Below, in pieces: positions 1-64,000 of a stretch of DNA of 64,000 nucleotides. How positions within the stretch are numbered: position 1 is the first letter of the stretch; every line of letters begins with the position of its first letter. Source of the stretch: an uncultured Bacillota bacterium (GTDB lineage Bacteria; Bacillota; Clostridia; Christensenellales; UBA1242); assembly GCA_946495675.1 (NCBI GenBank), contig CAMMDQ010000001.1, positions 146,225 to 210,224 on the forward strand, given 5' to 3'. The position numbers and the translations under genes were made by a program. The notes under the pieces were generated by a model that worked only from the letters and a program-made list of their open reading frames with translations, did no database searches and was not told where the DNA came from.

Positions 1-251
1 CAAGAGCAGAAGAAATTGATGGAGTGCCTGTATATTATCCAGAAAGCTATTTGCAGGTGCGAGATTTTGCTGAAATTCTTAAGAAGGGCAATCCTTGCAT
101 AATTTCAATCGAATATTGCGAAAAGGAACTTGCTGAGCGAATAATGACATACTTTGAAGGGGTATGCTTTGCTCTTGCAGCCACTCGTCATGAGATTGAG
201 GAAAACAAACTGTATTTATATCTGCCGGAGGGCATGGAAATTGAAAGGTAA
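1..251 (+). CDS. sepF: Cell division protein SepF, C-terminal part (5' end lies outside the window)
   Basis: The frame is open from base 3. The translation VPVYYPESYLQVRDFAEILKKGNPCIISIEYCEKELAERIMTYFEGVCFAL fits the SepF C-terminal domain pattern (P.sy.da..ia..lk.g..vi.nle..d.elA.Ri.df..G). Confidence 0.7.
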   Translation, partial: RAEEIDGVPVYYPESYLQVRDFAEILKKGNPCIISIEYCEKELAERIMTYFEGVCFALAATRHEIEENKLYLYLPEGMEIER

Positions 252-945
252 ATTTTTTAAAACAGCTTTTGTTGCAATAATCGTTGTTGTTTTAGTTTTT
301 ATTTTTGACATGCTTACAAAATATGTTTTGATCAACAGCCTTATTCCAAACGTTGGAGATCAAGCCTCCTTTATTGAAGGTTTTATCAATTTTGTGCATG
401 TGCAAAACGATGGTGCAAGTGGCGGTATACTTGGAGGGCAGACGGCTTTACTTATTGTTATAACTTTGGTTTTGCTGGGTGTGCTAATTTGGTATTATCT
501 TTTAAAGTTGAAAGAAGGCCAAAATAAATATTTGGCACTTTTGTCTGTTGCAATGGGCTTGATAATTGGAGGCTCACTCGGCAATTTATACGACAGAATA
601 ATTTTTGGCTACGTCCGAGATTTCATTAATTTTCAATTTATCAATTTCCCTGTATTCAATATTGCCGACAGTGTAATCACGATTGGGGTAATTTTGCTCG
701 TTATTTATTTTATCTGCGAATATATCATTTCAATCAAAAAAGAAAAAAAAATTATCCAGATTGAAAAAGAGGAAGATTCTGCCATGTCAAATGAAGCATC
801 AAAATTTAATGAAGAGCTTGCTGAATTTTTAGTTGACGCAGATAATAAAGATAAAAATAAAGAAAATGCTGATAAAAACAGCAAAAAAAACAATAAAAAA
901 CAAAAAAAATCAAAAAATGAAGAAAAGCATAAGGAGAAAATTTGA
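241..945 (+). CDS. lspA: Lipoprotein signal peptidase (signal peptidase II) with a Lys/Glu/Asn-rich C-terminal tail
   Basis: An in-frame TTG at 241 follows the sepF stop; the ORF-track start at 154 overlaps sepF. The protein has 4 hydrophobic segments and the motifs VQNDGASGG, GNLYDRI and FPVFNIADS. The start codon is uncertain. Confidence 0.85.
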   Translation: MKGKFFKTAFVAIIVVVLVFIFDMLTKYVLINSLIPNVGDQASFIEGFINFVHVQNDGASGGILGGQTALLIVITLVLLGVLIWYYLLKLKEGQNKYLALLSVAMGLIIGGSLGNLYDRIIFGYVRDFINFQFINFPVFNIADSVITIGVILLVIYFICEYIISIKKEKKIIQIEKEEDSAMSNEASKFNEELAEFLVDADNKDKNKENADKNSKKNNKKQKKSKNEEKHKEKI

Positions 946-1838
946 AGGGATATTTTACAGTCGATGAAAATGAAAAGGGGAAAAGGCTTGATGTTGTTTT
1001 CAATCTTCATTATCCTGATTTTTCACGCTCGCATATCAAGACTTTGATTGATCAAGGCAGCATTTTGTTGCAAAATAAGTTTGTCAAATCGGGAGAAAAA
1101 CTGAAAACCGGTCAAAAAGTTTCTTTTGATTTTCAAGATGTTGTTCCGCTGCAAGCCAAACCACAAAATATCGATTTTGAAATTGTTTATCAAGACCAAG
1201 ATCTTCTTGTTGTCAACAAGCCTCAAGGTTTGGTGGTGCATCCTTGTGCATCAACTAAAGATGGCACTCTTGTCAACGGGCTTCTTGAAAAAGTGAAAGA
1301 TCTCAGCGGCATCAATGGTGTGTTAAGACCGGGGATTGTTCATAGACTTGACAAAAACACGTCAGGGCTTATGCTTGTTGCAAAAAATGATATGGCGCAT
1401 CTATCACTTGCTGAGCAAATCAAAAACAAAACCTGCAAACGCAAATACATAGCCCTTTGTGAAGGCGTTTTCAAGGAAAGTGAAGGGCATATTGAAAATT
1501 TTTTGGAACGCAGCAAATCTGACCGCAAAAAATATGTGGTTTCTTCAACTGGGAAAAAAGCAATAACCGATTTCAAAGTGCTCAAAACTTTTTCAAACAA
1601 AACTCTGGTTGAATTTTCCTTGCAAACAGGAAGAACTCATCAAATTCGAGTTCATTGCAAGTGGTTGGGGCATCCAATCGTTGGAGATGATGTTTATGGC
1701 AAAGCTGAAAAGAACTTGAAAGGGCAACTTTTGCATTCTTATTTCATCCAGTTTAGCCATCCTCGCACAAATGAAATTATACATTTTGAAGCGGCACTGC
1801 CAACCTATTTTCAAGAATATCTTGATAAGCTTAAGTGA
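942..1838 (+). CDS. rluD: RluA-family 23S rRNA pseudouridine synthase (RluD-like)
   Basis: An S4-like N-terminus is followed by the catalytic motif HRLDKNTSGLMLVAKN and by GRTHQIRVH. The start overlaps the lspA stop. Confidence 0.85.
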   Translation: MKGYFTVDENEKGKRLDVVFNLHYPDFSRSHIKTLIDQGSILLQNKFVKSGEKLKTGQKVSFDFQDVVPLQAKPQNIDFEIVYQDQDLLVVNKPQGLVVHPCASTKDGTLVNGLLEKVKDLSGINGVLRPGIVHRLDKNTSGLMLVAKNDMAHLSLAEQIKNKTCKRKYIALCEGVFKESEGHIENFLERSKSDRKKYVVSSTGKKAITDFKVLKTFSNKTLVEFSLQTGRTHQIRVHCKWLGHPIVGDDVYGKAEKNLKGQLLHSYFIQFSHPRTNEIIHFEAALPTYFQEYLDKLK

Positions 1839-1994
1839 TAAAACAACTAAAAATCAGTTTTTTGTGTAAAAATCATGTTGTTAATTCAACATTTTCAACC
1901 AGTCAAGAAAAAAATTGAATATAAAGGATATGGACAAATTGTAGGAAATTGATATAATATAAGTATCATTGAAAAGATAAAGGAGAGAGAAAAA

Positions 1995-2957
1995 ATGCGT
2001 TTTAAGATTGTAGAAAGAAATGGAAAATATTTTTATGAAGGATCAGACGGCAAGTTGTATGGTGAAGGTTATGATGATGCTCAGGATTTTAATGAAGGTT
2101 ATGCTGCAGTAAAAAAAGATGACAAATGGTATTTTGTGGACAAAGATTTTAATCGTTGCAGTGAAAACTATGATAATGCCTTAGGTTTCAGCGAAGGCTA
2201 TGCAAGAATTGAAAAAAATGGCCAATGGTATTTTGTGGACAAAGACTTTGATCTTCATGGCGAAGGGTATGATTATGCTTGTAGTTTCAGCGAAGGCTAT
2301 GCTAGAGTACGAAAAGATGGCAAATGGTATTATGTAGACAAAGACTTTAACCTTCATGGTGAAGGGTATGATCAAGCATGGGATTTCAGCGAAGACTATG
2401 CTGCAGTAAAAAAAGATGGCAAATGGTATTATGTTGACAAATATTTTAATCTTCATGGTGAAGGGTATGATTATACTAATGTTTTCAGCGGAGGCTATGC
2501 TAAAGTAGAAAAAGATGGCAAATGGTATTATGTAGACAAAGACTTTAAACTTCATGGCGAAGGGTTTGATAAGGCTTTCGTTTTCAGCGAAGGCTATGCT
2601 GAAGTAAAAAAAGGTGGCGTTTGGTATTGTATTAACAAAGATTTTCAGATTGATGATGAAGACAGCGCTTTACGAGTTGCAGAGCAAGATATTAAAAAAA
2701 TAAATGAAATAGCACCAAAATGTTTTTTGAATGAAGGTTTTGCTAAAGCTTTAAATGAAGTTATATATAAGCATAACACTCAAAAAATTGAAGAAATGGT
2801 CTACAGCGGACTGCTTAAACTTAAAGAAGAAATGGAAGGACCTTATAAATTGATTGAAAGCAAGAAGCAGGAAGCAGAAAAACTTAAACAAGCAAAAACA
2901 GATGCAAAAGAAACTTTTGACAAACAGTTTGGGAACCCAGATGATGAAAAAGAATAA
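1995..2957 (+). CDS. WG/KWG-repeat protein (hypothetical function)
   Basis: About seven tandem ~38-aa units match GEGYDxAxxFSEGYAxVKKDGKWYYVDKDFxLH. An RBS AAAGGAGAG precedes the ATG. Confidence 0.75.
   Translation: MRFKIVERNGKYFYEGSDGKLYGEGYDDAQDFNEGYAAVKKDDKWYFVDKDFNRCSENYDNALGFSEGYARIEKNGQWYFVDKDFDLHGEGYDYACSFSEGYARVRKDGKWYYVDKDFNLHGEGYDQAWDFSEDYAAVKKDGKWYYVDKYFNLHGEGYDYTNVFSGGYAKVEKDGKWYYVDKDFKLHGEGFDKAFVFSEGYAEVKKGGVWYCINKDFQIDDEDSALRVAEQDIKKINEIAPKCFLNEGFAKALNEVIYKHNTQKIEEMVYSGLLKLKEEMEGPYKLIESKKQEAEKLKQAKTDAKETFDKQFGNPDDEKE
2022..2648 (+). repeat. In-frame ~114-bp tandem repeats encoding the WG units
   Basis: Near-identical stretches recur, such as gatggcaaatggtattatgtagacaaagacttta near 2316 and 2514. 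Confidence 0.8.
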
Positions 2958-3104
2958 TTGAACAAAAAATTAAAGTTGAAATGAGCTAATATGAAAAAAG
3001 ATAGTGAAGAGGAGCGATTGGAAGAGCTTAAAAAAAGTTTGCATGAACTGAACGACTTATATTTTGGCCCAAAGAAAAAGCAAGTAAAGAAAAAATAACT
3101 AGAT

Positions 3105-3146
3105 TTAAAAAAGAACATAATGACGATTTCAATATGTTCTTTTTTG
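3105..3146. terminator. Bidirectional rho-independent terminator between convergent genes
   Basis: The stem AAGAACATA (3111-3119) pairs with TATGTTCTT (3133-3141). An A-run lies upstream and a T-run downstream. Confidence 0.6.
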
Positions 3147-3172
3147 ATTTTGTAAGTGGAATTTTGCCAATA

Positions 3173-3556
3173 TTATTCTTGTGGTGCTTGAAATTCTGTG
3201 ATTCCGACGCGGCGTTTCTTTCTTTCAATTTCAATAAGATTTGAAAGAAGGTCGCGAATCTTGTAAGGGTTTGCAATATGCAGAAGATAGAATTCAGGCA
3301 AACCAGCGTCGTTGCTTTCAATTTTGATTGAACCCGTTCCAAAAATTTTGTCGGCAAGCGATGCTTGCAAAGTTACATCAAAGCATCTGTAAAGATTGAC
3401 TTCATCGATAACCGATGAAAAAAAACCTTTATGTCTGAACAATTTTACCCATTCATTATTTTTTTTGACAATATAATATCTTGTAAATGACAAAGGCATT
3501 CCCATAAAGCGTTTTCTGTCGTGCCAAACAATTTCGCATTCTTTTTCAAATTTCAT
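3173..3556 (-). CDS. Bacterial PH (bPH_2/YdbS-like) domain protein
   Basis: This 127-aa protein (WHDRKRFMGMPLSFTRYYIV...LYRCFDVTLQASLADKIFGTGSIKIESND...LLHIANPYKIRDLL) fits the pattern of small PH-domain proteins in Firmicutes. Confidence 0.65.
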   Translation of the reverse strand: MKFEKECEIVWHDRKRFMGMPLSFTRYYIVKKNNEWVKLFRHKGFFSSVIDEVNLYRCFDVTLQASLADKIFGTGSIKIESNDAGLPEFYLLHIANPYKIRDLLSNLIEIERKKRRVGITEFQAPQE

Positions 3557-3682
3557 AACATTTCTCCTTGAGGTAAAGCTTTCTCAATTTCAATGTTACA
3601 ATAATTTTTGTCAAAAGTAAAGTGATTTTTTGAAAATCTTTGATTTAAATTAATTTTAACGACGAAATTGTCCGGAACTACT

Positions 3683-3712
3683 AAAAAAACGGGCTGTTTA
3701 AGCCCGTTTTTT
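3683..3712. terminator. Bidirectional hairpin terminator
   Basis: CGGGCT (3690-3695) and AGCCCG (3701-3706) form the stem around loop GTTTA. An A7 run and a T6 run flank the hairpin. It lies 14 nt past the stop of the Cys-rich gene. Confidence 0.75.
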
Positions 3713-3725
3713 AAATTCAAAGAAA

Positions 3726-3935
3726 TTATTTGCCGCAATTACCGCAGCTATTGCAGCCACCGCACAAAAGTAAAAGAATTACAAGTGTGCAGGCATCCAT
3801 CCCACAACCATTGTTGCTGTTGCAGCCACAGCCGCAAAGACTTTGCAAAATAATTATCCAAAGAATAAGTGAGCATGGATCACAGCAGCTGTTGCAGCCG
3901 CCAAAGCCACCTTGGCATCCGTTAAAGAAATTCAT
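3726..3935 (-). CDS. Small Cys/Gly-rich hydrophobic protein (69 aa, 14 Cys, 13 Gly)
   Basis: AGGAGG (3941-3946, minus sense) sits 5 nt before the ATG, and a terminator follows the stop directly. The sequence alternates CxxC/CGCGC clusters with two hydrophobic segments, SLILWIIILQSL and TLVILLLL. Confidence 0.6.
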   Translation of the reverse strand: MNFFNGCQGGFGGCNSCCDPCSLILWIIILQSLCGCGCNSNNGCGMDACTLVILLLLCGGCNSCGNCGK

Positions 3936-4137
3936 TTGTTCCTCCTATATTTCTTATGTAAGATGAAAGATTTTGCTTTCACATTAACATACTACGCAAG
4001 GGGGTAAAAAAATGTGCTATTTCTTAAAACAAAAAAAACTAAAACATCTAACAATTCGCCAAACTTAGTCATTTTTTGACAGCATAGAAACACTGTCTTT
4101 CCACAAAATATTTTTTGTAATATGTGCAGCAAATTTG

Positions 4138-4166
4138 TTGACTTAGCAGGTAAAATATTATAAAAT
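4138..4166 (+). promoter_or_regulatory. SigA-type promoter of the surface-protein gene
   Basis: TTGACT (4138-4143), a 17-nt spacer, then TAAAAT (4161-4166). Confidence 0.5.
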
Positions 4167-4205
4167 AGCATTGTTATAAAATTTATACTATAAAAGGATT
4201 TTGCA

Positions 4206-7200
4206 ATGAATAGAAAAAGCTTAAAAAAGAAGAATATTTTTAAGAGCGTAGCTTTTGGTGCAGCTCTTGTTTTATGCGGATCTTTTGTCCCTGTTGGTGC
4301 CATTCAGACTTTGGCTGCCGACTGGAACCAAAGCTCCAATCCTAGCGAAACTGATGGACAGATTGCTCAAAACACAAACCGAATTGAAGTTGATGCAAGC
4401 GGCATTGAAACAACAGTTGCAAAAGGTGGGAAGTTTACTATTCCAACAGGAAATTATTATGGCGGTTCAACAACTGCGCACATCATTGGAACTGCTTCTG
4501 AAGAAGGCATCACTTCAAAAGTTGTTGCTCGCTATGCCGATGGCACTGTGGTTTATGATTCTTCTGAGCAAGAAGGTGGATTCCAATCAGGTGTGCAATT
4601 TGATGCTGATCGAGTTGGGCAATATGAAATTGTTTATAGTGTGACTGATGATGGAGTTACTTACACTTACACTCTAGACCTTCGTTGCACTATCAACGAT
4701 GTTAGTTTTGTTTTTGACACTAATGATCAAAACATTGCGCCTTCTGTTTATGACCTTTCTTTAAGTGAAGATAATGGAACTTTTAAAGATATTGTTTTAC
4801 CTGTTCCAACAATCACTGATGAAAAAGGCAACGAAATCGTCGATGTTCCAGTGCATATTGACGGGGAGGATGCAACTGAAGAAGAATACATGACCATCAC
4901 TCTTGATCAAGGCTATTCTGATGATGTCAAAGTCGCAAGGACTTCTGATGGCAAATATTACATTGATGGTGACTCTTTAAGTGAAGCAAATGGCAGCACT
5001 TTCAACATTGTTTACACATTCTATCAAAATGGAGCGCAAATTGCTTCAACAACAAAGAGCTTCACGGTTGACGACAGCTACTACACAGATAGCAACAAAA
5101 ATCCAGGTTATACGCTTACAATTTCAAGGGCAACTTCTGTGCCATCATCTGCAGTTGTTGGTGTAAAAACCTCTCTGCCTTCAATTAATGCGACAACTTC
5201 AGCTAGTGACACTCCATCTAGCGAAAGTGTTACCGTCTCTTATGTTATCAATGTTTATCGCATGGAAAATGGTAACGTAGTTGAAACTATACAGGGGGCT
5301 ATCGACGAAGATTATAACTTTACGGCTCCAAAAAATGGTGACTATAGAATTGAATATGTTGCAACAGATTTCTATGGACATACTGCCACAAACAGCTTTA
5401 CAATCACCAATGTGCGTGATACTCAATCTGCAACACCATATATTTATGATGCTGGTGCTGAAAACCCAAAAAATGAAGATGGATCATATAAATCAGCATT
5501 AAATTATGTAAAATCTAAAACTGAAAATAGAAACATTGTGATTTTTGCAATCGGTGGGCATGATAATGCGGTTGCCGAGGATGAACTTAACCTTTATCGT
5601 GAAATCAGAAGCGGAACAAACAGCAATGTCATCCTTTACGACATACAAGGATATGATCACTACAACCTTATCTTCAACGCACAAACAAATTCACAAGATA
5701 AAAGTGTTTACAGAGCGATCTATGATGACAATGCTTACATCCGCAATCAAATGATTCTTGGCGGAGATGTTGCAACTGATGATGATACAATCAAGAATTG
5801 GCTTAAAGAACACAACTATCTTATTGTAACAGATGGCCAAACTGATCCTATCACAGGAGAAGCGTTTGCATTTGCAGAAGGAGAAGCTCCAACCACTGAA
5901 GATGAGTGGAGTGCTTTGGGTTATGCTTGCATTGAGCCAAGCAGCAATCAAACTTTTGCAGTACAAATTTACAATGTTTACTACTACGCAAATGACAACG
6001 TAGAAACAAACAATGCAGGTCTTACAGACTATAGCTTTGAAATTGTTGACAATGCAGATGATTCAGCCGTTCCAACAATTCTTTATTCAACCGAACTTAA
6101 AGATTCATATCTTGAAAATGAGGTTATCACTTTGGCTGCGCCAACAGCTTCAGATGAAGGTGGCGACTCTTATGTTGATCTTCACACCGCTTACAGATAT
6201 CTCGATTCAAGCAGACAACCAATCACAACAGTTGGGGAAGAGATAGAGTTTGTCATCAATGACGCTTCAAAAAGAAATATTCCATCTGACAGATGGTATA
6301 TTCAAGCGGACGGAAACAATGTGGTTTCTTCTTCTGGTTGGACTGTTCTTGAAGGAGAAGATGAATATGAAATCGATCTTTCAAACAAACCGGAAGGGGC
6401 GGCTTATATCGAATTCTTCTCTTATGCTATTGATGACCAAGGCAATGTTGCGTTCTATTCTCAACAAAGTCAGGTTTCAAATATAGAAGATAGCATTGCA
6501 CCATACCTTTATGATGTCGTTTCAGCTCCAGAAGTTGATGGCGGATATATAAACAATCAAACAATTGTTTTGCCAACTCTGACTTACAAAGATAACTTGC
6601 CTCAATATATGACATCAGCTGTTGTTGTATATCGTGTTGACAGAGATACTCAAGAGCAAATTGTTGTTCACAGCTCAGGAATGAATGGTATGCCAAATAG
6701 GGGAACTGGAGACTATGTTCTTATGGCCGGAGAGTTCACTCCATCTGTTGGCGGCACTTATATTGCTGCTGTAACAGTTTCAGATGCAGGAAATCACTCA
6801 GTTACAACATATTTTGCTTATGAAGTTGATGAAATTCCAGTTGTGGAAGATATTGAGATCACAAACATAGGTCAAGACTCAACCGAAATTGTTGTTGGAC
6901 AGACAGAAACATTTGCAAAACCAAAAATTTCTGTTTCAGTGAGCGATGAAATTGGGTTTGTTGGATTTGATGCATATTCTAGCGAAAATATAGCAATCGA
7001 CTATTATGTTACAATGGAGGAAGCAGATAATAACGAATATCAGCTCAATCAAGGAAAGGGTGAATTCACTGCTTATGCAAGAGGAACATACACATTAAAA
7101 TATACAGCTTTCCTTATCAGTTATTCAACTAATGAAGACTATTTCTCTACCGCTGAAGGTGGCGAAGAAGGCAAGCTCTTCTTGACAAAAGATGATCAAG

Positions 7201-8297
7201 GACAATATGTTCTTGCATACAAAGCAGACGGAACAGAAAACCTTGTTGGAAGCGGACAAGCCACTGCAGGCGAAACTTATTTGATTACAAGAACGACTAA
7301 AGAAGGGGAAAACACTCTTTCAGCTAAATGTGGAGATAAAGAAATTGATATATCGCAGCTGCCACAATATAGCAATAGCGAAAGTGTTGTTAATCTTCAT
7401 GTGGTTGAAAGCAAACCTTTCACCGTTGTTTCTGGCGAAGTTGCAGTAAATCTTTATATGGATGATTCGGCATATCCAAAAACTCAGTATGGTGATCTTT
7501 CAAGCGAAGTTTTGATAAAAGAGCTTGATGGAGATGTTTCTGGTAACGGAAGAACAGATTTAGAAAATTCTAATGTAAGCATATCTTTTACCGAAGCGGG
7601 TGGAACAACAAGAATTATTGATACCATTTCACTTGCAGATTGGACCGTGTCTGACAGTAATGCTTATCTTAGACAGGATGGAAAAAATATTTACCTAAAA
7701 CTTAATAGAAATGGTCAATACACTATCACTTATACTCTCAAAGCAGTTGACTATATGGGAATGTCTGTTGGAAGCACAAAGACCAAAACTTATACTCTTT
7801 CTGTTGGTGATGTGATTGCTCCGGAACTTACTATTGATAACACTAACAACCAGTTTATTGCTGCAAGATATAATGTTGGCGACACTGTTGACATCAGAAT
7901 TGCTGATGAATCACTTGTTACTGTCAGTGATCCAGGTGGCTCAAGTAGGGATGAACTTCTTAAAAACCTTACTATCACTGTGAGAAACACAAGCACAAAT
8001 TCTTCAGCTGTTACCTTAAGCAACCAATCAGATGTTGAAGGGCAATATGCTTATTCTTATACAATTGAAGAAGAAGGAACTTATCAGATCTCTATTTCAG
8101 TGCGAGATGCAGCGGGCAACACAAGCCAAACAAGCACATTCACCTTCACTGTTGGCGGAGATTCAACTGACCCTGTCAATGTTACAGAAGTTGTTGGTAA
8201 AGTTTTGATCGGAGTTGCAGCCGTTATTCTTGCTGGTGTTGTGGTTTACTTTATCGTTTCAAAAGTTAAAGAGAACAAAGGCAAAAAAACTAAATAA
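4206..8297 (+). CDS. Large surface protein with Ig-like repeat domains, a signal peptide and a C-terminal membrane anchor
   Basis: The N-terminus MNRKSLKKKNIFKSVAFGAALVLCGSFVPVGAIQTLAA is signal-like. The Ig-type strand motif G.Y.I.Y.v.D..GN recurs (GDYRIEYVATDFYGHT, GTYIAAVTVSDAGNHS, GTYQISISVRDAAGNTS). The C-terminus is VLIGVAAVILAGVVVYFIV plus KVKENKGKKTK. There is no LPXTG motif. Confidence 0.8.
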   Translation: MNRKSLKKKNIFKSVAFGAALVLCGSFVPVGAIQTLAADWNQSSNPSETDGQIAQNTNRIEVDASGIETTVAKGGKFTIPTGNYYGGSTTAHIIGTASEEGITSKVVARYADGTVVYDSSEQEGGFQSGVQFDADRVGQYEIVYSVTDDGVTYTYTLDLRCTINDVSFVFDTNDQNIAPSVYDLSLSEDNGTFKDIVLPVPTITDEKGNEIVDVPVHIDGEDATEEEYMTITLDQGYSDDVKVARTSDGKYYIDGDSLSEANGSTFNIVYTFYQNGAQIASTTKSFTVDDSYYTDSNKNPGYTLTISRATSVPSSAVVGVKTSLPSINATTSASDTPSSESVTVSYVINVYRMENGNVVETIQGAIDEDYNFTAPKNGDYRIEYVATDFYGHTATNSFTITNVRDTQSATPYIYDAGAENPKNEDGSYKSALNYVKSKTENRNIVIFAIGGHDNAVAEDELNLYREIRSGTNSNVILYDIQGYDHYNLIFNAQTNSQDKSVYRAIYDDNAYIRNQMILGGDVATDDDTIKNWLKEHNYLIVTDGQTDPITGEAFAFAEGEAPTTEDEWSALGYACIEPSSNQTFAVQIYNVYYYANDNVETNNAGLTDYSFEIVDNADDSAVPTILYSTELKDSYLENEVITLAAPTASDEGGDSYVDLHTAYRYLDSSRQPITTVGEEIEFVINDASKRNIPSDRWYIQADGNNVVSSSGWTVLEGEDEYEIDLSNKPEGAAYIEFFSYAIDDQGNVAFYSQQSQVSNIEDSIAPYLYDVVSAPEVDGGYINNQTIVLPTLTYKDNLPQYMTSAVVVYRVDRDTQEQIVVHSSGMNGMPNRGTGDYVLMAGEFTPSVGGTYIAAVTVSDAGNHSVTTYFAYEVDEIPVVEDIEITNIGQDSTEIVVGQTETFAKPKISVSVSDEIGFVGFDAYSSENIAIDYYVTMEEADNNEYQLNQGKGEFTAYARGTYTLKYTAFLISYSTNEDYFSTAEGGEEGKLFLTKDDQGQYVLAYKADGTENLVGSGQATAGETYLITRTTKEGENTLSAKCGDKEIDISQLPQYSNSESVVNLHVVESKPFTVVSGEVAVNLYMDDSAYPKTQYGDLSSEVLIKELDGDVSGNGRTDLENSNVSISFTEAGGTTRIIDTISLADWTVSDSNAYLRQDGKNIYLKLNRNGQYTITYTLKAVDYMGMSVGSTKTKTYTLSVGDVIAPELTIDNTNNQFIAARYNVGDTVDIRIADESLVTVSDPGGSSRDELLKNLTITVRNTSTNSSAVTLSNQSDVEGQYAYSYTIEEEGTYQISISVRDAAGNTSQTSTFTFTVGGDSTDPVNVTEVVGKVLIGVAAVILAGVVVYFIVSKVKENKGKKTK

Positions 8298-8302
8298 AAA
8301 TC

Positions 8303-8335
8303 AAAAAGCTTGCTAAAAAGCGAGCTTTTTTGTTT
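8303..8335 (+). terminator. Rho-independent terminator
   Basis: AAAAGCTTGC (8304-8313) pairs with GCGAGCTTTT (8320-8329), followed by a T-run. Confidence 0.7.
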
Positions 8336-8430
8336 TAAATAAAATGAGAATGAATTTTGTTTAATTTTTTGGTGTCACATCAGTGTTTTACAAAACTGTC
8401 AACAAATTTTTTATAAAAATCGCTTTTCTC

Positions 8431-8459
8431 TTGACTTTTATGATAGATTATGGTATATT
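8431..8459 (+). promoter_or_regulatory. SigA-type promoter of the rplU operon
   Basis: TTGACT (8431-8436), a 17-nt spacer, then TGgTATATT with an extended -10 (8451-8459). Confidence 0.55.
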
Positions 8460-8465
8460 GAAACA

Positions 8466-8542
8466 GTATCCGCATGTGCAGGGTTTTTAAGTCCGCTAGA
8501 GGCACCCGTTAAACAGCGAGTTTGGTTAGAGGAGGTATAAAT
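8466..8542 (+). promoter_or_regulatory. Candidate ribosomal-protein L21 leader (autoregulatory 5' UTR)
   Basis: A ~75-nt GC-richer untranslated segment (ccgcatgtgcagggtttttaagtccgctagaggcacccgttaaacagcgag) lies between the promoter and the rplU RBS. This is the position the L21 leader occupies in Bacillota. No covariance model was run. Confidence 0.4.
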
Positions 8543-8851
8543 ATGTTTGCTATTGTTCAGACTGGTGGAAAACAATACAAAGTTTGTGAAGGCGACATCA
8601 TTTCTGTTGAAAAACTTGACAAAAATGTTGGCGAAAAATTGACTTTGGATGTTCTTCTTGTTTCTGACAACGGAAATGTTGTTGCAGGATCACCATCAGT
8701 GAAAGGCACTGTTTGTGAAGCTGAAGTTGTTTCTCATGGCAAAGGCGATAAAATTGTTGTTTTTAAATATAAGCCTAAGAAAAATGAGAGAAAAAAACAA
8801 GGCCATAGACAACCATTCACTCAAATTAAAATTTTATCAATCAAAAAGTAA
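8543..8851 (+). CDS. rplU: 50S ribosomal protein L21
   Basis: The protein starts [21 protein letters not shown] lies 7 nt upstream of the ATG at 8543. The ORF-track start at 8522 is an upstream extension. Confidence 0.95.
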
Positions 8852-8860
8852 GGTGTCGTC

Positions 8861-9184
8861 ATGACAACAATTACTTTTTATAAACAGAATAATCTCTATC
8901 TTGGATTTGAAGTGTCAGGACATACCGGAAAAGACGATTTTGGCAAAGATCTGCTTTGCTGCCAAATTTCAACAATTGCGCAACTTGCAGTTGTAGGCAT
9001 TGATGAAATTGAAAAAAAAGCATCTTTTCGGCAGATTTGCGATGGTTTTTTGAAAATAATGGTAGACCCAAAAGATGCCGCAAATGAAAGCATTCAATTT
9101 CTTTTAAAAACATGTTTTTATAGCTTTAAATCTATTGTGGAAGATGAAAAGAAATTTGCAAAATTGGAGGTAAAAAATGTTTAA
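8861..9184 (+). CDS. prp: Ribosomal-processing cysteine protease Prp (YsxB family)
   Basis: The gene sits between rplU and rpmA. The 107-aa protein carries [19 protein letters not shown], which fits the GH...D.vC..vS catalytic pattern. Confidence 0.85.
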
Positions 9185-9452
9185 GTTTAATGCTCAACTT
9201 TTTGCTCACAAAAAGGGTGGTGGTAGCACTAAAAACGGCCGTGATTCTCAAAGCAAGCGTCTTGGCGTTAAAGCTTATGGTGGACAAAAAGTAACTGCAG
9301 GCAGCATAATCGTAAGACAAAAAGGAACAAAAGTTTACCCAAGCACAAATGTTGGCATGGGCAAGGACTATACTTTGTTTGCTCTTTGTGATGGCATTGT
9401 TAAATTTGGACTTAGCAATGGCAAAAAAGTTGTTTCTGTTGTTGCAGAATAA
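9177..9452 (+). CDS. rpmA: 50S ribosomal protein L27 with an N-terminal propeptide
   Basis: The translation is [32 protein letters not shown]. The nine residues before AHKKG are the Prp-cleaved extension typical of Firmicutes. Confidence 0.95.
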
Positions 9453-9455
9453 ATT

Positions 9456-9479
9456 TGGCAGGCTTGTCCTGCTTTTTTG
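9456..9479 (+). terminator. Rho-independent terminator after rpmA
   Basis: The stem GCAGG/CCTGC encloses loop CTTGT and is followed by T6. Confidence 0.6.
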
Positions 9480-9506
9480 TTATATCAAGTTGCAAAAAGG
9501 ATGAAA

Positions 9507-10331
9507 ATGTTATACAAAAAATTTAAAGAAAAGATTGAAGTTTATGATAAGTCGCAATTTGAGCCGCAGCATATTTTGGAGTGCGGTCAAGTTTTTTGCT
9601 TTGAGAAAACAGATCGAGAATATGTTGTTTATCCTGGTTCAAATTATGCAAAAATTGAAGAAAAAAATGATTGCTATCAAATTTCAACTTCAAATCCAGG
9701 TTTCTTTGAAGATTATTTTGATTTGAAAACTGATTATACCGCAATAAAAAAGGAGTTATCCAGCACAAATCTCTTGAAAGAACCTATTAAATTTGGCTAC
9801 GGCATAAGAATTTTAAAGCAAAACTTGTTTGAAACTCTTATTTCCTTTATTATTTCAGCTAATAACAATATTGGGCGAATCAAACTGATTTTAGGCAGGC
9901 TTCGAAAGCACTTTTCTTCATCAGCTTTGCCACCTTTTCCAACTTTTGAGCAACTTTTGTCTTGCTCTGTCGATTTTTTTAAATCGATTGGGTGTGGCTA
10001 TCGAAGTCAATACCTTTACAATGTTTTAAGGCAAACCTGTCCACAACAACTTGAGCAGTGGCAAGCCTTGGACACCGAGCAATTACGAAAAAACTTGATC
10101 GCACTTTCAGGAGTCGGACCAAAAGTTGCCGATTGTGTGCTTTTGTTTGGGTATGGCAAAAAGGATGTTTTTCCTGTTGACACATGGATAAATCAAATGT
10201 ATAACAAATTTTATTCACCACTTTCAAATCGGGAGCAAATTCGAAATAACTTGATTTGTGAGTTTGGCGGGTTATCTGGTTATGCACAACAATATTTATT
10301 CTATTACCAGCGCTCTTTTTTGGGAAAATAA
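9507..10331 (+). CDS. ogg: 8-oxoguanine DNA glycosylase / HhH-GPD family (Ogg-like)
   Basis: An HhH-GPD module is present: LIALSGVGPKVADCVLLFGYGKKDVFPVDTWI, with catalytic Lys and Asp positions as in OGG1-type enzymes. The start could be 9477, 9501 or 9507. 9507 has the best spacing from the AAAGG RBS. Confidence 0.75.
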   Translation: MLYKKFKEKIEVYDKSQFEPQHILECGQVFCFEKTDREYVVYPGSNYAKIEEKNDCYQISTSNPGFFEDYFDLKTDYTAIKKELSSTNLLKEPIKFGYGIRILKQNLFETLISFIISANNNIGRIKLILGRLRKHFSSSALPPFPTFEQLLSCSVDFFKSIGCGYRSQYLYNVLRQTCPQQLEQWQALDTEQLRKNLIALSGVGPKVADCVLLFGYGKKDVFPVDTWINQMYNKFYSPLSNREQIRNNLICEFGGLSGYAQQYLFYYQRSFLGK

Positions 10332-10333
10332 GC

Positions 10334-10363
10334 AAATCAACCATGTTTATGGTTGATTTTTTT
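10334..10363 (+). terminator. Rho-independent terminator
   Basis: AAATCAACCAT / ATGGTTGATTT form the stem around loop GTTT, followed by a T-run. Confidence 0.75.
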
Positions 10364-10419
10364 GTTAAAAAAACTTTTTTAGAGAACTTTTTTTCTTACT
10401 TTAATTCAAATTTTGGGTA

Positions 10420-10448
10420 TTTACAACAGCCATCTAATGTGATATAAT
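10420..10448 (+). promoter_or_regulatory. SigA-type promoter of floA
   Basis: TTTACA, a 17-nt spacer, then TGaTATAAT (extended -10). Confidence 0.55.
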
Positions 10449-10472
10449 TAGGGCATAAAAGGAGAGCGAAAA

Positions 10473-11510
10473 ATGAATTTTTCACTATTGGCTGCTTTCG
10501 GAGCTGTTGAAATAACCTTTACAATTATTGGCGCAATTGCAATAATTGCTTTAATCTTATTTTTCATTATAGTGCCAGTTAAAGCTTACTTTACTGCATT
10601 AATATCAAAGGCACATATTTCCATGGCAAAACTTGCATCGATGAAAAATTGCAAAGTTGATCCAATGCTTTTGGTTGAAGCAAACATCTTGGCAAAAAGA
10701 CTTGATGTCGAAATCAAAATAAACGAATTAGAGTCGGTTTTGCTTGCTGGCGGAAATGTTAAAGAAATGTTGAAGGCTATGAAACTTGCAAAAGATGCTT
10801 CTGTCCCTTGTCCTTTTTCACTTGCTTCTGCGCTTGAATTAAAAACAAAAAAATCTCTCGAAATTGTCAAAAGTGCAGTTGAAAGCATAAGTGAAAATAT
10901 CACTCAGATCAAAGCTATCACTAAAGACAATATCGAGCTTGTTATTGATATCAATCTTACTTTGAAGATTCAGTTGCCAAAATACCTTTATGGTCTTTCA
11001 GTTGCCAAAATCAAAGCATTTGTAACAGAGCATGCAATCAAAAAGGTTCCTCTTTATGATAAAGAGAAAATTATGACCAACCCACAGATAATTCTTGAAG
11101 GGCTTGACATGAGTCAAGCTGCCGCAAACACTGCATATATTTTGATGGAAAGCAGAATCTCAAATATTTCTATTGGGCGAAACATCGCAATGGAAATGGA
11201 AGTGAAACGAGCCGAAAAGGAAAGGGTGTTTGCACAGATGCAAGCAGACAGGATGAAAAATGCTGAAGAGCTGAGGGAAATCAGATCTCGCACCAAAACT
11301 GAAGAGACAAAAACAAGTCTTTTGGAGGCTGAATCTCAAGTTCCACTTGCAATTTCACAAGCGATCAAAGAGGGGCGATTCTCTGTTATGGATTATTACA
11401 AATTGATGAACCTGCAAGCAGACACCGCTCTTAGACGAAGCATCGTTTCTGGCAAAGATGACAGCTCTGACGACAAATCAGATGATGATATTTTTGGAGA
11501 TGATGAATAA
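10473..11510 (+). CDS. floA: Flotillin-like protein FloA (YqfA/UPF0365)
   Basis: An N-terminal TM segment is followed by a colinear match to the FloA pattern: ELESVLLAGGNV...., AEKERVFAQMQADRMKNAEE...EAESQVPLAISQAIKEGRFSVMDYYKLMNLQADT. Confidence 0.85.
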   Translation: MNFSLLAAFGAVEITFTIIGAIAIIALILFFIIVPVKAYFTALISKAHISMAKLASMKNCKVDPMLLVEANILAKRLDVEIKINELESVLLAGGNVKEMLKAMKLAKDASVPCPFSLASALELKTKKSLEIVKSAVESISENITQIKAITKDNIELVIDINLTLKIQLPKYLYGLSVAKIKAFVTEHAIKKVPLYDKEKIMTNPQIILEGLDMSQAAANTAYILMESRISNISIGRNIAMEMEVKRAEKERVFAQMQADRMKNAEELREIRSRTKTEETKTSLLEAESQVPLAISQAIKEGRFSVMDYYKLMNLQADTALRRSIVSGKDDSSDDKSDDDIFGDDE

Positions 11511-12085
11511 TGGGAAACATAACTGCAATTATCGTTGTTTGCTCTATTTGCGGTTTATTGATTTTGATTTTGCTGTTTGCTTATAAAAGGATCTCAAAGA
11601 AAAATTCAAACAGCAAGCTTGATGAAGAAATCAACAAATACAAGAAGATGAACGAAGGCACCTATGATGCAAATGAGAGCTATGGCAGTGATAATAAAAT
11701 AAACAAAAAGCAACTTAAAAAAGAAAAAAAACAGCAAAAAGTTGCCGCCAAAACTCAAAAACTTCAACAAAAGGTCACAAATTCCGTAAACATTGAAAAC
11801 TTGGAAGGCAAAGTTGAAGAGTATGTTGAAAATTTTGATGATAAAGAAGAGGAAGAGCGGCTGTTTAAATCAAAAGAATTTGGTGAAAGCTATAATCCTT
11901 TTGAAGAAGAGAAAAAAACTGTGATACCAAAGAAACACAAACAAGACGATTTCGATGATTTTATGAACGACTATTCTTATTCTCGAGCAGCAGTAAACAA
12001 AAATCTTCTAAAAGAGATCAAAAATCTTTCGCCAAAAGTTAAGGCTTTGGTTTTGGGAAATATTTTTAACAAATTTGATGATTAA
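11510..12085 (+). CDS. Membrane-anchored Lys/Glu-rich hypothetical protein
   Basis: The start overlaps the floA stop (TAATG). The protein has one N-terminal TM segment (ITAIIVVCSICGLLILILLFAY) followed by low-complexity charged sequence. Confidence 0.55.
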   Translation: MGNITAIIVVCSICGLLILILLFAYKRISKKNSNSKLDEEINKYKKMNEGTYDANESYGSDNKINKKQLKKEKKQQKVAAKTQKLQQKVTNSVNIENLEGKVEEYVENFDDKEEEERLFKSKEFGESYNPFEEEKKTVIPKKHKQDDFDDFMNDYSYSRAAVNKNLLKEIKNLSPKVKALVLGNIFNKFDD

Positions 12086-12112
12086 GATGCGTAGCTTGTG
12101 CATCTTTTTTTT
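12084..12112 (+). terminator. Rho-independent terminator
   Basis: AAGATGC/GCATCTT form the stem, followed by T8. Confidence 0.7.
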
Positions 12113-12179
12113 GACCTTTCGTTTACCATTAATAATCCAGAAAGAAAAAACATATATTTAATGTAAAAAAGGGAGAGAT

Positions 12180-12443
12180 ATGTTCAATTTTTTTGAAGAA
12201 ATTAAAGGGCAATTAAAGCGAGTTGATAAAAATCTTTTATCTTCTTACAACATGGTCAATCTTTCGGGCAAAATTTTGTATGTCGAAGGTCATCTTGGAT
12301 TGACTATACTTTCGCCAACTGTTATAGCTTTCAAAATCAAAAAGGGCAGAGTTGAAGTTGAAGGCAAAGGATTATATTTAAGCGAACTTAGTCAAAACAC
12401 TCTTAAAATAGAGGGCGAAATAAAAAGGGTGGAAGAATTTTGA
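12180..12443 (+). CDS. yqfC: YabP/YqfC-family sporulation protein
   Basis: The 87-aa protein matches the YabP-family pattern (VNLSGKILYVEGHLGLTIL...IKKGRVEVEGKGLYLSELSQNTLKIEGEIKRVEF). It lies directly upstream of yqfD, as in Bacillus. Confidence 0.75.
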   Translation: MFNFFEEIKGQLKRVDKNLLSSYNMVNLSGKILYVEGHLGLTILSPTVIAFKIKKGRVEVEGKGLYLSELSQNTLKIEGEIKRVEEF

Positions 12444-13591
12444 TGAAAAAATATAATCGCTCTCATTTTAAGATCAAATCTTTAAATCTAGAAAAACTTT
12501 TTAATAAAATTTGCAAACAGTTTGTGATTTACGATATCAAACAAGATGATAATTTTACTCAGTTTGAAGTGGAAGAGTCGGAAGCAGATAAACTCGAAAA
12601 ATTTTTGAAAGACAGCAATATTTCAATAGAGCAGATAAAACATTATGGCTGGAGAAAACGGCTTAAAACTTTTTTTAAAATGTGGGGCATTATTGCAGGA
12701 CTGATTTGCGGAATAATCCTTTATTGTCTGCAGTATGCTTTTGTTTTCAGAATTGATGTGTGGGGCTGCGAAAATATCGAGCAGGAAGAAATAGTAAAAT
12801 TTATAAACCACAATCTCTCGTCCAATTTTAAAGCAAATATTGACACAGAGAAGCTTGAAATTGAGTTGAAAGATAATTTTGAGCAAATCAGTTCAGTCAG
12901 CGTTGCAATCATTGGACAAAGTTTGGTGGTAAACATAAACGAAGCTGTTTTGCCAGAGGAAATGGAGGGCGATTTTCAGCCTATTATAAGTCAGTATGAC
13001 GGCATGATAACCGCAATTAATTTGGTGCAAGGAACCCTGAATGTCAAAGTGGGGGACATTGTGCAAAAGGGCGACGTTTTGGTTTATCCTTATGTTTCTG
13101 ATGGCGAGGGTGAAGTTATGCCAGTTTTGCCAAGGGCAGAGATTAAAGCGGATGTGTGGCTGAGCGAGAATGAGGTTTTCTATGAATATCAAATAAAAGA
13201 AGAGAGAACGGGCAGAAAAATTGATTGCTGGACAATCACGCTTTTTGGACTTGAAATATATTCCAATCTTAGTGACAACATTTTTGAAAATTATGAAAGC
13301 GAAGAAACAAGCTCTTATTTGACCCAAAACAATCTTTTGCCATTTATTTATAACAAAATCACATTTTACGAAACCAAGACTATTGAGATAATACGCAATT
13401 TTGAACAGGAAAAAAATGAGGTTTTTGAAAAACTTCGTCAAAAAACCTTGATTTCTGTTGCTGAAAATGAGATAATAAAAGATGAAATGGTATCAGTAAA
13501 ACAGGGGGGCGGTGTTTATTATATCACTCTCACTTTGACCGTAGAAAAAGACATAGGAGAAGGTTATGGTTATATCTTTCCACAAAGCTAA
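12440..13591 (+). CDS. yqfD: Sporulation protein YqfD (stage IV-like)
   Basis: The 383-aa protein has a central TM region (FFKMWGIIAGLICGIILYCLQYAF). An ATGA overlap with yqfC and the conserved yqfC-yqfD pairing support the call. Confidence 0.7.
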   Translation: MMKKYNRSHFKIKSLNLEKLFNKICKQFVIYDIKQDDNFTQFEVEESEADKLEKFLKDSNISIEQIKHYGWRKRLKTFFKMWGIIAGLICGIILYCLQYAFVFRIDVWGCENIEQEEIVKFINHNLSSNFKANIDTEKLEIELKDNFEQISSVSVAIIGQSLVVNINEAVLPEEMEGDFQPIISQYDGMITAINLVQGTLNVKVGDIVQKGDVLVYPYVSDGEGEVMPVLPRAEIKADVWLSENEVFYEYQIKEERTGRKIDCWTITLFGLEIYSNLSDNIFENYESEETSSYLTQNNLLPFIYNKITFYETKTIEIIRNFEQEKNEVFEKLRQKTLISVAENEIIKDEMVSVKQGGGVYYITLTLTVEKDIGEGYGYIFPQS

Positions 13592-14048
13592 CATTTTTTG
13601 TAAAAGGCTGATTAAGAAGATTTTTTCGGTTGCCCTTATTGCCACAGACAATTTTGAGATTGAATGTGAAGTCGAGGTATCCTTTGTCAGCGAAGAAGAA
13701 ATCAAAAAATTAAATCAAACCTACAGATCGGTTGACAAAATTACCGATGTTTTGTCTTTCCCGCAGTTGCAGATTAAATATCCACAAAAACTCAGAGAAT
13801 TTGCTTCAGAAGTTTCGCCCGATGGGCTGCTTAGGCTTGGAGATATCGTGATTTGCAAACAAAAAGCAAAGGCTCAAGCAAAAGAATTTGGTCATAGTTA
13901 TAAAAGAGAACTTGCTTTTTTGGCATTGCATGGGCTTTTGCATCTTCTCGGTTACGACCATATTGAAAGGAAAGATGAAAAAATTATGAACGCGACTTGT
14001 GAAAAAATACTTTCTAGTTTGAACATAAAAAGAGGAAAAAATGTATAG
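13566..14048 (+). CDS. ybeY: rRNA maturation endoribonuclease YbeY
   Basis: The metal-binding motif HGLLHLLGYDH and TDVLSFP are present. A GGAGAAGG RBS precedes the ATG. Confidence 0.9.
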   Translation: MVISFHKANIFCKRLIKKIFSVALIATDNFEIECEVEVSFVSEEEIKKLNQTYRSVDKITDVLSFPQLQIKYPQKLREFASEVSPDGLLRLGDIVICKQKAKAQAKEFGHSYKRELAFLALHGLLHLLGYDHIERKDEKIMNATCEKILSSLNIKRGKNV

Positions 14049-14877
14049 TTTTGGATATGTTGCAGTTATTGGTCGAGCAAATGCTGGGAAAAGCAGTTTA
14101 GTTAATGCTTTGGTTGGGCAGAAAGTTGCAATTGTAACAAACAGACCGCAAACAACAAGAGATAATATTTTGGGTATTCTAAACGGAGAAGATTATCAAG
14201 TTGTGTTGGTTGATACCCCAGGTGTGCATCGAAGCAAAAACAAACTTGACAGATCAATGATGAAAAATGTGCGAAGTGCGATTTCTGGTGTCGATCTTAT
14301 TTTGTATCTTGCAGACGGCAGTAAATTATTTGATGAAGAAGAGCAAAAATATTATCAAAATCTTCCTGCCCCAAAAGTGCTAGTGAAGACAAAAATTGAT
14401 AAGAAAAACATTTTGCCTTTTGAAAGTGATTTTCAAGTTTCTGCACTTACAGGTAAGGGGCTTGAAACGCTCAAGACTTTTATCATTGACAAAATGCCCA
14501 AAAGTGATGTAAAAAACTTCGCTTTTGATCAAGATTATTATACAGACAAAAGTCTCAGATTTATCATAGCAGAAGAAATCAGGCAAAATGCTTTAAACAT
14601 TCTGTCAGACGAAATCCCGCATGGAATTGCTGTGGTAATTGAAAGATTCGAAGAAAAACCAGATATTATAGTCATTGAAGCAGCCTTGATAGTTGAAAAG
14701 GAAAGACATAAAGGCATTGTGATTGGCAAAATGGGTAAAACTCTAAAACAAATAGGGCAAAATGCTCGAAATTTTGCTCAAGATTTGCTTGGGAAGAAAG
14801 TTTTGCTTAAAATTTTTGTAAAAGTTGACAATGATTGGAGAAATAAAGAGAACAGTTTGAAACAATTAGGTTATTAA
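14041..14877 (+). CDS. era: GTPase Era
   Basis: G1 is GRANAGKSSLVN, G2 is TTRD, G3 is DTPG, and a C-terminal KH motif reads VIGKMGKTLKQIG. Confidence 0.9.
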   Translation: MYSFGYVAVIGRANAGKSSLVNALVGQKVAIVTNRPQTTRDNILGILNGEDYQVVLVDTPGVHRSKNKLDRSMMKNVRSAISGVDLILYLADGSKLFDEEEQKYYQNLPAPKVLVKTKIDKKNILPFESDFQVSALTGKGLETLKTFIIDKMPKSDVKNFAFDQDYYTDKSLRFIIAEEIRQNALNILSDEIPHGIAVVIERFEEKPDIIVIEAALIVEKERHKGIVIGKMGKTLKQIGQNARNFAQDLLGKKVLLKIFVKVDNDWRNKENSLKQLGY

Positions 14878-14905
14878 AAAAATCGCAAAGATTGCGATTT
14901 TTTAT
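14876..14905. terminator. Bidirectional terminator between era and murB
   Basis: AATCGCAA/TTGCGATT form the hairpin, flanked by A-runs and T-runs. Confidence 0.7.
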
Positions 14906-15771
14906 TTTATAATTTCTACATCATTTTCAAGTTGAACTCCAAAATTTTCTTCAACTTTTTTTCTTGTTAAATTTATAAGATATTCAAAATCTTCAAATTT
15001 TGCATTATTTTCGTTAATTATAAAATTTGCATGTTTTTCAGAAATTTTTGCTCCACCACAGCTTAGTCCTTTCAAGCCGCATCCATCAATCAAAAATCCA
15101 GCACTTTGGGTTGCTGTATTTTTAAAAGCGCAACCAAAACTTCGGCCGAGAGGTTGGTTTAATCTCCTTTTTGAACATACATCAAGATAAGTTTTTTGAA
15201 TTTTGCAAGGATCATCTTTTACCAACTTAAATTTTGCCGACAGGATGATTGTGGGGCTGTATAATCGATTTTTTAAAAAAGAAGACCAGTGATAGCCACT
15301 TTCAATTTTCTTTTTGTTTATAGTGAGGATTTTTTCGTCTTGAAAAATAGTCAAATTTTCCAGGTTGTCAAAAATGCTGCAACTATAGCAACTTGCACCG
15401 CTTGCGATTGCTCCACCTATGTTGCCTGGGATTGAGGCGAGCTTTTCAAATCCACTTAAACCATATTTCATACAAAACTGATAAGCCTCAAACAATGTTG
15501 TTGAAGATGAAAATTTTACAGAATTATCTTTTTTTGACATTTTTCTTGCGATTTTTCTGGTTGAAATCACAAAAAAAGGATGAAAATCATCACTAAACAG
15601 CAAATTTGTGCCATTTCCAATCACTTTATAAGGCAGTTTTTGTTTGCTCAGTTTGGTCAGAATTTCAATAAATTCTTCATTTGTTTTAGGCAGAAAAATT
15701 CCAAGACAACTGCCGCCCACTTTGACGCTGGTTATAGACGCAAGAGAAACATCATTTTCTATCATAGTCAA
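14902..15771 (-). CDS. murB: UDP-N-acetylenolpyruvoylglucosamine reductase
   Basis: MurB motifs are present: VKVGG, GNGTNLLFSD, GNIGGAIASGASCY and SAGFLIDGCGLKG...ISEKHANFIIN. Confidence 0.9.
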   Translation of the reverse strand: MTMIENDVSLASITSVKVGGSCLGIFLPKTNEEFIEILTKLSKQKLPYKVIGNGTNLLFSDDFHPFFVISTRKIARKMSKKDNSVKFSSSTTLFEAYQFCMKYGLSGFEKLASIPGNIGGAIASGASCYSCSIFDNLENLTIFQDEKILTINKKKIESGYHWSSFLKNRLYSPTIILSAKFKLVKDDPCKIQKTYLDVCSKRRLNQPLGRSFGCAFKNTATQSAGFLIDGCGLKGLSCGGAKISEKHANFIINENNAKFEDFEYLINLTRKKVEENFGVQLENDVEIIK

Positions 15772-15837
15772 ATATATGAATCTTTCTTTCTTAATGTTAA
15801 AGCACCTTTTTTGAAGGGTGGTTCATATAGTGTGTAT

Positions 15838-17190
15838 ATGGATTTTATTGATAGTGCAAAAGAATTACATATTTTAGGCATTGGAGGAATAAGTCTTTCC
15901 GCTTTGGCGGTCATTTTAAAAGAAAAAGGCAAAGTTGTAACAGGTTACGACAGGCTTCTGTCGCCTATCACTCAATCTCTTCAGGAAAAAGGCATTTTAG
16001 TGGTAAATCAGTTTGATGAAAATTTGATAGATCGTGCTGACATTGTTGTTTACACAAGTGCCTTGCCAAAGGATGATCCTCAACTAGAATATGCGATAAA
16101 AAAAGGAAAAATCATCTTGTCAAGGTCGGAACTGCTTGGGGAACTTGCAAGAAAATATTACACAATCTCAATAGCTGGCAGCCATGGAAAAACCACTGCA
16201 ACTTCAATGATAGGCTACATGTTTGACCTAGCGGGCAAAGACCCTTGCATACATGTTGGCGGTATCATGAAAAACTTTGGCAGCAATGTTCGTTATGGCA
16301 AAGGAAAACATTTTATCACAGAAGCTTGTGAATATAAAGACAGTTTTTTAAGCCTTGAAAGCGATGTTAGTGTTGTTTTAAATGAAGATCCAGATCATCT
16401 AGATTATTTTAAAACTAAAGAGAATTATTATAAATCTTTTGAAAAATTTGCAAAAAACACAAAAAAAGGTGGTGTTTTGGTTGTAAATTATGATGATCCA
16501 TTTTCTCGCAGTTTAAAAAGCAGTAATATTTTGTCGTATGCCATCAAAAGCAAAGCAGATGTGCAAGCCAAAAATATATGCAGAAAAAACGGTATGTTAA
16601 GTTTTGATCTTTTTTATCTAGATTTAAATTTCGGAAATTTTAAATTAAAAATGATTGGTCTGCATAATGTTTATAATGCTCTTGCGACAATTTCCGTTGG
16701 AATTGCATGCGGGATATCTCTTGACACCATCAAAAAAGCTCTTTTGCAATTTGAGGGAGTTGAGCGGCGGCTTGAATATGTAGGAGAAATTAAAGGGTCG
16801 GAGATTCTGCATGATTATGCTCATCATCCAGACGAAATCATCGCAACTATTGAGGCGGTCAAGCAAAATACAAAAAACAAATTGATATGCGTTTTTCAGC
16901 CCCATACATTTTCACGCACCAGAGATTTATATTATGAGTTTTGCCGATGCTTTGCTTGTTGTGATGAAGTTTGGCTTCTGCCGATCTATTCTGCCAGAGA
17001 AAAACCGATCCCAAAGATAACATCAAAATTTTTAGCAAAAGGGATTTCAAAACATAATAAATTGGTAAGATATTTTTCAAATTTTGATAAATGCTTTTCT
17101 TTCATAAACAAAATAGCTCAAAAAAATATTACCTTTTTAATCATGGGTGCGGGAGATATTTACCTTCTTGCCTATAAGTTCAAAAAATGA
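15838..17190 (+). CDS. murC: UDP-N-acetylmuramate--L-alanine ligase
   Basis: The protein starts MDFIDSAKELHILGIGGISLSALA and carries a Mur ligase P-loop, IAGSHGKTTATSM. The ORF-track start at 15580 runs antisense through murB and is rejected. A GTG at 15832 is an alternative start. Confidence 0.9.
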   Translation: MDFIDSAKELHILGIGGISLSALAVILKEKGKVVTGYDRLLSPITQSLQEKGILVVNQFDENLIDRADIVVYTSALPKDDPQLEYAIKKGKIILSRSELLGELARKYYTISIAGSHGKTTATSMIGYMFDLAGKDPCIHVGGIMKNFGSNVRYGKGKHFITEACEYKDSFLSLESDVSVVLNEDPDHLDYFKTKENYYKSFEKFAKNTKKGGVLVVNYDDPFSRSLKSSNILSYAIKSKADVQAKNICRKNGMLSFDLFYLDLNFGNFKLKMIGLHNVYNALATISVGIACGISLDTIKKALLQFEGVERRLEYVGEIKGSEILHDYAHHPDEIIATIEAVKQNTKNKLICVFQPHTFSRTRDLYYEFCRCFACCDEVWLLPIYSAREKPIPKITSKFLAKGISKHNKLVRYFSNFDKCFSFINKIAQKNITFLIMGAGDIYLLAYKFKK

Positions 17191-17213
17191 TAAGCAAGTT
17201 GCTTATCATTTTT
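17183..17213. terminator. Bidirectional terminator shared by convergent genes
   Basis: The palindrome ATGATAAGCAAGTTGCTTATCAT is followed by a T-run. Both stop codons lie inside the hairpin. Confidence 0.7.
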
Positions 17214-18957
17214 GAGTATATTCATTGATTTCATCAACTATTTGTTTGATTTTTTCTAAAAGGTCAAAATATTCTTTCGAGAAATATCTTTCTTTATCTT
17301 TTGAATCGTAAATTGTTGAAGAAATTTCATCTATTGGACAGCAGTAATCAATAAGTGGTTCTGTATTTTTTTTGCTAATATATTGTTGAATTTCAGTTTG
17401 CATCTTAGCGCATTTTTCCTTAGTCTCAAATTCATTTTTGACTGTGTCAATGTTTAGTAGGTCAAGCCAACTAGAACTGCATAGTTTTGATGTGTAAACC
17501 AAATGGTCAATACAGGTGTTAGTGATCATTGTTGCAATATGCCCAAAGTCAATCATTTGATCAGTTTTGTTCATCATGTTCAAATAGGCAGATAAAATAG
17601 TTCTGTAATGCACTTGATTGCATACTTCGTCATAAGCCAATGCAAAACTGTTTGTCGCCAAAATTTGTTTATCAATTTTTGCTTTGAGTTTGTCATTTGA
17701 AAGTCCTCGTCGCTGCCTGGTAATTCCTTTCATAATATCGTCAAAAGTATAACAAGTTTGGTCAATGCGAGATTTAGGAGTGCAGATTGATATAACAGAA
17801 TCGCGATCATAAAGAGCATCATTAAATCTGCTTAGAAAGCCGGTAAATCCAGTGGCTTTTGAATCGTCATCAATTTTTGAACTTAGAGTAATATCAACTG
17901 CATAGACTCCTTTAACTTTATAGCTGGGATCAATAATTTTCAGAAGATTAAAACAGTGTCCATATGAAATGTCTTCTGTGCCGATAAATTCGGCGGACAA
18001 TTTTTTGCTATGTAAAACATCAATAGCAATTTTAAACATTGAAGCAAAGCCTGCACAAGTGATTATTTTGCTGTCTGAAAAGGCTCCAACTATTGTATGT
18101 TCGCCATCATTAAAGTTCTCATCTTCATTGTAAAGAAAAGTATCGGAAATTTTCATGTAGATGTATAACGCAGCTTCCAAAGGAGAAAGTTTTTTGTTTG
18201 CAATGGTTATTCTGGTTTCTTCTACAAATTCGTTTGCTTTTTTGACATTTTCTAGTGTCCAAAGTTCTCTATATTCCTTTAAAGTTTTAGGAATTGATAT
18301 TAGTTCACAAAATCTAAGTTCACAACTATTATTTTTATTCTTGTTGTAAAAGTCGAGTTTTTCTTTTAGCCTTGACAGATTTTCAAGCTGTTCTTTAGTG
18401 TAGTAATATTCAATTTTCGATTTTACAGATTTGTCAGAGGAAGCCACCAAAATTTTTATTTCGTGGCATCCATGAAGATAAAGATAGTCGCATAATTTGA
18501 TGATCTTGTTGATATATTTTTCATTAATATTGTTTGCATCAACGGCAATATTGATTTGTTTTGCAGTTTCAACTTTTTTCTTTTCAAGCAACAAATTTTT
18601 CTTTTCATCAAGTAATTTTGCTATTTTTTTATCAATTTTGTTGCATTTTGATAGATTTTCTGTTGCTTTGTAAAGTTCTAGTCGTTCTTTACATTTTTGA
18701 ATATCAAGGTTTGTTTTATTAATTTTGCTGCAAAAGGGCTGAGCACAATCTTGCCGGCTTAAAGTTTCAAGAAAATCTCTTTGAGTCATATCATCAAAAA
18801 ACAAAATCCAGCTTTGATCGCATAAAAGTATTGGATGCAGTGCTAGTGTTTGCCAGTCTGCTAAAAATTTTTGTTTGCTTTGGCTTGAAAGCTCTCTAAA
18901 ACCTTTAAAATTTCTGTAACCAAAATTGATGTCAAAATCTTTATAACCTTTTTTCAT
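17206..18957 (-). CDS. Hypothetical protein with a transglutaminase-like (papain-fold Cys-His-Asp) core
   Basis: The segment LSPLEAALYIYMKISDTFLY...IITCAGFASMFKIAIDVLH...ISYGHCFNLLKI...GVYAVDITL fits the TGase-core pattern G.C.gFa..f....+..gi....v.g...H.wn.v......D.T. No signal peptide is present. Confidence 0.5.
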   Translation of the reverse strand: MKKGYKDFDINFGYRNFKGFRELSSQSKQKFLADWQTLALHPILLCDQSWILFFDDMTQRDFLETLSRQDCAQPFCSKINKTNLDIQKCKERLELYKATENLSKCNKIDKKIAKLLDEKKNLLLEKKKVETAKQINIAVDANNINEKYINKIIKLCDYLYLHGCHEIKILVASSDKSVKSKIEYYYTKEQLENLSRLKEKLDFYNKNKNNSCELRFCELISIPKTLKEYRELWTLENVKKANEFVEETRITIANKKLSPLEAALYIYMKISDTFLYNEDENFNDGEHTIVGAFSDSKIITCAGFASMFKIAIDVLHSKKLSAEFIGTEDISYGHCFNLLKIIDPSYKVKGVYAVDITLSSKIDDDSKATGFTGFLSRFNDALYDRDSVISICTPKSRIDQTCYTFDDIMKGITRQRRGLSNDKLKAKIDKQILATNSFALAYDEVCNQVHYRTILSAYLNMMNKTDQMIDFGHIATMITNTCIDHLVYTSKLCSSSWLDLLNIDTVKNEFETKEKCAKMQTEIQQYISKKNTEPLIDYCCPIDEISSTIYDSKDKERYFSKEYFDLLEKIKQIVDEINEYTQK

Positions 18958-19061
18958 ATGTTTTCCTTAAAATAATTATACCTAATTTCTCGCAATAGTC
19001 AATAGGGTATTTTGAGATAATGTTATCAGAGTTATAGTATATATTTACATAAAAATTTATA

Positions 19062-19090
19062 TTGACTTTTTGGGGACTTTATGGTAAAAT
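19062..19090 (+). promoter_or_regulatory. SigA-type promoter of the ABC/giant-protein operon
   Basis: TTGACT (19062-19067), a 17-nt spacer, then TGgTAAAAT (19082-19090). Confidence 0.55.
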
Positions 19091-19116
19091 CTTTTCGGTT
19101 ATAACAAGGGGAATTT

Positions 19117-20259
19117 ATGTTAGAAATTGTAGGCCTTACAAAAAGATATAAAAATTCAAATTTCTATTCTGTAAAAAATCTCAACCTGACGCTCAATGAA
19201 GGGGAGATTTTTGGCTTTCTTGGAAAAAATGGTGCCGGGAAAAGCACAACCATCAAATGCTTGACTGGGATTCTGCCCTTTGATGAAGGAACAATCAAAG
19301 TCTGTGGCTATGATATTCAAAAAAATCCAATTGAGGCAAAACTTAATATCGGTTATGTGCCTGACAATCATGCCGTTTATGAAAATTTGACGGGCAGAGA
19401 ATATGTCAATTATATGGGAAATATTTACAGGGTGCCAAAAGATATTATTGAAGAGAGAATAGAAAAATTTGCTAATTTGTTTAGTATGAGCCATGCTATT
19501 GACAATCAAATCCGTTCTTATTCCCATGGTATGAAACAAAAAATCTGCATCATTGCAGCCCTTATACATAATCCTAAATTTTGGGTGCTTGATGAGCCTC
19601 TTATGGGGCTTGACCCTCAAAGCACTTTTGAGATCAGAGAATATATGAAAGAGCACAAAAGACAGGGGAATTGCGTGTTTTTCTCTTCTCATAATATTGA
19701 TATGGTTGAAAAGCTTTGTGACAGAGTTGCGATTATGAATCGAGGACAATTAATGGAAATTATCGATGTCAAAAAGTTTATGGCTGAAAGTCCCGTCCCA
19801 CTTGAAACTTACTTCTTGAATATGACAAAAGACAGCAAGGCAAAGGTTATAAAATTTGAAGACAAAAAAGAAACAAAGAAAAAGATCAAAGCTGAAAAAG
19901 TGAAGAATAAAAAAGAAATTCGCATTCTTCAAAAGCAAACAAAAGAGCAAAATGCATTGCAGATCAAAGCTATCAAAGAGAAGGAGCGTCAAGCAAAACT
20001 GGAAAGACAGGCATTGCAAAAGCAGCTGAAAGAAAAAAATGCTCTTCAGATTAAAGCTATGAAAGAAGAAGAGCGCTTGGCAAAACAGGAAATTCAAATT
20101 ATCAAAACCAAAGAAAAAGATTTAAAAAAACAACTTGATGAAAAGTACAAAGCAAATATTAAATCTCAACTCAATCTTTTGAAGGGGAAAACCCTTTCGG
20201 CTTCTGAAGAGAAACCTGAAAACACAGAAGAAAAGGAAAAGATACTTAAAAACGATTGA
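19117..20259 (+). CDS. ABC transporter ATP-binding protein with a ~150-aa Lys/Glu/Gln-rich coiled-coil tail
   Basis: Walker A is GKNGAGKST, the signature is YSHGMKQK and Walker B is FWVLDEP. The tail holds an internal duplication, KEQNALQIKAIKEKERQAK / KEKNALQIKAMKEEERLAK. Confidence 0.85.
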   Translation: MLEIVGLTKRYKNSNFYSVKNLNLTLNEGEIFGFLGKNGAGKSTTIKCLTGILPFDEGTIKVCGYDIQKNPIEAKLNIGYVPDNHAVYENLTGREYVNYMGNIYRVPKDIIEERIEKFANLFSMSHAIDNQIRSYSHGMKQKICIIAALIHNPKFWVLDEPLMGLDPQSTFEIREYMKEHKRQGNCVFFSSHNIDMVEKLCDRVAIMNRGQLMEIIDVKKFMAESPVPLETYFLNMTKDSKAKVIKFEDKKETKKKIKAEKVKNKKEIRILQKQTKEQNALQIKAIKEKERQAKLERQALQKQLKEKNALQIKAMKEEERLAKQEIQIIKTKEKDLKKQLDEKYKANIKSQLNLLKGKTLSASEEKPENTEEKEKILKND

Positions 20260-20273
20260 AAAATGGAGAAAAG

Positions 20274-21887
20274 ATGACCCAATTTTTGACACTTTTAAAA
20301 CTTGAATTTTTAAATCGTGCACCGAAAATCAGAGTAAAGGGGCATATTTTTTCCAAAATCTTAAAATATTTAATTACCATTCTTGGCATTATTGCAGTAG
20401 GTGGAGCTTTGCTCTATGTTTTTAACAGCCTTATCTCTGTTTGCATAAGTGCAGATCTTACTCAAGAATTTATTGTTTATTATAGCTGTCTTGTCCAAAT
20501 TGTTCAGCTGTTTTTTGGTCTTAGTTTGACAACAAAGACGCTTTTTTACAATTCTGATTCCGACCTTTTAAAATTGCCACTTAGCGGGAAGACGATATTC
20601 CTTGCAAAAATCACATATTTGTTTATTTATGAATTTATTTTTACCACCTTTTTGACTCTGCCTGTTTTTATTATTTATGGAATTCAAACCATGCAGGGTG
20701 CTTTGTTTTACATCATGCTTTTGCCAAATCTTATCTTCTTTCCAGTGATTCCATTTTTGATTGGTGTGTTACTGTCTGTTCCTGCAATGTATGTGGTTGG
20801 ATACCTTAAAAACAAGTTTGTAGTTATGCTCTTTCTTTATATTATTTGTGTTGCTGCAGGCTTTACAGTTTATACTTACGGTTTAAGATTTTTTATGGAA
20901 GTTTTGAGCTCTTCTGATATTTCCTCAATTCTTCAAAGTCAGGTGGTGATAGACATCAAATTTATTGCAAACTTTCTTTACACACCATTGCTATTTAAAA
21001 ATAGTTTGTTGTTCTACCGTTTTTGGCCGAGTGCTGTCGTAAATTTAACTATAGCTCTCATTCTTGCATTTTTGGTTTATATCTTTGCTCAAAAATCTTA
21101 TCTTAACATACTGCTAAAAAATATTGAGAGTGGAGGCAGCATTTATCGCAATAAAACTCAAATTAAAGAAAGATCAGTGCCACAAGCTCTTTTCTTCAGA
21201 GAATTTCTTTCTATCTTCCGTTCAGTGAACTATTCTTTTCAATATCTTACCATAGTCATTACAACGCCGCTTATGGTTTTCTTTTCAAGTCAGATTGCTT
21301 CAAATATAGGGGTTGAACAAGTTGGAGCAGGCATTTTGCCGGGAATTGCAGTGCTTGTTCTCTTGATGTTTTTAAGCATGGGAACATCTTTTGCCGCAAC
21401 TTCAATCACGCGAGAAGGAGGGAATTTCTTTCATACAAAGATAATCCCTGTTTCATTCACTAAACAAATTGTGGTAAAATTTTTGATGTATGTGCTGGTT
21501 TCAGTTCCATCTATCATTATAAGCTGTCTTGTGCTCGCCTTTGCAGGCTTCCTTTCTTATGCAAATGCGATGCTGATTGCTCTTGCTGTTTGCATGATTG
21601 TGATTGGTTCAATTGCAAGTTCAATCAATCTTGATATAAAGCGTCCGCAGTTTATGTTTCTTGATGGCAAAGAAATTACAAATTCAAATGGAAATGTCAA
21701 CGCAAGCATTACTATCGGTTTTGTGATTGCAGTTTTGATGGGCATTGGGGCAATCGCTGTTTCAATGTTTGTGTCTGTTCCTGCCATTTACATTGTTCTG
21801 TTTGGTTTTGGTGTGCCATTTATGGCGATTGAACTTTTCGCGCTCTTTTTCAAACTTGAAAAAAGATATAGGAGCATTGAGGCATGA
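20274..21887 (+). CDS. Polytopic membrane protein, putative ABC exporter permease
   Basis: There are at least 10 hydrophobic segments. GGAG lies 5 nt before the ATG at 20274; a TTG at 20256 is an alternative start. The gene lies directly downstream of the ABC ATPase. Confidence 0.65.
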   Translation: MTQFLTLLKLEFLNRAPKIRVKGHIFSKILKYLITILGIIAVGGALLYVFNSLISVCISADLTQEFIVYYSCLVQIVQLFFGLSLTTKTLFYNSDSDLLKLPLSGKTIFLAKITYLFIYEFIFTTFLTLPVFIIYGIQTMQGALFYIMLLPNLIFFPVIPFLIGVLLSVPAMYVVGYLKNKFVVMLFLYIICVAAGFTVYTYGLRFFMEVLSSSDISSILQSQVVIDIKFIANFLYTPLLFKNSLLFYRFWPSAVVNLTIALILAFLVYIFAQKSYLNILLKNIESGGSIYRNKTQIKERSVPQALFFREFLSIFRSVNYSFQYLTIVITTPLMVFFSSQIASNIGVEQVGAGILPGIAVLVLLMFLSMGTSFAATSITREGGNFFHTKIIPVSFTKQIVVKFLMYVLVSVPSIIISCLVLAFAGFLSYANAMLIALAVCMIVIGSIASSINLDIKRPQFMFLDGKEITNSNGNVNASITIGFVIAVLMGIGAIAVSMFVSVPAIYIVLFGFGVPFMAIELFALFFKLEKRYRSIEA

Positions 21888-24800
21888 AAAAATTGATGAT
21901 ATTTTTGATGGTTGCAATACCGCTCGTAATAATTATCTTAGTCAATTTCACTGTCGAAGTTGTGGTTGGCAATGTTTCTATTGCAGTTGACAGGATTGAA
22001 CTTGATCGCACAGAAATCACTGCCAATATTGATGAAACAATTTCGCTTGAAGCAACAATTTATCCAAGAAATGCAACAAATCAAGAAGTAATTTGGGCAA
22101 GCACAAATGAAGAGGTTGCAAGAGTTGACCTTGATGGCAATGTTTCTTTTGTTGGCTTTGGCAATGGATATATCACTGCAACAACTGCCGACGGAAATAA
22201 GATGGCAAGCTGTTATTTCTATGTGACAGACAGCAGGGTGCACCAAGTCAACTTGTCAACACCAAAAACAGAGGTGCATATTGGAACAAGTGTGCAACTT
22301 AATGTTGAAATTTTGCCAAACGAAGCAGAGAACAAAAATGTAACATTTTCTTCATCTGATGACGACATTGCCCGAGTCGATCAAAATGGACTTGTAACTG
22401 GTTTGAAAGTGGGTTATGTTACAATCACAGTTACAACTGAGGATGGACAGTATAGCGATTTTGTCAATCTTGCTATCACAAATCCGGTGGAAGATATCGT
22501 TTTAAACACAACTTATGCAATTTCTGGCGAGCCAACTTATTCAATAGGCTATCAGATTATGCCAAGCAATGCAACAAACAAGAATGTAAACTTTGAAGTT
22601 GATGATGAAACCATTGCAACTGTCAATAGTCTTGGTCAAGTTTCCTTCCTTAAGGCTGGGGAGGTAGAAGTTACTTTGACGACTGTTGATGGTGGATTTA
22701 GCAAAACTATGACAATAGTTTATACTGCAGGTTATGCTCAAAGTTTGCAGCTTGAAAAATATTCAATAACAGCCATGATTGGCGATGCCGCACAAGTTAT
22801 TGAATATACAACTATGCCAAGCTATCTTGCAAGCACGCAAGTCACCTTTTCTTCCTCAAATGAGGATGTCGCATTTGTGAGAGGGGGCTATCTTTACTTT
22901 GTCGGCGGAGGAAGTGCGACGATAACGGTATCAGTCGAAAAAGCGGCAGGCGAATATATTTCTGAGCAAATTGTTGTTTATGTTGAAAGCCCTGCGACTG
23001 GCATTTTGATTGACGATGTTGTGACAGCTGAAAAAACTGTTCAACTTCAGCCAAGGTCCTTCCCTGAAAACTCGACAAACAACAAATTCTTTTATCATTC
23101 TTCTTCAAACGAAGTTTCTGTCAACGAAAATGGCCTGGTAACTTTCTTGACTGACAATCCAACAACTGCAACAATTACCATTTTTGCAAATTCAGATTAC
23201 AGCGATATATCCACAACTGTTTCTGTTGAATACACAGCTGGAAAAGCCAAGGCATTTGAGCTGAATGAAGAAAAAATAATCATGCAATTTGGCTCATCTG
23301 CAGCCATTGATTATTATATTTTCCCGAGCAATGCAAATGCCAGTGCTGTGCAAGTTGAAGTGCTGAGTCAAGAAAACAATTCTGGTAGCGGAGAAGTCGT
23401 TGAAATATTGCCAGATGGTACTTTGCGTGGCATTGGCGGGGGCATAGCTCAAGTGCAAGTTTCTCTTGTTTTGCTTAGTGGAGAAAAAGTTTCACACACG
23501 CTTGAAGTCGAAGTATTACGCGAAATCGACGATATAGATATACATATCGATCTTGAGCAACAAAACGGAGAATATGTAACAGCTGTCAACACAGTTTCAT
23601 TTAAAGCTTCATTTAGTCCTGCTGATGCAAGTGACAAAACAATCACATGGTCGCTTGATGACAAAAATATGGGTGTCATTCTGGGCGAAACCTTCATGTT
23701 CAATCAACCCGGAGTGGTAACACTGATTGCAACAACTTCGTCAGGCTATCAAGAAAGCGTGCAAATAAGATATACCGGTTCATACCCAATTTCTGCGGAA
23801 GTGGGGATGGTGGTTGATGGCAATATTGAAACTATGCCACAAATGATCAATGTTGGGGATGAAATTGAAGTTGCTATCAAAGAAGTGTTCCCATCAGACA
23901 CGATCAATAAAAATATCTCACTTTCAGTTTCAAATCAGCAAACATCAAGTTTGTTGGGAAAAGTTTTGGAGATAAACGGAACAACTATTCAAGCAGTGGC
24001 AGGCGGACAGGCAACTTTGACTGTTCGTGTTTCAACAACGGTTATTCTGACTTTTGAAATCACTGTATATCAAAAAGTAGAATCTATTGAGGTGTCTCCT
24101 TCAAATATTCAAACCACAAATTCAAGTTTAACTTTGCAAGCAAATGTTTCTCCTATTGATGCAACAAACAAAGGGGTTACCTATCAAGTTTTAACTCCAG
24201 AAATTGCATATATCGACGGTGATACCCTTTATTTCATCCAAGACGGTGTTGCTCAAATTCTTGCAATAAGCCAAGATAATCAAGAAATAACTTATCAATT
24301 TACTATCGAAAAGATTGCTAAGGGCACAGGAGTGGTTGACCCGACAGAAGACGAAATTGAAATGTTTGTCGGCGATAGCAACAAGCTTGATTTCTCATCC
24401 CAAGGCATTGTTTACGACCATTTGGAAATCATGTTCGGACAAGATGCAGACAGTGGAGTGATTTCAATAAATGGAGAGGCAATCACTGCTTTGAAAAGTG
24501 GGCAAACTCAAATCATTTGCATTTTATACGATGCGTTTGGCTCTCCACTTAATTCATATCAAATCACTGTTACGGTAAAACAACTTGTTGAAAACATTAT
24601 TTATCAAGGTTCCCTTGAGGAATATAATGGTTATCTGACAACTGCAAAAGATTCGCTTAGTCTTGATTTTGCAGCATTGCCACAAGAAGCAACTGATGCT
24701 GAGCTTAATTACAAAATCACAAGTTCTTATAATTCGAATGGAATTGCTCAAGATATTGCTTACATTGACAGCGGCTCAAAAACACTTTATTGGACCAGCT

Positions 24801-27800
24801 CTGGCACTTTGACACTTGAAGTTTCTTCCCTTGACGGAAATGTGAACAAAACCTTTAGGTTTAGATACACAGGAGGGGATGCTCTTGCTGCTGAGATTAA
24901 CATAAGCAGAGAAATTTCGCTCAATGTTGGAGAAAGCATTACAATCGAGGTGCTTAAGTGGACACCAAGCGACACTGTTAATAAACAAATTTTGATCAGA
25001 GAGACAAATCATACAACAGGTGTCAATGTTATCAGTATCGATAGCCAAAATTTGACAATTACTGCTTTAAGTGGTGGATTTAGCAATATTCGTATTGAGC
25101 TCTCAAATGGCTTGACGCAGGATATTACCATCAATGTTATCAAAAAAGTCACCTCAATAGTTGTAAGTGAAGAAAATATCGTCACGGCTTCAAACACTGC
25201 AGTCATCAATGCAACAGCATATCCAAGCAGTGCAACAAACAAAACACTTTCTTATCAAATTGAAAAGGTTGATTTTGCAACTCTTGATGGCAACACAGTG
25301 ACTTTCACATCGGCTGGAACTGTGGTTGTAACCATTTCCACTATGGATGGAAGCGATATTTATAAACAAGTTACTGTTACAAGCACTATGGGCTATCTGC
25401 ATAGCATCGATTTGAATGCAACAGCTCGAACTATTTCAAAAGGAGCTTCTTTCTCGCTTTATGTAACTCAAACCTATCCACTTGATGCAACAAACAAAGA
25501 TGTTCAATTTAAAATTCTTTCTCAGACTGCAGCTGATGAAAGCCAAAATGATGTAATTTCGATCACCCAAAATGGTTCGACAATTCTTGTTCACGGTCTC
25601 TACGGTGGAAGTGCGATTATAAGAGCTTATAGCTATAACAGTTTGGGTGAAGAAGTTTATACAGATTGTGTTGTAACGGTAAGCAGCCCCGTTGAAAGTA
25701 TTGAAATTGATTTTGTCAGCGAAATAGAATTTTATCGAAATTATTATGTTACAAGTCAAAACCAAATTTTCTTTAATGAAATTGTAAAACCTTTTGATGC
25801 CACAAATAGAGATTTTGTTTACACTATTTCTGATCCAACCAAAGCTACAGTGGAAGATGGAGTTATCACTTTCCATCAAATTGGCACTGTGACGATAACA
25901 TTCACTAGTGCAGACAGAACAAATGGCGAAATTTCGGTATCTTATATCTTCTATTATGCAGGCGACACTCTGTTGGAAGCAAGTTTGAATTTAGATCCTT
26001 TTGACAATGGTGTTCTTAGATTAAATGCAGGCGAAGAAATAACCCTTACACTCAACAACTGGGTGCCAAAAGATAATGCACATGTTTCTATTATTTTGAA
26101 TAATCTTTCTGAAACGAGAAATGATTCTTCAAAAGCCGTTCTCAGCTTTGAAAATGGAGTGCTTAAAGCATTAAATGGAGGAGAGGCAACATTTGAGCTT
26201 ATGGCAAACAATATCTCTCTTGGCTCGTTCACAGTGATAGTGACTCGTCAAGCAAGTGATATTTGGGTTGAAAATGAGCAGGTTTACGTTTCTTCTGCTG
26301 GCTACCAAATTAATGCTCAAGTTCTTCCAACTGACACATCAAACAAAGAACTTATTTATCAAACAAACAATCCATCTATTGCCACTGTTGATGAGTTTGG
26401 TGCTGTTTCATTCAGTGGATATGGAATAGTTGTGATAACTATAATCCTTGAAGAGAATCCATCTATTTCAAAACAAATAACTATTGAATATACACGAGAA
26501 ATAAAGGATATTTCTTTCAGCCAGACAAGAGATGCAATGTATGTAAAAGATTATGTTGTCCTTACAGTTGAGCCGCAGCCAATATATGCGGAGGGGTATT
26601 CATACTCCTTCTCACTCAGTGATCCTTCGGTTGCAACTATTGAACAAATTGACGATTTGCAGTGGAGGTTGAGAGGAGTAAAGGCAGGAGAAGTTGTTGT
26701 AACTCTTTCAGTTGATGGAACAGAAATTTCTTACAGCCGAACTTTCACTTTCTACACGCAAATTACTGATATTAGGTTGGAGCTTGATCCAGTCAATGAT
26801 GCCTATGGTTTTGGCGGCTATCGTGTGTTTGCAAACAAATTTGTCAATTCTTCAGGCAGATTGACCGATCAGTTTGTTATGAATTTCTCAACAAGTCCAA
26901 GCGATAAAGATTATTCAGATCTCATTGAATGGTCATCAAGCAATGAAGATATTGCAACGGTAAATCAATATGGACGGGTAACTTTCAAAGGAACTGGGGT
27001 TGTAACTATCACAGCTTCGCAAATCCCTCCATATGAAAATGCAAATGTAGTTTGGGATTCATATACCTTCTATGTAGTTGATGGAATCAATGTTTATAAC
27101 TTTGCACAATATCAAGTTGCAATAAGTGAACTAGAAAAGATGAACGAAAATAAGACAGACAATTTCAGTGCTCTTGTGCTTCATGGCGATATTATCATGC
27201 AGCAAAATTCTCTTAGCCATGCTTTAAATTACAACATTTATGGCAATGGTTATATGATTGATTTTTCAAATGACTCGACTTATGATAAGATCTGCATAAC
27301 ACGCAGCAATCTTGTGATTGACAATGTGGTGCTTCGAGGAAACACTTTCTCAGGCGACGGTGCTTTGTCTCAACTTGATGGTAAAGGCAAAATATTAAGA
27401 ATTAGCGGCCATGTAAAAAATGTTTTAATTTACAACACTATCATTGAAAATGCACATATATTGGCTGAAGTCATCAGCTCGCAAGCTTACTTCCAAGGTT
27501 GCATTTTGAGAAATTCTTTCTCAGGCGGACTTGTTTTGACTCGAACAGCCAATGACACAGTCGCACCTGATGTTACCGTTGAAGATTGCATTTTTGCAAG
27601 CAGTCTTTTAAGTTGCATTCTGTTTGGCCCAGACACTTCAAGTCAACTTGAAGGTTATGAAAGCAAATTGACTTTGAAGGGTGATGTGCGAATTTATAAC
27701 TGGCTTACACTTGATGAATTTGAAGGCAGCTCAATACTTGGCTTCTTTGAAGAGTATGGCTTGGGCGATGTGGGCACCGACATTATCAACAAGATTAAGG

Positions 27801-28159
27801 ATGCTGTAAGAACTAAATACAGCCAATACAAATACACCTATAATGGCGAAGACTATTATATGTTTGGTATCTTGCGATTGTATGCATCTGTTTACAACGT
27901 GTTTACCTTCCAAAGCAATGGTGTTATTGACAGAAGTGGGCTCAACACAAGTTTCAATTATACAGATGGGGTGTTGGACGAAACAATACCAATCAGGCTA
28001 CCAGGAACTATAATCGATGTATCCGGACATTTAAAGCTTGATTTATTGACTTTCTACGGAGGCAATCCATTTATTACACCAGCGATGAATTATGAAACCG
28101 ATCAAGTGATTTTGGCTGCAATCAGGCAACCACGCAGAGATAGTAAGCTTGGATTTTAA
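21884..28159 (+). CDS. Giant protein (2091 aa): N-terminal signal-anchor, ~18 Big_2 Ig-like domains and a C-terminal right-handed beta-helix-like region
   Basis: The N-terminal TM segment is MKKLMIFLMVAIPLVIIILV. The Big_2 signature P.nATNk.v.w.Ssn..vA.Vd..G.v recurs (YPRNATNQEVIW, MPSNATNKNVNF, SPIDATNKGVTY, YPSSATNKTLSY and others). The C-terminal region reads NIYGNGYMIDFSN...NLVIDNVVLRGN...NVLIYNTIIENA. Confidence 0.85.
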   Translation: MKKLMIFLMVAIPLVIIILVNFTVEVVVGNVSIAVDRIELDRTEITANIDETISLEATIYPRNATNQEVIWASTNEEVARVDLDGNVSFVGFGNGYITATTADGNKMASCYFYVTDSRVHQVNLSTPKTEVHIGTSVQLNVEILPNEAENKNVTFSSSDDDIARVDQNGLVTGLKVGYVTITVTTEDGQYSDFVNLAITNPVEDIVLNTTYAISGEPTYSIGYQIMPSNATNKNVNFEVDDETIATVNSLGQVSFLKAGEVEVTLTTVDGGFSKTMTIVYTAGYAQSLQLEKYSITAMIGDAAQVIEYTTMPSYLASTQVTFSSSNEDVAFVRGGYLYFVGGGSATITVSVEKAAGEYISEQIVVYVESPATGILIDDVVTAEKTVQLQPRSFPENSTNNKFFYHSSSNEVSVNENGLVTFLTDNPTTATITIFANSDYSDISTTVSVEYTAGKAKAFELNEEKIIMQFGSSAAIDYYIFPSNANASAVQVEVLSQENNSGSGEVVEILPDGTLRGIGGGIAQVQVSLVLLSGEKVSHTLEVEVLREIDDIDIHIDLEQQNGEYVTAVNTVSFKASFSPADASDKTITWSLDDKNMGVILGETFMFNQPGVVTLIATTSSGYQESVQIRYTGSYPISAEVGMVVDGNIETMPQMINVGDEIEVAIKEVFPSDTINKNISLSVSNQQTSSLLGKVLEINGTTIQAVAGGQATLTVRVSTTVILTFEITVYQKVESIEVSPSNIQTTNSSLTLQANVSPIDATNKGVTYQVLTPEIAYIDGDTLYFIQDGVAQILAISQDNQEITYQFTIEKIAKGTGVVDPTEDEIEMFVGDSNKLDFSSQGIVYDHLEIMFGQDADSGVISINGEAITALKSGQTQIICILYDAFGSPLNSYQITVTVKQLVENIIYQGSLEEYNGYLTTAKDSLSLDFAALPQEATDAELNYKITSSYNSNGIAQDIAYIDSGSKTLYWTSSGTLTLEVSSLDGNVNKTFRFRYTGGDALAAEINISREISLNVGESITIEVLKWTPSDTVNKQILIRETNHTTGVNVISIDSQNLTITALSGGFSNIRIELSNGLTQDITINVIKKVTSIVVSEENIVTASNTAVINATAYPSSATNKTLSYQIEKVDFATLDGNTVTFTSAGTVVVTISTMDGSDIYKQVTVTSTMGYLHSIDLNATARTISKGASFSLYVTQTYPLDATNKDVQFKILSQTAADESQNDVISITQNGSTILVHGLYGGSAIIRAYSYNSLGEEVYTDCVVTVSSPVESIEIDFVSEIEFYRNYYVTSQNQIFFNEIVKPFDATNRDFVYTISDPTKATVEDGVITFHQIGTVTITFTSADRTNGEISVSYIFYYAGDTLLEASLNLDPFDNGVLRLNAGEEITLTLNNWVPKDNAHVSIILNNLSETRNDSSKAVLSFENGVLKALNGGEATFELMANNISLGSFTVIVTRQASDIWVENEQVYVSSAGYQINAQVLPTDTSNKELIYQTNNPSIATVDEFGAVSFSGYGIVVITIILEENPSISKQITIEYTREIKDISFSQTRDAMYVKDYVVLTVEPQPIYAEGYSYSFSLSDPSVATIEQIDDLQWRLRGVKAGEVVVTLSVDGTEISYSRTFTFYTQITDIRLELDPVNDAYGFGGYRVFANKFVNSSGRLTDQFVMNFSTSPSDKDYSDLIEWSSSNEDIATVNQYGRVTFKGTGVVTITASQIPPYENANVVWDSYTFYVVDGINVYNFAQYQVAISELEKMNENKTDNFSALVLHGDIIMQQNSLSHALNYNIYGNGYMIDFSNDSTYDKICITRSNLVIDNVVLRGNTFSGDGALSQLDGKGKILRISGHVKNVLIYNTIIENAHILAEVISSQAYFQGCILRNSFSGGLVLTRTANDTVAPDVTVEDCIFASSLLSCILFGPDTSSQLEGYESKLTLKGDVRIYNWLTLDEFEGSSILGFFEEYGLGDVGTDIINKIKDAVRTKYSQYKYTYNGEDYYMFGILRLYASVYNVFTFQSNGVIDRSGLNTSFNYTDGVLDETIPIRLPGTIIDVSGHLKLDLLTFYGGNPFITPAMNYETDQVILAAIRQPRRDSKLGF

Positions 28160-28173
28160 AAAAGGAGAAGAAT

Positions 28174-31100
28174 ATGAAAGTTAAGAGTTTTTCATTAAAG
28201 ATGATTGCTTTGCTAATAACTCTTTTTAGCATATTCTTTTTCGCCGGCCTATATATGACTGGCAATGGGGCTAATGCAGTCATTCAAGCAATTTCTGGCA
28301 ACCAATTTATTTTGACAGCTTCGATTGGCAACACAACAGGGCATTATTTTCGAGATAACGCAAACAATTCAACACTTTCGAATGCAGATTTTTCTGATGA
28401 GGGTGGAGAGTATTATTCAATTGTGCCAACATCAGGTCTTTTGCTTGGCAAAACAAGTTCTGGCTATGGCTCAGTTATCACAACAAGCGATATGAATGCT
28501 TTGATTGAAAAAGGTGTTCTTTATGCAAGAGCAGAGTTTAGTTTTAAAGCAAACAATGACAACGCTCAGTCAAATATTGAAGTGACTTTGTCGCAGGGCG
28601 ATAATTCACAGACTATAACCACTTCATACAACAATGGTCAATCAACAGCTTACAGCACAGAACTTTTAAAACTGTCTGCAGATGAAGGCTCTGAGATTAG
28701 GTTTAGTTTTACCACTTTGTCTTCAACTTCTATAGGAGCTTATTCTAGTTTCATTTTATCAAAACCTACAATAAGGCTTTACACAAAAATCAATAGCCTT
28801 GATTTCTCAAATCAAGATCAGATTGTTTCAGCAGGCGGAATTATTGAGCTTAATGCTACAAATGACATTTTGCAAATCAACAACACAACTGGCAATCTCC
28901 TTAGTTACAGCAAGATCAATCACGCCATTGAATATGAATTTGTTGCGGGCTCAGAATACGCAAAAATAGTTGGAAACTATCTTTACATAGACAGTGATGC
29001 ACCAGAAGGAGCAGAAATTGTCTTACAAGCAAAGTGTCGTGAAAATTCTTATGATAACACTTATATTGCAAGCGAAGAAGCGACTTTTACTGTTTCATAC
29101 TCTCAAGTGGAGGTGAAAGTGAAGACCGATTTTGACAATCCGCCAACAATCACTGGCGAAGGTGTTTATACGCAAGGCAGAAGAATCTTTTTGAGAATTG
29201 ACACAAACAAAAGTTCCAATTCGGGTTTCAATTTCGAAGGATGGTATGTCAATGACATTCTTCAAAGCACTCAAGCAACTTTAAATTATGTTGTTAATGC
29301 TGGAGATGAAATTTATGCCAAACTGACCAAGGATATAACAATCGACTCAATTGAAGTTGCAGACAAGATTTATGATGGAACAACAAATATTGATTCAAAA
29401 AGCATTACTTATCACTTTAATGGTGTTGAAGAAGGGCATGAAGTATCGCTTGGCGGCATTGAAATTGCCTTTGCTAATGCAAGTGCCGGTCAGGATAAAG
29501 CAATTTCTATTACTGGCATGGAAAATATGACATTGACGGGGACAAATGCCTCTTTGTATGTGCTTACAAGTCGAACAGTCCCTTCAGCAACCGGAAATAT
29601 TATAAAACGGGATGTTACTTTGACACCAACAACCCTTTCAAAATATTACGGAGACGAAGATGTCTCTCTTGCATATGATGCAAAAGGTCTTGTTGATGGG
29701 CAAACTCTTTATGGCAGTTTATCGCGAGAGGTCGGCGAAGAAGTTGGAGAATACTTAATTAGCTTGGGCAGCATAGCAACAGACACGAGAAATAGCAACT
29801 ATAACATCTCGATGGCGGAAGGAGAGTTTTATTTTAAGATAGAAAAGAGGCCTTTGACAATTTCCAACCTTTTCGTAGAAGATAAAGTTTATGACAAAAC
29901 AACTAATGCCGTTTTGAGTGATTATTCAGTTTCAAACATTGTGGGAAATGAAGACGTAACAGTTGAAATTGTTGGTCAATATGAAGACTGCAATGCTGGC
30001 TACGGCAAAACAGTCAACATCACTGCTTCAATTCAAGGTCAAGATAACGAAAATTATGTTTTGCCGGAGCTTGAAGCTTTGACTGGAAATATTATTCAAA
30101 AATCCATTACAGTGAAGGCGAATGATGTTACTGTAGTTTTTGGGGACGAGCTTGATTTGACCTATTCGGTTGAAGGTCTTTTAGAAGGCGACTTCTTGCA
30201 AGGCGAATTGCAAATTGAAGATTTCAATGTTGGGCGTCACACCATAACACTTGGTAATCTAAGTAATGAAAATTATTCAATCACTTATCAATCAGCAAAC
30301 TGCCAAATAACACCAAGAGATGTTTATATCACAGCTGAAGCTAAAACAAAACAGTATGGCGATGTTGATCCAGCTTTGACCTTTACCATAGAAAATGCAG
30401 TTGAAGGTCAAGTGTTAAACGGAAATTTGACAAGAGAGGCAGGTGAAGAGCTTGGCACCTACCAAATTGGTCAGGGCACACTTTCAAATTCGAATTATAC
30501 AATTCATTTTACTGGTGCATCGTTTGAAATTTTACAAAGAGATATAACTGTTCAATTTTCATTTTCAGATAAAACCTACGACGGCACCACAAATGTTTCA
30601 TATCAAGCAAATTTCATAAATGCGCTTTCATCTGATGATTTTTCTATTGAAATTGACGCAGCGCTTAAAAGCAAAGACGCTGGGCAGGTTTCTGTTATTA
30701 TAGAAGGCCAGCCAAAAGTGAAACTAAGTGAGCAAAGGGTGAATCTAGGTGACAAGCTTTCAAATTACAACTTTACTTTTGAGCAGCTCAACGATATTGT
30801 TCAGATTGAAAAGAAGCCAGTTAATATTGTGATAGAATCTTTAAGCAAGACTTATGGAGATCAAGATCCGGAAATCAGCTATCAGGCGGAGGGTGTTGTT
30901 GAAGGCGAAACTTTGACCGGCAAACCGAAGCGTAATGCTGGAGAAAGTGTTGGAGAATATTTGATCTATCTTGATGATCTGAACAATCAAAATAACCCAA
31001 ATTACATTATCACATATCTTTCATCAGAAGCTGTTTTGACTGTTTTGCCAAGAGAAATTCAAATCGTTATGGACAACTTATCTAAATTTTATGGCGATGC

Positions 31101-33432
31101 CGACCCAGAATTCTCTTTTACATTACAAGGAACTCTTCAATTTGACGATACCATAGAAGATCTTTTTGATGGTCAAATTGTAAGGCAAAGTGGCGAAATA
31201 GTTGGTATATATCAACTTTCAATCGATGGTGCAACAAATGAAAACTATAACATAGTTTTCCAAAATGCTAATTTTGTCATCAATAAACGCCCTATAACAG
31301 TGATTGCTGATGATGCCACAAAAATTTATGGCGACGAAGATCCCTCGTTTACCTATACTGCAACAAACCTTGTTGATGGCGAAAGCATAACCTTATCAGT
31401 CAAAAGGCAGTATGGTGAGAATGTAGGCGACTACGAAATGGTGCTTGAGTCATCAAATGATGCAAGATATTCAATCACTTTTGTGCCAGGGATTTTAACC
31501 ATTTTGCCAAGCGAAATCATGCTTAGGGCGGAAGATAAGGTTAAAGTTTATGGAGATGAAGATCCTTCATATAGTGTCATTATTGTTGATGGTCTGCTTA
31601 AAAACAATGATGTGCTGGCAAACATTGCAAATGGGCAGATGGAAAGAGCTGCTGGAGAAAATGTTGGGCAATATGTTATCAGTCAAGGGTCTTATAATTT
31701 GGGAGATAACTATAAAATAAAATTTCAGACGGGAAGTCTTGAAATTGTTCAGCAGTCAATCACTGTTTCGGCAAATCAAACAAACAAACAATACGGCGAT
31801 GCCGATCCTGTGATCGGATACACCATAACATCTGGTAGCTTGAAGTTTAGTGACGATTTTGTTGGTGCGCTAACAAGGCAACCAGGCGAAACTCTCGGAT
31901 CTTACACCATAGAGCAAGGAACACTCTCTTTGAGTGAAAATTATATCCTTGAATTTGTTTCAAATGATTTTGTGATTGGAAAAAGGCAAATTACTATCGT
32001 TCCTTCGGTCTCGTCAAAGATTTACGGAGAGGCGGAGCCTGAGTTAACTTATCAAATCGTGGTTGGGTCGCTTGTAAATGGCGAGAAATTGGAAGGAGAA
32101 ATTTATCGTGATAAACCAACAACTGATGCTGATCCATACCTATACGAAAATGTTGGGTCTTACAGAATTTACTCTACTTTAAATCACGAAAATTATGAAA
32201 TAACATTTGGCACCCATTATTTTGAAGTTGAACCAAGAGTGATTGAAATCCGTGCGGAAAACGCAAGCAAAGTTTACGGACAAGAAGACCCAGAACTTGT
32301 TTATACTATTATCAACGAAGAGGACATCTTGTCAGGGGATGTTTTGCAGGGATCTATCAGTCGTGTTGCTGGAGAAAATGCTGGAAATTATGATATAAGG
32401 AGCAGCTTAACTCTTGGTAGAAATTATACAATAAATTTTACGAGAGGAATTTTTACAATTCTTCCGATTGAACTTGTTGTAAGAACAGAAAATTATGTTA
32501 AAACTTATGGTCAGATGGACCCAGTCTTTACCTATCAAATTGTTGAAGGAGAGCTCATCAATTCTGATATTCTTTATGGTTCGATCACTCGTGAGCAAGG
32601 CGAAGATGCTGGTGTTTATAAGATGCTTTCAAGTCTTTCAAACATCAACTACAATATAACTTTGGAAGAAGCTTATCTTGTCATTGAAAAGAAGGATGTT
32701 TATATGCTGGCAAGTGTTTACGACAAAATTTATGACGGAACTGATGTTGCTCAGATAAAAACACCGGTCGTTTCTGGCCTTGTTGATAAAGATGTATCCC
32801 TTTCTTATGACAGAAATAACTGTGCAAGATTTGCAACTTCGCAAGTTGGTGATAACATCCCTGTTTCCTTCCATGATATAGTGCTTGTTGGAGATAAGGC
32901 AGGCAATTACAATTTGATTCTACCGACTGATGTTACTGGTTCAATCACATACAAAGAAGTCATTTCAGAAAATGAAGAAGTGATCATTGAAGCACTTGAT
33001 AGTGCAGTGCTATATCATGGCACAATGCTTGATGTAAACAATTTTGATATTGCCAGAGAGGATATGGGGCTGAATAAATATCAAGTCATCACAGGCTTTG
33101 CAATCAGACTTGAGCGGGATGGGCAAAATGTTGATTTGAATGGCACAATATCATTGACCATAAAACTTGATTCGGCATTTGCTGACAGAAACAATATATA
33201 TGTGTATCATAAAACAGAAAGCGGACAATATGTTTTAGTAAATAGTGAAAATGAAGACGGGGTTATCAAAATCAATATTGATGAGCTTGGCGAGTTTGTT
33301 CTTTTGACGGATAACGACGCCTGGATAGATGTTGTATCTTATGTTTGCATTGGTGTGCTTGGAATGTTTGCTATTTGCTATGTGATTTATCTTGTTCGAA
33401 ATCGACAGAAAAGAAAAAAGTTTGAAGAATAA
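28174..33432 (+). CDS. Giant surface protein (1752 aa) with YDG and MBG (YGX-type) repeat domains and a C-terminal membrane anchor
   Basis: A signal-like N-terminus is present. Four units resemble K[IV]YDGTTN and about 11 resemble K.YG..DP.l[TS]Y...Gl..Gd.l.G.l.R..GE.vG.Y.I. The C-terminus is VVSYVCIGVLGMFAICYVIYLV plus RNRQKRKKFEE. An AAGGAG RBS precedes the start. Confidence 0.85.
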   Translation: MKVKSFSLKMIALLITLFSIFFFAGLYMTGNGANAVIQAISGNQFILTASIGNTTGHYFRDNANNSTLSNADFSDEGGEYYSIVPTSGLLLGKTSSGYGSVITTSDMNALIEKGVLYARAEFSFKANNDNAQSNIEVTLSQGDNSQTITTSYNNGQSTAYSTELLKLSADEGSEIRFSFTTLSSTSIGAYSSFILSKPTIRLYTKINSLDFSNQDQIVSAGGIIELNATNDILQINNTTGNLLSYSKINHAIEYEFVAGSEYAKIVGNYLYIDSDAPEGAEIVLQAKCRENSYDNTYIASEEATFTVSYSQVEVKVKTDFDNPPTITGEGVYTQGRRIFLRIDTNKSSNSGFNFEGWYVNDILQSTQATLNYVVNAGDEIYAKLTKDITIDSIEVADKIYDGTTNIDSKSITYHFNGVEEGHEVSLGGIEIAFANASAGQDKAISITGMENMTLTGTNASLYVLTSRTVPSATGNIIKRDVTLTPTTLSKYYGDEDVSLAYDAKGLVDGQTLYGSLSREVGEEVGEYLISLGSIATDTRNSNYNISMAEGEFYFKIEKRPLTISNLFVEDKVYDKTTNAVLSDYSVSNIVGNEDVTVEIVGQYEDCNAGYGKTVNITASIQGQDNENYVLPELEALTGNIIQKSITVKANDVTVVFGDELDLTYSVEGLLEGDFLQGELQIEDFNVGRHTITLGNLSNENYSITYQSANCQITPRDVYITAEAKTKQYGDVDPALTFTIENAVEGQVLNGNLTREAGEELGTYQIGQGTLSNSNYTIHFTGASFEILQRDITVQFSFSDKTYDGTTNVSYQANFINALSSDDFSIEIDAALKSKDAGQVSVIIEGQPKVKLSEQRVNLGDKLSNYNFTFEQLNDIVQIEKKPVNIVIESLSKTYGDQDPEISYQAEGVVEGETLTGKPKRNAGESVGEYLIYLDDLNNQNNPNYIITYLSSEAVLTVLPREIQIVMDNLSKFYGDADPEFSFTLQGTLQFDDTIEDLFDGQIVRQSGEIVGIYQLSIDGATNENYNIVFQNANFVINKRPITVIADDATKIYGDEDPSFTYTATNLVDGESITLSVKRQYGENVGDYEMVLESSNDARYSITFVPGILTILPSEIMLRAEDKVKVYGDEDPSYSVIIVDGLLKNNDVLANIANGQMERAAGENVGQYVISQGSYNLGDNYKIKFQTGSLEIVQQSITVSANQTNKQYGDADPVIGYTITSGSLKFSDDFVGALTRQPGETLGSYTIEQGTLSLSENYILEFVSNDFVIGKRQITIVPSVSSKIYGEAEPELTYQIVVGSLVNGEKLEGEIYRDKPTTDADPYLYENVGSYRIYSTLNHENYEITFGTHYFEVEPRVIEIRAENASKVYGQEDPELVYTIINEEDILSGDVLQGSISRVAGENAGNYDIRSSLTLGRNYTINFTRGIFTILPIELVVRTENYVKTYGQMDPVFTYQIVEGELINSDILYGSITREQGEDAGVYKMLSSLSNINYNITLEEAYLVIEKKDVYMLASVYDKIYDGTDVAQIKTPVVSGLVDKDVSLSYDRNNCARFATSQVGDNIPVSFHDIVLVGDKAGNYNLILPTDVTGSITYKEVISENEEVIIEALDSAVLYHGTMLDVNNFDIAREDMGLNKYQVITGFAIRLERDGQNVDLNGTISLTIKLDSAFADRNNIYVYHKTESGQYVLVNSENEDGVIKINIDELGEFVLLTDNDAWIDVVSYVCIGVLGMFAICYVIYLVRNRQKRKKFEE

Positions 33433-33467
33433 AAAAAATCTTCTTAAATTAAGAAGATTTTTTTTAT
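33431..33467. terminator. Bidirectional terminator (perfect palindrome)
   Basis: AAATCTTCTTAA a TTAAGAAGATTT is flanked by A8 and T8. Confidence 0.8.
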
Positions 33468-34786
33468 TCTTTGAAAGCCTCGTCATCAATTTCTTCATAG
33501 GCATTGACAGCATTTGCAACAGTTGTCGGCTCATTTCCAACCGCCTGAAAATCGTCTAGGATCTTGTTTATTGTGCTTAACGAATTATTGTTTGCAGAAT
33601 TTTCCTCAGTTCTTGAAAAAAGGTTGTCTGCTTCACCATTTAATTGTGCTATAAATGCTTTTGCTGGTGAAGAGTAGTTTAAATCTATGTCAGTAGTAGA
33701 ACTGATATCGGAAGTCCAAACAGTGATGCTTCCATCGTTATTATAAATTGGAATTTTATATATGATTGACCCATTGCGTGCTGTAGCCCACTGAGTGTCT
33801 CCTACATACAAAACATCATTCCCGCGGTCGTTTAAAATAGCCATAATTTCTTGAGTATCTTCATCCATGGAGGTTATGTTAAAAAGTCCGCACATATCAG
33901 GGTTTTGCAAGAAACTCAAAAGTTCGTTTAACTTGTTGATATCAGACATTTGATCGGTTGAAAGTGCAAAATTTTGGTCGGCATAAAATTGCATATCATA
34001 GGTTGTTCCATTTTCTGTTGCAAATTTAAGGCTTACAAGATAGTTTGTAAATGTGCCATTTTGAATTACATCATCAAGTTGAAAGCTGGAAATCGAAATA
34101 ATTTCTGCCACTTGTTCGGTAATTCCAAAATTTGATGAATCTTGGGCAATATATGCTTTTATTTGATTCAGAGCCTCTTGCTTTTCTTCATCAGTTACTG
34201 GAAAAGGATTTATTTGATTTGAATCGTCGTCAGTTTCAATATCGTTACCATTTGGGTCATCAATAACTCCATCTAATGTAAAGTCATCGCCTGTCGTTCT
34301 GTCTCCATTTGATAAATTCAGATAAATCGCGTTACCATTTTGCCAAAGTCCAATACAAATCATGACTGCTGCAACTTTTTTGATCAGCCCAGAAGCGACG
34401 ATGGCTTTGTTAGATTTTTTTTGTGGAGCTATGTATTTTTCTTCTTTAACATTTTTGTCATTTTCTTTTATTTCTTGGTCTTTTTTTGATTTGTTTTCTT
34501 GTTTTGTTTCCTGATCTTTTTCGGATTTGTTTTCTTGTTTTGTTTCCTGATCTTTTTCTGATTTGTTTTTGTTTTCATACTTTACTGGAGTAAAATCATC
34601 AAGTTTTTTTGAAAGATAAGCGGGATAAAGAGGTGAATTTAAAGTGTAATTGGTTTTTATTTTATTTTCTTTAAGTTTACCTTTATTTTCTTCAGGTTTG
34701 CCAAAAAAATTTGAAGGCATTTGCTCCAAAATATTTCTTTTGCCATTTGCAGAATTTTTGCTTTGCGTTGTTGGTTTTTCACTCAT
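33464..34786 (-). CDS. Hypothetical single-pass membrane protein with an N-terminal tandem-repeat region
   Basis: The 440-aa protein has a charged N-terminal part with 3 copies of NKSEKDQETKQE and a TM segment VAAVMICIGLW. The C-terminal ~280-aa domain matches no motif I recognise. Confidence 0.6.
   Translation of the reverse strand: MSEKPTTQSKNSANGKRNILEQMPSNFFGKPEENKGKLKENKIKTNYTLNSPLYPAYLSKKLDDFTPVKYENKNKSEKDQETKQENKSEKDQETKQENKSKKDQEIKENDKNVKEEKYIAPQKKSNKAIVASGLIKKVAAVMICIGLWQNGNAIYLNLSNGDRTTGDDFTLDGVIDDPNGNDIETDDDSNQINPFPVTDEEKQEALNQIKAYIAQDSSNFGITEQVAEIISISSFQLDDVIQNGTFTNYLVSLKFATENGTTYDMQFYADQNFALSTDQMSDINKLNELLSFLQNPDMCGLFNITSMDEDTQEIMAILNDRGNDVLYVGDTQWATARNGSIIYKIPIYNNDGSITVWTSDISSTTDIDLNYSSPAKAFIAQLNGEADNLFSRTEENSANNNSLSTINKILDDFQAVGNEPTTVANAVNAYEEIDDEAFKE
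34471..34576 (-). repeat. 36-bp tandem repeat (about 3 copies) inside the CDS
   Basis: The units at 34488-34523 and 34524-34559 differ at one base. Partial, diverged copies flank them. Confidence 0.85.
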
Positions 34787-34833
34787 GCCTTGATTTTAGC
34801 ATATTTTGTCAAATAAATCAAGACGCATTTATC

Positions 34834-34877
34834 AAAAAAATAAACAAACCAAAAGAAAACTAAAGGTTTGTTTATTT
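34834..34877 (-). terminator. Rho-independent terminator of the flavoenzyme gene
   Basis: AAATAAACAAACC/GGTTTGTTTATTT form the stem. A T-run follows on the minus strand. Confidence 0.7.
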
Positions 34878-34892
34878 GAAATGTTAAATTTT

Positions 34893-36947
34893 TTACAACT
34901 TGTCAGCAACATCCCAAGCTCGCCAAACAACAGTGCGAAGATTGCCAACTTTCAAGGCATCACCCACAATATGCACATGCTTTGAGGCTTTGGCAAGTGG
35001 AGCAGGGTTATAACCAACTGAAACAATCACAGTGTCGGCTTTTACTTTTTTCTGTGAGCCGTCTTTCTTTGTGATAATTACATAATTTTTTCCAATCTGA
35101 CTGACATAGCTTTCAAGGTAAACAGGAATATTGTTATGCTTAAAATAATCTCTCAAAAATGATGAATTTGCAAGGCAGAGTCCACGCATTGCCATCAAAT
35201 CATTTTTTGCTTCGACAATAACAGGTTTTTTGCCGTCAAGAGCAAGTTGATAAGCAATTTCGCATCCTGTCAAGCCACCGCCTATGATAACAACATTTTC
35301 TTTTGCCTTTTCTGGATTGTTTAAAAAGTCTATTGCTTCAATAGCTCTTTCAATGCCTTGAATTTTGAGTTTTTTGGCGGTTGAACCTGTTGCAATCACT
35401 ATTTCATCGGCTTTGATTTGTTTTGGATCGGTGATGTTAGTGTTAAGTTTTACTTCAATTTTCAGTTTATCAATCTGTCTGCGATACCAATTTAAAAGCA
35501 TTCTATCACGCTCTTTAAACGACATTTTGCCTGCAGGAATAAAAACACCGCCAAGCTCTGATGATCTTTCATAAATTGTGACCTGGTGTCCACGCATTGC
35601 CGCCACTCTAGCCACTTCCATTCCACCAACTCCGCCGCCAATGATTGCAATCTGTTTGCATTTTTTTGCTGGCTTGAGGTCATATTTTCCGCCATCCATG
35701 GTCATAGGGTTGAGTGCACATCTTGACATATGTTTTGAGTCTTGCATTGCTTGGTCATTTGCCACACCTTTATAGTGAGCCATTGTCAAACAAGCGTTGT
35801 GGCAATAAATGCAAGGCTGAATGTCTTCTGGTCTGTTTTCAATAATTTTGGTTACCCAGTGGCTGTCTGTCAAGAATTGTCTTGCAACGCCCATTGCATC
35901 AATTTTGCCCGCTTTGATTGCTTTGGCTGCATCTTCAACTTCCATTTTACCAGCACAAACAACAGGAATGGAAACCTCTTTTTTGATTTTGCTCGCATCC
36001 TCAAGATTGCAGTTTTTTGGCATATAAAGTGGTGGGTGTGCCCAGTACCAAGCATCATACGTTCCGTTGTCGGTGTTGAGCATATCATAGCCGGCATCCT
36101 GCAAATATTTAGCAGCCTTTTTGCCTTCTTCTATGTCTCTTCCAATATCTTTAAACTTTTCGCCAGGCAAGATGCCTTCGCAAAAGTCTTTGGTTTTGCT
36201 GACTGCTGAAAAGCGTAGGCTGACAGGGTAGTCCTGCCCACATTCTTTTTTGATTTCCTTTACCACTTCGGTGGCAAAACGATATTTGTTTTCCCAGTTT
36301 CCACCGTATTCATCTGTGCGTTTGTTTGTATAGTCCAAAGTGAATTGATCAAGCAGATAACCTTCGTGAACAGCGTGAATTTCAACACCATCAACACCGG
36401 CATCTTTGCAAAGTTTTGCGGTTTTTGCAAAGGCATAAATCATTTTTTCGATTTCTTTTTTGGTAAGAGCTCGGCAAGTGTAGCCTTCAAGCCAGCGAGA
36501 AGGAAGTTTTGAAGGGCTGGCACAAAGATAAGGCAGGTCGATAATAGGTTTTAAAACTTTTGATAAAATTTTTGATTTGATGATTGATTTCATTGAGTTG
36601 GGAATAGAAAATGAGCGGCCAAAGCCAGCGGTGAGTTGAACGAATAATTTCGCTCCCGTTTTATGAAATTCTTGCATATAATCTTTCAATTTTTTGAAAG
36701 TGCGTTTTGATTTATAAAGCCATTGTCCACCGATTAAATTTTTTAGTGGAGCAATACCTGGAATAACCAAGCCTACATTATTTTTTGCAACATCCATAAA
36801 AAAATCGCAGGCATCTTTGTCTAAATGATGAGGCTCCATCCATCCAAAGAGTGAAGTTCCGCCCATTGGACAGAGAACTATTCTATTTTTGATTTCTACA
36901 TTACCAATTTTCCAAGGCGAAAAAAGTGGTTCAAGTTTTTTATCCAT
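34893..36947 (-). CDS. OYE-family flavin oxidoreductase fused to an FAD/NAD(P)-binding domain (2-enoate reductase / 2,4-dienoyl-CoA reductase family)
   Basis: The N-terminal TIM-barrel carries GVEIHAVHEGYLLDQF. A Cys cluster CIYCHNAC is present, with two Rossmann motifs, IAIIGGGVGGMEVA and VVIIGGGLTGCEIA. Confidence 0.85.
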   Translation of the reverse strand: MDKKLEPLFSPWKIGNVEIKNRIVLCPMGGTSLFGWMEPHHLDKDACDFFMDVAKNNVGLVIPGIAPLKNLIGGQWLYKSKRTFKKLKDYMQEFHKTGAKLFVQLTAGFGRSFSIPNSMKSIIKSKILSKVLKPIIDLPYLCASPSKLPSRWLEGYTCRALTKKEIEKMIYAFAKTAKLCKDAGVDGVEIHAVHEGYLLDQFTLDYTNKRTDEYGGNWENKYRFATEVVKEIKKECGQDYPVSLRFSAVSKTKDFCEGILPGEKFKDIGRDIEEGKKAAKYLQDAGYDMLNTDNGTYDAWYWAHPPLYMPKNCNLEDASKIKKEVSIPVVCAGKMEVEDAAKAIKAGKIDAMGVARQFLTDSHWVTKIIENRPEDIQPCIYCHNACLTMAHYKGVANDQAMQDSKHMSRCALNPMTMDGGKYDLKPAKKCKQIAIIGGGVGGMEVARVAAMRGHQVTIYERSSELGGVFIPAGKMSFKERDRMLLNWYRRQIDKLKIEVKLNTNITDPKQIKADEIVIATGSTAKKLKIQGIERAIEAIDFLNNPEKAKENVVIIGGGLTGCEIAYQLALDGKKPVIVEAKNDLMAMRGLCLANSSFLRDYFKHNNIPVYLESYVSQIGKNYVIITKKDGSQKKVKADTVIVSVGYNPAPLAKASKHVHIVGDALKVGNLRTVVWRAWDVADKL

Positions 36948-37080
36948 ATTCCATCTCCTTTTGATATATTTTAATTCATTTTGTCTTTTACTACAAACAT
37001 TTTTAAAATATTTTTCATTTTATTTTTATTTTTTAGTTGCTTTGTGTAAAATAAAATTGTGAGAAATAAAGGAGCAAATA

Positions 37081-38385
37081 ATGAAAACACTTAAAATCAA
37101 AAAAATCCATGCAAGACAAATTTTGGATTCTCGGTCTAATCCTACCATTGAAGTTGATTTGACGCTGGAAAATGGTGTTATGGGCAGGGCAGCTGTGCCA
37201 TCAGGTGCATCGACAGGTGCTTTTGAAGCGGTTGAGTTGCGAGATAATGATAAGAATTTTTATAACGGTAAATCAGTAATGCAAGCAGTAAAGAATGTTA
37301 ATTCTGTGATTGCCAAAGTTGTTTGTGGCATGAATGTGTTTGACCAAAAAGCTATTGATGAAAAGATGATTAAACTTGATGGAACGGTAAACAAAGCAAA
37401 ACTTGGTGCAAATGCTATTTTGGGTGTTTCATTGGCTGCGGCGACGGCGGCTGCCAAAGCGGAAAGGAAAAGTTTGTTCCGCTATCTTGGCAGTGGCAAA
37501 ATTCTTCCGGTGCCGATGCTTAACATTTTGAATGGTGGTAAACACGCAGACAACAATTTGAATTGCCAAGAGTTTATGATAATGCCAGTTGGTGCAAAAA
37601 ACTTTTCACAAGCACTTGAGTGGTCTGCCTGCATTTATCAAAACTTGAAAAAAATTTTAAAAGAAAAAAAGCTCTCAACAGGGGTGGGCGATGAAGGCGG
37701 CTTTGCTCCAAATCTTGAAAATGACGAGCAGGCATTAAAACTTCTTGTGCAGGCAATTGAGGTTTCGGGTTTTAAAAAAGGAAAACAAGTTGCCATCGCA
37801 ATCGATGTTGCATCAACTGAAATGTTTGATGAAGCAGAAAAAATAGGGCAAAAGGGAAAATATTATTTCTGGAAAACTGGAGAAATTTTCTCGGCTGACA
37901 AACTGATAAAACGCTATCAAGAATGGATTAAAAAATATCCTATTGTTTCGATTGAAGATGGACTAGGTGAAGAAGATTGGCAGGGCTGGCAAAAACTTAC
38001 GCAGGCTTTGGGCGATAAAATTCAACTCGTCGGAGATGACCTTTTTGTAACCAATCCAAGCAGACTTGAAAAAGGTATCAAACTTAATGCTGCAAATTCA
38101 ATACTTGTCAAAGTAAATCAAATTGGCACATTAACTGAAGCGGTTAAAGCTGTTAGACTTGCTCAAAAAAGTAACATGAGCGCAGTTGTTTCACACAGAA
38201 GCGGCGAAACTGAAGATAGTTTTATCGCTGACTTGGTGGTAGCGCTAGGTTGCGGACAAATCAAAACGGGCGCCCCTTGTCGAAGTGAAAGGGTGGCAAA
38301 ATACAATCAGCTTTTGCGTATAGAAGAAGAGCTTGGGAAAAAAGCAATTTATCCGGGGCTTTCTGCTCTAAAAATAAAAAATTAA
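37081..38385 (+). CDS. eno: Enolase
   Basis: The protein is colinear with enolase along its full length ([33 protein letters not shown]). Confidence 0.97.
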
Positions 38386-38408
38386 GCACTTAGTTTTAAG
38401 TGCTTTTT
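38384..38408 (+). terminator. Rho-independent terminator after eno
   Basis: AAGCACTTA/TAAGTGCTT form the stem around loop GTTT, followed by a T-run. Confidence 0.75.
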
Positions 38409-38462
38409 ATTTTGCATTTGGCTTTTTTTGTGATAAAATATTTCTGAAAACAAGGGGAAGAA

Positions 38463-41400
38463 ATGAGAAGCATCTATACATATTACAAAGAACGATTGAT
38501 AGAAATTAGCGGAAAAAATAGAAGTTTATACTTAAAAAATTTCAACAAAAAAAATGGTTATGATGTTGGAAAACTATTATATCAAAATCAAGAGAGTGTT
38601 GCCGAACTTGTTGACAATCTTTGGAATGGCAAAACCTCTTCTTTTGAACTTATAAGTAAAGATAAACTTGAATATTTTATTAAAAATTTGAAAATTGATG
38701 ACAGCCAAGTGGATTTGACGGATACTCAGGCTAGGCAGAAATTTGAAAGGCAAAAAAGAGAACAGGCAAAAAAGAGTTTGGAACAGGAAATCAAAAATCT
38801 TATTGCCTTGAAAAGAGAGATTGAAGAGATTGAAAAAGAGACTGGAAGAAGCGAGCTTTATCTATGCTATCCTTTTGTGTTTGGCAATGTAAAAAATTAT
38901 ACTTTCAGAGCACCACTTTTGATGTTTCCAGTTGAAATTGATATTGAAGGGGACAATTATGCAAGCATAAGGCTAAAGCAAGCAGAGCCAGTTCAGCTTA
39001 ACAAGGCACTTCTTTATGCATTTGCTGATGCAAAAAGATTGAATCTTGAAGATATTGAAACTGAATTTGATTGTTTGAAAACAAAGTTTTCATCATTGCA
39101 AAAGCTGCTTGACTATCTTGCCGGTTTTGGCATAAAAATCTCGGCACCACAACGCAAAAACATATTCCCTTTTGACAGATACTCTGAGCCAAAGCATAAT
39201 CAAGCTCCAGAGATCAAAAATCTGTGCCTGCTGGCCAGGTGCTCGCTTGCAAATTCAATCTATAATGATTATGCAAAGCTTGAAAAACGCCACCTTGCAA
39301 ACGAGTCAATAAATCAGCTTTTAAACAGAAAAGTGAAAAAATTTAAGTCTGGCAAAGCTCAAGATTTGTATCTTATAAACAATGTTGACTATGCTCAAGA
39401 GCAAGTTGTGAGAAAAGTCAATGATAGTGGAAACATGGTTATTTATGGGCCACCAGGGACAGGAAAGAGTCAAACCATTGTCAATGTTATTTCCGATGCT
39501 ATGGCAAAAGGTAAAAAAGTTTTGGTTGTTTCTCAAAAGAAAGCTGCTTTGGATGTTGTTTTCAATCGTTTGGGAGTGCTAAACAACAGGGCAATGTTTG
39601 TTGTTGATTCAGAAAAAGAAAAGCGTGGTTTTTACGAGCGTTGCCTTTTGACTCATCAACAGCTTACAGATTTCAAAATAGATGAAGAAGTGTTCAAAAA
39701 ATTTGACGAACTTTCTGCCGCACTTGCTCAAGAAGAGGCAAAACTCAAAGCGATAAATGATTGTCTCACAAGCAAAACACCTTTCGGGCTTTCGTTGCAA
39801 GAGATGTATTACAACTCCTTTAAGATCGGCAAACATTCGGTTGAATATTCAATTTATCAACAGATGCTTGGCAGCAAGAAGTTGCTATCACTAAATTTCG
39901 AGCAGTTAAGTCAAGCACTTAGCGTTTTAGATGAAGAAAATAAAACGCAACTTTATTATAATTTCATCGAGAATAAAAAGAAAAATCCTTTTATTGATCA
40001 TTTAAATTTACAAGCTGGACTTCATGTGATTGCTCAGGCTCAGTCAAAACTGGCACAACTTTCTTCAACAAGGCAGGCATTGTTTGATGGAGCTCAATAC
40101 AAATACAGCAGACAGATTTTGACATATTTTAGCAAAATTCAAGACAAAACAAATTACAATGCCCTTAAAAAGATGGTTGCAAAGCTTGAATATCCTGCTT
40201 CTAGCAAGTTTTTGAATTTGTCTCATATTGTTTTCCCACTTTATCCTTTTGCAAAAGCGGCAATGAATAAAAAGGAGAAAATAGTTGAAAAAGAATTTGA
40301 AAAAACAGTTGAGGCACTTGGTGAATATCTTGCCGATTATCAGTTTTTAAAGGATATTTTGAGTCAAGAAGGTTATCTTATGGCTCTTGATGGTCTTTTA
40401 AGCGGAAACAGCAATGTTTTGAAACTTTTATTAAATGCTGTTGAAAACTATATTGGCAATCAAGACATAAATCAAACTTTGAATAATTTGACCGAAAATC
40501 AAAAATTTGTGCTCAATTTCGCATATAAACATGCAAACTCTTATTCAAAATATTTGGAAATTTTAAACAAATTGTTGCCGCTAAGGATTTATCACGAAAT
40601 TTTGACTTATGAAGAAAAAATGAAAAATGAGCTTGCTGGGGCGGTGGATTTTGAAAATATACGAGCAAGAATTGTTGCACTCAAAAAAGATCAAAACGCT
40701 CTTTCAAAGCAGATTTCTTTGCAAAGTTTTGTCAAAGACTATCAAGCAATGATTGATGGCAGTGTGGCTTCTAAAGACTTTTTGTATCAAATTTCAAAAA
40801 AGCAAAATTTCTGGAGCATAAGAAAGATGATGGAGGTGTATGGCGACTATCTTTTCAAAATGTTCCCTTGTTGGCTTTTATCGCCTGAAAATGTTTCATC
40901 AATTTTGCCACTTGAAAAAAATATGTTTGATATCGTGCTGTTTGATGAAGCTTCGCAAGTTTTTATTGAGAACACAATTCCTTCAATATTCAGAGGAAAA
41001 TGTGTGGTTGTTGCAGGAGATGCAAAACAACTGAGACCAACAACAACCTTTATGAAACGATACATGGGTGCAAACCTTGACGATGTTGACCTGTCAACGC
41101 AAGCTGCACTTGAAGTTGAAAGTTTGCTAGATCTTGCTGTTTCAAGATTTAACAGCGCAAACATAACCTATCACTATCGAAGCAAAAATCAAGAGCTGAT
41201 CGACTTTTCAAATAAAGCTTTTTATAGCGGTAATTTGCAGATCGCTCCAAATGTTTCAAAAAATCTAAAACAAAAACCAATTGAAAGAATATTAGTTGAC
41301 GGGAAATGGGCAGATCGTAAAAATATGGCGGAAGCCAAAAAGGTTGTTGAGCTTACAAAACACATTTTGAAAACAAGAAAAAATAACGAAACCATAGGAA

Positions 41401-42233
41401 TTATAACTTTCAACTCTGATCAAGAAACACTGATTGAAGATTTGTTTGACAAAGAGTGTTTCAAAGACGAAAGTTTCAGGGTCAAATTTATCAAAGAAAC
41501 CAGCAGAAAAGAAAATGATGAAGATGTCAGCTTGTTTGTCAAAAACCTTGAGAATGTTCAGGGGGATGAGAGAGATATAATCATCTTCTCAATCGGCTAT
41601 GCAAGAAATGAATTTGGCAAAGTCAATGCTTCATTCGGTTCTCTTTCCAACGAAGGCGGCGAAAACAGGCTTAATGTTGCCATCACCAGAGCAAAACAAA
41701 AAATCTATGTGGTAACAAGCATTGAGCCAGAAGAACTTAAAGTGGATGGCGCAAAGTTTGCAGGACCAAAACTTTTGCGAAGTTATCTTGCTTATGCAAG
41801 GGCTGTTTCAAAGGGAAAAACGGACGAAGTTCGTTCAATTCTTGACAGCTTTAACGATCGGATTCTCAAAACCAACAAATTGATTGGGCTCAAGCCGCTT
41901 GAAGAGCAGATTGCACATAAACTTTCAAAACTTGGCTATGATTGTCAGGTAAACTTGGGAAATTCTGACAGCAAAGTTTCGGTTGCAATTTATGATAAGA
42001 AACTTGACAGATATATCTTAGGTATTGAGACTGATCAAACGGCAATCAACAGCAGCCCTTCGGTTCTTGAGAGAGATGTTTATCGCAACGAATTTTTGAA
42101 ATCTCGTGGCTGGAAGATTGTTAGAGTTTGGAGTAGAGATTGGTGGCATAACTATAAGGGTGTGACATCTATGATTGTCAAAGAGATTGAAAAGCAACGA
42201 AAAATACTTGAAAAAAGTGCAAAAAAAGTGTAA
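38463..42233 (+). CDS. SF1 (Upf1/DNA2-like) helicase with a long N-terminal region and a C-terminal endonuclease-fold module
   Basis: Helicase motifs are GPPGTGKSQT (Walker A), VLFDEASQ, VVAGDAKQLRPT, YHYRS, VQGDERDIIIFS and RLNVAITRAK. The C-terminal GWKIVRVWSRDWW resembles DUF559/Vsr-like REase-fold tails. The N-terminus (YYKERLIEISGKNRSLYLK) resembles DUF4011-type proteins. Confidence 0.75.
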   Translation: MRSIYTYYKERLIEISGKNRSLYLKNFNKKNGYDVGKLLYQNQESVAELVDNLWNGKTSSFELISKDKLEYFIKNLKIDDSQVDLTDTQARQKFERQKREQAKKSLEQEIKNLIALKREIEEIEKETGRSELYLCYPFVFGNVKNYTFRAPLLMFPVEIDIEGDNYASIRLKQAEPVQLNKALLYAFADAKRLNLEDIETEFDCLKTKFSSLQKLLDYLAGFGIKISAPQRKNIFPFDRYSEPKHNQAPEIKNLCLLARCSLANSIYNDYAKLEKRHLANESINQLLNRKVKKFKSGKAQDLYLINNVDYAQEQVVRKVNDSGNMVIYGPPGTGKSQTIVNVISDAMAKGKKVLVVSQKKAALDVVFNRLGVLNNRAMFVVDSEKEKRGFYERCLLTHQQLTDFKIDEEVFKKFDELSAALAQEEAKLKAINDCLTSKTPFGLSLQEMYYNSFKIGKHSVEYSIYQQMLGSKKLLSLNFEQLSQALSVLDEENKTQLYYNFIENKKKNPFIDHLNLQAGLHVIAQAQSKLAQLSSTRQALFDGAQYKYSRQILTYFSKIQDKTNYNALKKMVAKLEYPASSKFLNLSHIVFPLYPFAKAAMNKKEKIVEKEFEKTVEALGEYLADYQFLKDILSQEGYLMALDGLLSGNSNVLKLLLNAVENYIGNQDINQTLNNLTENQKFVLNFAYKHANSYSKYLEILNKLLPLRIYHEILTYEEKMKNELAGAVDFENIRARIVALKKDQNALSKQISLQSFVKDYQAMIDGSVASKDFLYQISKKQNFWSIRKMMEVYGDYLFKMFPCWLLSPENVSSILPLEKNMFDIVLFDEASQVFIENTIPSIFRGKCVVVAGDAKQLRPTTTFMKRYMGANLDDVDLSTQAALEVESLLDLAVSRFNSANITYHYRSKNQELIDFSNKAFYSGNLQIAPNVSKNLKQKPIERILVDGKWADRKNMAEAKKVVELTKHILKTRKNNETIGIITFNSDQETLIEDLFDKECFKDESFRVKFIKETSRKENDEDVSLFVKNLENVQGDERDIIIFSIGYARNEFGKVNASFGSLSNEGGENRLNVAITRAKQKIYVVTSIEPEELKVDGAKFAGPKLLRSYLAYARAVSKGKTDEVRSILDSFNDRILKTNKLIGLKPLEEQIAHKLSKLGYDCQVNLGNSDSKVSVAIYDKKLDRYILGIETDQTAINSSPSVLERDVYRNEFLKSRGWKIVRVWSRDWWHNYKGVTSMIVKEIEKQRKILEKSAKKV

Positions 42234-42253
42234 AATACAAAAAAGGAGAGAGT

Positions 42254-42706
42254 ATGGAACAAAAAATTCAAACTTCATATGTTATGGTGAAGCCAGGTTT
42301 TGCAAATTATGAAAAAGTAATTGAAGAGATTGAGAAAAGATTGTATGAAGCTGGCTTTAAAATTATAGAAGAAGGGTACATTTCTTACGATCGAGATATG
42401 GCAGGGCAGCATTATCATGATCATGTGGGAAAGGATTTTTATCAGAAACTTGAAGATTATATCACAAGCGACAAAGCTTATGGCATGATTGTTGAAGGCC
42501 AAGATGCTATTGCAAAGATCAGAGCTATGGTCGGTTCAACAATGGATCCCCAAAAAGGCACCATCAGATTTGATATCCCTGCAATGCTTGGCCGCAAACC
42601 GACCACTCCCGCAAATGTAGTTCATGCATCAGATAGCGTAGAAGCTGCGCAAAAAGAGATTCAGATTTTTAAAAATTATTTAGAAAAATTGCAAACAGAA
42701 AGATAA
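42254..42706 (+). CDS. ndk: Nucleoside-diphosphate kinase
   Basis: Motifs YVMVKPG, GTIRFD and the active-site NVVHASDS are present. Confidence 0.9.
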   Translation: MEQKIQTSYVMVKPGFANYEKVIEEIEKRLYEAGFKIIEEGYISYDRDMAGQHYHDHVGKDFYQKLEDYITSDKAYGMIVEGQDAIAKIRAMVGSTMDPQKGTIRFDIPAMLGRKPTTPANVVHASDSVEAAQKEIQIFKNYLEKLQTER

Positions 42707-42714
42707 ACAAAAAT

Positions 42715-42776
42715 GACAATAACAACATCTTTGATAGCATAAAAATATGATTTCAAAGCAGTTATTGTCTTTTTTA
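42715..42776. terminator. Long hairpin terminator between convergent genes
   Basis: The outer stem is GACAATAAC/GTTATTGTC and the inner stem CTTTGA/TCAAAG, followed by T7. Confidence 0.6.
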
Positions 42777-42795
42777 TTTTCATTGCTGGCACAAC

Positions 42796-43752
42796 TCAGG
42801 TGTAAATCTTTTTGCTTTTTTTTGGCAGGGCAATAAGCACAATTTCTGTTGCATATAGCGGCCCGCCATAATATCGCAAATAAAAACTATATTCTTTTTG
42901 AAAGTGGTGGATAAGTTTTGGAATTTTAAATAAATCAGTGTTGTTATGATAGACTGAAATCAGAAGCAAAGGTTTATCGTTTTTCAAATGTTCTTTACAG
43001 CCCTTTATTGCTTTGAGTTCTCCGCCTTCAATGTCCATTTTCAACATTCCAATTTTTTCGTGGATTTGTTCATCTAAAGTTGTTGTCTCAATTTTGATTT
43101 TGCCATCCGAGCATGTTTGATTTGCAGAAGAAGAAAAAATATTTTCCTTTAAATACTTTATTTCACTTTTGTTAGAAACCGCCTTGCCTATACAACAAAT
43201 ATTTGAAAAAGCAGACAAATTTTGTTTGAGTTGCTCAAGAGATTGCGGCGTTATATCAAAGCAATAGATCTTTTTATACTTTTCTCCGTAAGACTGGATA
43301 AAATCTAAGGTTGAATCTCCGCTAAATGCGCCTACGTCAACAAAAGTTTGGTTTTCAAATTTGGGAATAATGTCAAGATCAAAATAATGTTTAAAAATAT
43401 TTTCAGTAACTAGTGGAAGAGAAGCAAAATCGAAATTATAGAAATTATTCAAAATTGCAAATAATGTTTGTTTTGACCTATAATCTTGCAGCTTTCTGTA
43501 AAGCCATACATAATCTTTGTAATGTTTTTTAAAAACCTGAGCTTTTAAAAATAAAAATTGATAATTGCCATTTTTTAAATCCAAATCTCCCCAGTAGTCA
43601 AATTGTTTAAAAAAACTTTCAAAAGATTCTTGCGTTTGAAAAGGAATTTGTTTGAATTTATCATACATATGCGTATAAAGAGCAATTTCGTCTTTATTTT
43701 TAAATTCTTCAATTAGAGCATAGAAATTTTTATCAATATAATTCATTTTCAC
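42796..43752 (-). CDS. FkbM-family methyltransferase
   Basis: The SAM-binding motif is FVDVGAFSGDSTLDF, followed by the FkbM motif LKMDIEGGELKAIKG. Confidence 0.75.
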   Translation of the reverse strand: MKMNYIDKNFYALIEEFKNKDEIALYTHMYDKFKQIPFQTQESFESFFKQFDYWGDLDLKNGNYQFLFLKAQVFKKHYKDYVWLYRKLQDYRSKQTLFAILNNFYNFDFASLPLVTENIFKHYFDLDIIPKFENQTFVDVGAFSGDSTLDFIQSYGEKYKKIYCFDITPQSLEQLKQNLSAFSNICCIGKAVSNKSEIKYLKENIFSSSANQTCSDGKIKIETTTLDEQIHEKIGMLKMDIEGGELKAIKGCKEHLKNDKPLLLISVYHNNTDLFKIPKLIHHFQKEYSFYLRYYGGPLYATEIVLIALPKKSKKIYT

Positions 43753-43945
43753 CTCACAAAATGATATATTAAAATTTTTATCAAAAGTTTAATGATATCT
43801 GAACCAAAAATTTTGCAAACGAATAAATTAAAATTGAAGAGAAAAAACTTTTGCTCTTCATTTACATAAATTTTCAAGAAAATCAAAATTTTAGGCAAGA
43901 ACCTTTTGTCTGTTTTTTCCATAGTATGCATTGGAGGGGGAAAGT

Positions 43946-44464
43946 ATGGAAATAATTGATTTGTATGACGAAAATAAAAAGCTGACAGGCGAAACGCTAG
44001 TTAGAGGAGAACCTATGCCGCAAGGCAGATACAAGTTATCTATTCATATATGGATAATGAATAGTGAAGGCAAAGTATATATTCAAAAAAGAGCTTCTGA
44101 AAGAAAAATTTTTCCAAACATGTGGGAAAATCCTGGCGGCGGTGCCACTGCCGGACAGACCAGTGAACAAAGCTTTGTAAGAGAGTTTGAAGAAGAGCTG
44201 GGGATTTCTCCTGATTTAAAAAACTCGAAGCTTATTTTAACTATAAAAAGAGAAAAAGACTTTGTTGATATGTGGTTTGTCAAACAAGATTTTGATATAG
44301 CCAAACTTAAATTGCAAAAGGAAGAAGTTTGTGCTGCAAAATGGGCAACCTTTGAAGATATTAAAGAAATGATTGAAAAAGGAGAGTTTTGTCCAACGAT
44401 CAATCAAAGTTTAGAACCATTTTTGCAGTATATCTCTACTCACAGCCAAGCAAAAGAGTGTTGA
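43946..44464 (+). CDS. NUDIX hydrolase
   Basis: The Nudix box reads GGGATAGQTSEQSFVREFEEELGI. GGAGGGGG precedes the ATG at 43946; the ORF-track start at 43931 lies within the RBS. Confidence 0.85.
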   Translation: MEIIDLYDENKKLTGETLVRGEPMPQGRYKLSIHIWIMNSEGKVYIQKRASERKIFPNMWENPGGGATAGQTSEQSFVREFEEELGISPDLKNSKLILTIKREKDFVDMWFVKQDFDIAKLKLQKEEVCAAKWATFEDIKEMIEKGEFCPTINQSLEPFLQYISTHSQAKEC

Positions 44465-44470
44465 TTTATT

Positions 44471-44507
44471 AAAAAATCGCTACGCATCAGATCTTAGCGA
44501 TTTTTTA
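44471..44507 (+). terminator. Rho-independent terminator
   Basis: AAAATCGCTA/TAGCGATTTT form the stem, followed by a T-run. Confidence 0.7.
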
Positions 44508-44640
44508 AATTTAAAATAATTTAAATCGCTCGCTGCTTTTTGTGATAATAAAATTTCAAAAAATAGAAAGAATCAAAGAAGAAAAACTTTAACATTTAGG
44601 TAATTGAGCGGCAAACACAAAGAAAATGATGTTGTCAATA

Positions 44641-44662
44641 AAAAAACTCGCATATAAGCGAG
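44641..44662 (-). terminator. Terminator retained downstream of the orphan tRNA 3' half
   Basis: On the minus strand, CTCGC-TTATAT-GCGAG is followed by T6, beginning 7 nt after the CCA end. Confidence 0.65.
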
Positions 44663-44668
44663 TAATAC

Positions 44669-44715
44669 TGGAGCTTATAATGGGACTTGAACCCATGACC
44701 TCAGCCTTACCAAGG
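44669..44715 (-). pseudogene. Orphan 3' half of tRNA-Thr(GGU): anticodon loop through CCA (half A')
   Basis: The minus strand reads CC TTGGTAA GGCTG AGGTC ATGGG TTCAAGT CCCAT TATAAGC T CCA. tRNA similarity stops 5' of the anticodon loop. Confidence 0.85.
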
Positions 44716-44830
44716 ATTGCGACACCTTAGAAAGAATTAGATAGTCAATTTTAGTAAAATTTAGGCGTAATCAGTCAAAAATCAGTTCGCAAATTTTATT
44801 ATCTTCTATAATTTTATAGGAGGTAATAAT

Positions 44831-45997
44831 ATGAAAAATATTGTAAGAAAAACAAGAAGACCCAATGGTGAAGGTAGTATTTATTATTGTAATGGTTATT
44901 GGTGTTGTAAAAGGTGGACTATTGAAAATGGAATTAAGAAACGAAAAACAATATATGCAAAAACAAAAATTGAGTTAATGAAAAAGTATATTGAGAAATT
45001 TGGACAGCCAATCCAAAATGACATTTTAGAAAATGATTTTTGTGATAGTATGCTATTTTGGATTTTGAATGTTAAAAAATTATATGTTTCTTCCAGAACA
45101 ATCGCTGGTAACATATCAATATTTAGAAATTACATTATATCTTATTTTACCAACAAAAAAATCTGTGAAATTGGGAATGAAACACTTGTGCTATATTTTA
45201 ATGTTTTACTAGATAAACAAGTAACAAAAAATAGTTTTTATAAGTGTAAATTTCTGCTAAGTCAGTTTTTTAGATATTTAAAACAAAAGGATAATTCATT
45301 TAATTATCCTTTTATTTTATCTAATATAAAATATAAGGGGATATATAGAAATACAAACGATTACAAGGCTATTCCTGTTGAAATTCGTGAAAAGTTTATA
45401 ACCTTGTTAAATAAAAATAAACTAATCAAAGTTGTTTGTTATCTAGGGTTATATGCAGGTTTAAGAATAGGAGAAATTTTAGCGTTAAAATGGGCAGATG
45501 TAGATTTTGATGATAAAGTGATAAAAATTAGAAGGTCTCTAACTTCTGAATTAAGTTTTGATAATAATGGACAAACAATTAAAATGATTAATGTATTAGG
45601 TTCTACAAAAACAGAATGTAGTTTAAGAAATGTTGCTATACCAAATAGATTATTAAAATGTCTTTTGGATTGGTATAATGAAATGTCGTTTTTACACAAA
45701 ATCAGCAATAATTCCAAACCAATATATGTTTTAGGTGGAGTAGAGCCTAGGACTTACACATCTATAAGTAAAAGGTTTCATAGATTTTTAAAATATAACA
45801 ACTTTGATAAATATAACATTCATTTTCATACTTTACGACATACTTATGCAACAATGCTATTAGAAAAAGGAACAAACCCTAAAATCGTTCAATTCCTATT
45901 AGGCCATAGAAGTGTGAAAACAACTTTGGAAATATATAATAGTATAGTTTCTGACAGTTCTGAAATCAAACATATTGTTAAACTATTGTTTGATTAA
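44831..45997 (+). CDS. int: Tyrosine-type site-specific integrase
   Basis: The C-terminal catalytic region reads GLRIGEILALKWADVD...HTLRHTYATMLLEKGTNPKIVQFLLGHRSVKTTLEIY. An arm-binding-like N-terminus reads RRPNGEGSIYY. An AGGAGG RBS precedes the start. Confidence 0.9.
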   Translation: MKNIVRKTRRPNGEGSIYYCNGYWCCKRWTIENGIKKRKTIYAKTKIELMKKYIEKFGQPIQNDILENDFCDSMLFWILNVKKLYVSSRTIAGNISIFRNYIISYFTNKKICEIGNETLVLYFNVLLDKQVTKNSFYKCKFLLSQFFRYLKQKDNSFNYPFILSNIKYKGIYRNTNDYKAIPVEIREKFITLLNKNKLIKVVCYLGLYAGLRIGEILALKWADVDFDDKVIKIRRSLTSELSFDNNGQTIKMINVLGSTKTECSLRNVAIPNRLLKCLLDWYNEMSFLHKISNNSKPIYVLGGVEPRTYTSISKRFHRFLKYNNFDKYNIHFHTLRHTYATMLLEKGTNPKIVQFLLGHRSVKTTLEIYNSIVSDSSEIKHIVKLLFD

Positions 45998-46285
45998 TTA
46001 TAAGTGCGTTTTTAATTAATTTGGATTGTTCGAGATTATTGAAAATATGTAAAGGGAAAGATTTAATTACATATTGTAAAAGAATATTTAAATGAATTTT
46101 CTTAAAATTTGTCAGCAAATCTTGAAATTTTATATTTTTATATAGTATTATAGGAATAATAATATAAATTTTATTTTCAAAAAAATGTAAATCTAATTGT
46201 ATTTTATAAAAAAATAGTCTATAATATTTGTGTAAGTTGCAAAAAAAATGCAACAAGCATATTTTATATAAAGGAGAATTATATT

Positions 46286-47626
46286 ATGCTTTATTTTAAT
46301 ATTAAGAATTTTAGAGTTTTTAATGAAGAAACATTTTTAGATTTAAGGGCAAATAAAAGAAAAACAAAATATGCAGAAAATTTAATAACAAAGGATTATA
46401 TTAAAAAAAAGAAAAATATTTTAGAAAAATTATTACCTTATTCTGTAATATATGGCGGGAATGCTTCGGGTAAAACATCTATTATTAAAGCTATGGCATT
46501 GTTAAGAAATATAATTTTAGATGGTCGCATATATTCTGATAATCCTCAAGAAATTTTACACTCTTTAGAATTGTTCCCATACTTACATGACTATAATAAA
46601 TACATCGAACCAATGAAATTAGCTATTGGATTTATTTATAAAAAGAAAAAATATGAGTTTGTATTAAAAATAAAGTGCATGTTAAGAGAAGAATATTTTT
46701 ATGCCGACAGGGAGATTTTTGAAGAACAGTTGTTTATAAATGATGAAGAAATATATTTTAGGAATAGTACAAGTGTTATATTTAATGGTGAAAAATTTGA
46801 AATAGGCAAAGATGAAGGTCAAGAACATATTACAAAGGAAGAATTATTTTTGTATTCACAATTTAAAACTGGCAAATATAATGCTGATTTTCAAAATATA
46901 TTATATTGGTTTAGATTTCATTTTGTTGTTGTAGATGATATATCAAATCTAAGAACTACAGTTGAAGGTAGTTTGCCACCATATTTAAAAAGCATTGACT
47001 TAAGAAATAAAATAATTGATGCAGTTACAAATTTATCTGATTTTGGACCTCAAGATATTTTCTATAGAGTAAATGCAACTGAAGGCGGAAATAGCACTGA
47101 AATGAGAGCTCATTATAATATAAAGGGACACCCTAAATTAGGAATTGACACACCTGCCATTAATACTGAATCTACAGGAACTATAAAGCTAGTGAATATA
47201 GCACTTTTTCTAGTGGATAGTTTGCTGAATGGTAATACTGTTGTAATAGATGAATTTGATTCATCATTGCATTTTGCTCTTATAAAAGAAATTGTTAATT
47301 TATACACAGATAATGAAATCAATTCGGGGAAAGGTCAAATAATTTTTACATCTCATAATCCTATTTTTATTCCATTAGTTAAGATTAGAAGGGATCAGAT
47401 TTATTTCATTGAAAAAAATTCGGACAATTACTCTAGTTCTCTATATTCATTGTCAGATTTTCCATCAGAAGATGTGCGAACCAGTGAGGCGTTTATTAAA
47501 AATTATTTAGATGGTAAATATGGTGCTCTACCATCTTTTGATTTTAAAAGTGAAATAAAAAAAGCTTTACTTATTATAAAAAGGTTAAGACAAGATGTCG
47601 AAAAAAATGCTGCCAGTAAGGCCTAA
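46286..47626 (+). CDS. AAA/ABC-type ATPase (AAA_21/AbiLi-like)
   Basis: Walker A is GGNASGKTS, Walker B with D-loop is VVIDEFDSSLH, and the H-loop is FTSHNP. An AAAGGAG RBS precedes the start. Confidence 0.8.
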   Translation: MLYFNIKNFRVFNEETFLDLRANKRKTKYAENLITKDYIKKKKNILEKLLPYSVIYGGNASGKTSIIKAMALLRNIILDGRIYSDNPQEILHSLELFPYLHDYNKYIEPMKLAIGFIYKKKKYEFVLKIKCMLREEYFYADREIFEEQLFINDEEIYFRNSTSVIFNGEKFEIGKDEGQEHITKEELFLYSQFKTGKYNADFQNILYWFRFHFVVVDDISNLRTTVEGSLPPYLKSIDLRNKIIDAVTNLSDFGPQDIFYRVNATEGGNSTEMRAHYNIKGHPKLGIDTPAINTESTGTIKLVNIALFLVDSLLNGNTVVIDEFDSSLHFALIKEIVNLYTDNEINSGKGQIIFTSHNPIFIPLVKIRRDQIYFIEKNSDNYSSSLYSLSDFPSEDVRTSEAFIKNYLDGKYGALPSFDFKSEIKKALLIIKRLRQDVEKNAASKA

Positions 47627-48275
47627 AAGAAAATTTGAGCACCAAATTTTTGCTTATTATGAAGGAGAACAGGAAGAAGAATATTTCTCTCATTTAAAAA
47701 CATTAATCAATGAGCACGTAAAAAATAATTTAAAAATTAAAATAGTTCCAAAAAATTGTGGAGGTGGAAATCCTAAGACCCCTGTATTAACAGCAATAAA
47801 AAACTGTAGTGCCAATAAGACTCCGCTTGTTGTGTTTGATTTTGATAATAAAAAAAAAGAATTTGAAGAAGCTATTGACTTATCAATAAAAAATAAATTT
47901 AACATGGGATATTCCAACATTAATTTTGATTATTGGTTGGTCTTACATAAACTAGAAAAAAACAAGATTATTTATGGTGAAAAAAGTAGTAATGATGCTT
48001 ATGTAAAAATTCTTAAAGAAGTTTATCAACTTTCAGATAGGGATGATATAAAAAATTCAGATATTATTAAAAAGATAGTTTCTAAAATAACCCTTGATGA
48101 TGTTTATCATGCTATTGATTGTTGTAAATTAATAGAGAAACGAAATAAATCAACTCCAGAGAAAAAATGCTATACTCAAAAAAATAATATATATTATACA
48201 AATCCTGATATGCAAATTTATAAAGTTGTAGAAAAGTTATTAAATAAATGTTTAAAAAAAACTAAAAGTAGATAA
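47595..48275 (+). CDS. RloB/AbiLii-like (Toprim-like) protein
   Basis: The N-terminus RPKRKFEHQIFAYYEGEQEEEYF fits the RloB pattern (k+....ilivcEGe.tE..YF). VVFDFDN supplies a DxD motif. The gene overlaps the ATPase gene by 32 nt. Confidence 0.7.
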   Translation: MSKKMLPVRPKRKFEHQIFAYYEGEQEEEYFSHLKTLINEHVKNNLKIKIVPKNCGGGNPKTPVLTAIKNCSANKTPLVVFDFDNKKKEFEEAIDLSIKNKFNMGYSNINFDYWLVLHKLEKNKIIYGEKSSNDAYVKILKEVYQLSDRDDIKNSDIIKKIVSKITLDDVYHAIDCCKLIEKRNKSTPEKKCYTQKNNIYYTNPDMQIYKVVEKLLNKCLKKTKSR

Positions 48276-48470
48276 ATAACAAAATTTGACAGTTCCACTG
48301 ACTAATTTTTTATCCTAGTAGGACCAATTGACCCCAATTACACAGAATTAGACCGAAATAGATAGTAAATTTTAGTCTTTTCACTTTTGATAAAAAACGG
48401 TTAAAAAATCTCTATAATGACGATAGTTCAAAAATAAAAATGGCTCTATAAAATAAAAGTAAATTTTAGT

Positions 48471-48520
48471 AAAAAATAAAACCCTTTAAAGTGGCTAAAT
48501 GCCTTTATTTTAAAGGGTTT
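48471..48520 (-). terminator. Terminator of the island-borne tRNA-Thr
   Basis: AAACCCTTTAAA (48479-48490) pairs with TTTAAAGGGTTT (48509-48520). A T-run follows on the minus strand. Confidence 0.6.
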
Positions 48521-48528
48521 TATGTGCT

Positions 48529-48604
48529 TGGAGCTAACGAGCAGATTCGAACTGCCGACCTTTACATTACCAATGTAATGCGCTACCTACTGCGCCACGT
48601 TAGC
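48529..48604 (-). tRNA. tRNA-Thr (anticodon GGU), intact, CCA encoded
   Basis: The minus strand reads GCTAACG TG GCGC AGTAGGTA GCGC A TTACA TTGGTAA TGTAA AGGTC GGCAG TTCGAAT CTGCT CGTTAGC T CCA. This is 76 nt and all four stems pair. Confidence 0.9.
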
Positions 48605-48675
48605 ATATTAAATTGGCTCCATAATTTTGGGGTATATTTAGTTTTTTATTTAGTCTTTTTTAGGCGCTAAAATTT

Positions 48676-48715
48676 CCTTACCAAGGCGGTGCACTACCGA
48701 CTGTGCTACATTAGC
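48676..48715 (-). pseudogene. Orphan tRNA-Thr 5' half B (acceptor through anticodon loop)
   Basis: The minus strand reads GCTAATG TA GCAC AGTCGGTA GTGC A CCGCC TTGGTAA GG, after which tRNA similarity ends. No matching 3' half is present in the window. Confidence 0.8.
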
Positions 48716-48776
48716 ATATTCAGTTTTTGAGTTAAATTTTGTTGATTTTCGAGTGATAAAATTTGCCATTTTTTAT

Positions 48777-48815
48777 CTTACCAAGGCTGTGCGCTACCTG
48801 CTGCGCCACATAAGC
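48777..48815 (-). pseudogene. Orphan tRNA-Thr 5' half A, the partner of the 3' half at 44669-44715
   Basis: The minus strand reads GCTTATG TG GCGC AGCAGGTA GCGC A CAGCC TTGGTAA G. It is complementary to half A' (CAGCC/GGCTG and GCTTATG/TATAAGC). Confidence 0.85.
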
Positions 48816-49098
48816 ATAAAATCTTCTGACAAAAATGAGTTGGTCGTTTTTGCAGGACCTATTTTTGCAGGCATGGCGAAGTTATATTGTGCTAGTTTTT
48901 ATGATGCCATTTAAGATTGTTGGGTTTCGAAAAGGTTGATTCAACTAGACCATGCCCCCAAAACATCATTATTCTTTTTTTTTTGAGTTTGTCAAATCAA
49001 AAGAATTGTTGGCAAATGAAGCCAAATTTCAATTGCCGTATTAATTTTAACAAAATCAGATTGTCTTGTCAAGCGGTTTTGCAATATAAAGAAATTTA

Positions 49099-49127
49099 TT
49101 GACTTAAGAAAGAAAATTTTTTATAAT
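49099..49127 (+). promoter_or_regulatory. Consensus SigA promoter abutting the sufC start codon
   Basis: TTGACT (49099-49104), a 17-nt spacer, then TATAAT (49122-49127). The ATG at 49134 lies 6 nt after the -10 element. Confidence 0.55.
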
Positions 49128-49133
49128 GAATAT

Positions 49134-49841
49134 ATGTTGAAAATTAAGAACCTAAATTATTCTGTCGAAGAAAATTCGATGAAAAAAGATATTTTAAAAG
49201 ACATTAACCTGACTTTTGAAGACAATAAATTATATGTCATAACCGGGCATAATGGAAGTGGAAAATCTACGCTACTTAAAATTATTATGGGTATTGTGCA
49301 AAAAAGCAGTGGGCAAATCGTTTTGGACGGTGAAGATATTTCAAATTTAAGCATAACCGAAAGGGGGAGAAAAGGGATTTGTTATGCTTTTCAACAACCG
49401 GTGACATTTAAGGGGCTTAAGGTTAAGGATTTGCTTGACATTGCTGCAGGTCAAAATCACAATCTTTCACAGATGTGTGATATTTTGTCTAAGGTTGGCT
49501 TGTGTGCTAAAGATTATATCAATCGCTTTTTAGATGATAAACTTTCTGGAGGAGAGCTTAAAAGAATAGAGTTGGCTCAAGCTTTGGCAAGAGGGGGCAA
49601 GCTGAATATGTTTGACGAGCCAGAAGCGGGGATCGATTTGTGGAGTTTTGAAAATTTGACTTCCCTTTTTGATAATCTTAAGGGTGGGATCACAATCGTT
49701 GTCAGCCATCAAAAACGAATTCTTGAAATTGCTGATGAAATTATTTTGCTCAGTGATGGGCAGGTCGTTATGCAGGGAAGCGGAAAGAAAATGCTATCCT
49801 TGCTTGATGATAAAAGTTGCGGCAGGCTAAGGGGGAATTGA
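49134..49841 (+). CDS. sufC: Fe-S cluster assembly ATPase SufC-like
   Basis: MLKIKNLNYSV...ILKDINL aligns with SufC N-termini. Motifs are GHNGSGKSTL, LSGGELKR and MFDEPEAGID. Confidence 0.85.
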   Translation: MLKIKNLNYSVEENSMKKDILKDINLTFEDNKLYVITGHNGSGKSTLLKIIMGIVQKSSGQIVLDGEDISNLSITERGRKGICYAFQQPVTFKGLKVKDLLDIAAGQNHNLSQMCDILSKVGLCAKDYINRFLDDKLSGGELKRIELAQALARGGKLNMFDEPEAGIDLWSFENLTSLFDNLKGGITIVVSHQKRILEIADEIILLSDGQVVMQGSGKKMLSLLDDKSCGRLRGN

Positions 49842-49843
49842 AA

Positions 49844-50764
49844 ATGGACAAAATTGACAGAGAGCTTCTTGAAAAGGTTGCCCAGCTGCACAAAGTGCCT
49901 GCAGGGGCTTTTAACATACGCAAAAATGGACAAGCTCAAATGCGGCAAAGTACAAAAGAAATCGAAATTGTTCCAAAATCAAGCAAAAGTGGCATTGACA
50001 TTATCATAAAAAAGGGAGTTAAAAACAAAAGTGTGCATATCCCTGTGATTATCACATTGGGTGGATTTAAAGACCTTGTTTATAATGATTTCTATATTGG
50101 GGATGATTGTGATATAACCATAATTGCAGGTTGTGGCATTCATAATAAAACTTGTCAAGATAGTCAACATGACGGAATTCACACTTTTCATGTTGGGAAA
50201 AACAGCAAAGTCAGATATGTTGAAAAACACTATGGACAGGGAGATGGTAGCGGGGAAAAAATATTAAATCCAATCACCAGAGTGTATATGAAAGAGAATT
50301 CGCAAATGGACTTTGAATCCTTACAAATAGGTGGAGTTTCAAGCACAATCAGGAAAACCTATGCTAAGCTAAAAGAAAACTGTGTTTTGAACATAAAAGA
50401 GAACATTTTGACAACAGAAACACAATACGCAAAAACTTATTTTAAAGTTAAACTGATGGGCAAAAATTCGAAATGTGAAGTTGTAAGCCACAGTGTTGCA
50501 AAAGATGATTCGGTGCAAGAGTTTGTGTCTGATGTAATTGGGGAAAGTGAATGTTTTGCCCATGTTGAGTGTGATGGAATTTTGCTGGACAGAGCGAGAA
50601 TTGTTTCTACTCCTAAAATTGATGCAATCAACAAAAACGCATCTCTTGTTCACGAAGCTGCAATTGGAAAAATTGCAGGAGAGCAGTTGATTAAATTGAT
50701 GAGTCTTGGGCTTGATCAAGATCAAGCTGAGCAAGTGATTATTAAAGGCTTTTTGGAAAACTAA
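49844..50764 (+). CDS. sufB: SufB/SufD-family Fe-S assembly protein (short form, 306 aa)
   Basis: The gene lies directly downstream of sufC. The C-terminal SufBD beta-helix pattern ends in ASLVHEAAIGKIAGEQLIKLMSLGLDQDQAEQVIIKGF. AAGGGGG precedes the ATG at 49844. Confidence 0.75.
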   Translation: MDKIDRELLEKVAQLHKVPAGAFNIRKNGQAQMRQSTKEIEIVPKSSKSGIDIIIKKGVKNKSVHIPVIITLGGFKDLVYNDFYIGDDCDITIIAGCGIHNKTCQDSQHDGIHTFHVGKNSKVRYVEKHYGQGDGSGEKILNPITRVYMKENSQMDFESLQIGGVSSTIRKTYAKLKENCVLNIKENILTTETQYAKTYFKVKLMGKNSKCEVVSHSVAKDDSVQEFVSDVIGESECFAHVECDGILLDRARIVSTPKIDAINKNASLVHEAAIGKIAGEQLIKLMSLGLDQDQAEQVIIKGFLEN

Positions 50765-50787
50765 AAACGCATGTTTTTAGTTTTTTG
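50761..50787 (+). terminator. Rho-independent terminator
   Basis: CTAAAAAC/GTTTTTAG form the stem around loop GCAT, followed by T6. Confidence 0.7.
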
Positions 50788-50850
50788 TTGAAATTATGCA
50801 AAAATTTCACTTAAAATTATAGAAATTAAGTAAAGCATGCAAAAATCATG

Positions 50851-50879
50851 TTGAAATGTGCTTTAATCTGTGATATAAT
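50851..50879 (+). promoter_or_regulatory. SigA-type promoter of the LRR gene
   Basis: TTGAAA, a 17-nt spacer, then TGaTATAAT. Confidence 0.55.
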
Positions 50880-50897
50880 TTTCGTAAGGAGGAATAG

Positions 50898-52865
50898 ATG
50901 AAAAAAGAAAGTGGAGTTTTAATAAGCGTTTCCGATGTTGATGTAGACCTGTTGGAAACAAGTCCAGAAGAATTTTGGGAAGGGGTGAAAGAGATTGGTT
51001 GGATAGCTTTCGAGAATTGTTCAAATTTGCAAAACATTGCAATCCCATCTAGTGTGACAAAGATTGGTTGGCGTGCTTTCGAGAATTGTTCAAATTTGCA
51101 AAGCATCATAATCCCATCTAGTGTGACAGAGATTGGTTTTGAAGCTTTCAGAGATTGTTCAAGTCTTCAAAGCATTAAAATCCCATCTAGTATGACAAAG
51201 ATTGGGGAAGGCGCATTTAGTGGTTGTTCAAATTTGCAAAGTATAAATATTTCATCCGGTATGACAGAGATTGGCGTGGGGGCTTTCAAAGATTGTTCAG
51301 GCCTGCAAAGCATTACAATCCCATCTAGTGTGACAAAGATTGGGTGGTGTGCTTTCGAGAATTGTTCAAATTTGCAAAGCATCATAATCCCATCTAGTGT
51401 GACAGAGATTGGTCCGAGTGCTTTCATGGATTGTTCAAGTCTGCAAAACATTGCAATTCCATCCAGTGTGACAGAGATTGGTCCGCATGCTTTCATGGAT
51501 TGTTCAAGTCTGCAAAACATTACAATCCCATCTAGTGTGACAGAGATTGGGTGGAGTGCTTTTAGTAATTGTACAAGTTTGCAAAACATTACAATCCCAT
51601 CTAGTATGACAAAAATTGGGAGTGGTGCTTTCGGAGGTTGTTCAAGTCTTCAAAGCATTAAAATCCCATCTAGTGTGACAGAGATTGGGAGTGGTTCTTT
51701 CAGAGATTGTTCAAGTCTTCAAAGCATTAAAATCCCATCTAGTGTGACAAAGATTGGGAAAGAGTCATTTATGAATTGTTCAGATTTGCAAAGTATAAAT
51801 ATTCCATCTAGTGTGACAGAGATCGGGGAAGGCGCATTTAGTGGTTGTTCAAATTTGCAAAGTATCGTAATCCCATCTAGTGTGACAGAGATTGGTTGGG
51901 GCGCTTTCAAGAATTGTTCAAGTCTGCAAAGCATTGCAATCCCGACTAGTATGACGAAGATTGGGAGACACGCATTTGAGTCTTGCTCAAATTTGCAGAA
52001 CATTGCAATCCCGACTAGTGTGACAGAGATTGATTTTGAAGCTTTCAGAGATTGTTCAAGTCTGCAAAGCATAAATATTCCATCTAGCGTGACAAAGATT
52101 TGGGACGCCGCGTTTATGAATTGTTCAAATTTGCAAAGCATTGCAATCCCATCTAGTGTGACAAAGATTGGGTGGGATGCTTTCAAGAATTGTTCAAATT
52201 TGCAAAGCATTGAATTCACAGCTGGTGTAGAGAAAATAGCAGATGATGCGTTTGACAATTGTAGCATTGATTTGACAATAAAATTTGATAATATTATGCA
52301 AATGGGTGACATCTCTATAGAACCTTTTGAAAAGTTTAAGCATGTTTATCTTCGCAAAGATGGGGCAAACGCGATTATTTCGGCTAAACAGCAAAAATAT
52401 GGACCAGAATATATTGAAGTCGATTTGAAAACTTTTTGCGGTTCAAACTCAAGAAAAAATACACTTCAAGCGGTAGAATGGAAAAGTCAAGGCAAAATTC
52501 CATATATTCCTCGGCATCGATATCTGTTTGAGATTTTCCCACCTGAGCAGTTTAAAAATTATTTTATTAACAAAAACTATAGCAAATGGAGAAAGCTTTT
52601 AAAAGAGCTTGGATTTGAACGGTTGGATGGTCAGCGAAAATACAATTCCATTATCGACCTTATGAAAATCTATTATGCCTTGGGTGGTTTTTCAGAAAAC
52701 CAAAAGGCTGTGGACGACGCCTATAATTATATTATTGAACGTTTTGTAGATGCAAAACAAGATTCTTATGAACTACAAAAAAGATTCGGAGATCCACAAT
52801 ACCAAGAGACAACAGAGATTTGCAAACAGGAAATTGAGAAGACGATTGGTGAAGCAGAAAAATAG
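50898..52865 (+). CDS. BspA-type leucine-rich-repeat protein (about 18 x 23 aa) with an unassigned C-terminal domain
   Basis: The repeat unit is IPSSVTEIG.GAF..CSSLQSI. No signal peptide is present. An AAGGAGG RBS precedes the start. Confidence 0.85.
   Translation: MKKESGVLISVSDVDVDLLETSPEEFWEGVKEIGWIAFENCSNLQNIAIPSSVTKIGWRAFENCSNLQSIIIPSSVTEIGFEAFRDCSSLQSIKIPSSMTKIGEGAFSGCSNLQSINISSGMTEIGVGAFKDCSGLQSITIPSSVTKIGWCAFENCSNLQSIIIPSSVTEIGPSAFMDCSSLQNIAIPSSVTEIGPHAFMDCSSLQNITIPSSVTEIGWSAFSNCTSLQNITIPSSMTKIGSGAFGGCSSLQSIKIPSSVTEIGSGSFRDCSSLQSIKIPSSVTKIGKESFMNCSDLQSINIPSSVTEIGEGAFSGCSNLQSIVIPSSVTEIGWGAFKNCSSLQSIAIPTSMTKIGRHAFESCSNLQNIAIPTSVTEIDFEAFRDCSSLQSINIPSSVTKIWDAAFMNCSNLQSIAIPSSVTKIGWDAFKNCSNLQSIEFTAGVEKIADDAFDNCSIDLTIKFDNIMQMGDISIEPFEKFKHVYLRKDGANAIISAKQQKYGPEYIEVDLKTFCGSNSRKNTLQAVEWKSQGKIPYIPRHRYLFEIFPPEQFKNYFINKNYSKWRKLLKELGFERLDGQRKYNSIIDLMKIYYALGGFSENQKAVDDAYNYIIERFVDAKQDSYELQKRFGDPQYQETTEICKQEIEKTIGEAEK
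50991..52240 (+). repeat. 69-bp periodic coding repeats (LRR units)
   Basis: The 69-bp periodicity is visible throughout. An exact 65-bp duplicate lies at 51073-51137 and 51349-51413. Confidence 0.85.
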
Positions 52866-52923
52866 GGGAAAAAGCAAAACATGCTTTGGTTGTGGCAAAT
52901 TTGCAAAGAGAGTGAGGTTTTTA

Positions 52924-53165
52924 TGAAAGATGTTGAAAAAATGTTGGAAGGCAAGCTTGCATATTTGCAAGATTTGAAAGAAGAGCTTAATCTGCTTGAA
53001 AAAGAAAAACAGCAGCTTGTTTTGGCTTGCGAAAAATCAAAAGAAAACAGTAGAGAAAAACTTGAGCAGCAAATGGAAAAAAGCGAAAAGGATTATGTGC
53101 GATTGCTTGATGAGGCGAGAGTTGTGAAGAAGGAAATTGAAACTATAAAGAAAAAATATTGCTAA
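52924..53165 (+). CDS. Small coiled-coil hypothetical protein
   Basis: An open frame with heptad-like charged sequence (KLAYLQDLKEELNLLEKEKQQL). The start is ambiguous (52881 or 52924). No homology was recognised. Confidence 0.35.
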
Positions 53166-53230
53166 AAATCAAAAAAATTATAAAAACTTGAAAAATAACA
53201 GCTTAATTTGCAAAAAAACAGAAAATAACG

Positions 53231-53262
53231 AAAAAACCTGCCTGAACGCAGGTTTTTGTTTT
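53231..53262. terminator. Bidirectional terminator
   Basis: AAACCTGC/GCAGGTTT form the hairpin, flanked by A-runs and T-runs. Confidence 0.75.
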
Positions 53263-53279
53263 TAAATAATTTCTGTTTT

Positions 53280-55622
53280 TTACTTCCACTTCCAAAGAGC
53301 AACTTCTTTAATGTCTTTGCCGTTTTCAGTGATATATTTTTTGTGTTTTTTCAAAAGTGATAAAATTTTATTCTCAAAGGTTTTATCCTTAATGCCTAAA
53401 AGCTTTAAAGCATCAAGCACAAGGTGATATCTATCAATTTTGTTTTGCACTCTCATGTCAAAAGCTGTCGTTATGCTGCCTTCTTCATTATAGCCATGAA
53501 CTTGAAAATTGAAAGCTTGCCTTTGCGCCAACATGTCGTAAACAAATTTTGGATAACCATGAAAATTGAAAAGCACAGGTTTGTTTTTAGTGAAAAGTTT
53601 GAAGAATTCATTGTCGATCAATCCATGCGGATGAATAGAGTGTTTTTCAAGTTTCATTATGTCAACAATATTGACGAAGCGAATTTTAAGTTTTGGGAAG
53701 TTATCTTTCAAAATGCTTACAGCGGCAAGAGCTTCAACAGTTGGAGTGTCGCCAGCACAAGCGATAACAATGTCAGGATTTTGAGGCTTTACGCTTGCCC
53801 ATTCCCAGATCCCAATACCTTTGGCACAGTGTTGTTTTGCACTTTCATAGTCAAGCCACTGATAAGAAGGATGTTTTGATGCAATTATTGTATTTATATA
53901 GTTTTTGCTTTTTTGGCAGTGATCATAGCAAGAAAGCAAACAGTTAGCATCAGGTGGAAGATAAATTCTTACTATTTCCGACTTTTTGTTTGCAATATGA
54001 TCAATAAATCCAGGTTCCTGGTGGGTATAGCCGTTATGGTCTTGTTGCCACACATTTGATGTTAAGACAATATTTAGCGAGGAGATCGGCTTTCTCCATT
54101 CAAGGCTTGAGCAAACTTTAAGCCACTTAGCGTGTTGCGACACCATTGAATCAATCACTCGAGCAAAGGCTTCGTAGGTATGAAACATTCCATGTCTGCC
54201 TGTCAAGAGATAACCTTCAAGCCATCCTTCGCACATATGTTCACTTAAATACGAGTCCATTATTCTTCCGTCTTGAGCAAGAAGTTCGTCATTTGGCAAT
54301 ATTTTTGCGTTAAAATCTCGTTTTTGGCTGTCGAACATACCGTAAAGGCGGTTGCTCATTGCTTCATCAGGGCTGAAAACCCGGAAATTTTTTTCTTTAT
54401 CATTAAGGGTGAATATTTTGCCGATAAAGGTTCCAAGCACTTTCATGTCTTGGGCTTTAACTTGCCCCGGCTTATCCACTTTGACAGCAAAATCTTTCCA
54501 GTCTGGCATTTTTAGTTCTTTTAACAAATTTCCGCCATTGGCGTATGGGCTTGCACTGATTCTTTTGTCGCCAGTTGGCAGAATATTTTTAATTTCTGCC
54601 TTTAATTTGCCATTTCTGTCAAAATTTTCGTCTATATTATAACTTTTAAGCCAATTTTCTAGAATTTTTAAATCTTTTTCATCATTGATTTCAACAGGAA
54701 TTTGATGCGCCCGAAATGTGCCTTCAATTTGTTTTCCGTCAACCTCTTTTGGCCCCGTCCAGCCCTTTGGTGTTTGCAGAATTATCATTGGGTAGGTGGG
54801 AGCTGCTAAAATGTTTTTTTCTCTTGCACTTTGCCAAATCTGTTTTATATCAGCTATGCATTTATCCATTGCTTTTGCCATTTTTCTATGCATTTTTACA
54901 GGATCACTCCCTTCAACAAAGTAAGGCTTCCAGCCATAGCCCTCCATCAGTTTTTTTAATTGATTCCTTGGAATTCTCGCAAGAATGGTAGGATTGCTTA
55001 TTTTATAACCGTTCAGGTGCAAAATTGGCAAAACGGCACCGTCGTTTTTTGGATTTAAAAATTTGTTTGAATGCCATGAGGTCGCCAGCGGACCAGTTTC
55101 AGCTTCTCCATCTCCAACAATCACTGCACATATCAAGTTTTTGTTGTCAAAGACCGCTCCAAAGCCGTGGGCTAAGCTATATCCTAATTCGCCACCTTCA
55201 TGAATTGAGCCGGGAGTTTCTGGTGCGACATGGCTTGATACACCGCCAGGAAAGGAAAATTGTTTGCAAAGTTTTTTTAGTCCCTTTTCATCTTGAGTAA
55301 CATCGGGATAGACCTGGCTGTAGCGTCCTTCAAGATAAGAATTTGCAACAAAAAAGTTGCCGCCGTGTCCAGGACCTGAAATCAGCATCATATCAAGGTC
55401 ATATTTTTTTATCACTCGGTCAAGGTGTGCGTAAACAAAATTTTGCCCAGGCACCGTCCCCCAGTGTCCCACAACTTTTGATTTAACATCATTTATTGTC
55501 AAAGGTCTGCGAAGAAGGGGGTTGTCTTTAAGATAGAGCTGTGCAACAGATAGATAATTTGCACAATTAAAATATCTATTTAATAATTTGAAGTATTGAT
55601 TGCTTTGATAATAATTTTTCAT
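53280..55622 (-). CDS. xfp: Xylulose-5-phosphate/fructose-6-phosphate phosphoketolase
   Basis: The ~780-aa protein carries EGGELGYSL, GDGEAETGPLATSWH and TYEAF motifs. The start is taken at the second ATG (55622), 6 nt after GGAG. Confidence 0.9.
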   Translation of the reverse strand: MKNYYQSNQYFKLLNRYFNCANYLSVAQLYLKDNPLLRRPLTINDVKSKVVGHWGTVPGQNFVYAHLDRVIKKYDLDMMLISGPGHGGNFFVANSYLEGRYSQVYPDVTQDEKGLKKLCKQFSFPGGVSSHVAPETPGSIHEGGELGYSLAHGFGAVFDNKNLICAVIVGDGEAETGPLATSWHSNKFLNPKNDGAVLPILHLNGYKISNPTILARIPRNQLKKLMEGYGWKPYFVEGSDPVKMHRKMAKAMDKCIADIKQIWQSAREKNILAAPTYPMIILQTPKGWTGPKEVDGKQIEGTFRAHQIPVEINDEKDLKILENWLKSYNIDENFDRNGKLKAEIKNILPTGDKRISASPYANGGNLLKELKMPDWKDFAVKVDKPGQVKAQDMKVLGTFIGKIFTLNDKEKNFRVFSPDEAMSNRLYGMFDSQKRDFNAKILPNDELLAQDGRIMDSYLSEHMCEGWLEGYLLTGRHGMFHTYEAFARVIDSMVSQHAKWLKVCSSLEWRKPISSLNIVLTSNVWQQDHNGYTHQEPGFIDHIANKKSEIVRIYLPPDANCLLSCYDHCQKSKNYINTIIASKHPSYQWLDYESAKQHCAKGIGIWEWASVKPQNPDIVIACAGDTPTVEALAAVSILKDNFPKLKIRFVNIVDIMKLEKHSIHPHGLIDNEFFKLFTKNKPVLFNFHGYPKFVYDMLAQRQAFNFQVHGYNEEGSITTAFDMRVQNKIDRYHLVLDALKLLGIKDKTFENKILSLLKKHKKYITENGKDIKEVALWKWK

Positions 55623-55761
55623 ATTTTCTCCAATCATTAGTATAACACAACTATTTATTTTGATGAAATCATTTTACAAAATTTATTTTAGATCGATAAC
55701 TTGCTTTTTTCTCTATAAAACATAATTTGACAAAAAAATATTGCATTTTATGTTATTTTGA

Positions 55762-55790
55762 TTGACTAATTTGTTGTAAAAATTATAATA
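55762..55790 (+). promoter_or_regulatory. SigA-type promoter (distal)
   Basis: TTGACT, a 17-nt spacer, then TATAAT. Confidence 0.45.
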
Positions 55791-55825
55791 TTTCTTGTTG
55801 CGAGCAATCTTTTGTTAAATTATTC

Positions 55826-55854
55826 TTGAAATTTTTTTAAAATGATGATATAAT
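55826..55854 (+). promoter_or_regulatory. SigA-type promoter (proximal) upstream of the secG cluster
   Basis: TTGAAA, a 17-nt spacer, then TGaTATAAT. Confidence 0.5.
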
Positions 55855-55873
55855 CTTAGCTAAGAGGTTATAA

Positions 55874-56110
55874 ATGAATGTAAGTTTGCTTTGTGATTGG
55901 TTTCAAGATTGGGGGCTTGCGATAAGGCAAGGGCTTGGTCATACCGGCCTTATTGTTATGCTTGTTGTTTTGGGAAGTTTGGCTCTTTTAATTTCGTGGA
56001 ACATCTTAAAAGCTTCACTTGGCAAAACAAAAGTTAAAGTTTTATGGGGACAAATTTTTATCCTTGTCATTGTAGTTTTATTTATAGTCTGGTTTGCAAC
56101 TTTAGTTTAA
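55874..56110 (+). CDS. Small two-TM membrane protein (hypothetical)
   Basis: An AAGAGG RBS precedes the start. Two hydrophobic helices are present (GLIVMLVVLGSLALLI and IFILVIVVLFIVWFATLV). Confidence 0.5.
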   Translation: MNVSLLCDWFQDWGLAIRQGLGHTGLIVMLVVLGSLALLISWNILKASLGKTKVKVLWGQIFILVIVVLFIVWFATLV

Positions 56111-56120
56111 GGAGTGTTTT

Positions 56121-56447
56121 ATGTATAATTTTTCTTTACTTTTAGCTAGCGAAATTCAAAGCGATTTTTTGACAACATTTCTTCCTATTCTTAGATATGT
56201 TCTTTTTGGTTTGATCATTGCAAGTGCTATCGTTTTGATAATCACCACACTTATGCAATCAAATGATACAAACAGTGGACTGGATGCTTTTACAGGTGGC
56301 GGACAAGAAAGCTATTATGCTCAAAACAAAGGTGCATCTAGAGATGGCATTTTGAAAAAAATCACCATCGCCATGGCATGCATTGCATTTATCTGCACAA
56401 TTTTGTTCTTCTGCTCACTTCTTATCAATGCAGTTCCACAGTCTTAA
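56121..56447 (+). CDS. secG: Preprotein translocase subunit SecG
   Basis: The protein has two TM segments with the SecG-type loop LMQSNDTNSGLDAFTGGGQES. It occupies the conserved position upstream of rnr-smpB-ssrA. Confidence 0.75.
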   Translation: MYNFSLLLASEIQSDFLTTFLPILRYVLFGLIIASAIVLIITTLMQSNDTNSGLDAFTGGGQESYYAQNKGASRDGILKKITIAMACIAFICTILFFCSLLINAVPQS

Positions 56448-56455
56448 GGAGAAAA

Positions 56456-58534
56456 ATGCAAGTTAAAAAAAAGATATTAGAATTTTTAAACAAAGAGGGT
56501 TTGGCGTATTCAGGGCTGAACAATCTTTTTTCTTTTATCTCAAAAACTTATAATTTTCCTATTTCAGAAGTGAAACGAGAATTTGAAAAACTTGAAAAGG
56601 AAGGGCTTGTTTTTGAAATCAGAAAGGGCAAATTTATCACAATTCCTTCCTGCGGCTATGTCAAGGGAAAATTTATAGGCAATGCAAAAGGCTTTGGCTT
56701 TGTTCAAGCTCAAAACATGAACGATATTTTTATTCCTGCAAATATGACTATGAATGCACTTGACGGGGATGAAGTGATTGTCAAGGTTCTATCCAATGAC
56801 GGCGAAGATGCTGACGGGAAAATTGAAAAGATATATAAGCCGATTGACAAGATTGTTGGAGTGGTTGTTAAAGTTGGCAAAAGTCTGTTTTTAGAGCCCG
56901 ACAACAATCATATTCCCTTTAAAATCAAACTTATTGCCGGTCAAGGTTTTTGGGTGGACGACAGAGTGGTTGCTAAAGTTTTGCGAGATGGCAAAAATCC
57001 AAGAGCAAAGGTTGTTGAAAACCTTGGAAAGATCAGTGATGTAAAAAGTTGCGAGCTTGGCATAATAAGGCAATTTAATCTTTACGAGACCTTTCCTGAA
57101 AATGTGAACGAGGAGTGTAAAAAGATTCCTGATCATGTCTTGCCGGGTCAGAAGAAGGGAAGAATAGATTTTACAAAGGATGTAGTTTTTACCATAGATG
57201 GTGAAGATGCAAAGGATTTTGACGATGCAGTATCAATAAAAAAGAACGAAAAAGGTAACTTTTTATTGTCTGTTCATATTGCTGATGTTGGTCAGTATGT
57301 CAAATATTATAGCAGCCTTGATCAAGAAGCTTACAATCGAGGGACAAGCGTGTATTTTCCAACTTCCGTTTTACCAATGCTGCCAATCAAACTTTCAAAC
57401 GGCATTTGTTCTTTAAATGAAGGTGTTGAAAGACTGACGCTTTCTTGCATTATGGAAGTTGACAAAAATGGCACAGTTATTTCTCATCAAATCTGCGAGG
57501 GAGTGATCAAAAGTTGTGCAAGATTGACTTATACCGAAGTTTATGCCGCATTGCAAGGAAAAACAACTACGGCTAAGGCCAGCAAACTGAAGAAACATTT
57601 TCTTATGATGCTAGAGCTTTCAAAAATATTGCAAGAAAAACGAAAACGAGAGGGAAGCTTGGATTTTGAAATTCCTGAAGTTGAATTTGTGTTTGATCAA
57701 AATGGAATGGCAATCGACCTTAAAAATCGTGAAAGAAACGATGCTCACAGATTGATTGAAGACTTTATGGTGCTTGCAAATGAAACGGTTGCCAAAGAAT
57801 TTTTTGATAAAAAAATTCCTTTTGTTTATCGTGTGCATGAAAATCCAAAAAAAGAAAAGGTTTTGTCTGTAATAGACTTCTTTAAAGGTCTTGGTGTAAA
57901 AGTTCCGCAAATTCCTGAAGAGATTTCTCCAAAATTCTATCAGCAACTTTTGGCTTTGGTTGAAAACGAAACCTATCAAAAAACTGCTAACACTATCATT
58001 TTAAGGTCAATGCAAAAGGCAAAATATTCAAATGAGTGTTTGGGGCATTTTGGTCTTGGCTTGAAATTTTATTGCCATTTCACATCGCCAATCAGAAGAT
58101 ACCCAGATTTAACAATTCATAGAATTATCAAAGAAGCTTTGCATAAGAAAAATTTGACAAAATCAAGACTTGAAGAACTAGATGATTTTGCAATAAGTTC
58201 GTCAGAACAGTCAAGCCTTACTGAAAGAAATGCTGAAAAATGTGAAAGAGAGGTTGATGACCTTTGGAAAGCATATCTTATGAAAGACAGAATTGGGGAA
58301 GAATTTGAAGGGGTTATTTCTTCAGTGACAAACTTTGGTGTATTTGTTGAACTTGACAACACTGTCGAGGGGCTTATTAAAATCGAAGATTTGCCACCAG
58401 ATCAATATTTATTTTTTGAGCGTCAGCTTAAACTTAAAGGTCAAACACATTCATTCTCAATTGGTCAAAAGCTAAAAGTCAAACTTGCAAACGCAAATAT
58501 TTATACTCGCAAGATTGATTTTGTGCTTGCATAA
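56456..58534 (+). CDS. rnr: Ribonuclease R
   Basis: AAGGAG precedes the ATG at 56456; the ORF-track start at 56378 overlaps secG. The RNB domain carries DGEDAKDFDDAVS and FTSPIRRYPD. The C-terminal S1 domain carries GVISSVTNFGVFVEL. Confidence 0.92.
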   Translation: MQVKKKILEFLNKEGLAYSGLNNLFSFISKTYNFPISEVKREFEKLEKEGLVFEIRKGKFITIPSCGYVKGKFIGNAKGFGFVQAQNMNDIFIPANMTMNALDGDEVIVKVLSNDGEDADGKIEKIYKPIDKIVGVVVKVGKSLFLEPDNNHIPFKIKLIAGQGFWVDDRVVAKVLRDGKNPRAKVVENLGKISDVKSCELGIIRQFNLYETFPENVNEECKKIPDHVLPGQKKGRIDFTKDVVFTIDGEDAKDFDDAVSIKKNEKGNFLLSVHIADVGQYVKYYSSLDQEAYNRGTSVYFPTSVLPMLPIKLSNGICSLNEGVERLTLSCIMEVDKNGTVISHQICEGVIKSCARLTYTEVYAALQGKTTTAKASKLKKHFLMMLELSKILQEKRKREGSLDFEIPEVEFVFDQNGMAIDLKNRERNDAHRLIEDFMVLANETVAKEFFDKKIPFVYRVHENPKKEKVLSVIDFFKGLGVKVPQIPEEISPKFYQQLLALVENETYQKTANTIILRSMQKAKYSNECLGHFGLGLKFYCHFTSPIRRYPDLTIHRIIKEALHKKNLTKSRLEELDDFAISSSEQSSLTERNAEKCEREVDDLWKAYLMKDRIGEEFEGVISSVTNFGVFVELDNTVEGLIKIEDLPPDQYLFFERQLKLKGQTHSFSIGQKLKVKLANANIYTRKIDFVLA

Positions 58535-58565
58535 AGTTGAATTTTTAAATTAAAAATGCTAAAAT

Positions 58566-58630
58566 AGGCAAAAAAATATTGAAAAAATTGCAAAAAAGTC
58601 GAAAATTTTCAATAATTTTGCCTTTTTTTT
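58566..58630 (+). terminator. Long hairpin terminator after rnr
   Basis: The outer stem is AGGCAAAA/TTTTGCCT and the inner stem TATTGAAAA/TTTTCAATA, followed by T8. Confidence 0.65.
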
Positions 58631-58641
58631 AAAAAAGGGTA

Positions 58642-58670
58642 TTGAAATTGTGAAATAAACATGGTATAAT
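58642..58670 (+). promoter_or_regulatory. SigA-type promoter of smpB-ssrA
   Basis: TTGAAA, a 17-nt spacer, then TGgTATAAT. Confidence 0.55.
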
Positions 58671-58679
58671 GGAGGCGAG

Positions 58680-59120
58680 ATGAAGATACTTTATAACAAC
58701 AAAAAAGCTTACTACAATTTCTTCGTTTCAGACACTATCGAAGCAGGTATTGTTTTGAAGGGCAATGAAGTCAAGTCGGTGCTGGCAGGAAAAATTAATT
58801 TGGCGGATAGTTATGTTGTGATAAAAAACGGCGAAGCTATTTTGAAAAATTGCTATATCCCACCTTGGCAAAATCCTTCAAATTGGGTGGAAACAAGACC
58901 TGATCGAAAACTTCTTTTGCATAAAGAGGAGATACTTAAACTTGAGCGAAAAGTGCAAGAAAAAGGGTATGGCTTGGTACCAACCAAAGCATACTATAAT
59001 AAAGGGCTTGTTAAAATTGAAATCGCTCTTGCAAAAGGTAAAAAACTTTATGACAAAAGAGATGTCCTGAAAGAAAAGGCAGTCAAAAGGGACATCGAGC
59101 GTGAACTTAAAAACTATTAA
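58680..59120 (+). CDS. smpB: SsrA-binding protein SmpB
   Basis: The translation NKKAYYNFFVSDTIEAGIVLKGNEVKS...RKLLLHKEEI matches the SmpB pattern. The gene is adjacent to the tmRNA. Confidence 0.92.
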   Translation: MKILYNNKKAYYNFFVSDTIEAGIVLKGNEVKSVLAGKINLADSYVVIKNGEAILKNCYIPPWQNPSNWVETRPDRKLLLHKEEILKLERKVQEKGYGLVPTKAYYNKGLVKIEIALAKGKKLYDKRDVLKEKAVKRDIERELKNY

Positions 59121-59127
59121 CACCCTT

Positions 59128-59508
59128 GGGGGCGTTACTGGTTTCGACAGGAAGCGTTGGATAAAGCGTAAAGCATGTGGTAGTCGTCCATGCCTACCTA
59201 AAAATGGACAGCGAAAATAAACGCAAACAACGAAAATCGTTACGCTGCTGCAATAGCTGCCTAACAAACAATTTGTTCAACTATTTTGAACAGCTCAGGT
59301 TTTAATGTGGCTTATTAATTCTTGGGTTTTAAGTTTAGCCAAAATTCTGCTGTAAGTTTGCCTTTCTAGCTGCAGAAAAAACAAAAGGCTGGTCAAAATC
59401 GTTTGTTTATGGACTAAATTTTGACAAGATCGCAAACATAAACTAAACATGTAGAAAAACTTTGTTCAAGTTTTTTGGAAGCGGGTTCAAATCCCGCCGT
59501 CTCCACCA
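59128..59508 (+). ncRNA. ssrA: tmRNA (SsrA)
   Basis: The 5' end GGGGGCGTTACTGGTTTCGACAGG pairs with the 3' end ...GGTTCAAATCCCGCCGTCTCCACCA, with a G3:U pair. The tag ORF GCG AAA ATA AAC ... GCT GCC TAA (59211-59264) encodes AKINANNENRYAAAIAA. Confidence 0.92.
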
Positions 59509-59536
59509 AAAAAATTTAATTAAAAGGGGAAATATT

Positions 59537-60658
59537 ATGAGCACAGTTATTGTAACCGTTGTTGTTACACTCGGAATCATCATTGCAGGCGGATTTTTGA
59601 TCTATTTTCTTGGCGACCTGTTCATGAGCCTTGCAAGCCATGGTAAAAAAGATGATGAAGCAATCAAAGGAAAATCTAAGAGAGACAAACAAAAAGTTCA
59701 ATCAGTTTTGGCAGAAAAGTATCCTGAAGATGCTGAAAAAATCGAAAATGATCCTGATTATGCAGCAGTTGTTCTTTCTGGGGGGAAAGTTGAGTCTTAT
59801 GACCCAAATGAAGATCAAAAGGCTGAAGGGGTAGAAGAGCCTGAGGTTGATCATGAAATTGAAGAACCTTCAGAAGAAGTTGAGCCTGCTGTAGAATCTG
59901 CAGAAGAAATTGACGAAGAACAGGCAGAAAGAGAAAGAATTGAAAAGAGAAGACAAGAAATTCTTGAACGCATCAATCGTTTAAGCCAAGAAATGCAGGA
60001 CGAATCTGAGGAATCTGAAGCTGAAGAAGAGGTAGACCTTACTGAAGAGCCTTCAGAAGAGGAAAATGCCGAGGAGACTGAAGAAACTGAACAGACTGAA
60101 GAAACCGATGAAATTTCAGAAACAGAAGAAACTGAAAAAGAGGAAGAATCAATCGAAGGCGAAGAAGAAACTCCAGTTGAATCAACTGAAGTTGATGCAG
60201 GAGTAATTGGATATACTGTTTCAGAACTTGAAGAAATGTTGGCTAGCGAAAGAGAAGAGCTTAAAGCAAACGAGAAAGAACTTCGCAAATGCAAAAAAGA
60301 GTTTATACCACTTAGAAGAGTGAAGAAAACTTTGGAAAGAGATGAGAAAAAGCTTCGTAGAAAAGAAGTGCTCGTTGCAAAACAAAAAGTTGAACTTTAT
60401 GGCGTAAACAACATTGCAGATATTGATGAAGAAAAGGCTAAAAAACTTTCAGAAGACCTTGACCTTTATGATGGACTTAAACTTTCTGTTCAGCACTGCC
60501 AAGAAGTTATGGAAAAGAATGCAGAAAGATATCCTCTTCTCGAACAAATTTTCAACTTGCTCACAGCAAGAAACGGCGAGCTTAAATCTAGCATCGAGTC
60601 TCATGAAAAGATGCTGGCACAGCTTAACGGAACCAACACCGATGGTGAAGGTGAATAA
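59537..60658 (+). CDS. Membrane-anchored acidic (Glu-rich) coiled-coil protein, hypothetical
   Basis: AAGGGGA precedes the ATG at 59537. The N-terminal TM segment is VIVTVVVTLGIIIAGGFLIYFL, followed by a long Glu-rich segment. The ORF-track start at 59462 lies inside the tmRNA and is rejected. Confidence 0.6.
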   Translation: MSTVIVTVVVTLGIIIAGGFLIYFLGDLFMSLASHGKKDDEAIKGKSKRDKQKVQSVLAEKYPEDAEKIENDPDYAAVVLSGGKVESYDPNEDQKAEGVEEPEVDHEIEEPSEEVEPAVESAEEIDEEQAERERIEKRRQEILERINRLSQEMQDESEESEAEEEVDLTEEPSEEENAEETEETEQTEETDEISETEETEKEEESIEGEEETPVESTEVDAGVIGYTVSELEEMLASEREELKANEKELRKCKKEFIPLRRVKKTLERDEKKLRRKEVLVAKQKVELYGVNNIADIDEEKAKKLSEDLDLYDGLKLSVQHCQEVMEKNAERYPLLEQIFNLLTARNGELKSSIESHEKMLAQLNGTNTDGEGE

Positions 60659-60679
60659 TATTTCCTAAAAATATATACG

Positions 60680-60706
60680 AAAAAGTCCCTTTTGGGGCTT
60701 TTTTTG
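60680..60706 (+). terminator. Rho-independent terminator
   Basis: AAAGTCCC/GGGGCTTT form the stem around loop TTTT, followed by a T-run. Confidence 0.7.
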
Positions 60707-60733
60707 AAAATCTTTGCAAAATATATTTGATTC

Positions 60734-60762
60734 TTGACAAACAAGGCGATGTAGGTTATAAT
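60734..60762 (+). promoter_or_regulatory. Consensus SigA promoter
   Basis: TTGACA (60734-60739), a 17-nt spacer, then TATAAT (60757-60762). Confidence 0.6.
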
Positions 60763-60781
60763 TTTCAGTGTAGGAGAAGAA

Positions 60782-62536
60782 ATGGAAGATAAATTTACAG
60801 CTGATCAATTTGAAAAAATGATTTATAATGCGCTCAATCTTGATAGGGATGTTTGGTTTACTGCAAACATTAAAAAAAAGAGTGCTAAAGGCATTAAAGG
60901 TGTCTCGATAACAGTTGAGTGCGATGAGCAAGCCAGAAGAAATAAAATTTCAAATGATGGCAAGAATTCTGGCATAAAATTCCCTTTGGAAGCTAAAAAT
61001 CAACAGTTTACTTGTTCAATAAACGACAATTTAGAGCTTGAGTTTTCCGATAGTATTTCTGATATAAAAAAAGCAAAGATTACCATTGCTTTTAGGAAAT
61101 ATTTTAAACAAGAAAAACTTGAGCTTACACCTGCAGCACAAGAGGCTTTGGATAGTTTAAAAATTCTTTCTTTATATTCTCAATTGGGCAAAGAGCAATC
61201 TGTAAAAGTTTTGCAGATTCCAACAATGATCTTTTCTTCTTTAGTAAAAAACACCGCTTTGGTCGCAACACCATGCTATAATGCTTTAAGCAAAAAACCT
61301 AAAGTGGGAGATATTGTTTGTGTTGAAAATGATCTTATAACCAGCAGGTTTGCTATGGCAAAAAGTCGACCATTTTTGGTTACTGCTATAAGCAAAGATG
61401 GCAGTAAAAGAATTATGGCCGTTCCAATTAGTTCAAAAAACACAGATGCGAAAAAGTTTGGAGAAGACAGCATTTGCTCAATCAGCACAAAGTTTTACAA
61501 TTTAACGCATGAAAATGACAAAAAAGCTGAAACAAATTATCTGCTGTTTGCAAGAACAGAATTTCTTGGACTTGATAAGGTGAAGTCTATCATAGGCAGA
61601 GTTGATGACAGGCAAGCTTTAAAAGAATTTATGAAAAAAGCTAGTGAATATATCGATCAAGCTTTCACCTTAAAATTTAATCCAAAAGATGAAATGGCAA
61701 AAAGTAAAAAATTGCCAGCTAAAAAGGAGAAAATTTCTGAATTAAAGACTTCAGAGTCAACAGAAAAATCTGAAAGCTTGTCAAATAATTTATTGAATAG
61801 TGAAAGCTTAGAGAATAAAAAAGGACTTTTAAAAGAAGAAACAAAAGTAGAAAAAATTAAAGAAGAAACGGTAAACCAAGATGATGTTTTTGTTCCTCTT
61901 AATGAAAAGGAGTTAGGTTCTTTCTATAAAAGTGGAACACTTCATTGCACAGGCAATATATTAGAAAAAATTGATTATAAGAATATACCATTTCAAAAAT
62001 ATCTTAACATTTTTGAAGTAGAATTAAAAAAATTGTTTGCGCAAGGGATGCAAATTGGTGGAATCAAATGTAAAATGATGAATTCGGCAGAAAATAAACA
62101 AGCGAGCTTTGAACCAATGCTTAATGAAACAAATCCAGATGCAGCTTCAACAAGCTATGCAATAACATTTAATGCTTCTCAAAAAAGATTTTCGCAAAAT
62201 CATCCAAAAATTACTATTGAAGCATCTGCTTTTAGGGTAAAACTTGGGCATAACACAAATAAACCAGTTTTCAACAATCTGCTTACCCAAAAATTTAACA
62301 ACATTATGCAAAATAGCTGGGCTTTTTATTATGTTTATTTGGCTTACAACATTCTTCAAGTTGCCAAACAAAACAAATGGAATGTTGAAGATGTAAAACA
62401 GCAGTTATATGGTATGGGGCTAAAATATGATGGAAATTTAAAAGATGTTATTTCCAATCCTAAGCTCAACTTTAAACCAGAATTAGTTTATTGTTATAAA
62501 AATTATTTTGATTGCCCAGAAGATGAAAAAGAATAA
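60782..62536 (+). CDS. 584-aa hypothetical protein with an internal MazF/PemK-like domain
   Basis: Residues ~172-292 read KVGDIVCV...KSRPFLVTAIS...IMAVPISSK...NYLLFARTEFLGLDKVKSIIGRVDDRQALKEFMKKA. These are colinear with the MazF/EndoA motifs GDv..v, RP.lV, vv.iTs and s.vl.eqirtiDk.Rl...iG.ldd. An AGGAGAAG RBS precedes the start. Confidence 0.55.
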   Translation: MEDKFTADQFEKMIYNALNLDRDVWFTANIKKKSAKGIKGVSITVECDEQARRNKISNDGKNSGIKFPLEAKNQQFTCSINDNLELEFSDSISDIKKAKITIAFRKYFKQEKLELTPAAQEALDSLKILSLYSQLGKEQSVKVLQIPTMIFSSLVKNTALVATPCYNALSKKPKVGDIVCVENDLITSRFAMAKSRPFLVTAISKDGSKRIMAVPISSKNTDAKKFGEDSICSISTKFYNLTHENDKKAETNYLLFARTEFLGLDKVKSIIGRVDDRQALKEFMKKASEYIDQAFTLKFNPKDEMAKSKKLPAKKEKISELKTSESTEKSESLSNNLLNSESLENKKGLLKEETKVEKIKEETVNQDDVFVPLNEKELGSFYKSGTLHCTGNILEKIDYKNIPFQKYLNIFEVELKKLFAQGMQIGGIKCKMMNSAENKQASFEPMLNETNPDAASTSYAITFNASQKRFSQNHPKITIEASAFRVKLGHNTNKPVFNNLLTQKFNNIMQNSWAFYYVYLAYNILQVAKQNKWNVEDVKQQLYGMGLKYDGNLKDVISNPKLNFKPELVYCYKNYFDCPEDEKE

Positions 62537-62544
62537 CCAATTTT

Positions 62545-62578
62545 AAGACAAACACATTTTTGTGCTTGTCTTTTTTTT
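62545..62578 (+). terminator. Rho-independent terminator
   Basis: AAGACAAACACA/TGTGCTTGTCTT form the stem with one mismatch, followed by T8. Confidence 0.65.
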
Positions 62579-62672
62579 ACTTAAAATTAATAGTTTTTAA
62601 AGATTTGCAAATTCTTCTTATAGGCAGAATTTGTTTTTTTAAGTTGCTTATAAGATACAATATTTACGAATT

Positions 62673-62900
62673 ATGTCGAAAAAAGGGGAATTTGTGGAAT
62701 ACTTGTCAAATTTTAGTAAGAACTTAAAAATTCTGATGAACGAGCGAAATTTGAAACAAGTTCAAGTCGCAGAAGCTTTGGGTTGCAACAAAGGCACAGT
62801 TTCAAAATGGTTGAATGGGAAAATAGAGCCAGGTCTTGTTTATATTGCAAAACTTCTGAAGATTTTAGACTGCACTTTTGAAGAACTCATTTCCGATTAG
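62673..62900 (+). CDS. XRE-family helix-turn-helix transcriptional regulator
   Basis: The HTH motif reads LKQVQVAEALGCNKGTVSKWLNGK. The start is uncertain (ATG 62673 or the in-frame GTG a few codons downstream). Confidence 0.75.
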   Translation: MSKKGEFVEYLSNFSKNLKILMNERNLKQVQVAEALGCNKGTVSKWLNGKIEPGLVYIAKLLKILDCTFEELISD

Positions 62901-62935
62901 TTTGTTTGTTAAAGTTTTTGTGTTATAATATTATT

Positions 62936-63595
62936 ATGATAAAAATTATTAAAAGTTGGTTTTCTCTTCTGCAAGATGAATTTGCAAAGGATTATTTCAA
63001 GTCTTTGCAAAGTTTTTTAAAAGATGAGTATTCAAACAGAACAATTTTTCCGCAAGAAGAAAACATTTTTAATGCGCTCAATTATGTTCCTTTTGATAAG
63101 GTAAAGGTGGTAATAATCGGTCAAGATCCTTATCATGAGCCAGGGCAAGCTCAAGGATTATCTTTTTCTGTGCCACAAAATTTTCCTTATCCGCCTTCAC
63201 TTGTCAATATTTTTAAAGAGATTGAAGACGATCTGCAGATAAAATGTCAGCCATCTGGCGATTTGACTCGCTGGGCTAAGCAAGGAGTGCTGCTTTTAAA
63301 CTCCGTTTTGACAGTGCGTAAGGGTGCTGCAAATTCACATAAAGATAAGGGTTGGGAAAGGTTGACAGCCAAAATTATAGAGCTGCTTGGCAAGAAAAAA
63401 GAGCCCGTTGTTTTTATGTTTTGGGGTAGCCATGCTCAAAAGTTTGAACCGCTGATTGAAAAACAACATTTGGTGCTTAAAGCACCACACCCAAGTCCAT
63501 TATCGGCATACAGAGGTTTTTTCGGATGTAAACATTTTTCAAAATGTAATGAGTTTTTGCAAAAAAATGGACAAACCCCGATAGATTGGTCTTAA
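62936..63595 (+). CDS. ung: Uracil-DNA glycosylase
   Basis: Motifs GQDPYH, GVLLLN and HPSPLSA are present. The start is taken at the ATG at 62936 (MIKIIKSWF). Confidence 0.92.
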   Translation: MIKIIKSWFSLLQDEFAKDYFKSLQSFLKDEYSNRTIFPQEENIFNALNYVPFDKVKVVIIGQDPYHEPGQAQGLSFSVPQNFPYPPSLVNIFKEIEDDLQIKCQPSGDLTRWAKQGVLLLNSVLTVRKGAANSHKDKGWERLTAKIIELLGKKKEPVVFMFWGSHAQKFEPLIEKQHLVLKAPHPSPLSAYRGFFGCKHFSKCNEFLQKNGQTPIDWS

Positions 63596-63599
63596 AAAG

Positions 63600-63628
63600 T
63601 TGACAAAGCAAAATGATTTTGTTAAACT
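63600..63628 (+). promoter_or_regulatory. SigA-type promoter of the T-box/tyrS transcript
   Basis: TTGACA (63600-63605), a 17-nt spacer, then TAAACT. Confidence 0.45.
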
Positions 63629-63634
63629 TGAGAC

Positions 63635-63918
63635 AGATCAAAATGGTGGGATAGAAAAAGTAGTTTGAAATTTTGGCTTTCAGAGAAAAGGTGGCTGGTG
63701 AAAACCTTTAGCAGATTTTAAATGAATTACATCTATTTCAAGTTTTGCGTGAGCCAACGAACTGGCATAATAAGGAGCAAAGGAGCTGATATTTAGCGGT
63801 TAGGATTGTTTTGGCCGTGTCCGCGTTAAGAATATTGGTTGTCCCCACGCTTAAATTTAGGTGGTACCACGAAACGCACGCTTCGTCCTAAAATATTAGG
63901 CTTTGCGTGCTTTTTTAT
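63635..63918 (+). promoter_or_regulatory. T-box riboswitch leader, Tyr specifier
   Basis: The AGAGA box is present (cagagaaaagg). The candidate specifier UAC lies at 63728-63730, and the T-box sequence AATTTAGGTGGTACCACG at 63854-63871. The terminator GCACGC...GCGTGC plus T6 lies at 63875-63916. Confidence 0.85.
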
Positions 63919-63929
63919 GGGAGGAGAAT

Positions 63930-64000
63930 ATGAAAGTAGATAGAAGTCATTTGTTTGAAACCTTGAAAGAAAGAGGTTATGTATATCAAATGTCGAACGA
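63930..64000 (+). CDS. tyrS: Tyrosine--tRNA ligase, N-terminal fragment (continues beyond the window)
   Basis: A GGGAGGAG RBS precedes the start. MKVDRSHLFETLKERGYVYQMSN fits TyrRS N-termini (L..L..RG...Q.t). A Tyr-specific T-box lies upstream. Confidence 0.7.
   Translation, partial: MKVDRSHLFETLKERGYVYQMSN

Follow-up and report, generated by a model that had tools for sequence, protein, structure and literature searches.

How does a bacterial chromosome come to hold a tRNA-Thr(GGU) gene broken at its anticodon loop, with an integrase and a second, intact tRNA-Thr(GGU) gene between the halves? The arrangement lies in the window, the whole 64-kb stretch of DNA analysed here. In the reading that we favour, at a probability of roughly 80%, an integrative element spanning 44716-48686 sits in the anticodon loop, leaves the gene unrepaired and carries its own tRNA as a replacement, at a locus with a nested and tandem insertion history. 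The features are listed below, with the tRNAs designated A (broken chromosomal gene), B (earlier resident) and C (present element).

44646-44663, minus strand: intrinsic terminator of the original chromosomal gene A (terminator scan: 6-bp stem with 4 GC pairs, then a T run)
44669-44715, minus strand: orphan 3' half of A, comprising anticodon loop, 3' anticodon stem, variable loop, T arm, 3' acceptor strand and CCA (sequence; tRNA-Thr profile positions 23-76, E = 3e-11)
44706-44715: core copy 1 (CTTACCAAGG), left junction of the element (copy search)
44716-44830, plus strand: left arm (P-arm side of attP) with putative arm-type motifs AGAATTAGA and AATTTTAGTAAAA at 44733-44760, identical in L001
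44831-45997, plus strand: tyrosine integrase, 388 aa (Pfam Phage_integrase, 4.5e-24; Phage_int_SAM_3)
46286-47626, plus strand: AbiLi-like ATPase, 446 aa, defence cargo (PADLOC AbiLi, 4e-67; Pfam AAA_21, 5.6e-22)
47595-48275, plus strand: AbiLii/RloB-like protein, 226 aa, defence cargo (PADLOC AbiLii, 6.2e-13; Pfam RloB, 8.1e-16)
48276-48475: conserved non-coding right-end region with direct copies of the left-arm motifs at 48344-48377 and 48462-48475 (shared 9-13-mers)
48476-48523, minus strand: terminator hairpin of tRNA C, 15-bp stem then U run (RNA fold, -18.9 kcal/mol, z = -5.25)
48529-48604, minus strand: intact tRNA-Thr(GGU) C, presumed functional replacement (ARAGORN; Rfam tRNA, 70.4 bits, E = 2.8e-14)
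48605-48676, minus strand: 72-nt spacer from tRNA C to the right-hand core, forming the element's right end (L001 and L095 homology crosses it and ends at the core)
48677-48686: core copy 2, right junction of the element (copy search; end of L001 and L095 homology)
48677-48715, minus strand: orphan 5' half of tRNA-Thr(GGU) B, apparently left by the tRNA gene of an element formerly resident here (profile positions 1-42, E = 6e-9)
48716-48776, minus strand: 61-nt spacer, apparent right-end stub of that resident (same spacer type between core and intact tRNA B in L102 and L103)
48777-48786: core copy 3, outermost junction, within the 5' half of the original gene (copy search)
48777-48815, minus strand: orphan 5' half of A, comprising acceptor strand, D arm, 5' anticodon stem and loop (sequence; profile positions 1-42, E = 5e-10)

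A tRNA-Thr(GGU) gene divided at a short core

On the minus strand, the 5' half (48815 to 48777) and the 3' half (44715 to 44669) of gene A share the overlap CCTTGGTAAG and, joined at the 10-bp core, give a perfect 76-nt tRNA-Thr(GGU) with 7/7 acceptor and 5/5 anticodon-stem pairs. ARAGORN calls this tRNA from the joined halves alone and within the in-silico excised locus, and in the window it calls the intact gene at 48529-48604(-). The initial annotation had described a split gene with some 4 kb between its halves and a terminator belonging to the 3' half; its coordinates and sequences were recovered, the terminator was found, and the joined halves pass the tRNA scoring that could have spoken against the split. 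When joined A and nine other tRNA-Thr(GGU) sequences of the family were aligned (ten distinct sequences, joined A and B included), 99.5% of stem cells paired and 13 of 21 pairs carried compensatory changes; the sequences bear the marks of purifying selection on the element tRNAs.

The core CTTACCAAGG occurs in the window only at 44706, 48677 and 48777 (three copies against 0.04 expected, a number reached in 0 of 100 shuffles), and the latter two copies have 11 nt in common, so the 10-bp duplication is real. At the two att junctions the core is the only shared sequence, the 3' halves of A and C being different. Neither junction rebuilds a tRNA because the att site of the element shares the core alone with its target, which bears out the earlier statement that identity is limited to 10-11 nt and the target stays broken. 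The candidate for the crossover is the invariant 7-nt anticodon loop TTACCAA. It is the sole sequence common to all junctions, some of those at other loci sharing nothing longer, and identity at the window junctions extends beyond it to CTTACCAAGG. Insertion would proceed by site-specific recombination at this anticodon-loop sequence, probably catalysed by the integrase.

The same 5' half of A occupies the same place in 8/8 fetched contigs that reach the position and have an identical SufC neighbour. The arrangement is not an artefact, because the same junctions recur in independent assemblies from several samples. An arrangement without an integrase in all relatives, coupled with the lack of an intact allele, had been named as evidence against an insertion. 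Integrases are present; among 9 + 21 contigs with identical neighbour genes, none showed an empty allele with intact A at this locus. Intact A-type tRNAs (1-3 mismatches) are present in 15 of 16 matching genomes.

A 3,971-bp element and its tRNA

The mobile unit covers 44716-48686 (3,971 bp) and contains the integrase, the AbiLi/AbiLii pair and a complete tRNA-Thr(GGU) gene, terminator included. A copy in L001, 99.95% identical to window positions 44669-48684 over 4,016 bp, occupies another genomic context, the sequence on either side being unrelated. The insert is AT-rich, with a GC content of 25.8% over 44716-48776 against 35.6% and 35.4% in the flanks. On the basis of its sequence, the cargo is predicted to be an AbiL anti-phage system. 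No excisionase or transfer function is recognisable in the gene content of the element. The integrase has 565 relatives, about 35 of them at 70-84% identity, and the left arm is conserved upstream of integrases that are 73-100% identical; the arms differ for distant ones (55% and below). The left-arm motifs, which may be binding sites, recur in the right-hand non-coding region, which has 75-90% identity with its counterparts at the right ends of further family elements (L006, L091).

The initial annotation had drawn the element as 44716-48776, with half B and the 61-nt spacer as a junction relic brought along from an earlier integration elsewhere. We consider this unlikely. Homology with the L001 copy is lost exactly at 48684, within the middle core, and that copy has no half B; L095, a relative of 86% identity, likewise ends at 48686. 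In addition, L102 and L103, which have the identical SufC neighbour, lack the present element at this locus and read, from the SufC-proximal A 5' half, 61-nt spacer, B 5' half, 61-nt spacer, intact tRNA B, terminator, SLFN_AlbA_2 and a 453-aa integrase. The spacer and tRNA B thus belong to a different element, and half B is better regarded as the stub of an earlier resident of this same locus. In favour of the larger unit, the unit of 61-nt spacer and B 5' half directly adjoins elements with the 72-nt spacer in the window, L006, L091, L104 and L106, and such composites might sometimes move together. An unambiguous copy of the predicted circular junction was not recovered; L004 reads GGTAAAATTTGCTATTTTTTATC-TTACCAA-GGATTGCGACACC, one mismatch away, but this junction (61-nt-spacer-like sequence, core, arm of the element) is equally expected from a tandem array.

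tRNA C is, as had been noted, an intact, sequence-distinct isoacceptor with its own terminator, supported by ARAGORN, its Rfam score and the hairpin statistics. It lies 72 nt inside the right junction, is co-oriented with broken gene A and accompanies the element into the L001 context. Other members of the family end on the right in the same type of 72-nt spacer; no convincing promoter could be recognised in the window's copy. tRNA C would replace the tRNA-Thr(GGU) of the broken gene, and we infer that it is expressed and needed for this supply, for a genome seen here as a 64-kb window, beyond which a second gene may lie.

A low GC content, an integrase that neighbours a tRNA fragment and an intact tRNA at the opposite end would also suit a classical island. 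In that case the host would have contributed the 5' part and the island the 3' part of a rebuilt target at 48529-48604, and 44669-44715 would be the original 3' end, displaced. This is very improbable here, since tRNA C and the 72 nt upstream of it move together into an unrelated context. Moreover, the supposed displaced 3' half shows no repeat of the C 3' half past the loop, its perfect partner is another 5' half situated 211 nt further out, and the scheme cannot yield orphan 5' halves.

Nested insertion and the history of the locus

At least 10 distinct family elements are covered at their integrase-distal end, with integrases 100, 82, 78, 73, 55, 45 and 37% identical to that of the window as well as the 453-aa clade (two clades in all). 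In every one, this end consists of a tRNA-Thr(GGU) gene, a spacer of 41-72 nt and the core, in that order. The gene is intact in all but one, the exception in L090 having been split by a later insertion. In L091 the tRNA of the same element is intact; L090 keeps only the 3' half, abutting another integrase, and the matching 5' half (7/7 and 5/5 pairs) is innermost in the stack. The comparison of L090 with L091 therefore displays a nested insertion directly. Because the tRNA of each element is a new target, the site renews itself and elements pile up, both nested and in tandem. Tandem arrays occur in L005, L006, L085 and L091, and orphan 5' halves form stacks of up to six at a spacing of about 100 nt. 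In long stacks the outer halves are not all paired in strict nested order; other processes must have contributed as well, be it deletion, insertion in tandem or the hitch-hiking of stubs.

The window is a short example of such a stack. The 5' ends of its three tRNA units are 100 and 111 nt apart and half B ends at a further copy of the core (48677-48686), both as first described, with no 3' partner for half B within the 64 kb. That partner is present in L006 (7/7 and 5/5 pairs), and B 5' halves in L006, L090 and L091 likewise come after a spacer of the 61-nt type. By its match to other strains, the stretch 48687-48776 is the right-end stub of an earlier resident and consists of the 61-nt spacer and, from the tRNA of that resident itself, the 5' half. 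Strains with identical neighbour genes have no fewer than four different occupants at the site, and these suggest an order of events. An element with the 453-aa integrase, the 61-nt spacer and tRNA B would first have entered chromosomal gene A. The present element would then have entered the anticodon loop of tRNA B. Finally, the B 3' half, the cargo and the older integrase would have been lost through recombination between the two left-hand cores, giving A5'-core-spacer61-B5'-core-[element]-core-A3'. The tandem accretion offered earlier as a fallback comes near this history, yet nested as well as tandem insertion appears to be involved.

Three co-oriented tRNA-like units at a 100-111-nt spacing might instead be the remains of a native tRNA-Thr array, decayed and rearranged by duplication and deletion beside an unrelated island. 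We give this little credence: every truncation coincides precisely with one and the same anticodon-loop core, the opposite end of the integrase element marks the exact position of the missing 3' half, and such units cap mobile elements in many unrelated contexts. Least credible of all is a functional split gene whose halves are transcribed separately and then joined, as in Nanoarchaeum, for although the halves are perfectly complementary and keep their native flanks, and the best RNA duplex between the sequences after the 5' half and before the 3' half reaches -16.5 kcal/mol (shuffles, -10.8 +/- 3.1 kcal/mol, 3.7% of which match it), that duplex is interrupted, A/U-rich and far from the ends of the halves rather than a contiguous G+C-rich leader-trailer complement, the host is a bacterium, the insert supplies an intact isoacceptor, and the separator is a mobile element also found elsewhere.

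Comparison with known systems

The resemblance to the AbiL abortive-infection system covers the cargo alone, not the integration mechanism: both cargo genes match the PADLOC models and overlap in an operon-like manner. Classical tRNA/tmRNA-gene islands, as described for the Islander database (PMC4383910), are likewise integrase-borne and low in GC, with anticodon-loop crossover and tandem build-up at one tDNA. By that description they restore the split gene, with the regenerated gene and a displaced fragment at their ends, whereas here a whole separate tRNA gene is carried and nothing is restored. The tycheposons of Prochlorococcus (bioRxiv 10.1101/2020.12.28.424599), as outlined in that preprint, are also small cargo or defence elements with tRNA-specific tyrosine recombinases, and repeated insertion at one tRNA displaces earlier arrivals inward, with remnants and partial tRNAs left behind. 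They differ in being flanked by partial tRNAs that constitute the att repeat, beside a full-length tRNA, and the preprint's passages describing them mention neither complete replacement tRNAs borne by the element nor periodic stacks of 5' halves. Another Firmicutes case is the Lj965 prophage of Lactobacillus johnsonii, likened here through the description in a citing paper (PMC10865867), by which the tRNA is reportedly not rebuilt at the junction and a cognate tRNA is carried; Lj965 is, however, a prophage.

The tRNA-dependent lysogeny of the actinobacteriophages Fionnbharth, LeBron, Gaia and others (Guerrero-Bustamante & Hatfull 2024, PMC10865867) likewise combines a tyrosine integrase and an attB within a tRNA gene with a short core (8-17 bp in the phages), a host tRNA left unrepaired without a functional tRNA at either junction, and an element-borne cognate tRNA. 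That the tRNA is required was demonstrated experimentally in the phages; here we infer it. The phages are temperate, with a size of 40-80 kb and targets in tRNA-Lys, tRNA-Ile2 or tRNA-Leu, in contrast to a 4-kb, three-gene, phage-free element in tRNA-Thr(GGU) with its tRNA gene 72 nt from the core. In addition, the tRNAs of the elements are themselves targeted again here, giving nested arrays and stacks of orphan 5' halves that are absent from that study. The logic of tRNA-dependent lysogeny would thus extend to phage-free defence islets of uncultured gut Clostridia.

The split tRNA gene and the mobile unit

The chromosomal tRNA-Thr(GGU) gene of the locus (A) is interrupted in its anticodon loop. 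On the minus strand, its 5' half (48815 to 48777) reads GCTTATG TG GCGC AGCAGGTA GCGC A CAGCC TTGGTAA G and its 3' half (44715 to 44669) reads CC TTGGTAA GGCTG AGGTC ATGGG TTCAAGT CCCAT TATAAGC T CCA. The halves overlap by CCTTGGTAAG and join to a 76-nt sequence that ARAGORN calls as tRNA-Thr(GGU), whether given the bare join or the locus excised in silico. Neither existing junction gives a tRNA with ARAGORN or Rfam, and the split target stays unrebuilt. The 10-bp core CTTACCAAGG (plus strand) occurs only at 44706, 48677 and 48777; three copies compare with 0.04 expected, and none of 100 shuffles reached this count. GC content is 25.8% between the outer cores and about 35.5% in the flanks. Independent assemblies from several samples contain these junctions too, which excludes an assembly artefact. 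The initial annotation had proposed that an element with a 10-bp core leaves its target broken at the anticodon loop and carries its own tRNA. This central idea stands, as do the joined halves, the three cores and the intact island tRNA with its own terminator.

The features of the locus are as follows.

Left flank: host housekeeping genes (NDK, methyltransferase, NUDIX)
44663-44646, minus strand: terminator of the A 3' half, retained by the split gene
Plus strand: tyrosine integrase, 388 aa (Pfam Phage_integrase, 4.5e-24)
Plus strand: AbiLi-like ATPase (PADLOC 4e-67; Pfam AAA_21)
Plus strand: AbiLii/RloB-like protein (PADLOC 6.2e-13; Pfam RloB)
48529-48604, minus strand: intact tRNA-Thr(GGU) C, within the element boundaries (ARAGORN; Rfam 70.4 bits), followed by a 15-bp hairpin and U run (z = -5.25)
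48715 to 48677, minus strand: orphan 5' half B, a second 5' half besides that of A
Right flank: host housekeeping genes (SufC/SufD)

The three protein genes of the element all lie on the plus strand. The AbiLi and AbiLii genes are adjacent with a 32-nt overlap and together provide the gene content of an AbiL system, as a predicted function. No phage structural or lytic, conjugation or excisionase genes are found among the element's genes; an ORF at 45978-46256 (minus strand), considered as an excisionase, lacks any Pfam match and is unlikely to be real. Sub-threshold Rfam matches to HPnc0260 (44569-44707 and 48425-48566; 40 and 35 bits against a gathering threshold of 59) are the antisense of tRNA 3' halves and do not represent a real sRNA. 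The plasmid database holds no DNA match to the element, the phage database gave integrase matches only (the best 31% identical), and a metagenome scan with the integrase returned one close relative only; searching for contigs with the exact protein yielded far more.

The limits of the element were set by comparison with contigs from other strains and samples. Contig L001, from another sample, encodes exactly the same integrase protein in a clearly different gene neighborhood, with TIR and acetyltransferase genes to one side and AbiEii, T5orf172 and HsdM genes to the other. Positions 44669-48684 match it with 99.95% identity across 4,016 bp, and both cores are the limits of homology. In this contig, the same element lies between a tRNA-Thr 3' half and a core containing TTACCAA, the 7-nt anticodon loop on the plus strand; its right junction reads ...AAAATTTC CTTACCAA TTTAAAAAG..., and half B is absent. 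An 86% identical relative in L095 likewise stops at 48686. Together, these end points indicate that the mobile unit is 44716-48686, which measures 3,971 bp counting one core and would give the circle junction ...TTTTTTAGGCGCTAAAATTTC-CTTACCAAGG-ATTGCGACACCTTAG. A larger unit reaching 48776, as first annotated, would give the circle junction ...GCCATTTTTTAT-CTTACCAAGG-ATTGCGACACC; that right boundary has to be moved, because homology with L001 and L095 ends at the middle core. The unit 44716-48686 takes in the whole of tRNA C, its terminator and a 72-nt spacer, which excludes the classical reading of tRNA C as the rebuilt target. A split tRNA gene joined in trans was rejected, as no contiguous G+C-rich complement flanks the halves and the best duplex is interrupted, A/U-rich and far from the half ends. 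The 61-nt spacer at 48716-48776 and the left arm at 44716-44790 form a predicted RNA duplex of -16.5 kcal/mol versus -10.8 kcal/mol in shuffles, 3.7% of which do as well; this duplex probably reflects shared A/T-rich motifs of the AAATTTTA type.

The motifs AGAATTAGA and AATTTTAGTAAAA are repeated at 44733-44760 on one side of the element and at 48344-48377 and 48462-48475 on the other. They are putative arm-type sites, in which case the tRNA gene would sit within attP.

Two further features of the window were recorded. Just left of the locus, a possible chromosomal defence gene (38463-42233) encodes a 1,256-aa protein whose DUF4011, AAA_11, AAA_12 and MTES_1575 domains resemble a helicase-nuclease in architecture. 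At 59128-59508 lies a tmRNA gene, its tag peptide being ANNENRYAAAIAA. Such genes are common island targets; no further integrase relative of the element's family was detected in the rest of the window.

Family architecture and selection on element tRNAs

Relatives of the integrase are abundant, with about 35 clusters among them at 70-84% identity. Every locus that is long enough shows the same layout: core, arm, integrase, cargo, terminator, tRNA-Thr(GGU), a spacer of 41-72 nt, and core. This holds for integrases 100, 82, 78, 73, 55, 45 and 37% identical to that of the window, as well as for a separate clade of 453 aa. The element tRNA is intact in all such loci except one copy in L090, which a later insertion has split. 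Family cargo is typically defence-related and includes AbiL, a YobI-type ATPase, a 1,278-aa HTH protein, Mrr, Schlafen/AlbA_2, type I restriction-modification with T5orf172, and DndB with a methyltransferase.

The cloverleaf is kept in ten distinct tRNA sequences, including the joined A and joined B. Across these ten, 99.5% of stem cells are paired and 13 of the 21 pairs show compensatory changes; a control in which the partner columns are offset by one to three positions gives about 26-46% pairing. Stem pairing and compensatory changes indicate that the element tRNAs are under selection as tRNAs.

A different type of neighbor is seen in two contigs (L095 7079-13772; L096 6180-12873), where a block encoding DUF3990, an HTH protein, a tubulin-like protein (PF00091), DUF4268 and a MobL relaxase directly follows a family AbiL element, at a core without a tRNA half. 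This block may be a larger mobilizable element that shares the site, and may hint at how the islets are transferred.

Probable earlier residents and stacks of orphan halves

We compared the locus with contigs encoding an identical neighboring protein (NUDIX, n = 9; SufC, n = 21). None of these 30 contigs has an empty site or an intact A at the locus, and every contig that reaches the site is occupied. The occupants across strains are the present element, an element carrying a different tRNA, G (L104), an element carrying tRNA B, and an element with a different arm. Searching more widely with a 34-mer of joined A gave exact matches in 16 MAGs, 15 of which have an intact tRNA with one to three mismatches to joined A; the remaining contig is cut inside the gene. 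The uninterrupted copy of A that the initial annotation suggested seeking in related genomes has close counterparts elsewhere and none at this locus in the 30 contigs. Most A-like copies in the matching MAGs are element-borne, being followed by a spacer, a core and an orphan 5' half. Three contigs (L018, L023, L026) are apparently unoccupied, but are non-syntenic with the window locus. A related MAG whose SufC is 78% identical (L030 1-1510) has an A-like tRNA in intact form, after which come a 63-nt spacer, a core and a visibly decayed 5' half (GCTTGTGCGGTTTAGCAAGAAGCACGCCA); the cargo beside them encodes a 391-aa protein of tandem sequence repeats.

Half B had been interpreted as a relic carried in by the element, a view that two other strains contradict. 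Reading from SufC, L102 and L103 contain the A 5' half, a 61-nt spacer, the B 5' half, a 61-nt spacer and an intact tRNA B. Beyond this tRNA are a terminator, a Schlafen/AlbA_2 gene and the 453-aa integrase of the different clade, which has a Phage_int_M domain, as do integrase matches of about 39% identity. This arrangement beside an identical SufC indicates that a tRNA-B element once resided at the window's locus. The present element would then have inserted into the anticodon loop of tRNA B in the window's lineage, and the rest of the older element would have been lost, presumably by recombination between the two left-hand cores. Half B and its spacer (48687-48776) are accordingly best read as a stub left in place, outside the present element. 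Excision of the present element alone might leave a dead chimera of B 5' half and A 3' half and lock the element in, an idea supported neither way; the chimera has two mismatches, and ARAGORN still calls a tRNA.

In two contigs with an identical NUDIX neighbor (L012 2256-2530; L014 895-967), the A 3' half and TTACCAA are followed by a different arm (CTTGCCAAGCACAAAAATAGGATTTTGCTCT...). This arm belongs to a second element type, which uses the same 7-nt core and has no integrase directly beside it. A similar arm adjoins a C-like 3' half at L090 1224-1260.

Insertion into an element tRNA can be followed in another pair of contigs. In L091, an element with integrase P0024 and the 1,278-aa gene has an intact tRNA at its end; the same element in L090 keeps only the tRNA 3' half, adjoining another integrase, and the matching 5' half (7/7 and 5/5 pairs) is the innermost of six orphan 5' halves. 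More generally, two to six units of 5' half, TTGGTAA and spacer are stacked with a period of about 80-110 nt upstream of a single intact tRNA (L024, L085, L086, L090, L091, L100, L102). On their integrase side, elements are bounded by orphan 3' halves, and tandem spacer-core-arm junctions occur in L005, L006, L085 and L091. Nested order holds for the innermost L090 pair and for pairs in the window, L006 and L024. It is strict for innermost pairs only, as the outer L090 halves do not fit; other processes must also take place, whether deletion, tandem insertion or the hitch-hiking of stubs.

The longest stack seen (L090 19662-20190) consists of six consecutive tRNA-Thr 5' halves, spaced about 80-110 nt apart. 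Two of them are B 5' halves, and the outermost, which is A-like, has a 1-nt deletion in the D arm. At L086 5836-6133, the intact tRNA G and the first orphan 5' half beside it agree exactly, in the 5' half as well as in the 72-nt spacer; a near-identical predecessor appears to have been replaced via insertion into its tRNA. We also considered whether the A-T closing pair of tRNA C, in place of CC/GG, shields it from insertion, and rejected this since C-like orphan halves exist (L090 1222; L086 6102).

Proposed mechanism and comparison with known systems

Both junctions lie within the anticodon loop, share an identity of only 7-10 bp and leave the target broken. The element brings an isoacceptor gene with it and has moved from one genomic context to another, and tRNAs of its family are re-used as insertion targets. 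We infer that strand exchange by the integrase takes place within TTACCAA. The anticodon stem would provide the inverted core-type sites, an arrangement usual for tyrosine recombinases and for anticodon-loop sites. Island tRNA C is probably expressed, possibly by read-through from the host promoter: the tRNA units all point the same way, and the tRNA strand has no predicted terminator from the original promoter region up to tRNA C. The 72-nt spacer contains no convincing promoter. By analogy with the phage systems, the host would need the island tRNA; the analysis covered 64 kb of the genome, and the compensatory evolution that keeps all element tRNAs foldable gives indirect support for this requirement.

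We tentatively propose, at a probability of about 0.4, that the locus is a self-renewing landing pad and take-over system, in which incoming cassettes destroy the resident tRNA-Thr(GGU) and supply the only intact copy. The gene destroyed may be chromosomal or that of a previous cassette. Host need for the tRNA would pass to the newcomer, the older cassette would become dispensable and then be lost, and the newcomer's tRNA would become the next target. The stack of 5' halves, with its period of about 100 nt, would record, partly in order, the replacement of defence cassettes at one chromosomal site. If this is true, the landing pad would function much as an integron does, with a tRNA gene as its basis and anti-phage systems as its cassettes.

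With the attachment site regenerated by the element tRNA, elements could nest, older ones could be displaced, and anti-phage systems could turn over between strains at one locus. Such elements will escape island finders that seek a rebuilt tRNA and a displaced fragment, and the orphan halves will be overlooked or wrongly reported by tRNA finders. Integrases with a core of 7-10 bp, placed in a conserved anticodon loop, could serve the engineering of gut Firmicutes, provided that the element tRNA is supplied.

The closest match among known systems is tRNA-dependent lysogeny, in which integrases of actinobacteriophages act at a core of 8-17 bp within genes for tRNA-Lys, tRNA-Ile2 or tRNA-Leu without rebuilding the target, and lysogens survive only with a phage tRNA of the same isotype (PMC10865867). 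This strategy of breaking the tRNA and bringing a replacement was described only in 2024, for actinobacteriophages; the authors suspect wider occurrence and cite prophage Lj965. Three of its defining features are found here, as judged from sequence: integrase domains with an attB in a tRNA gene, a 10-bp core with no tRNA rebuilt at the junctions, and a tRNA-Thr(GGU) carried within the element. The element works like the phage systems, but is no temperate phage. Classical tDNA islands (PMC4383910) and tycheposons (bioRxiv 10.1101/2020.12.28.424599) share an integrase, a tRNA target and accretion with the element; unlike it, they restore the gene via partial-tRNA repeats. In contrast to classical islands, the repeat here is only 10 bp, the target stays split and the island does not regenerate it. 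A literature search of incomplete coverage found no report of phage-free islets with a whole replacement tRNA, of nested insertion into element tRNAs, or of periodic stacks of orphan 5' halves. The class of mechanism is already known, and our findings suggest that its range extends to very small defence islets of gut Clostridia that are not phages, across at least two integrase clades. What is new is the carrier, namely minimal defence islets of uncultured gut Clostridia, the target tRNA-Thr(GGU), and an attachment site that appears to renew itself and to allow nesting.
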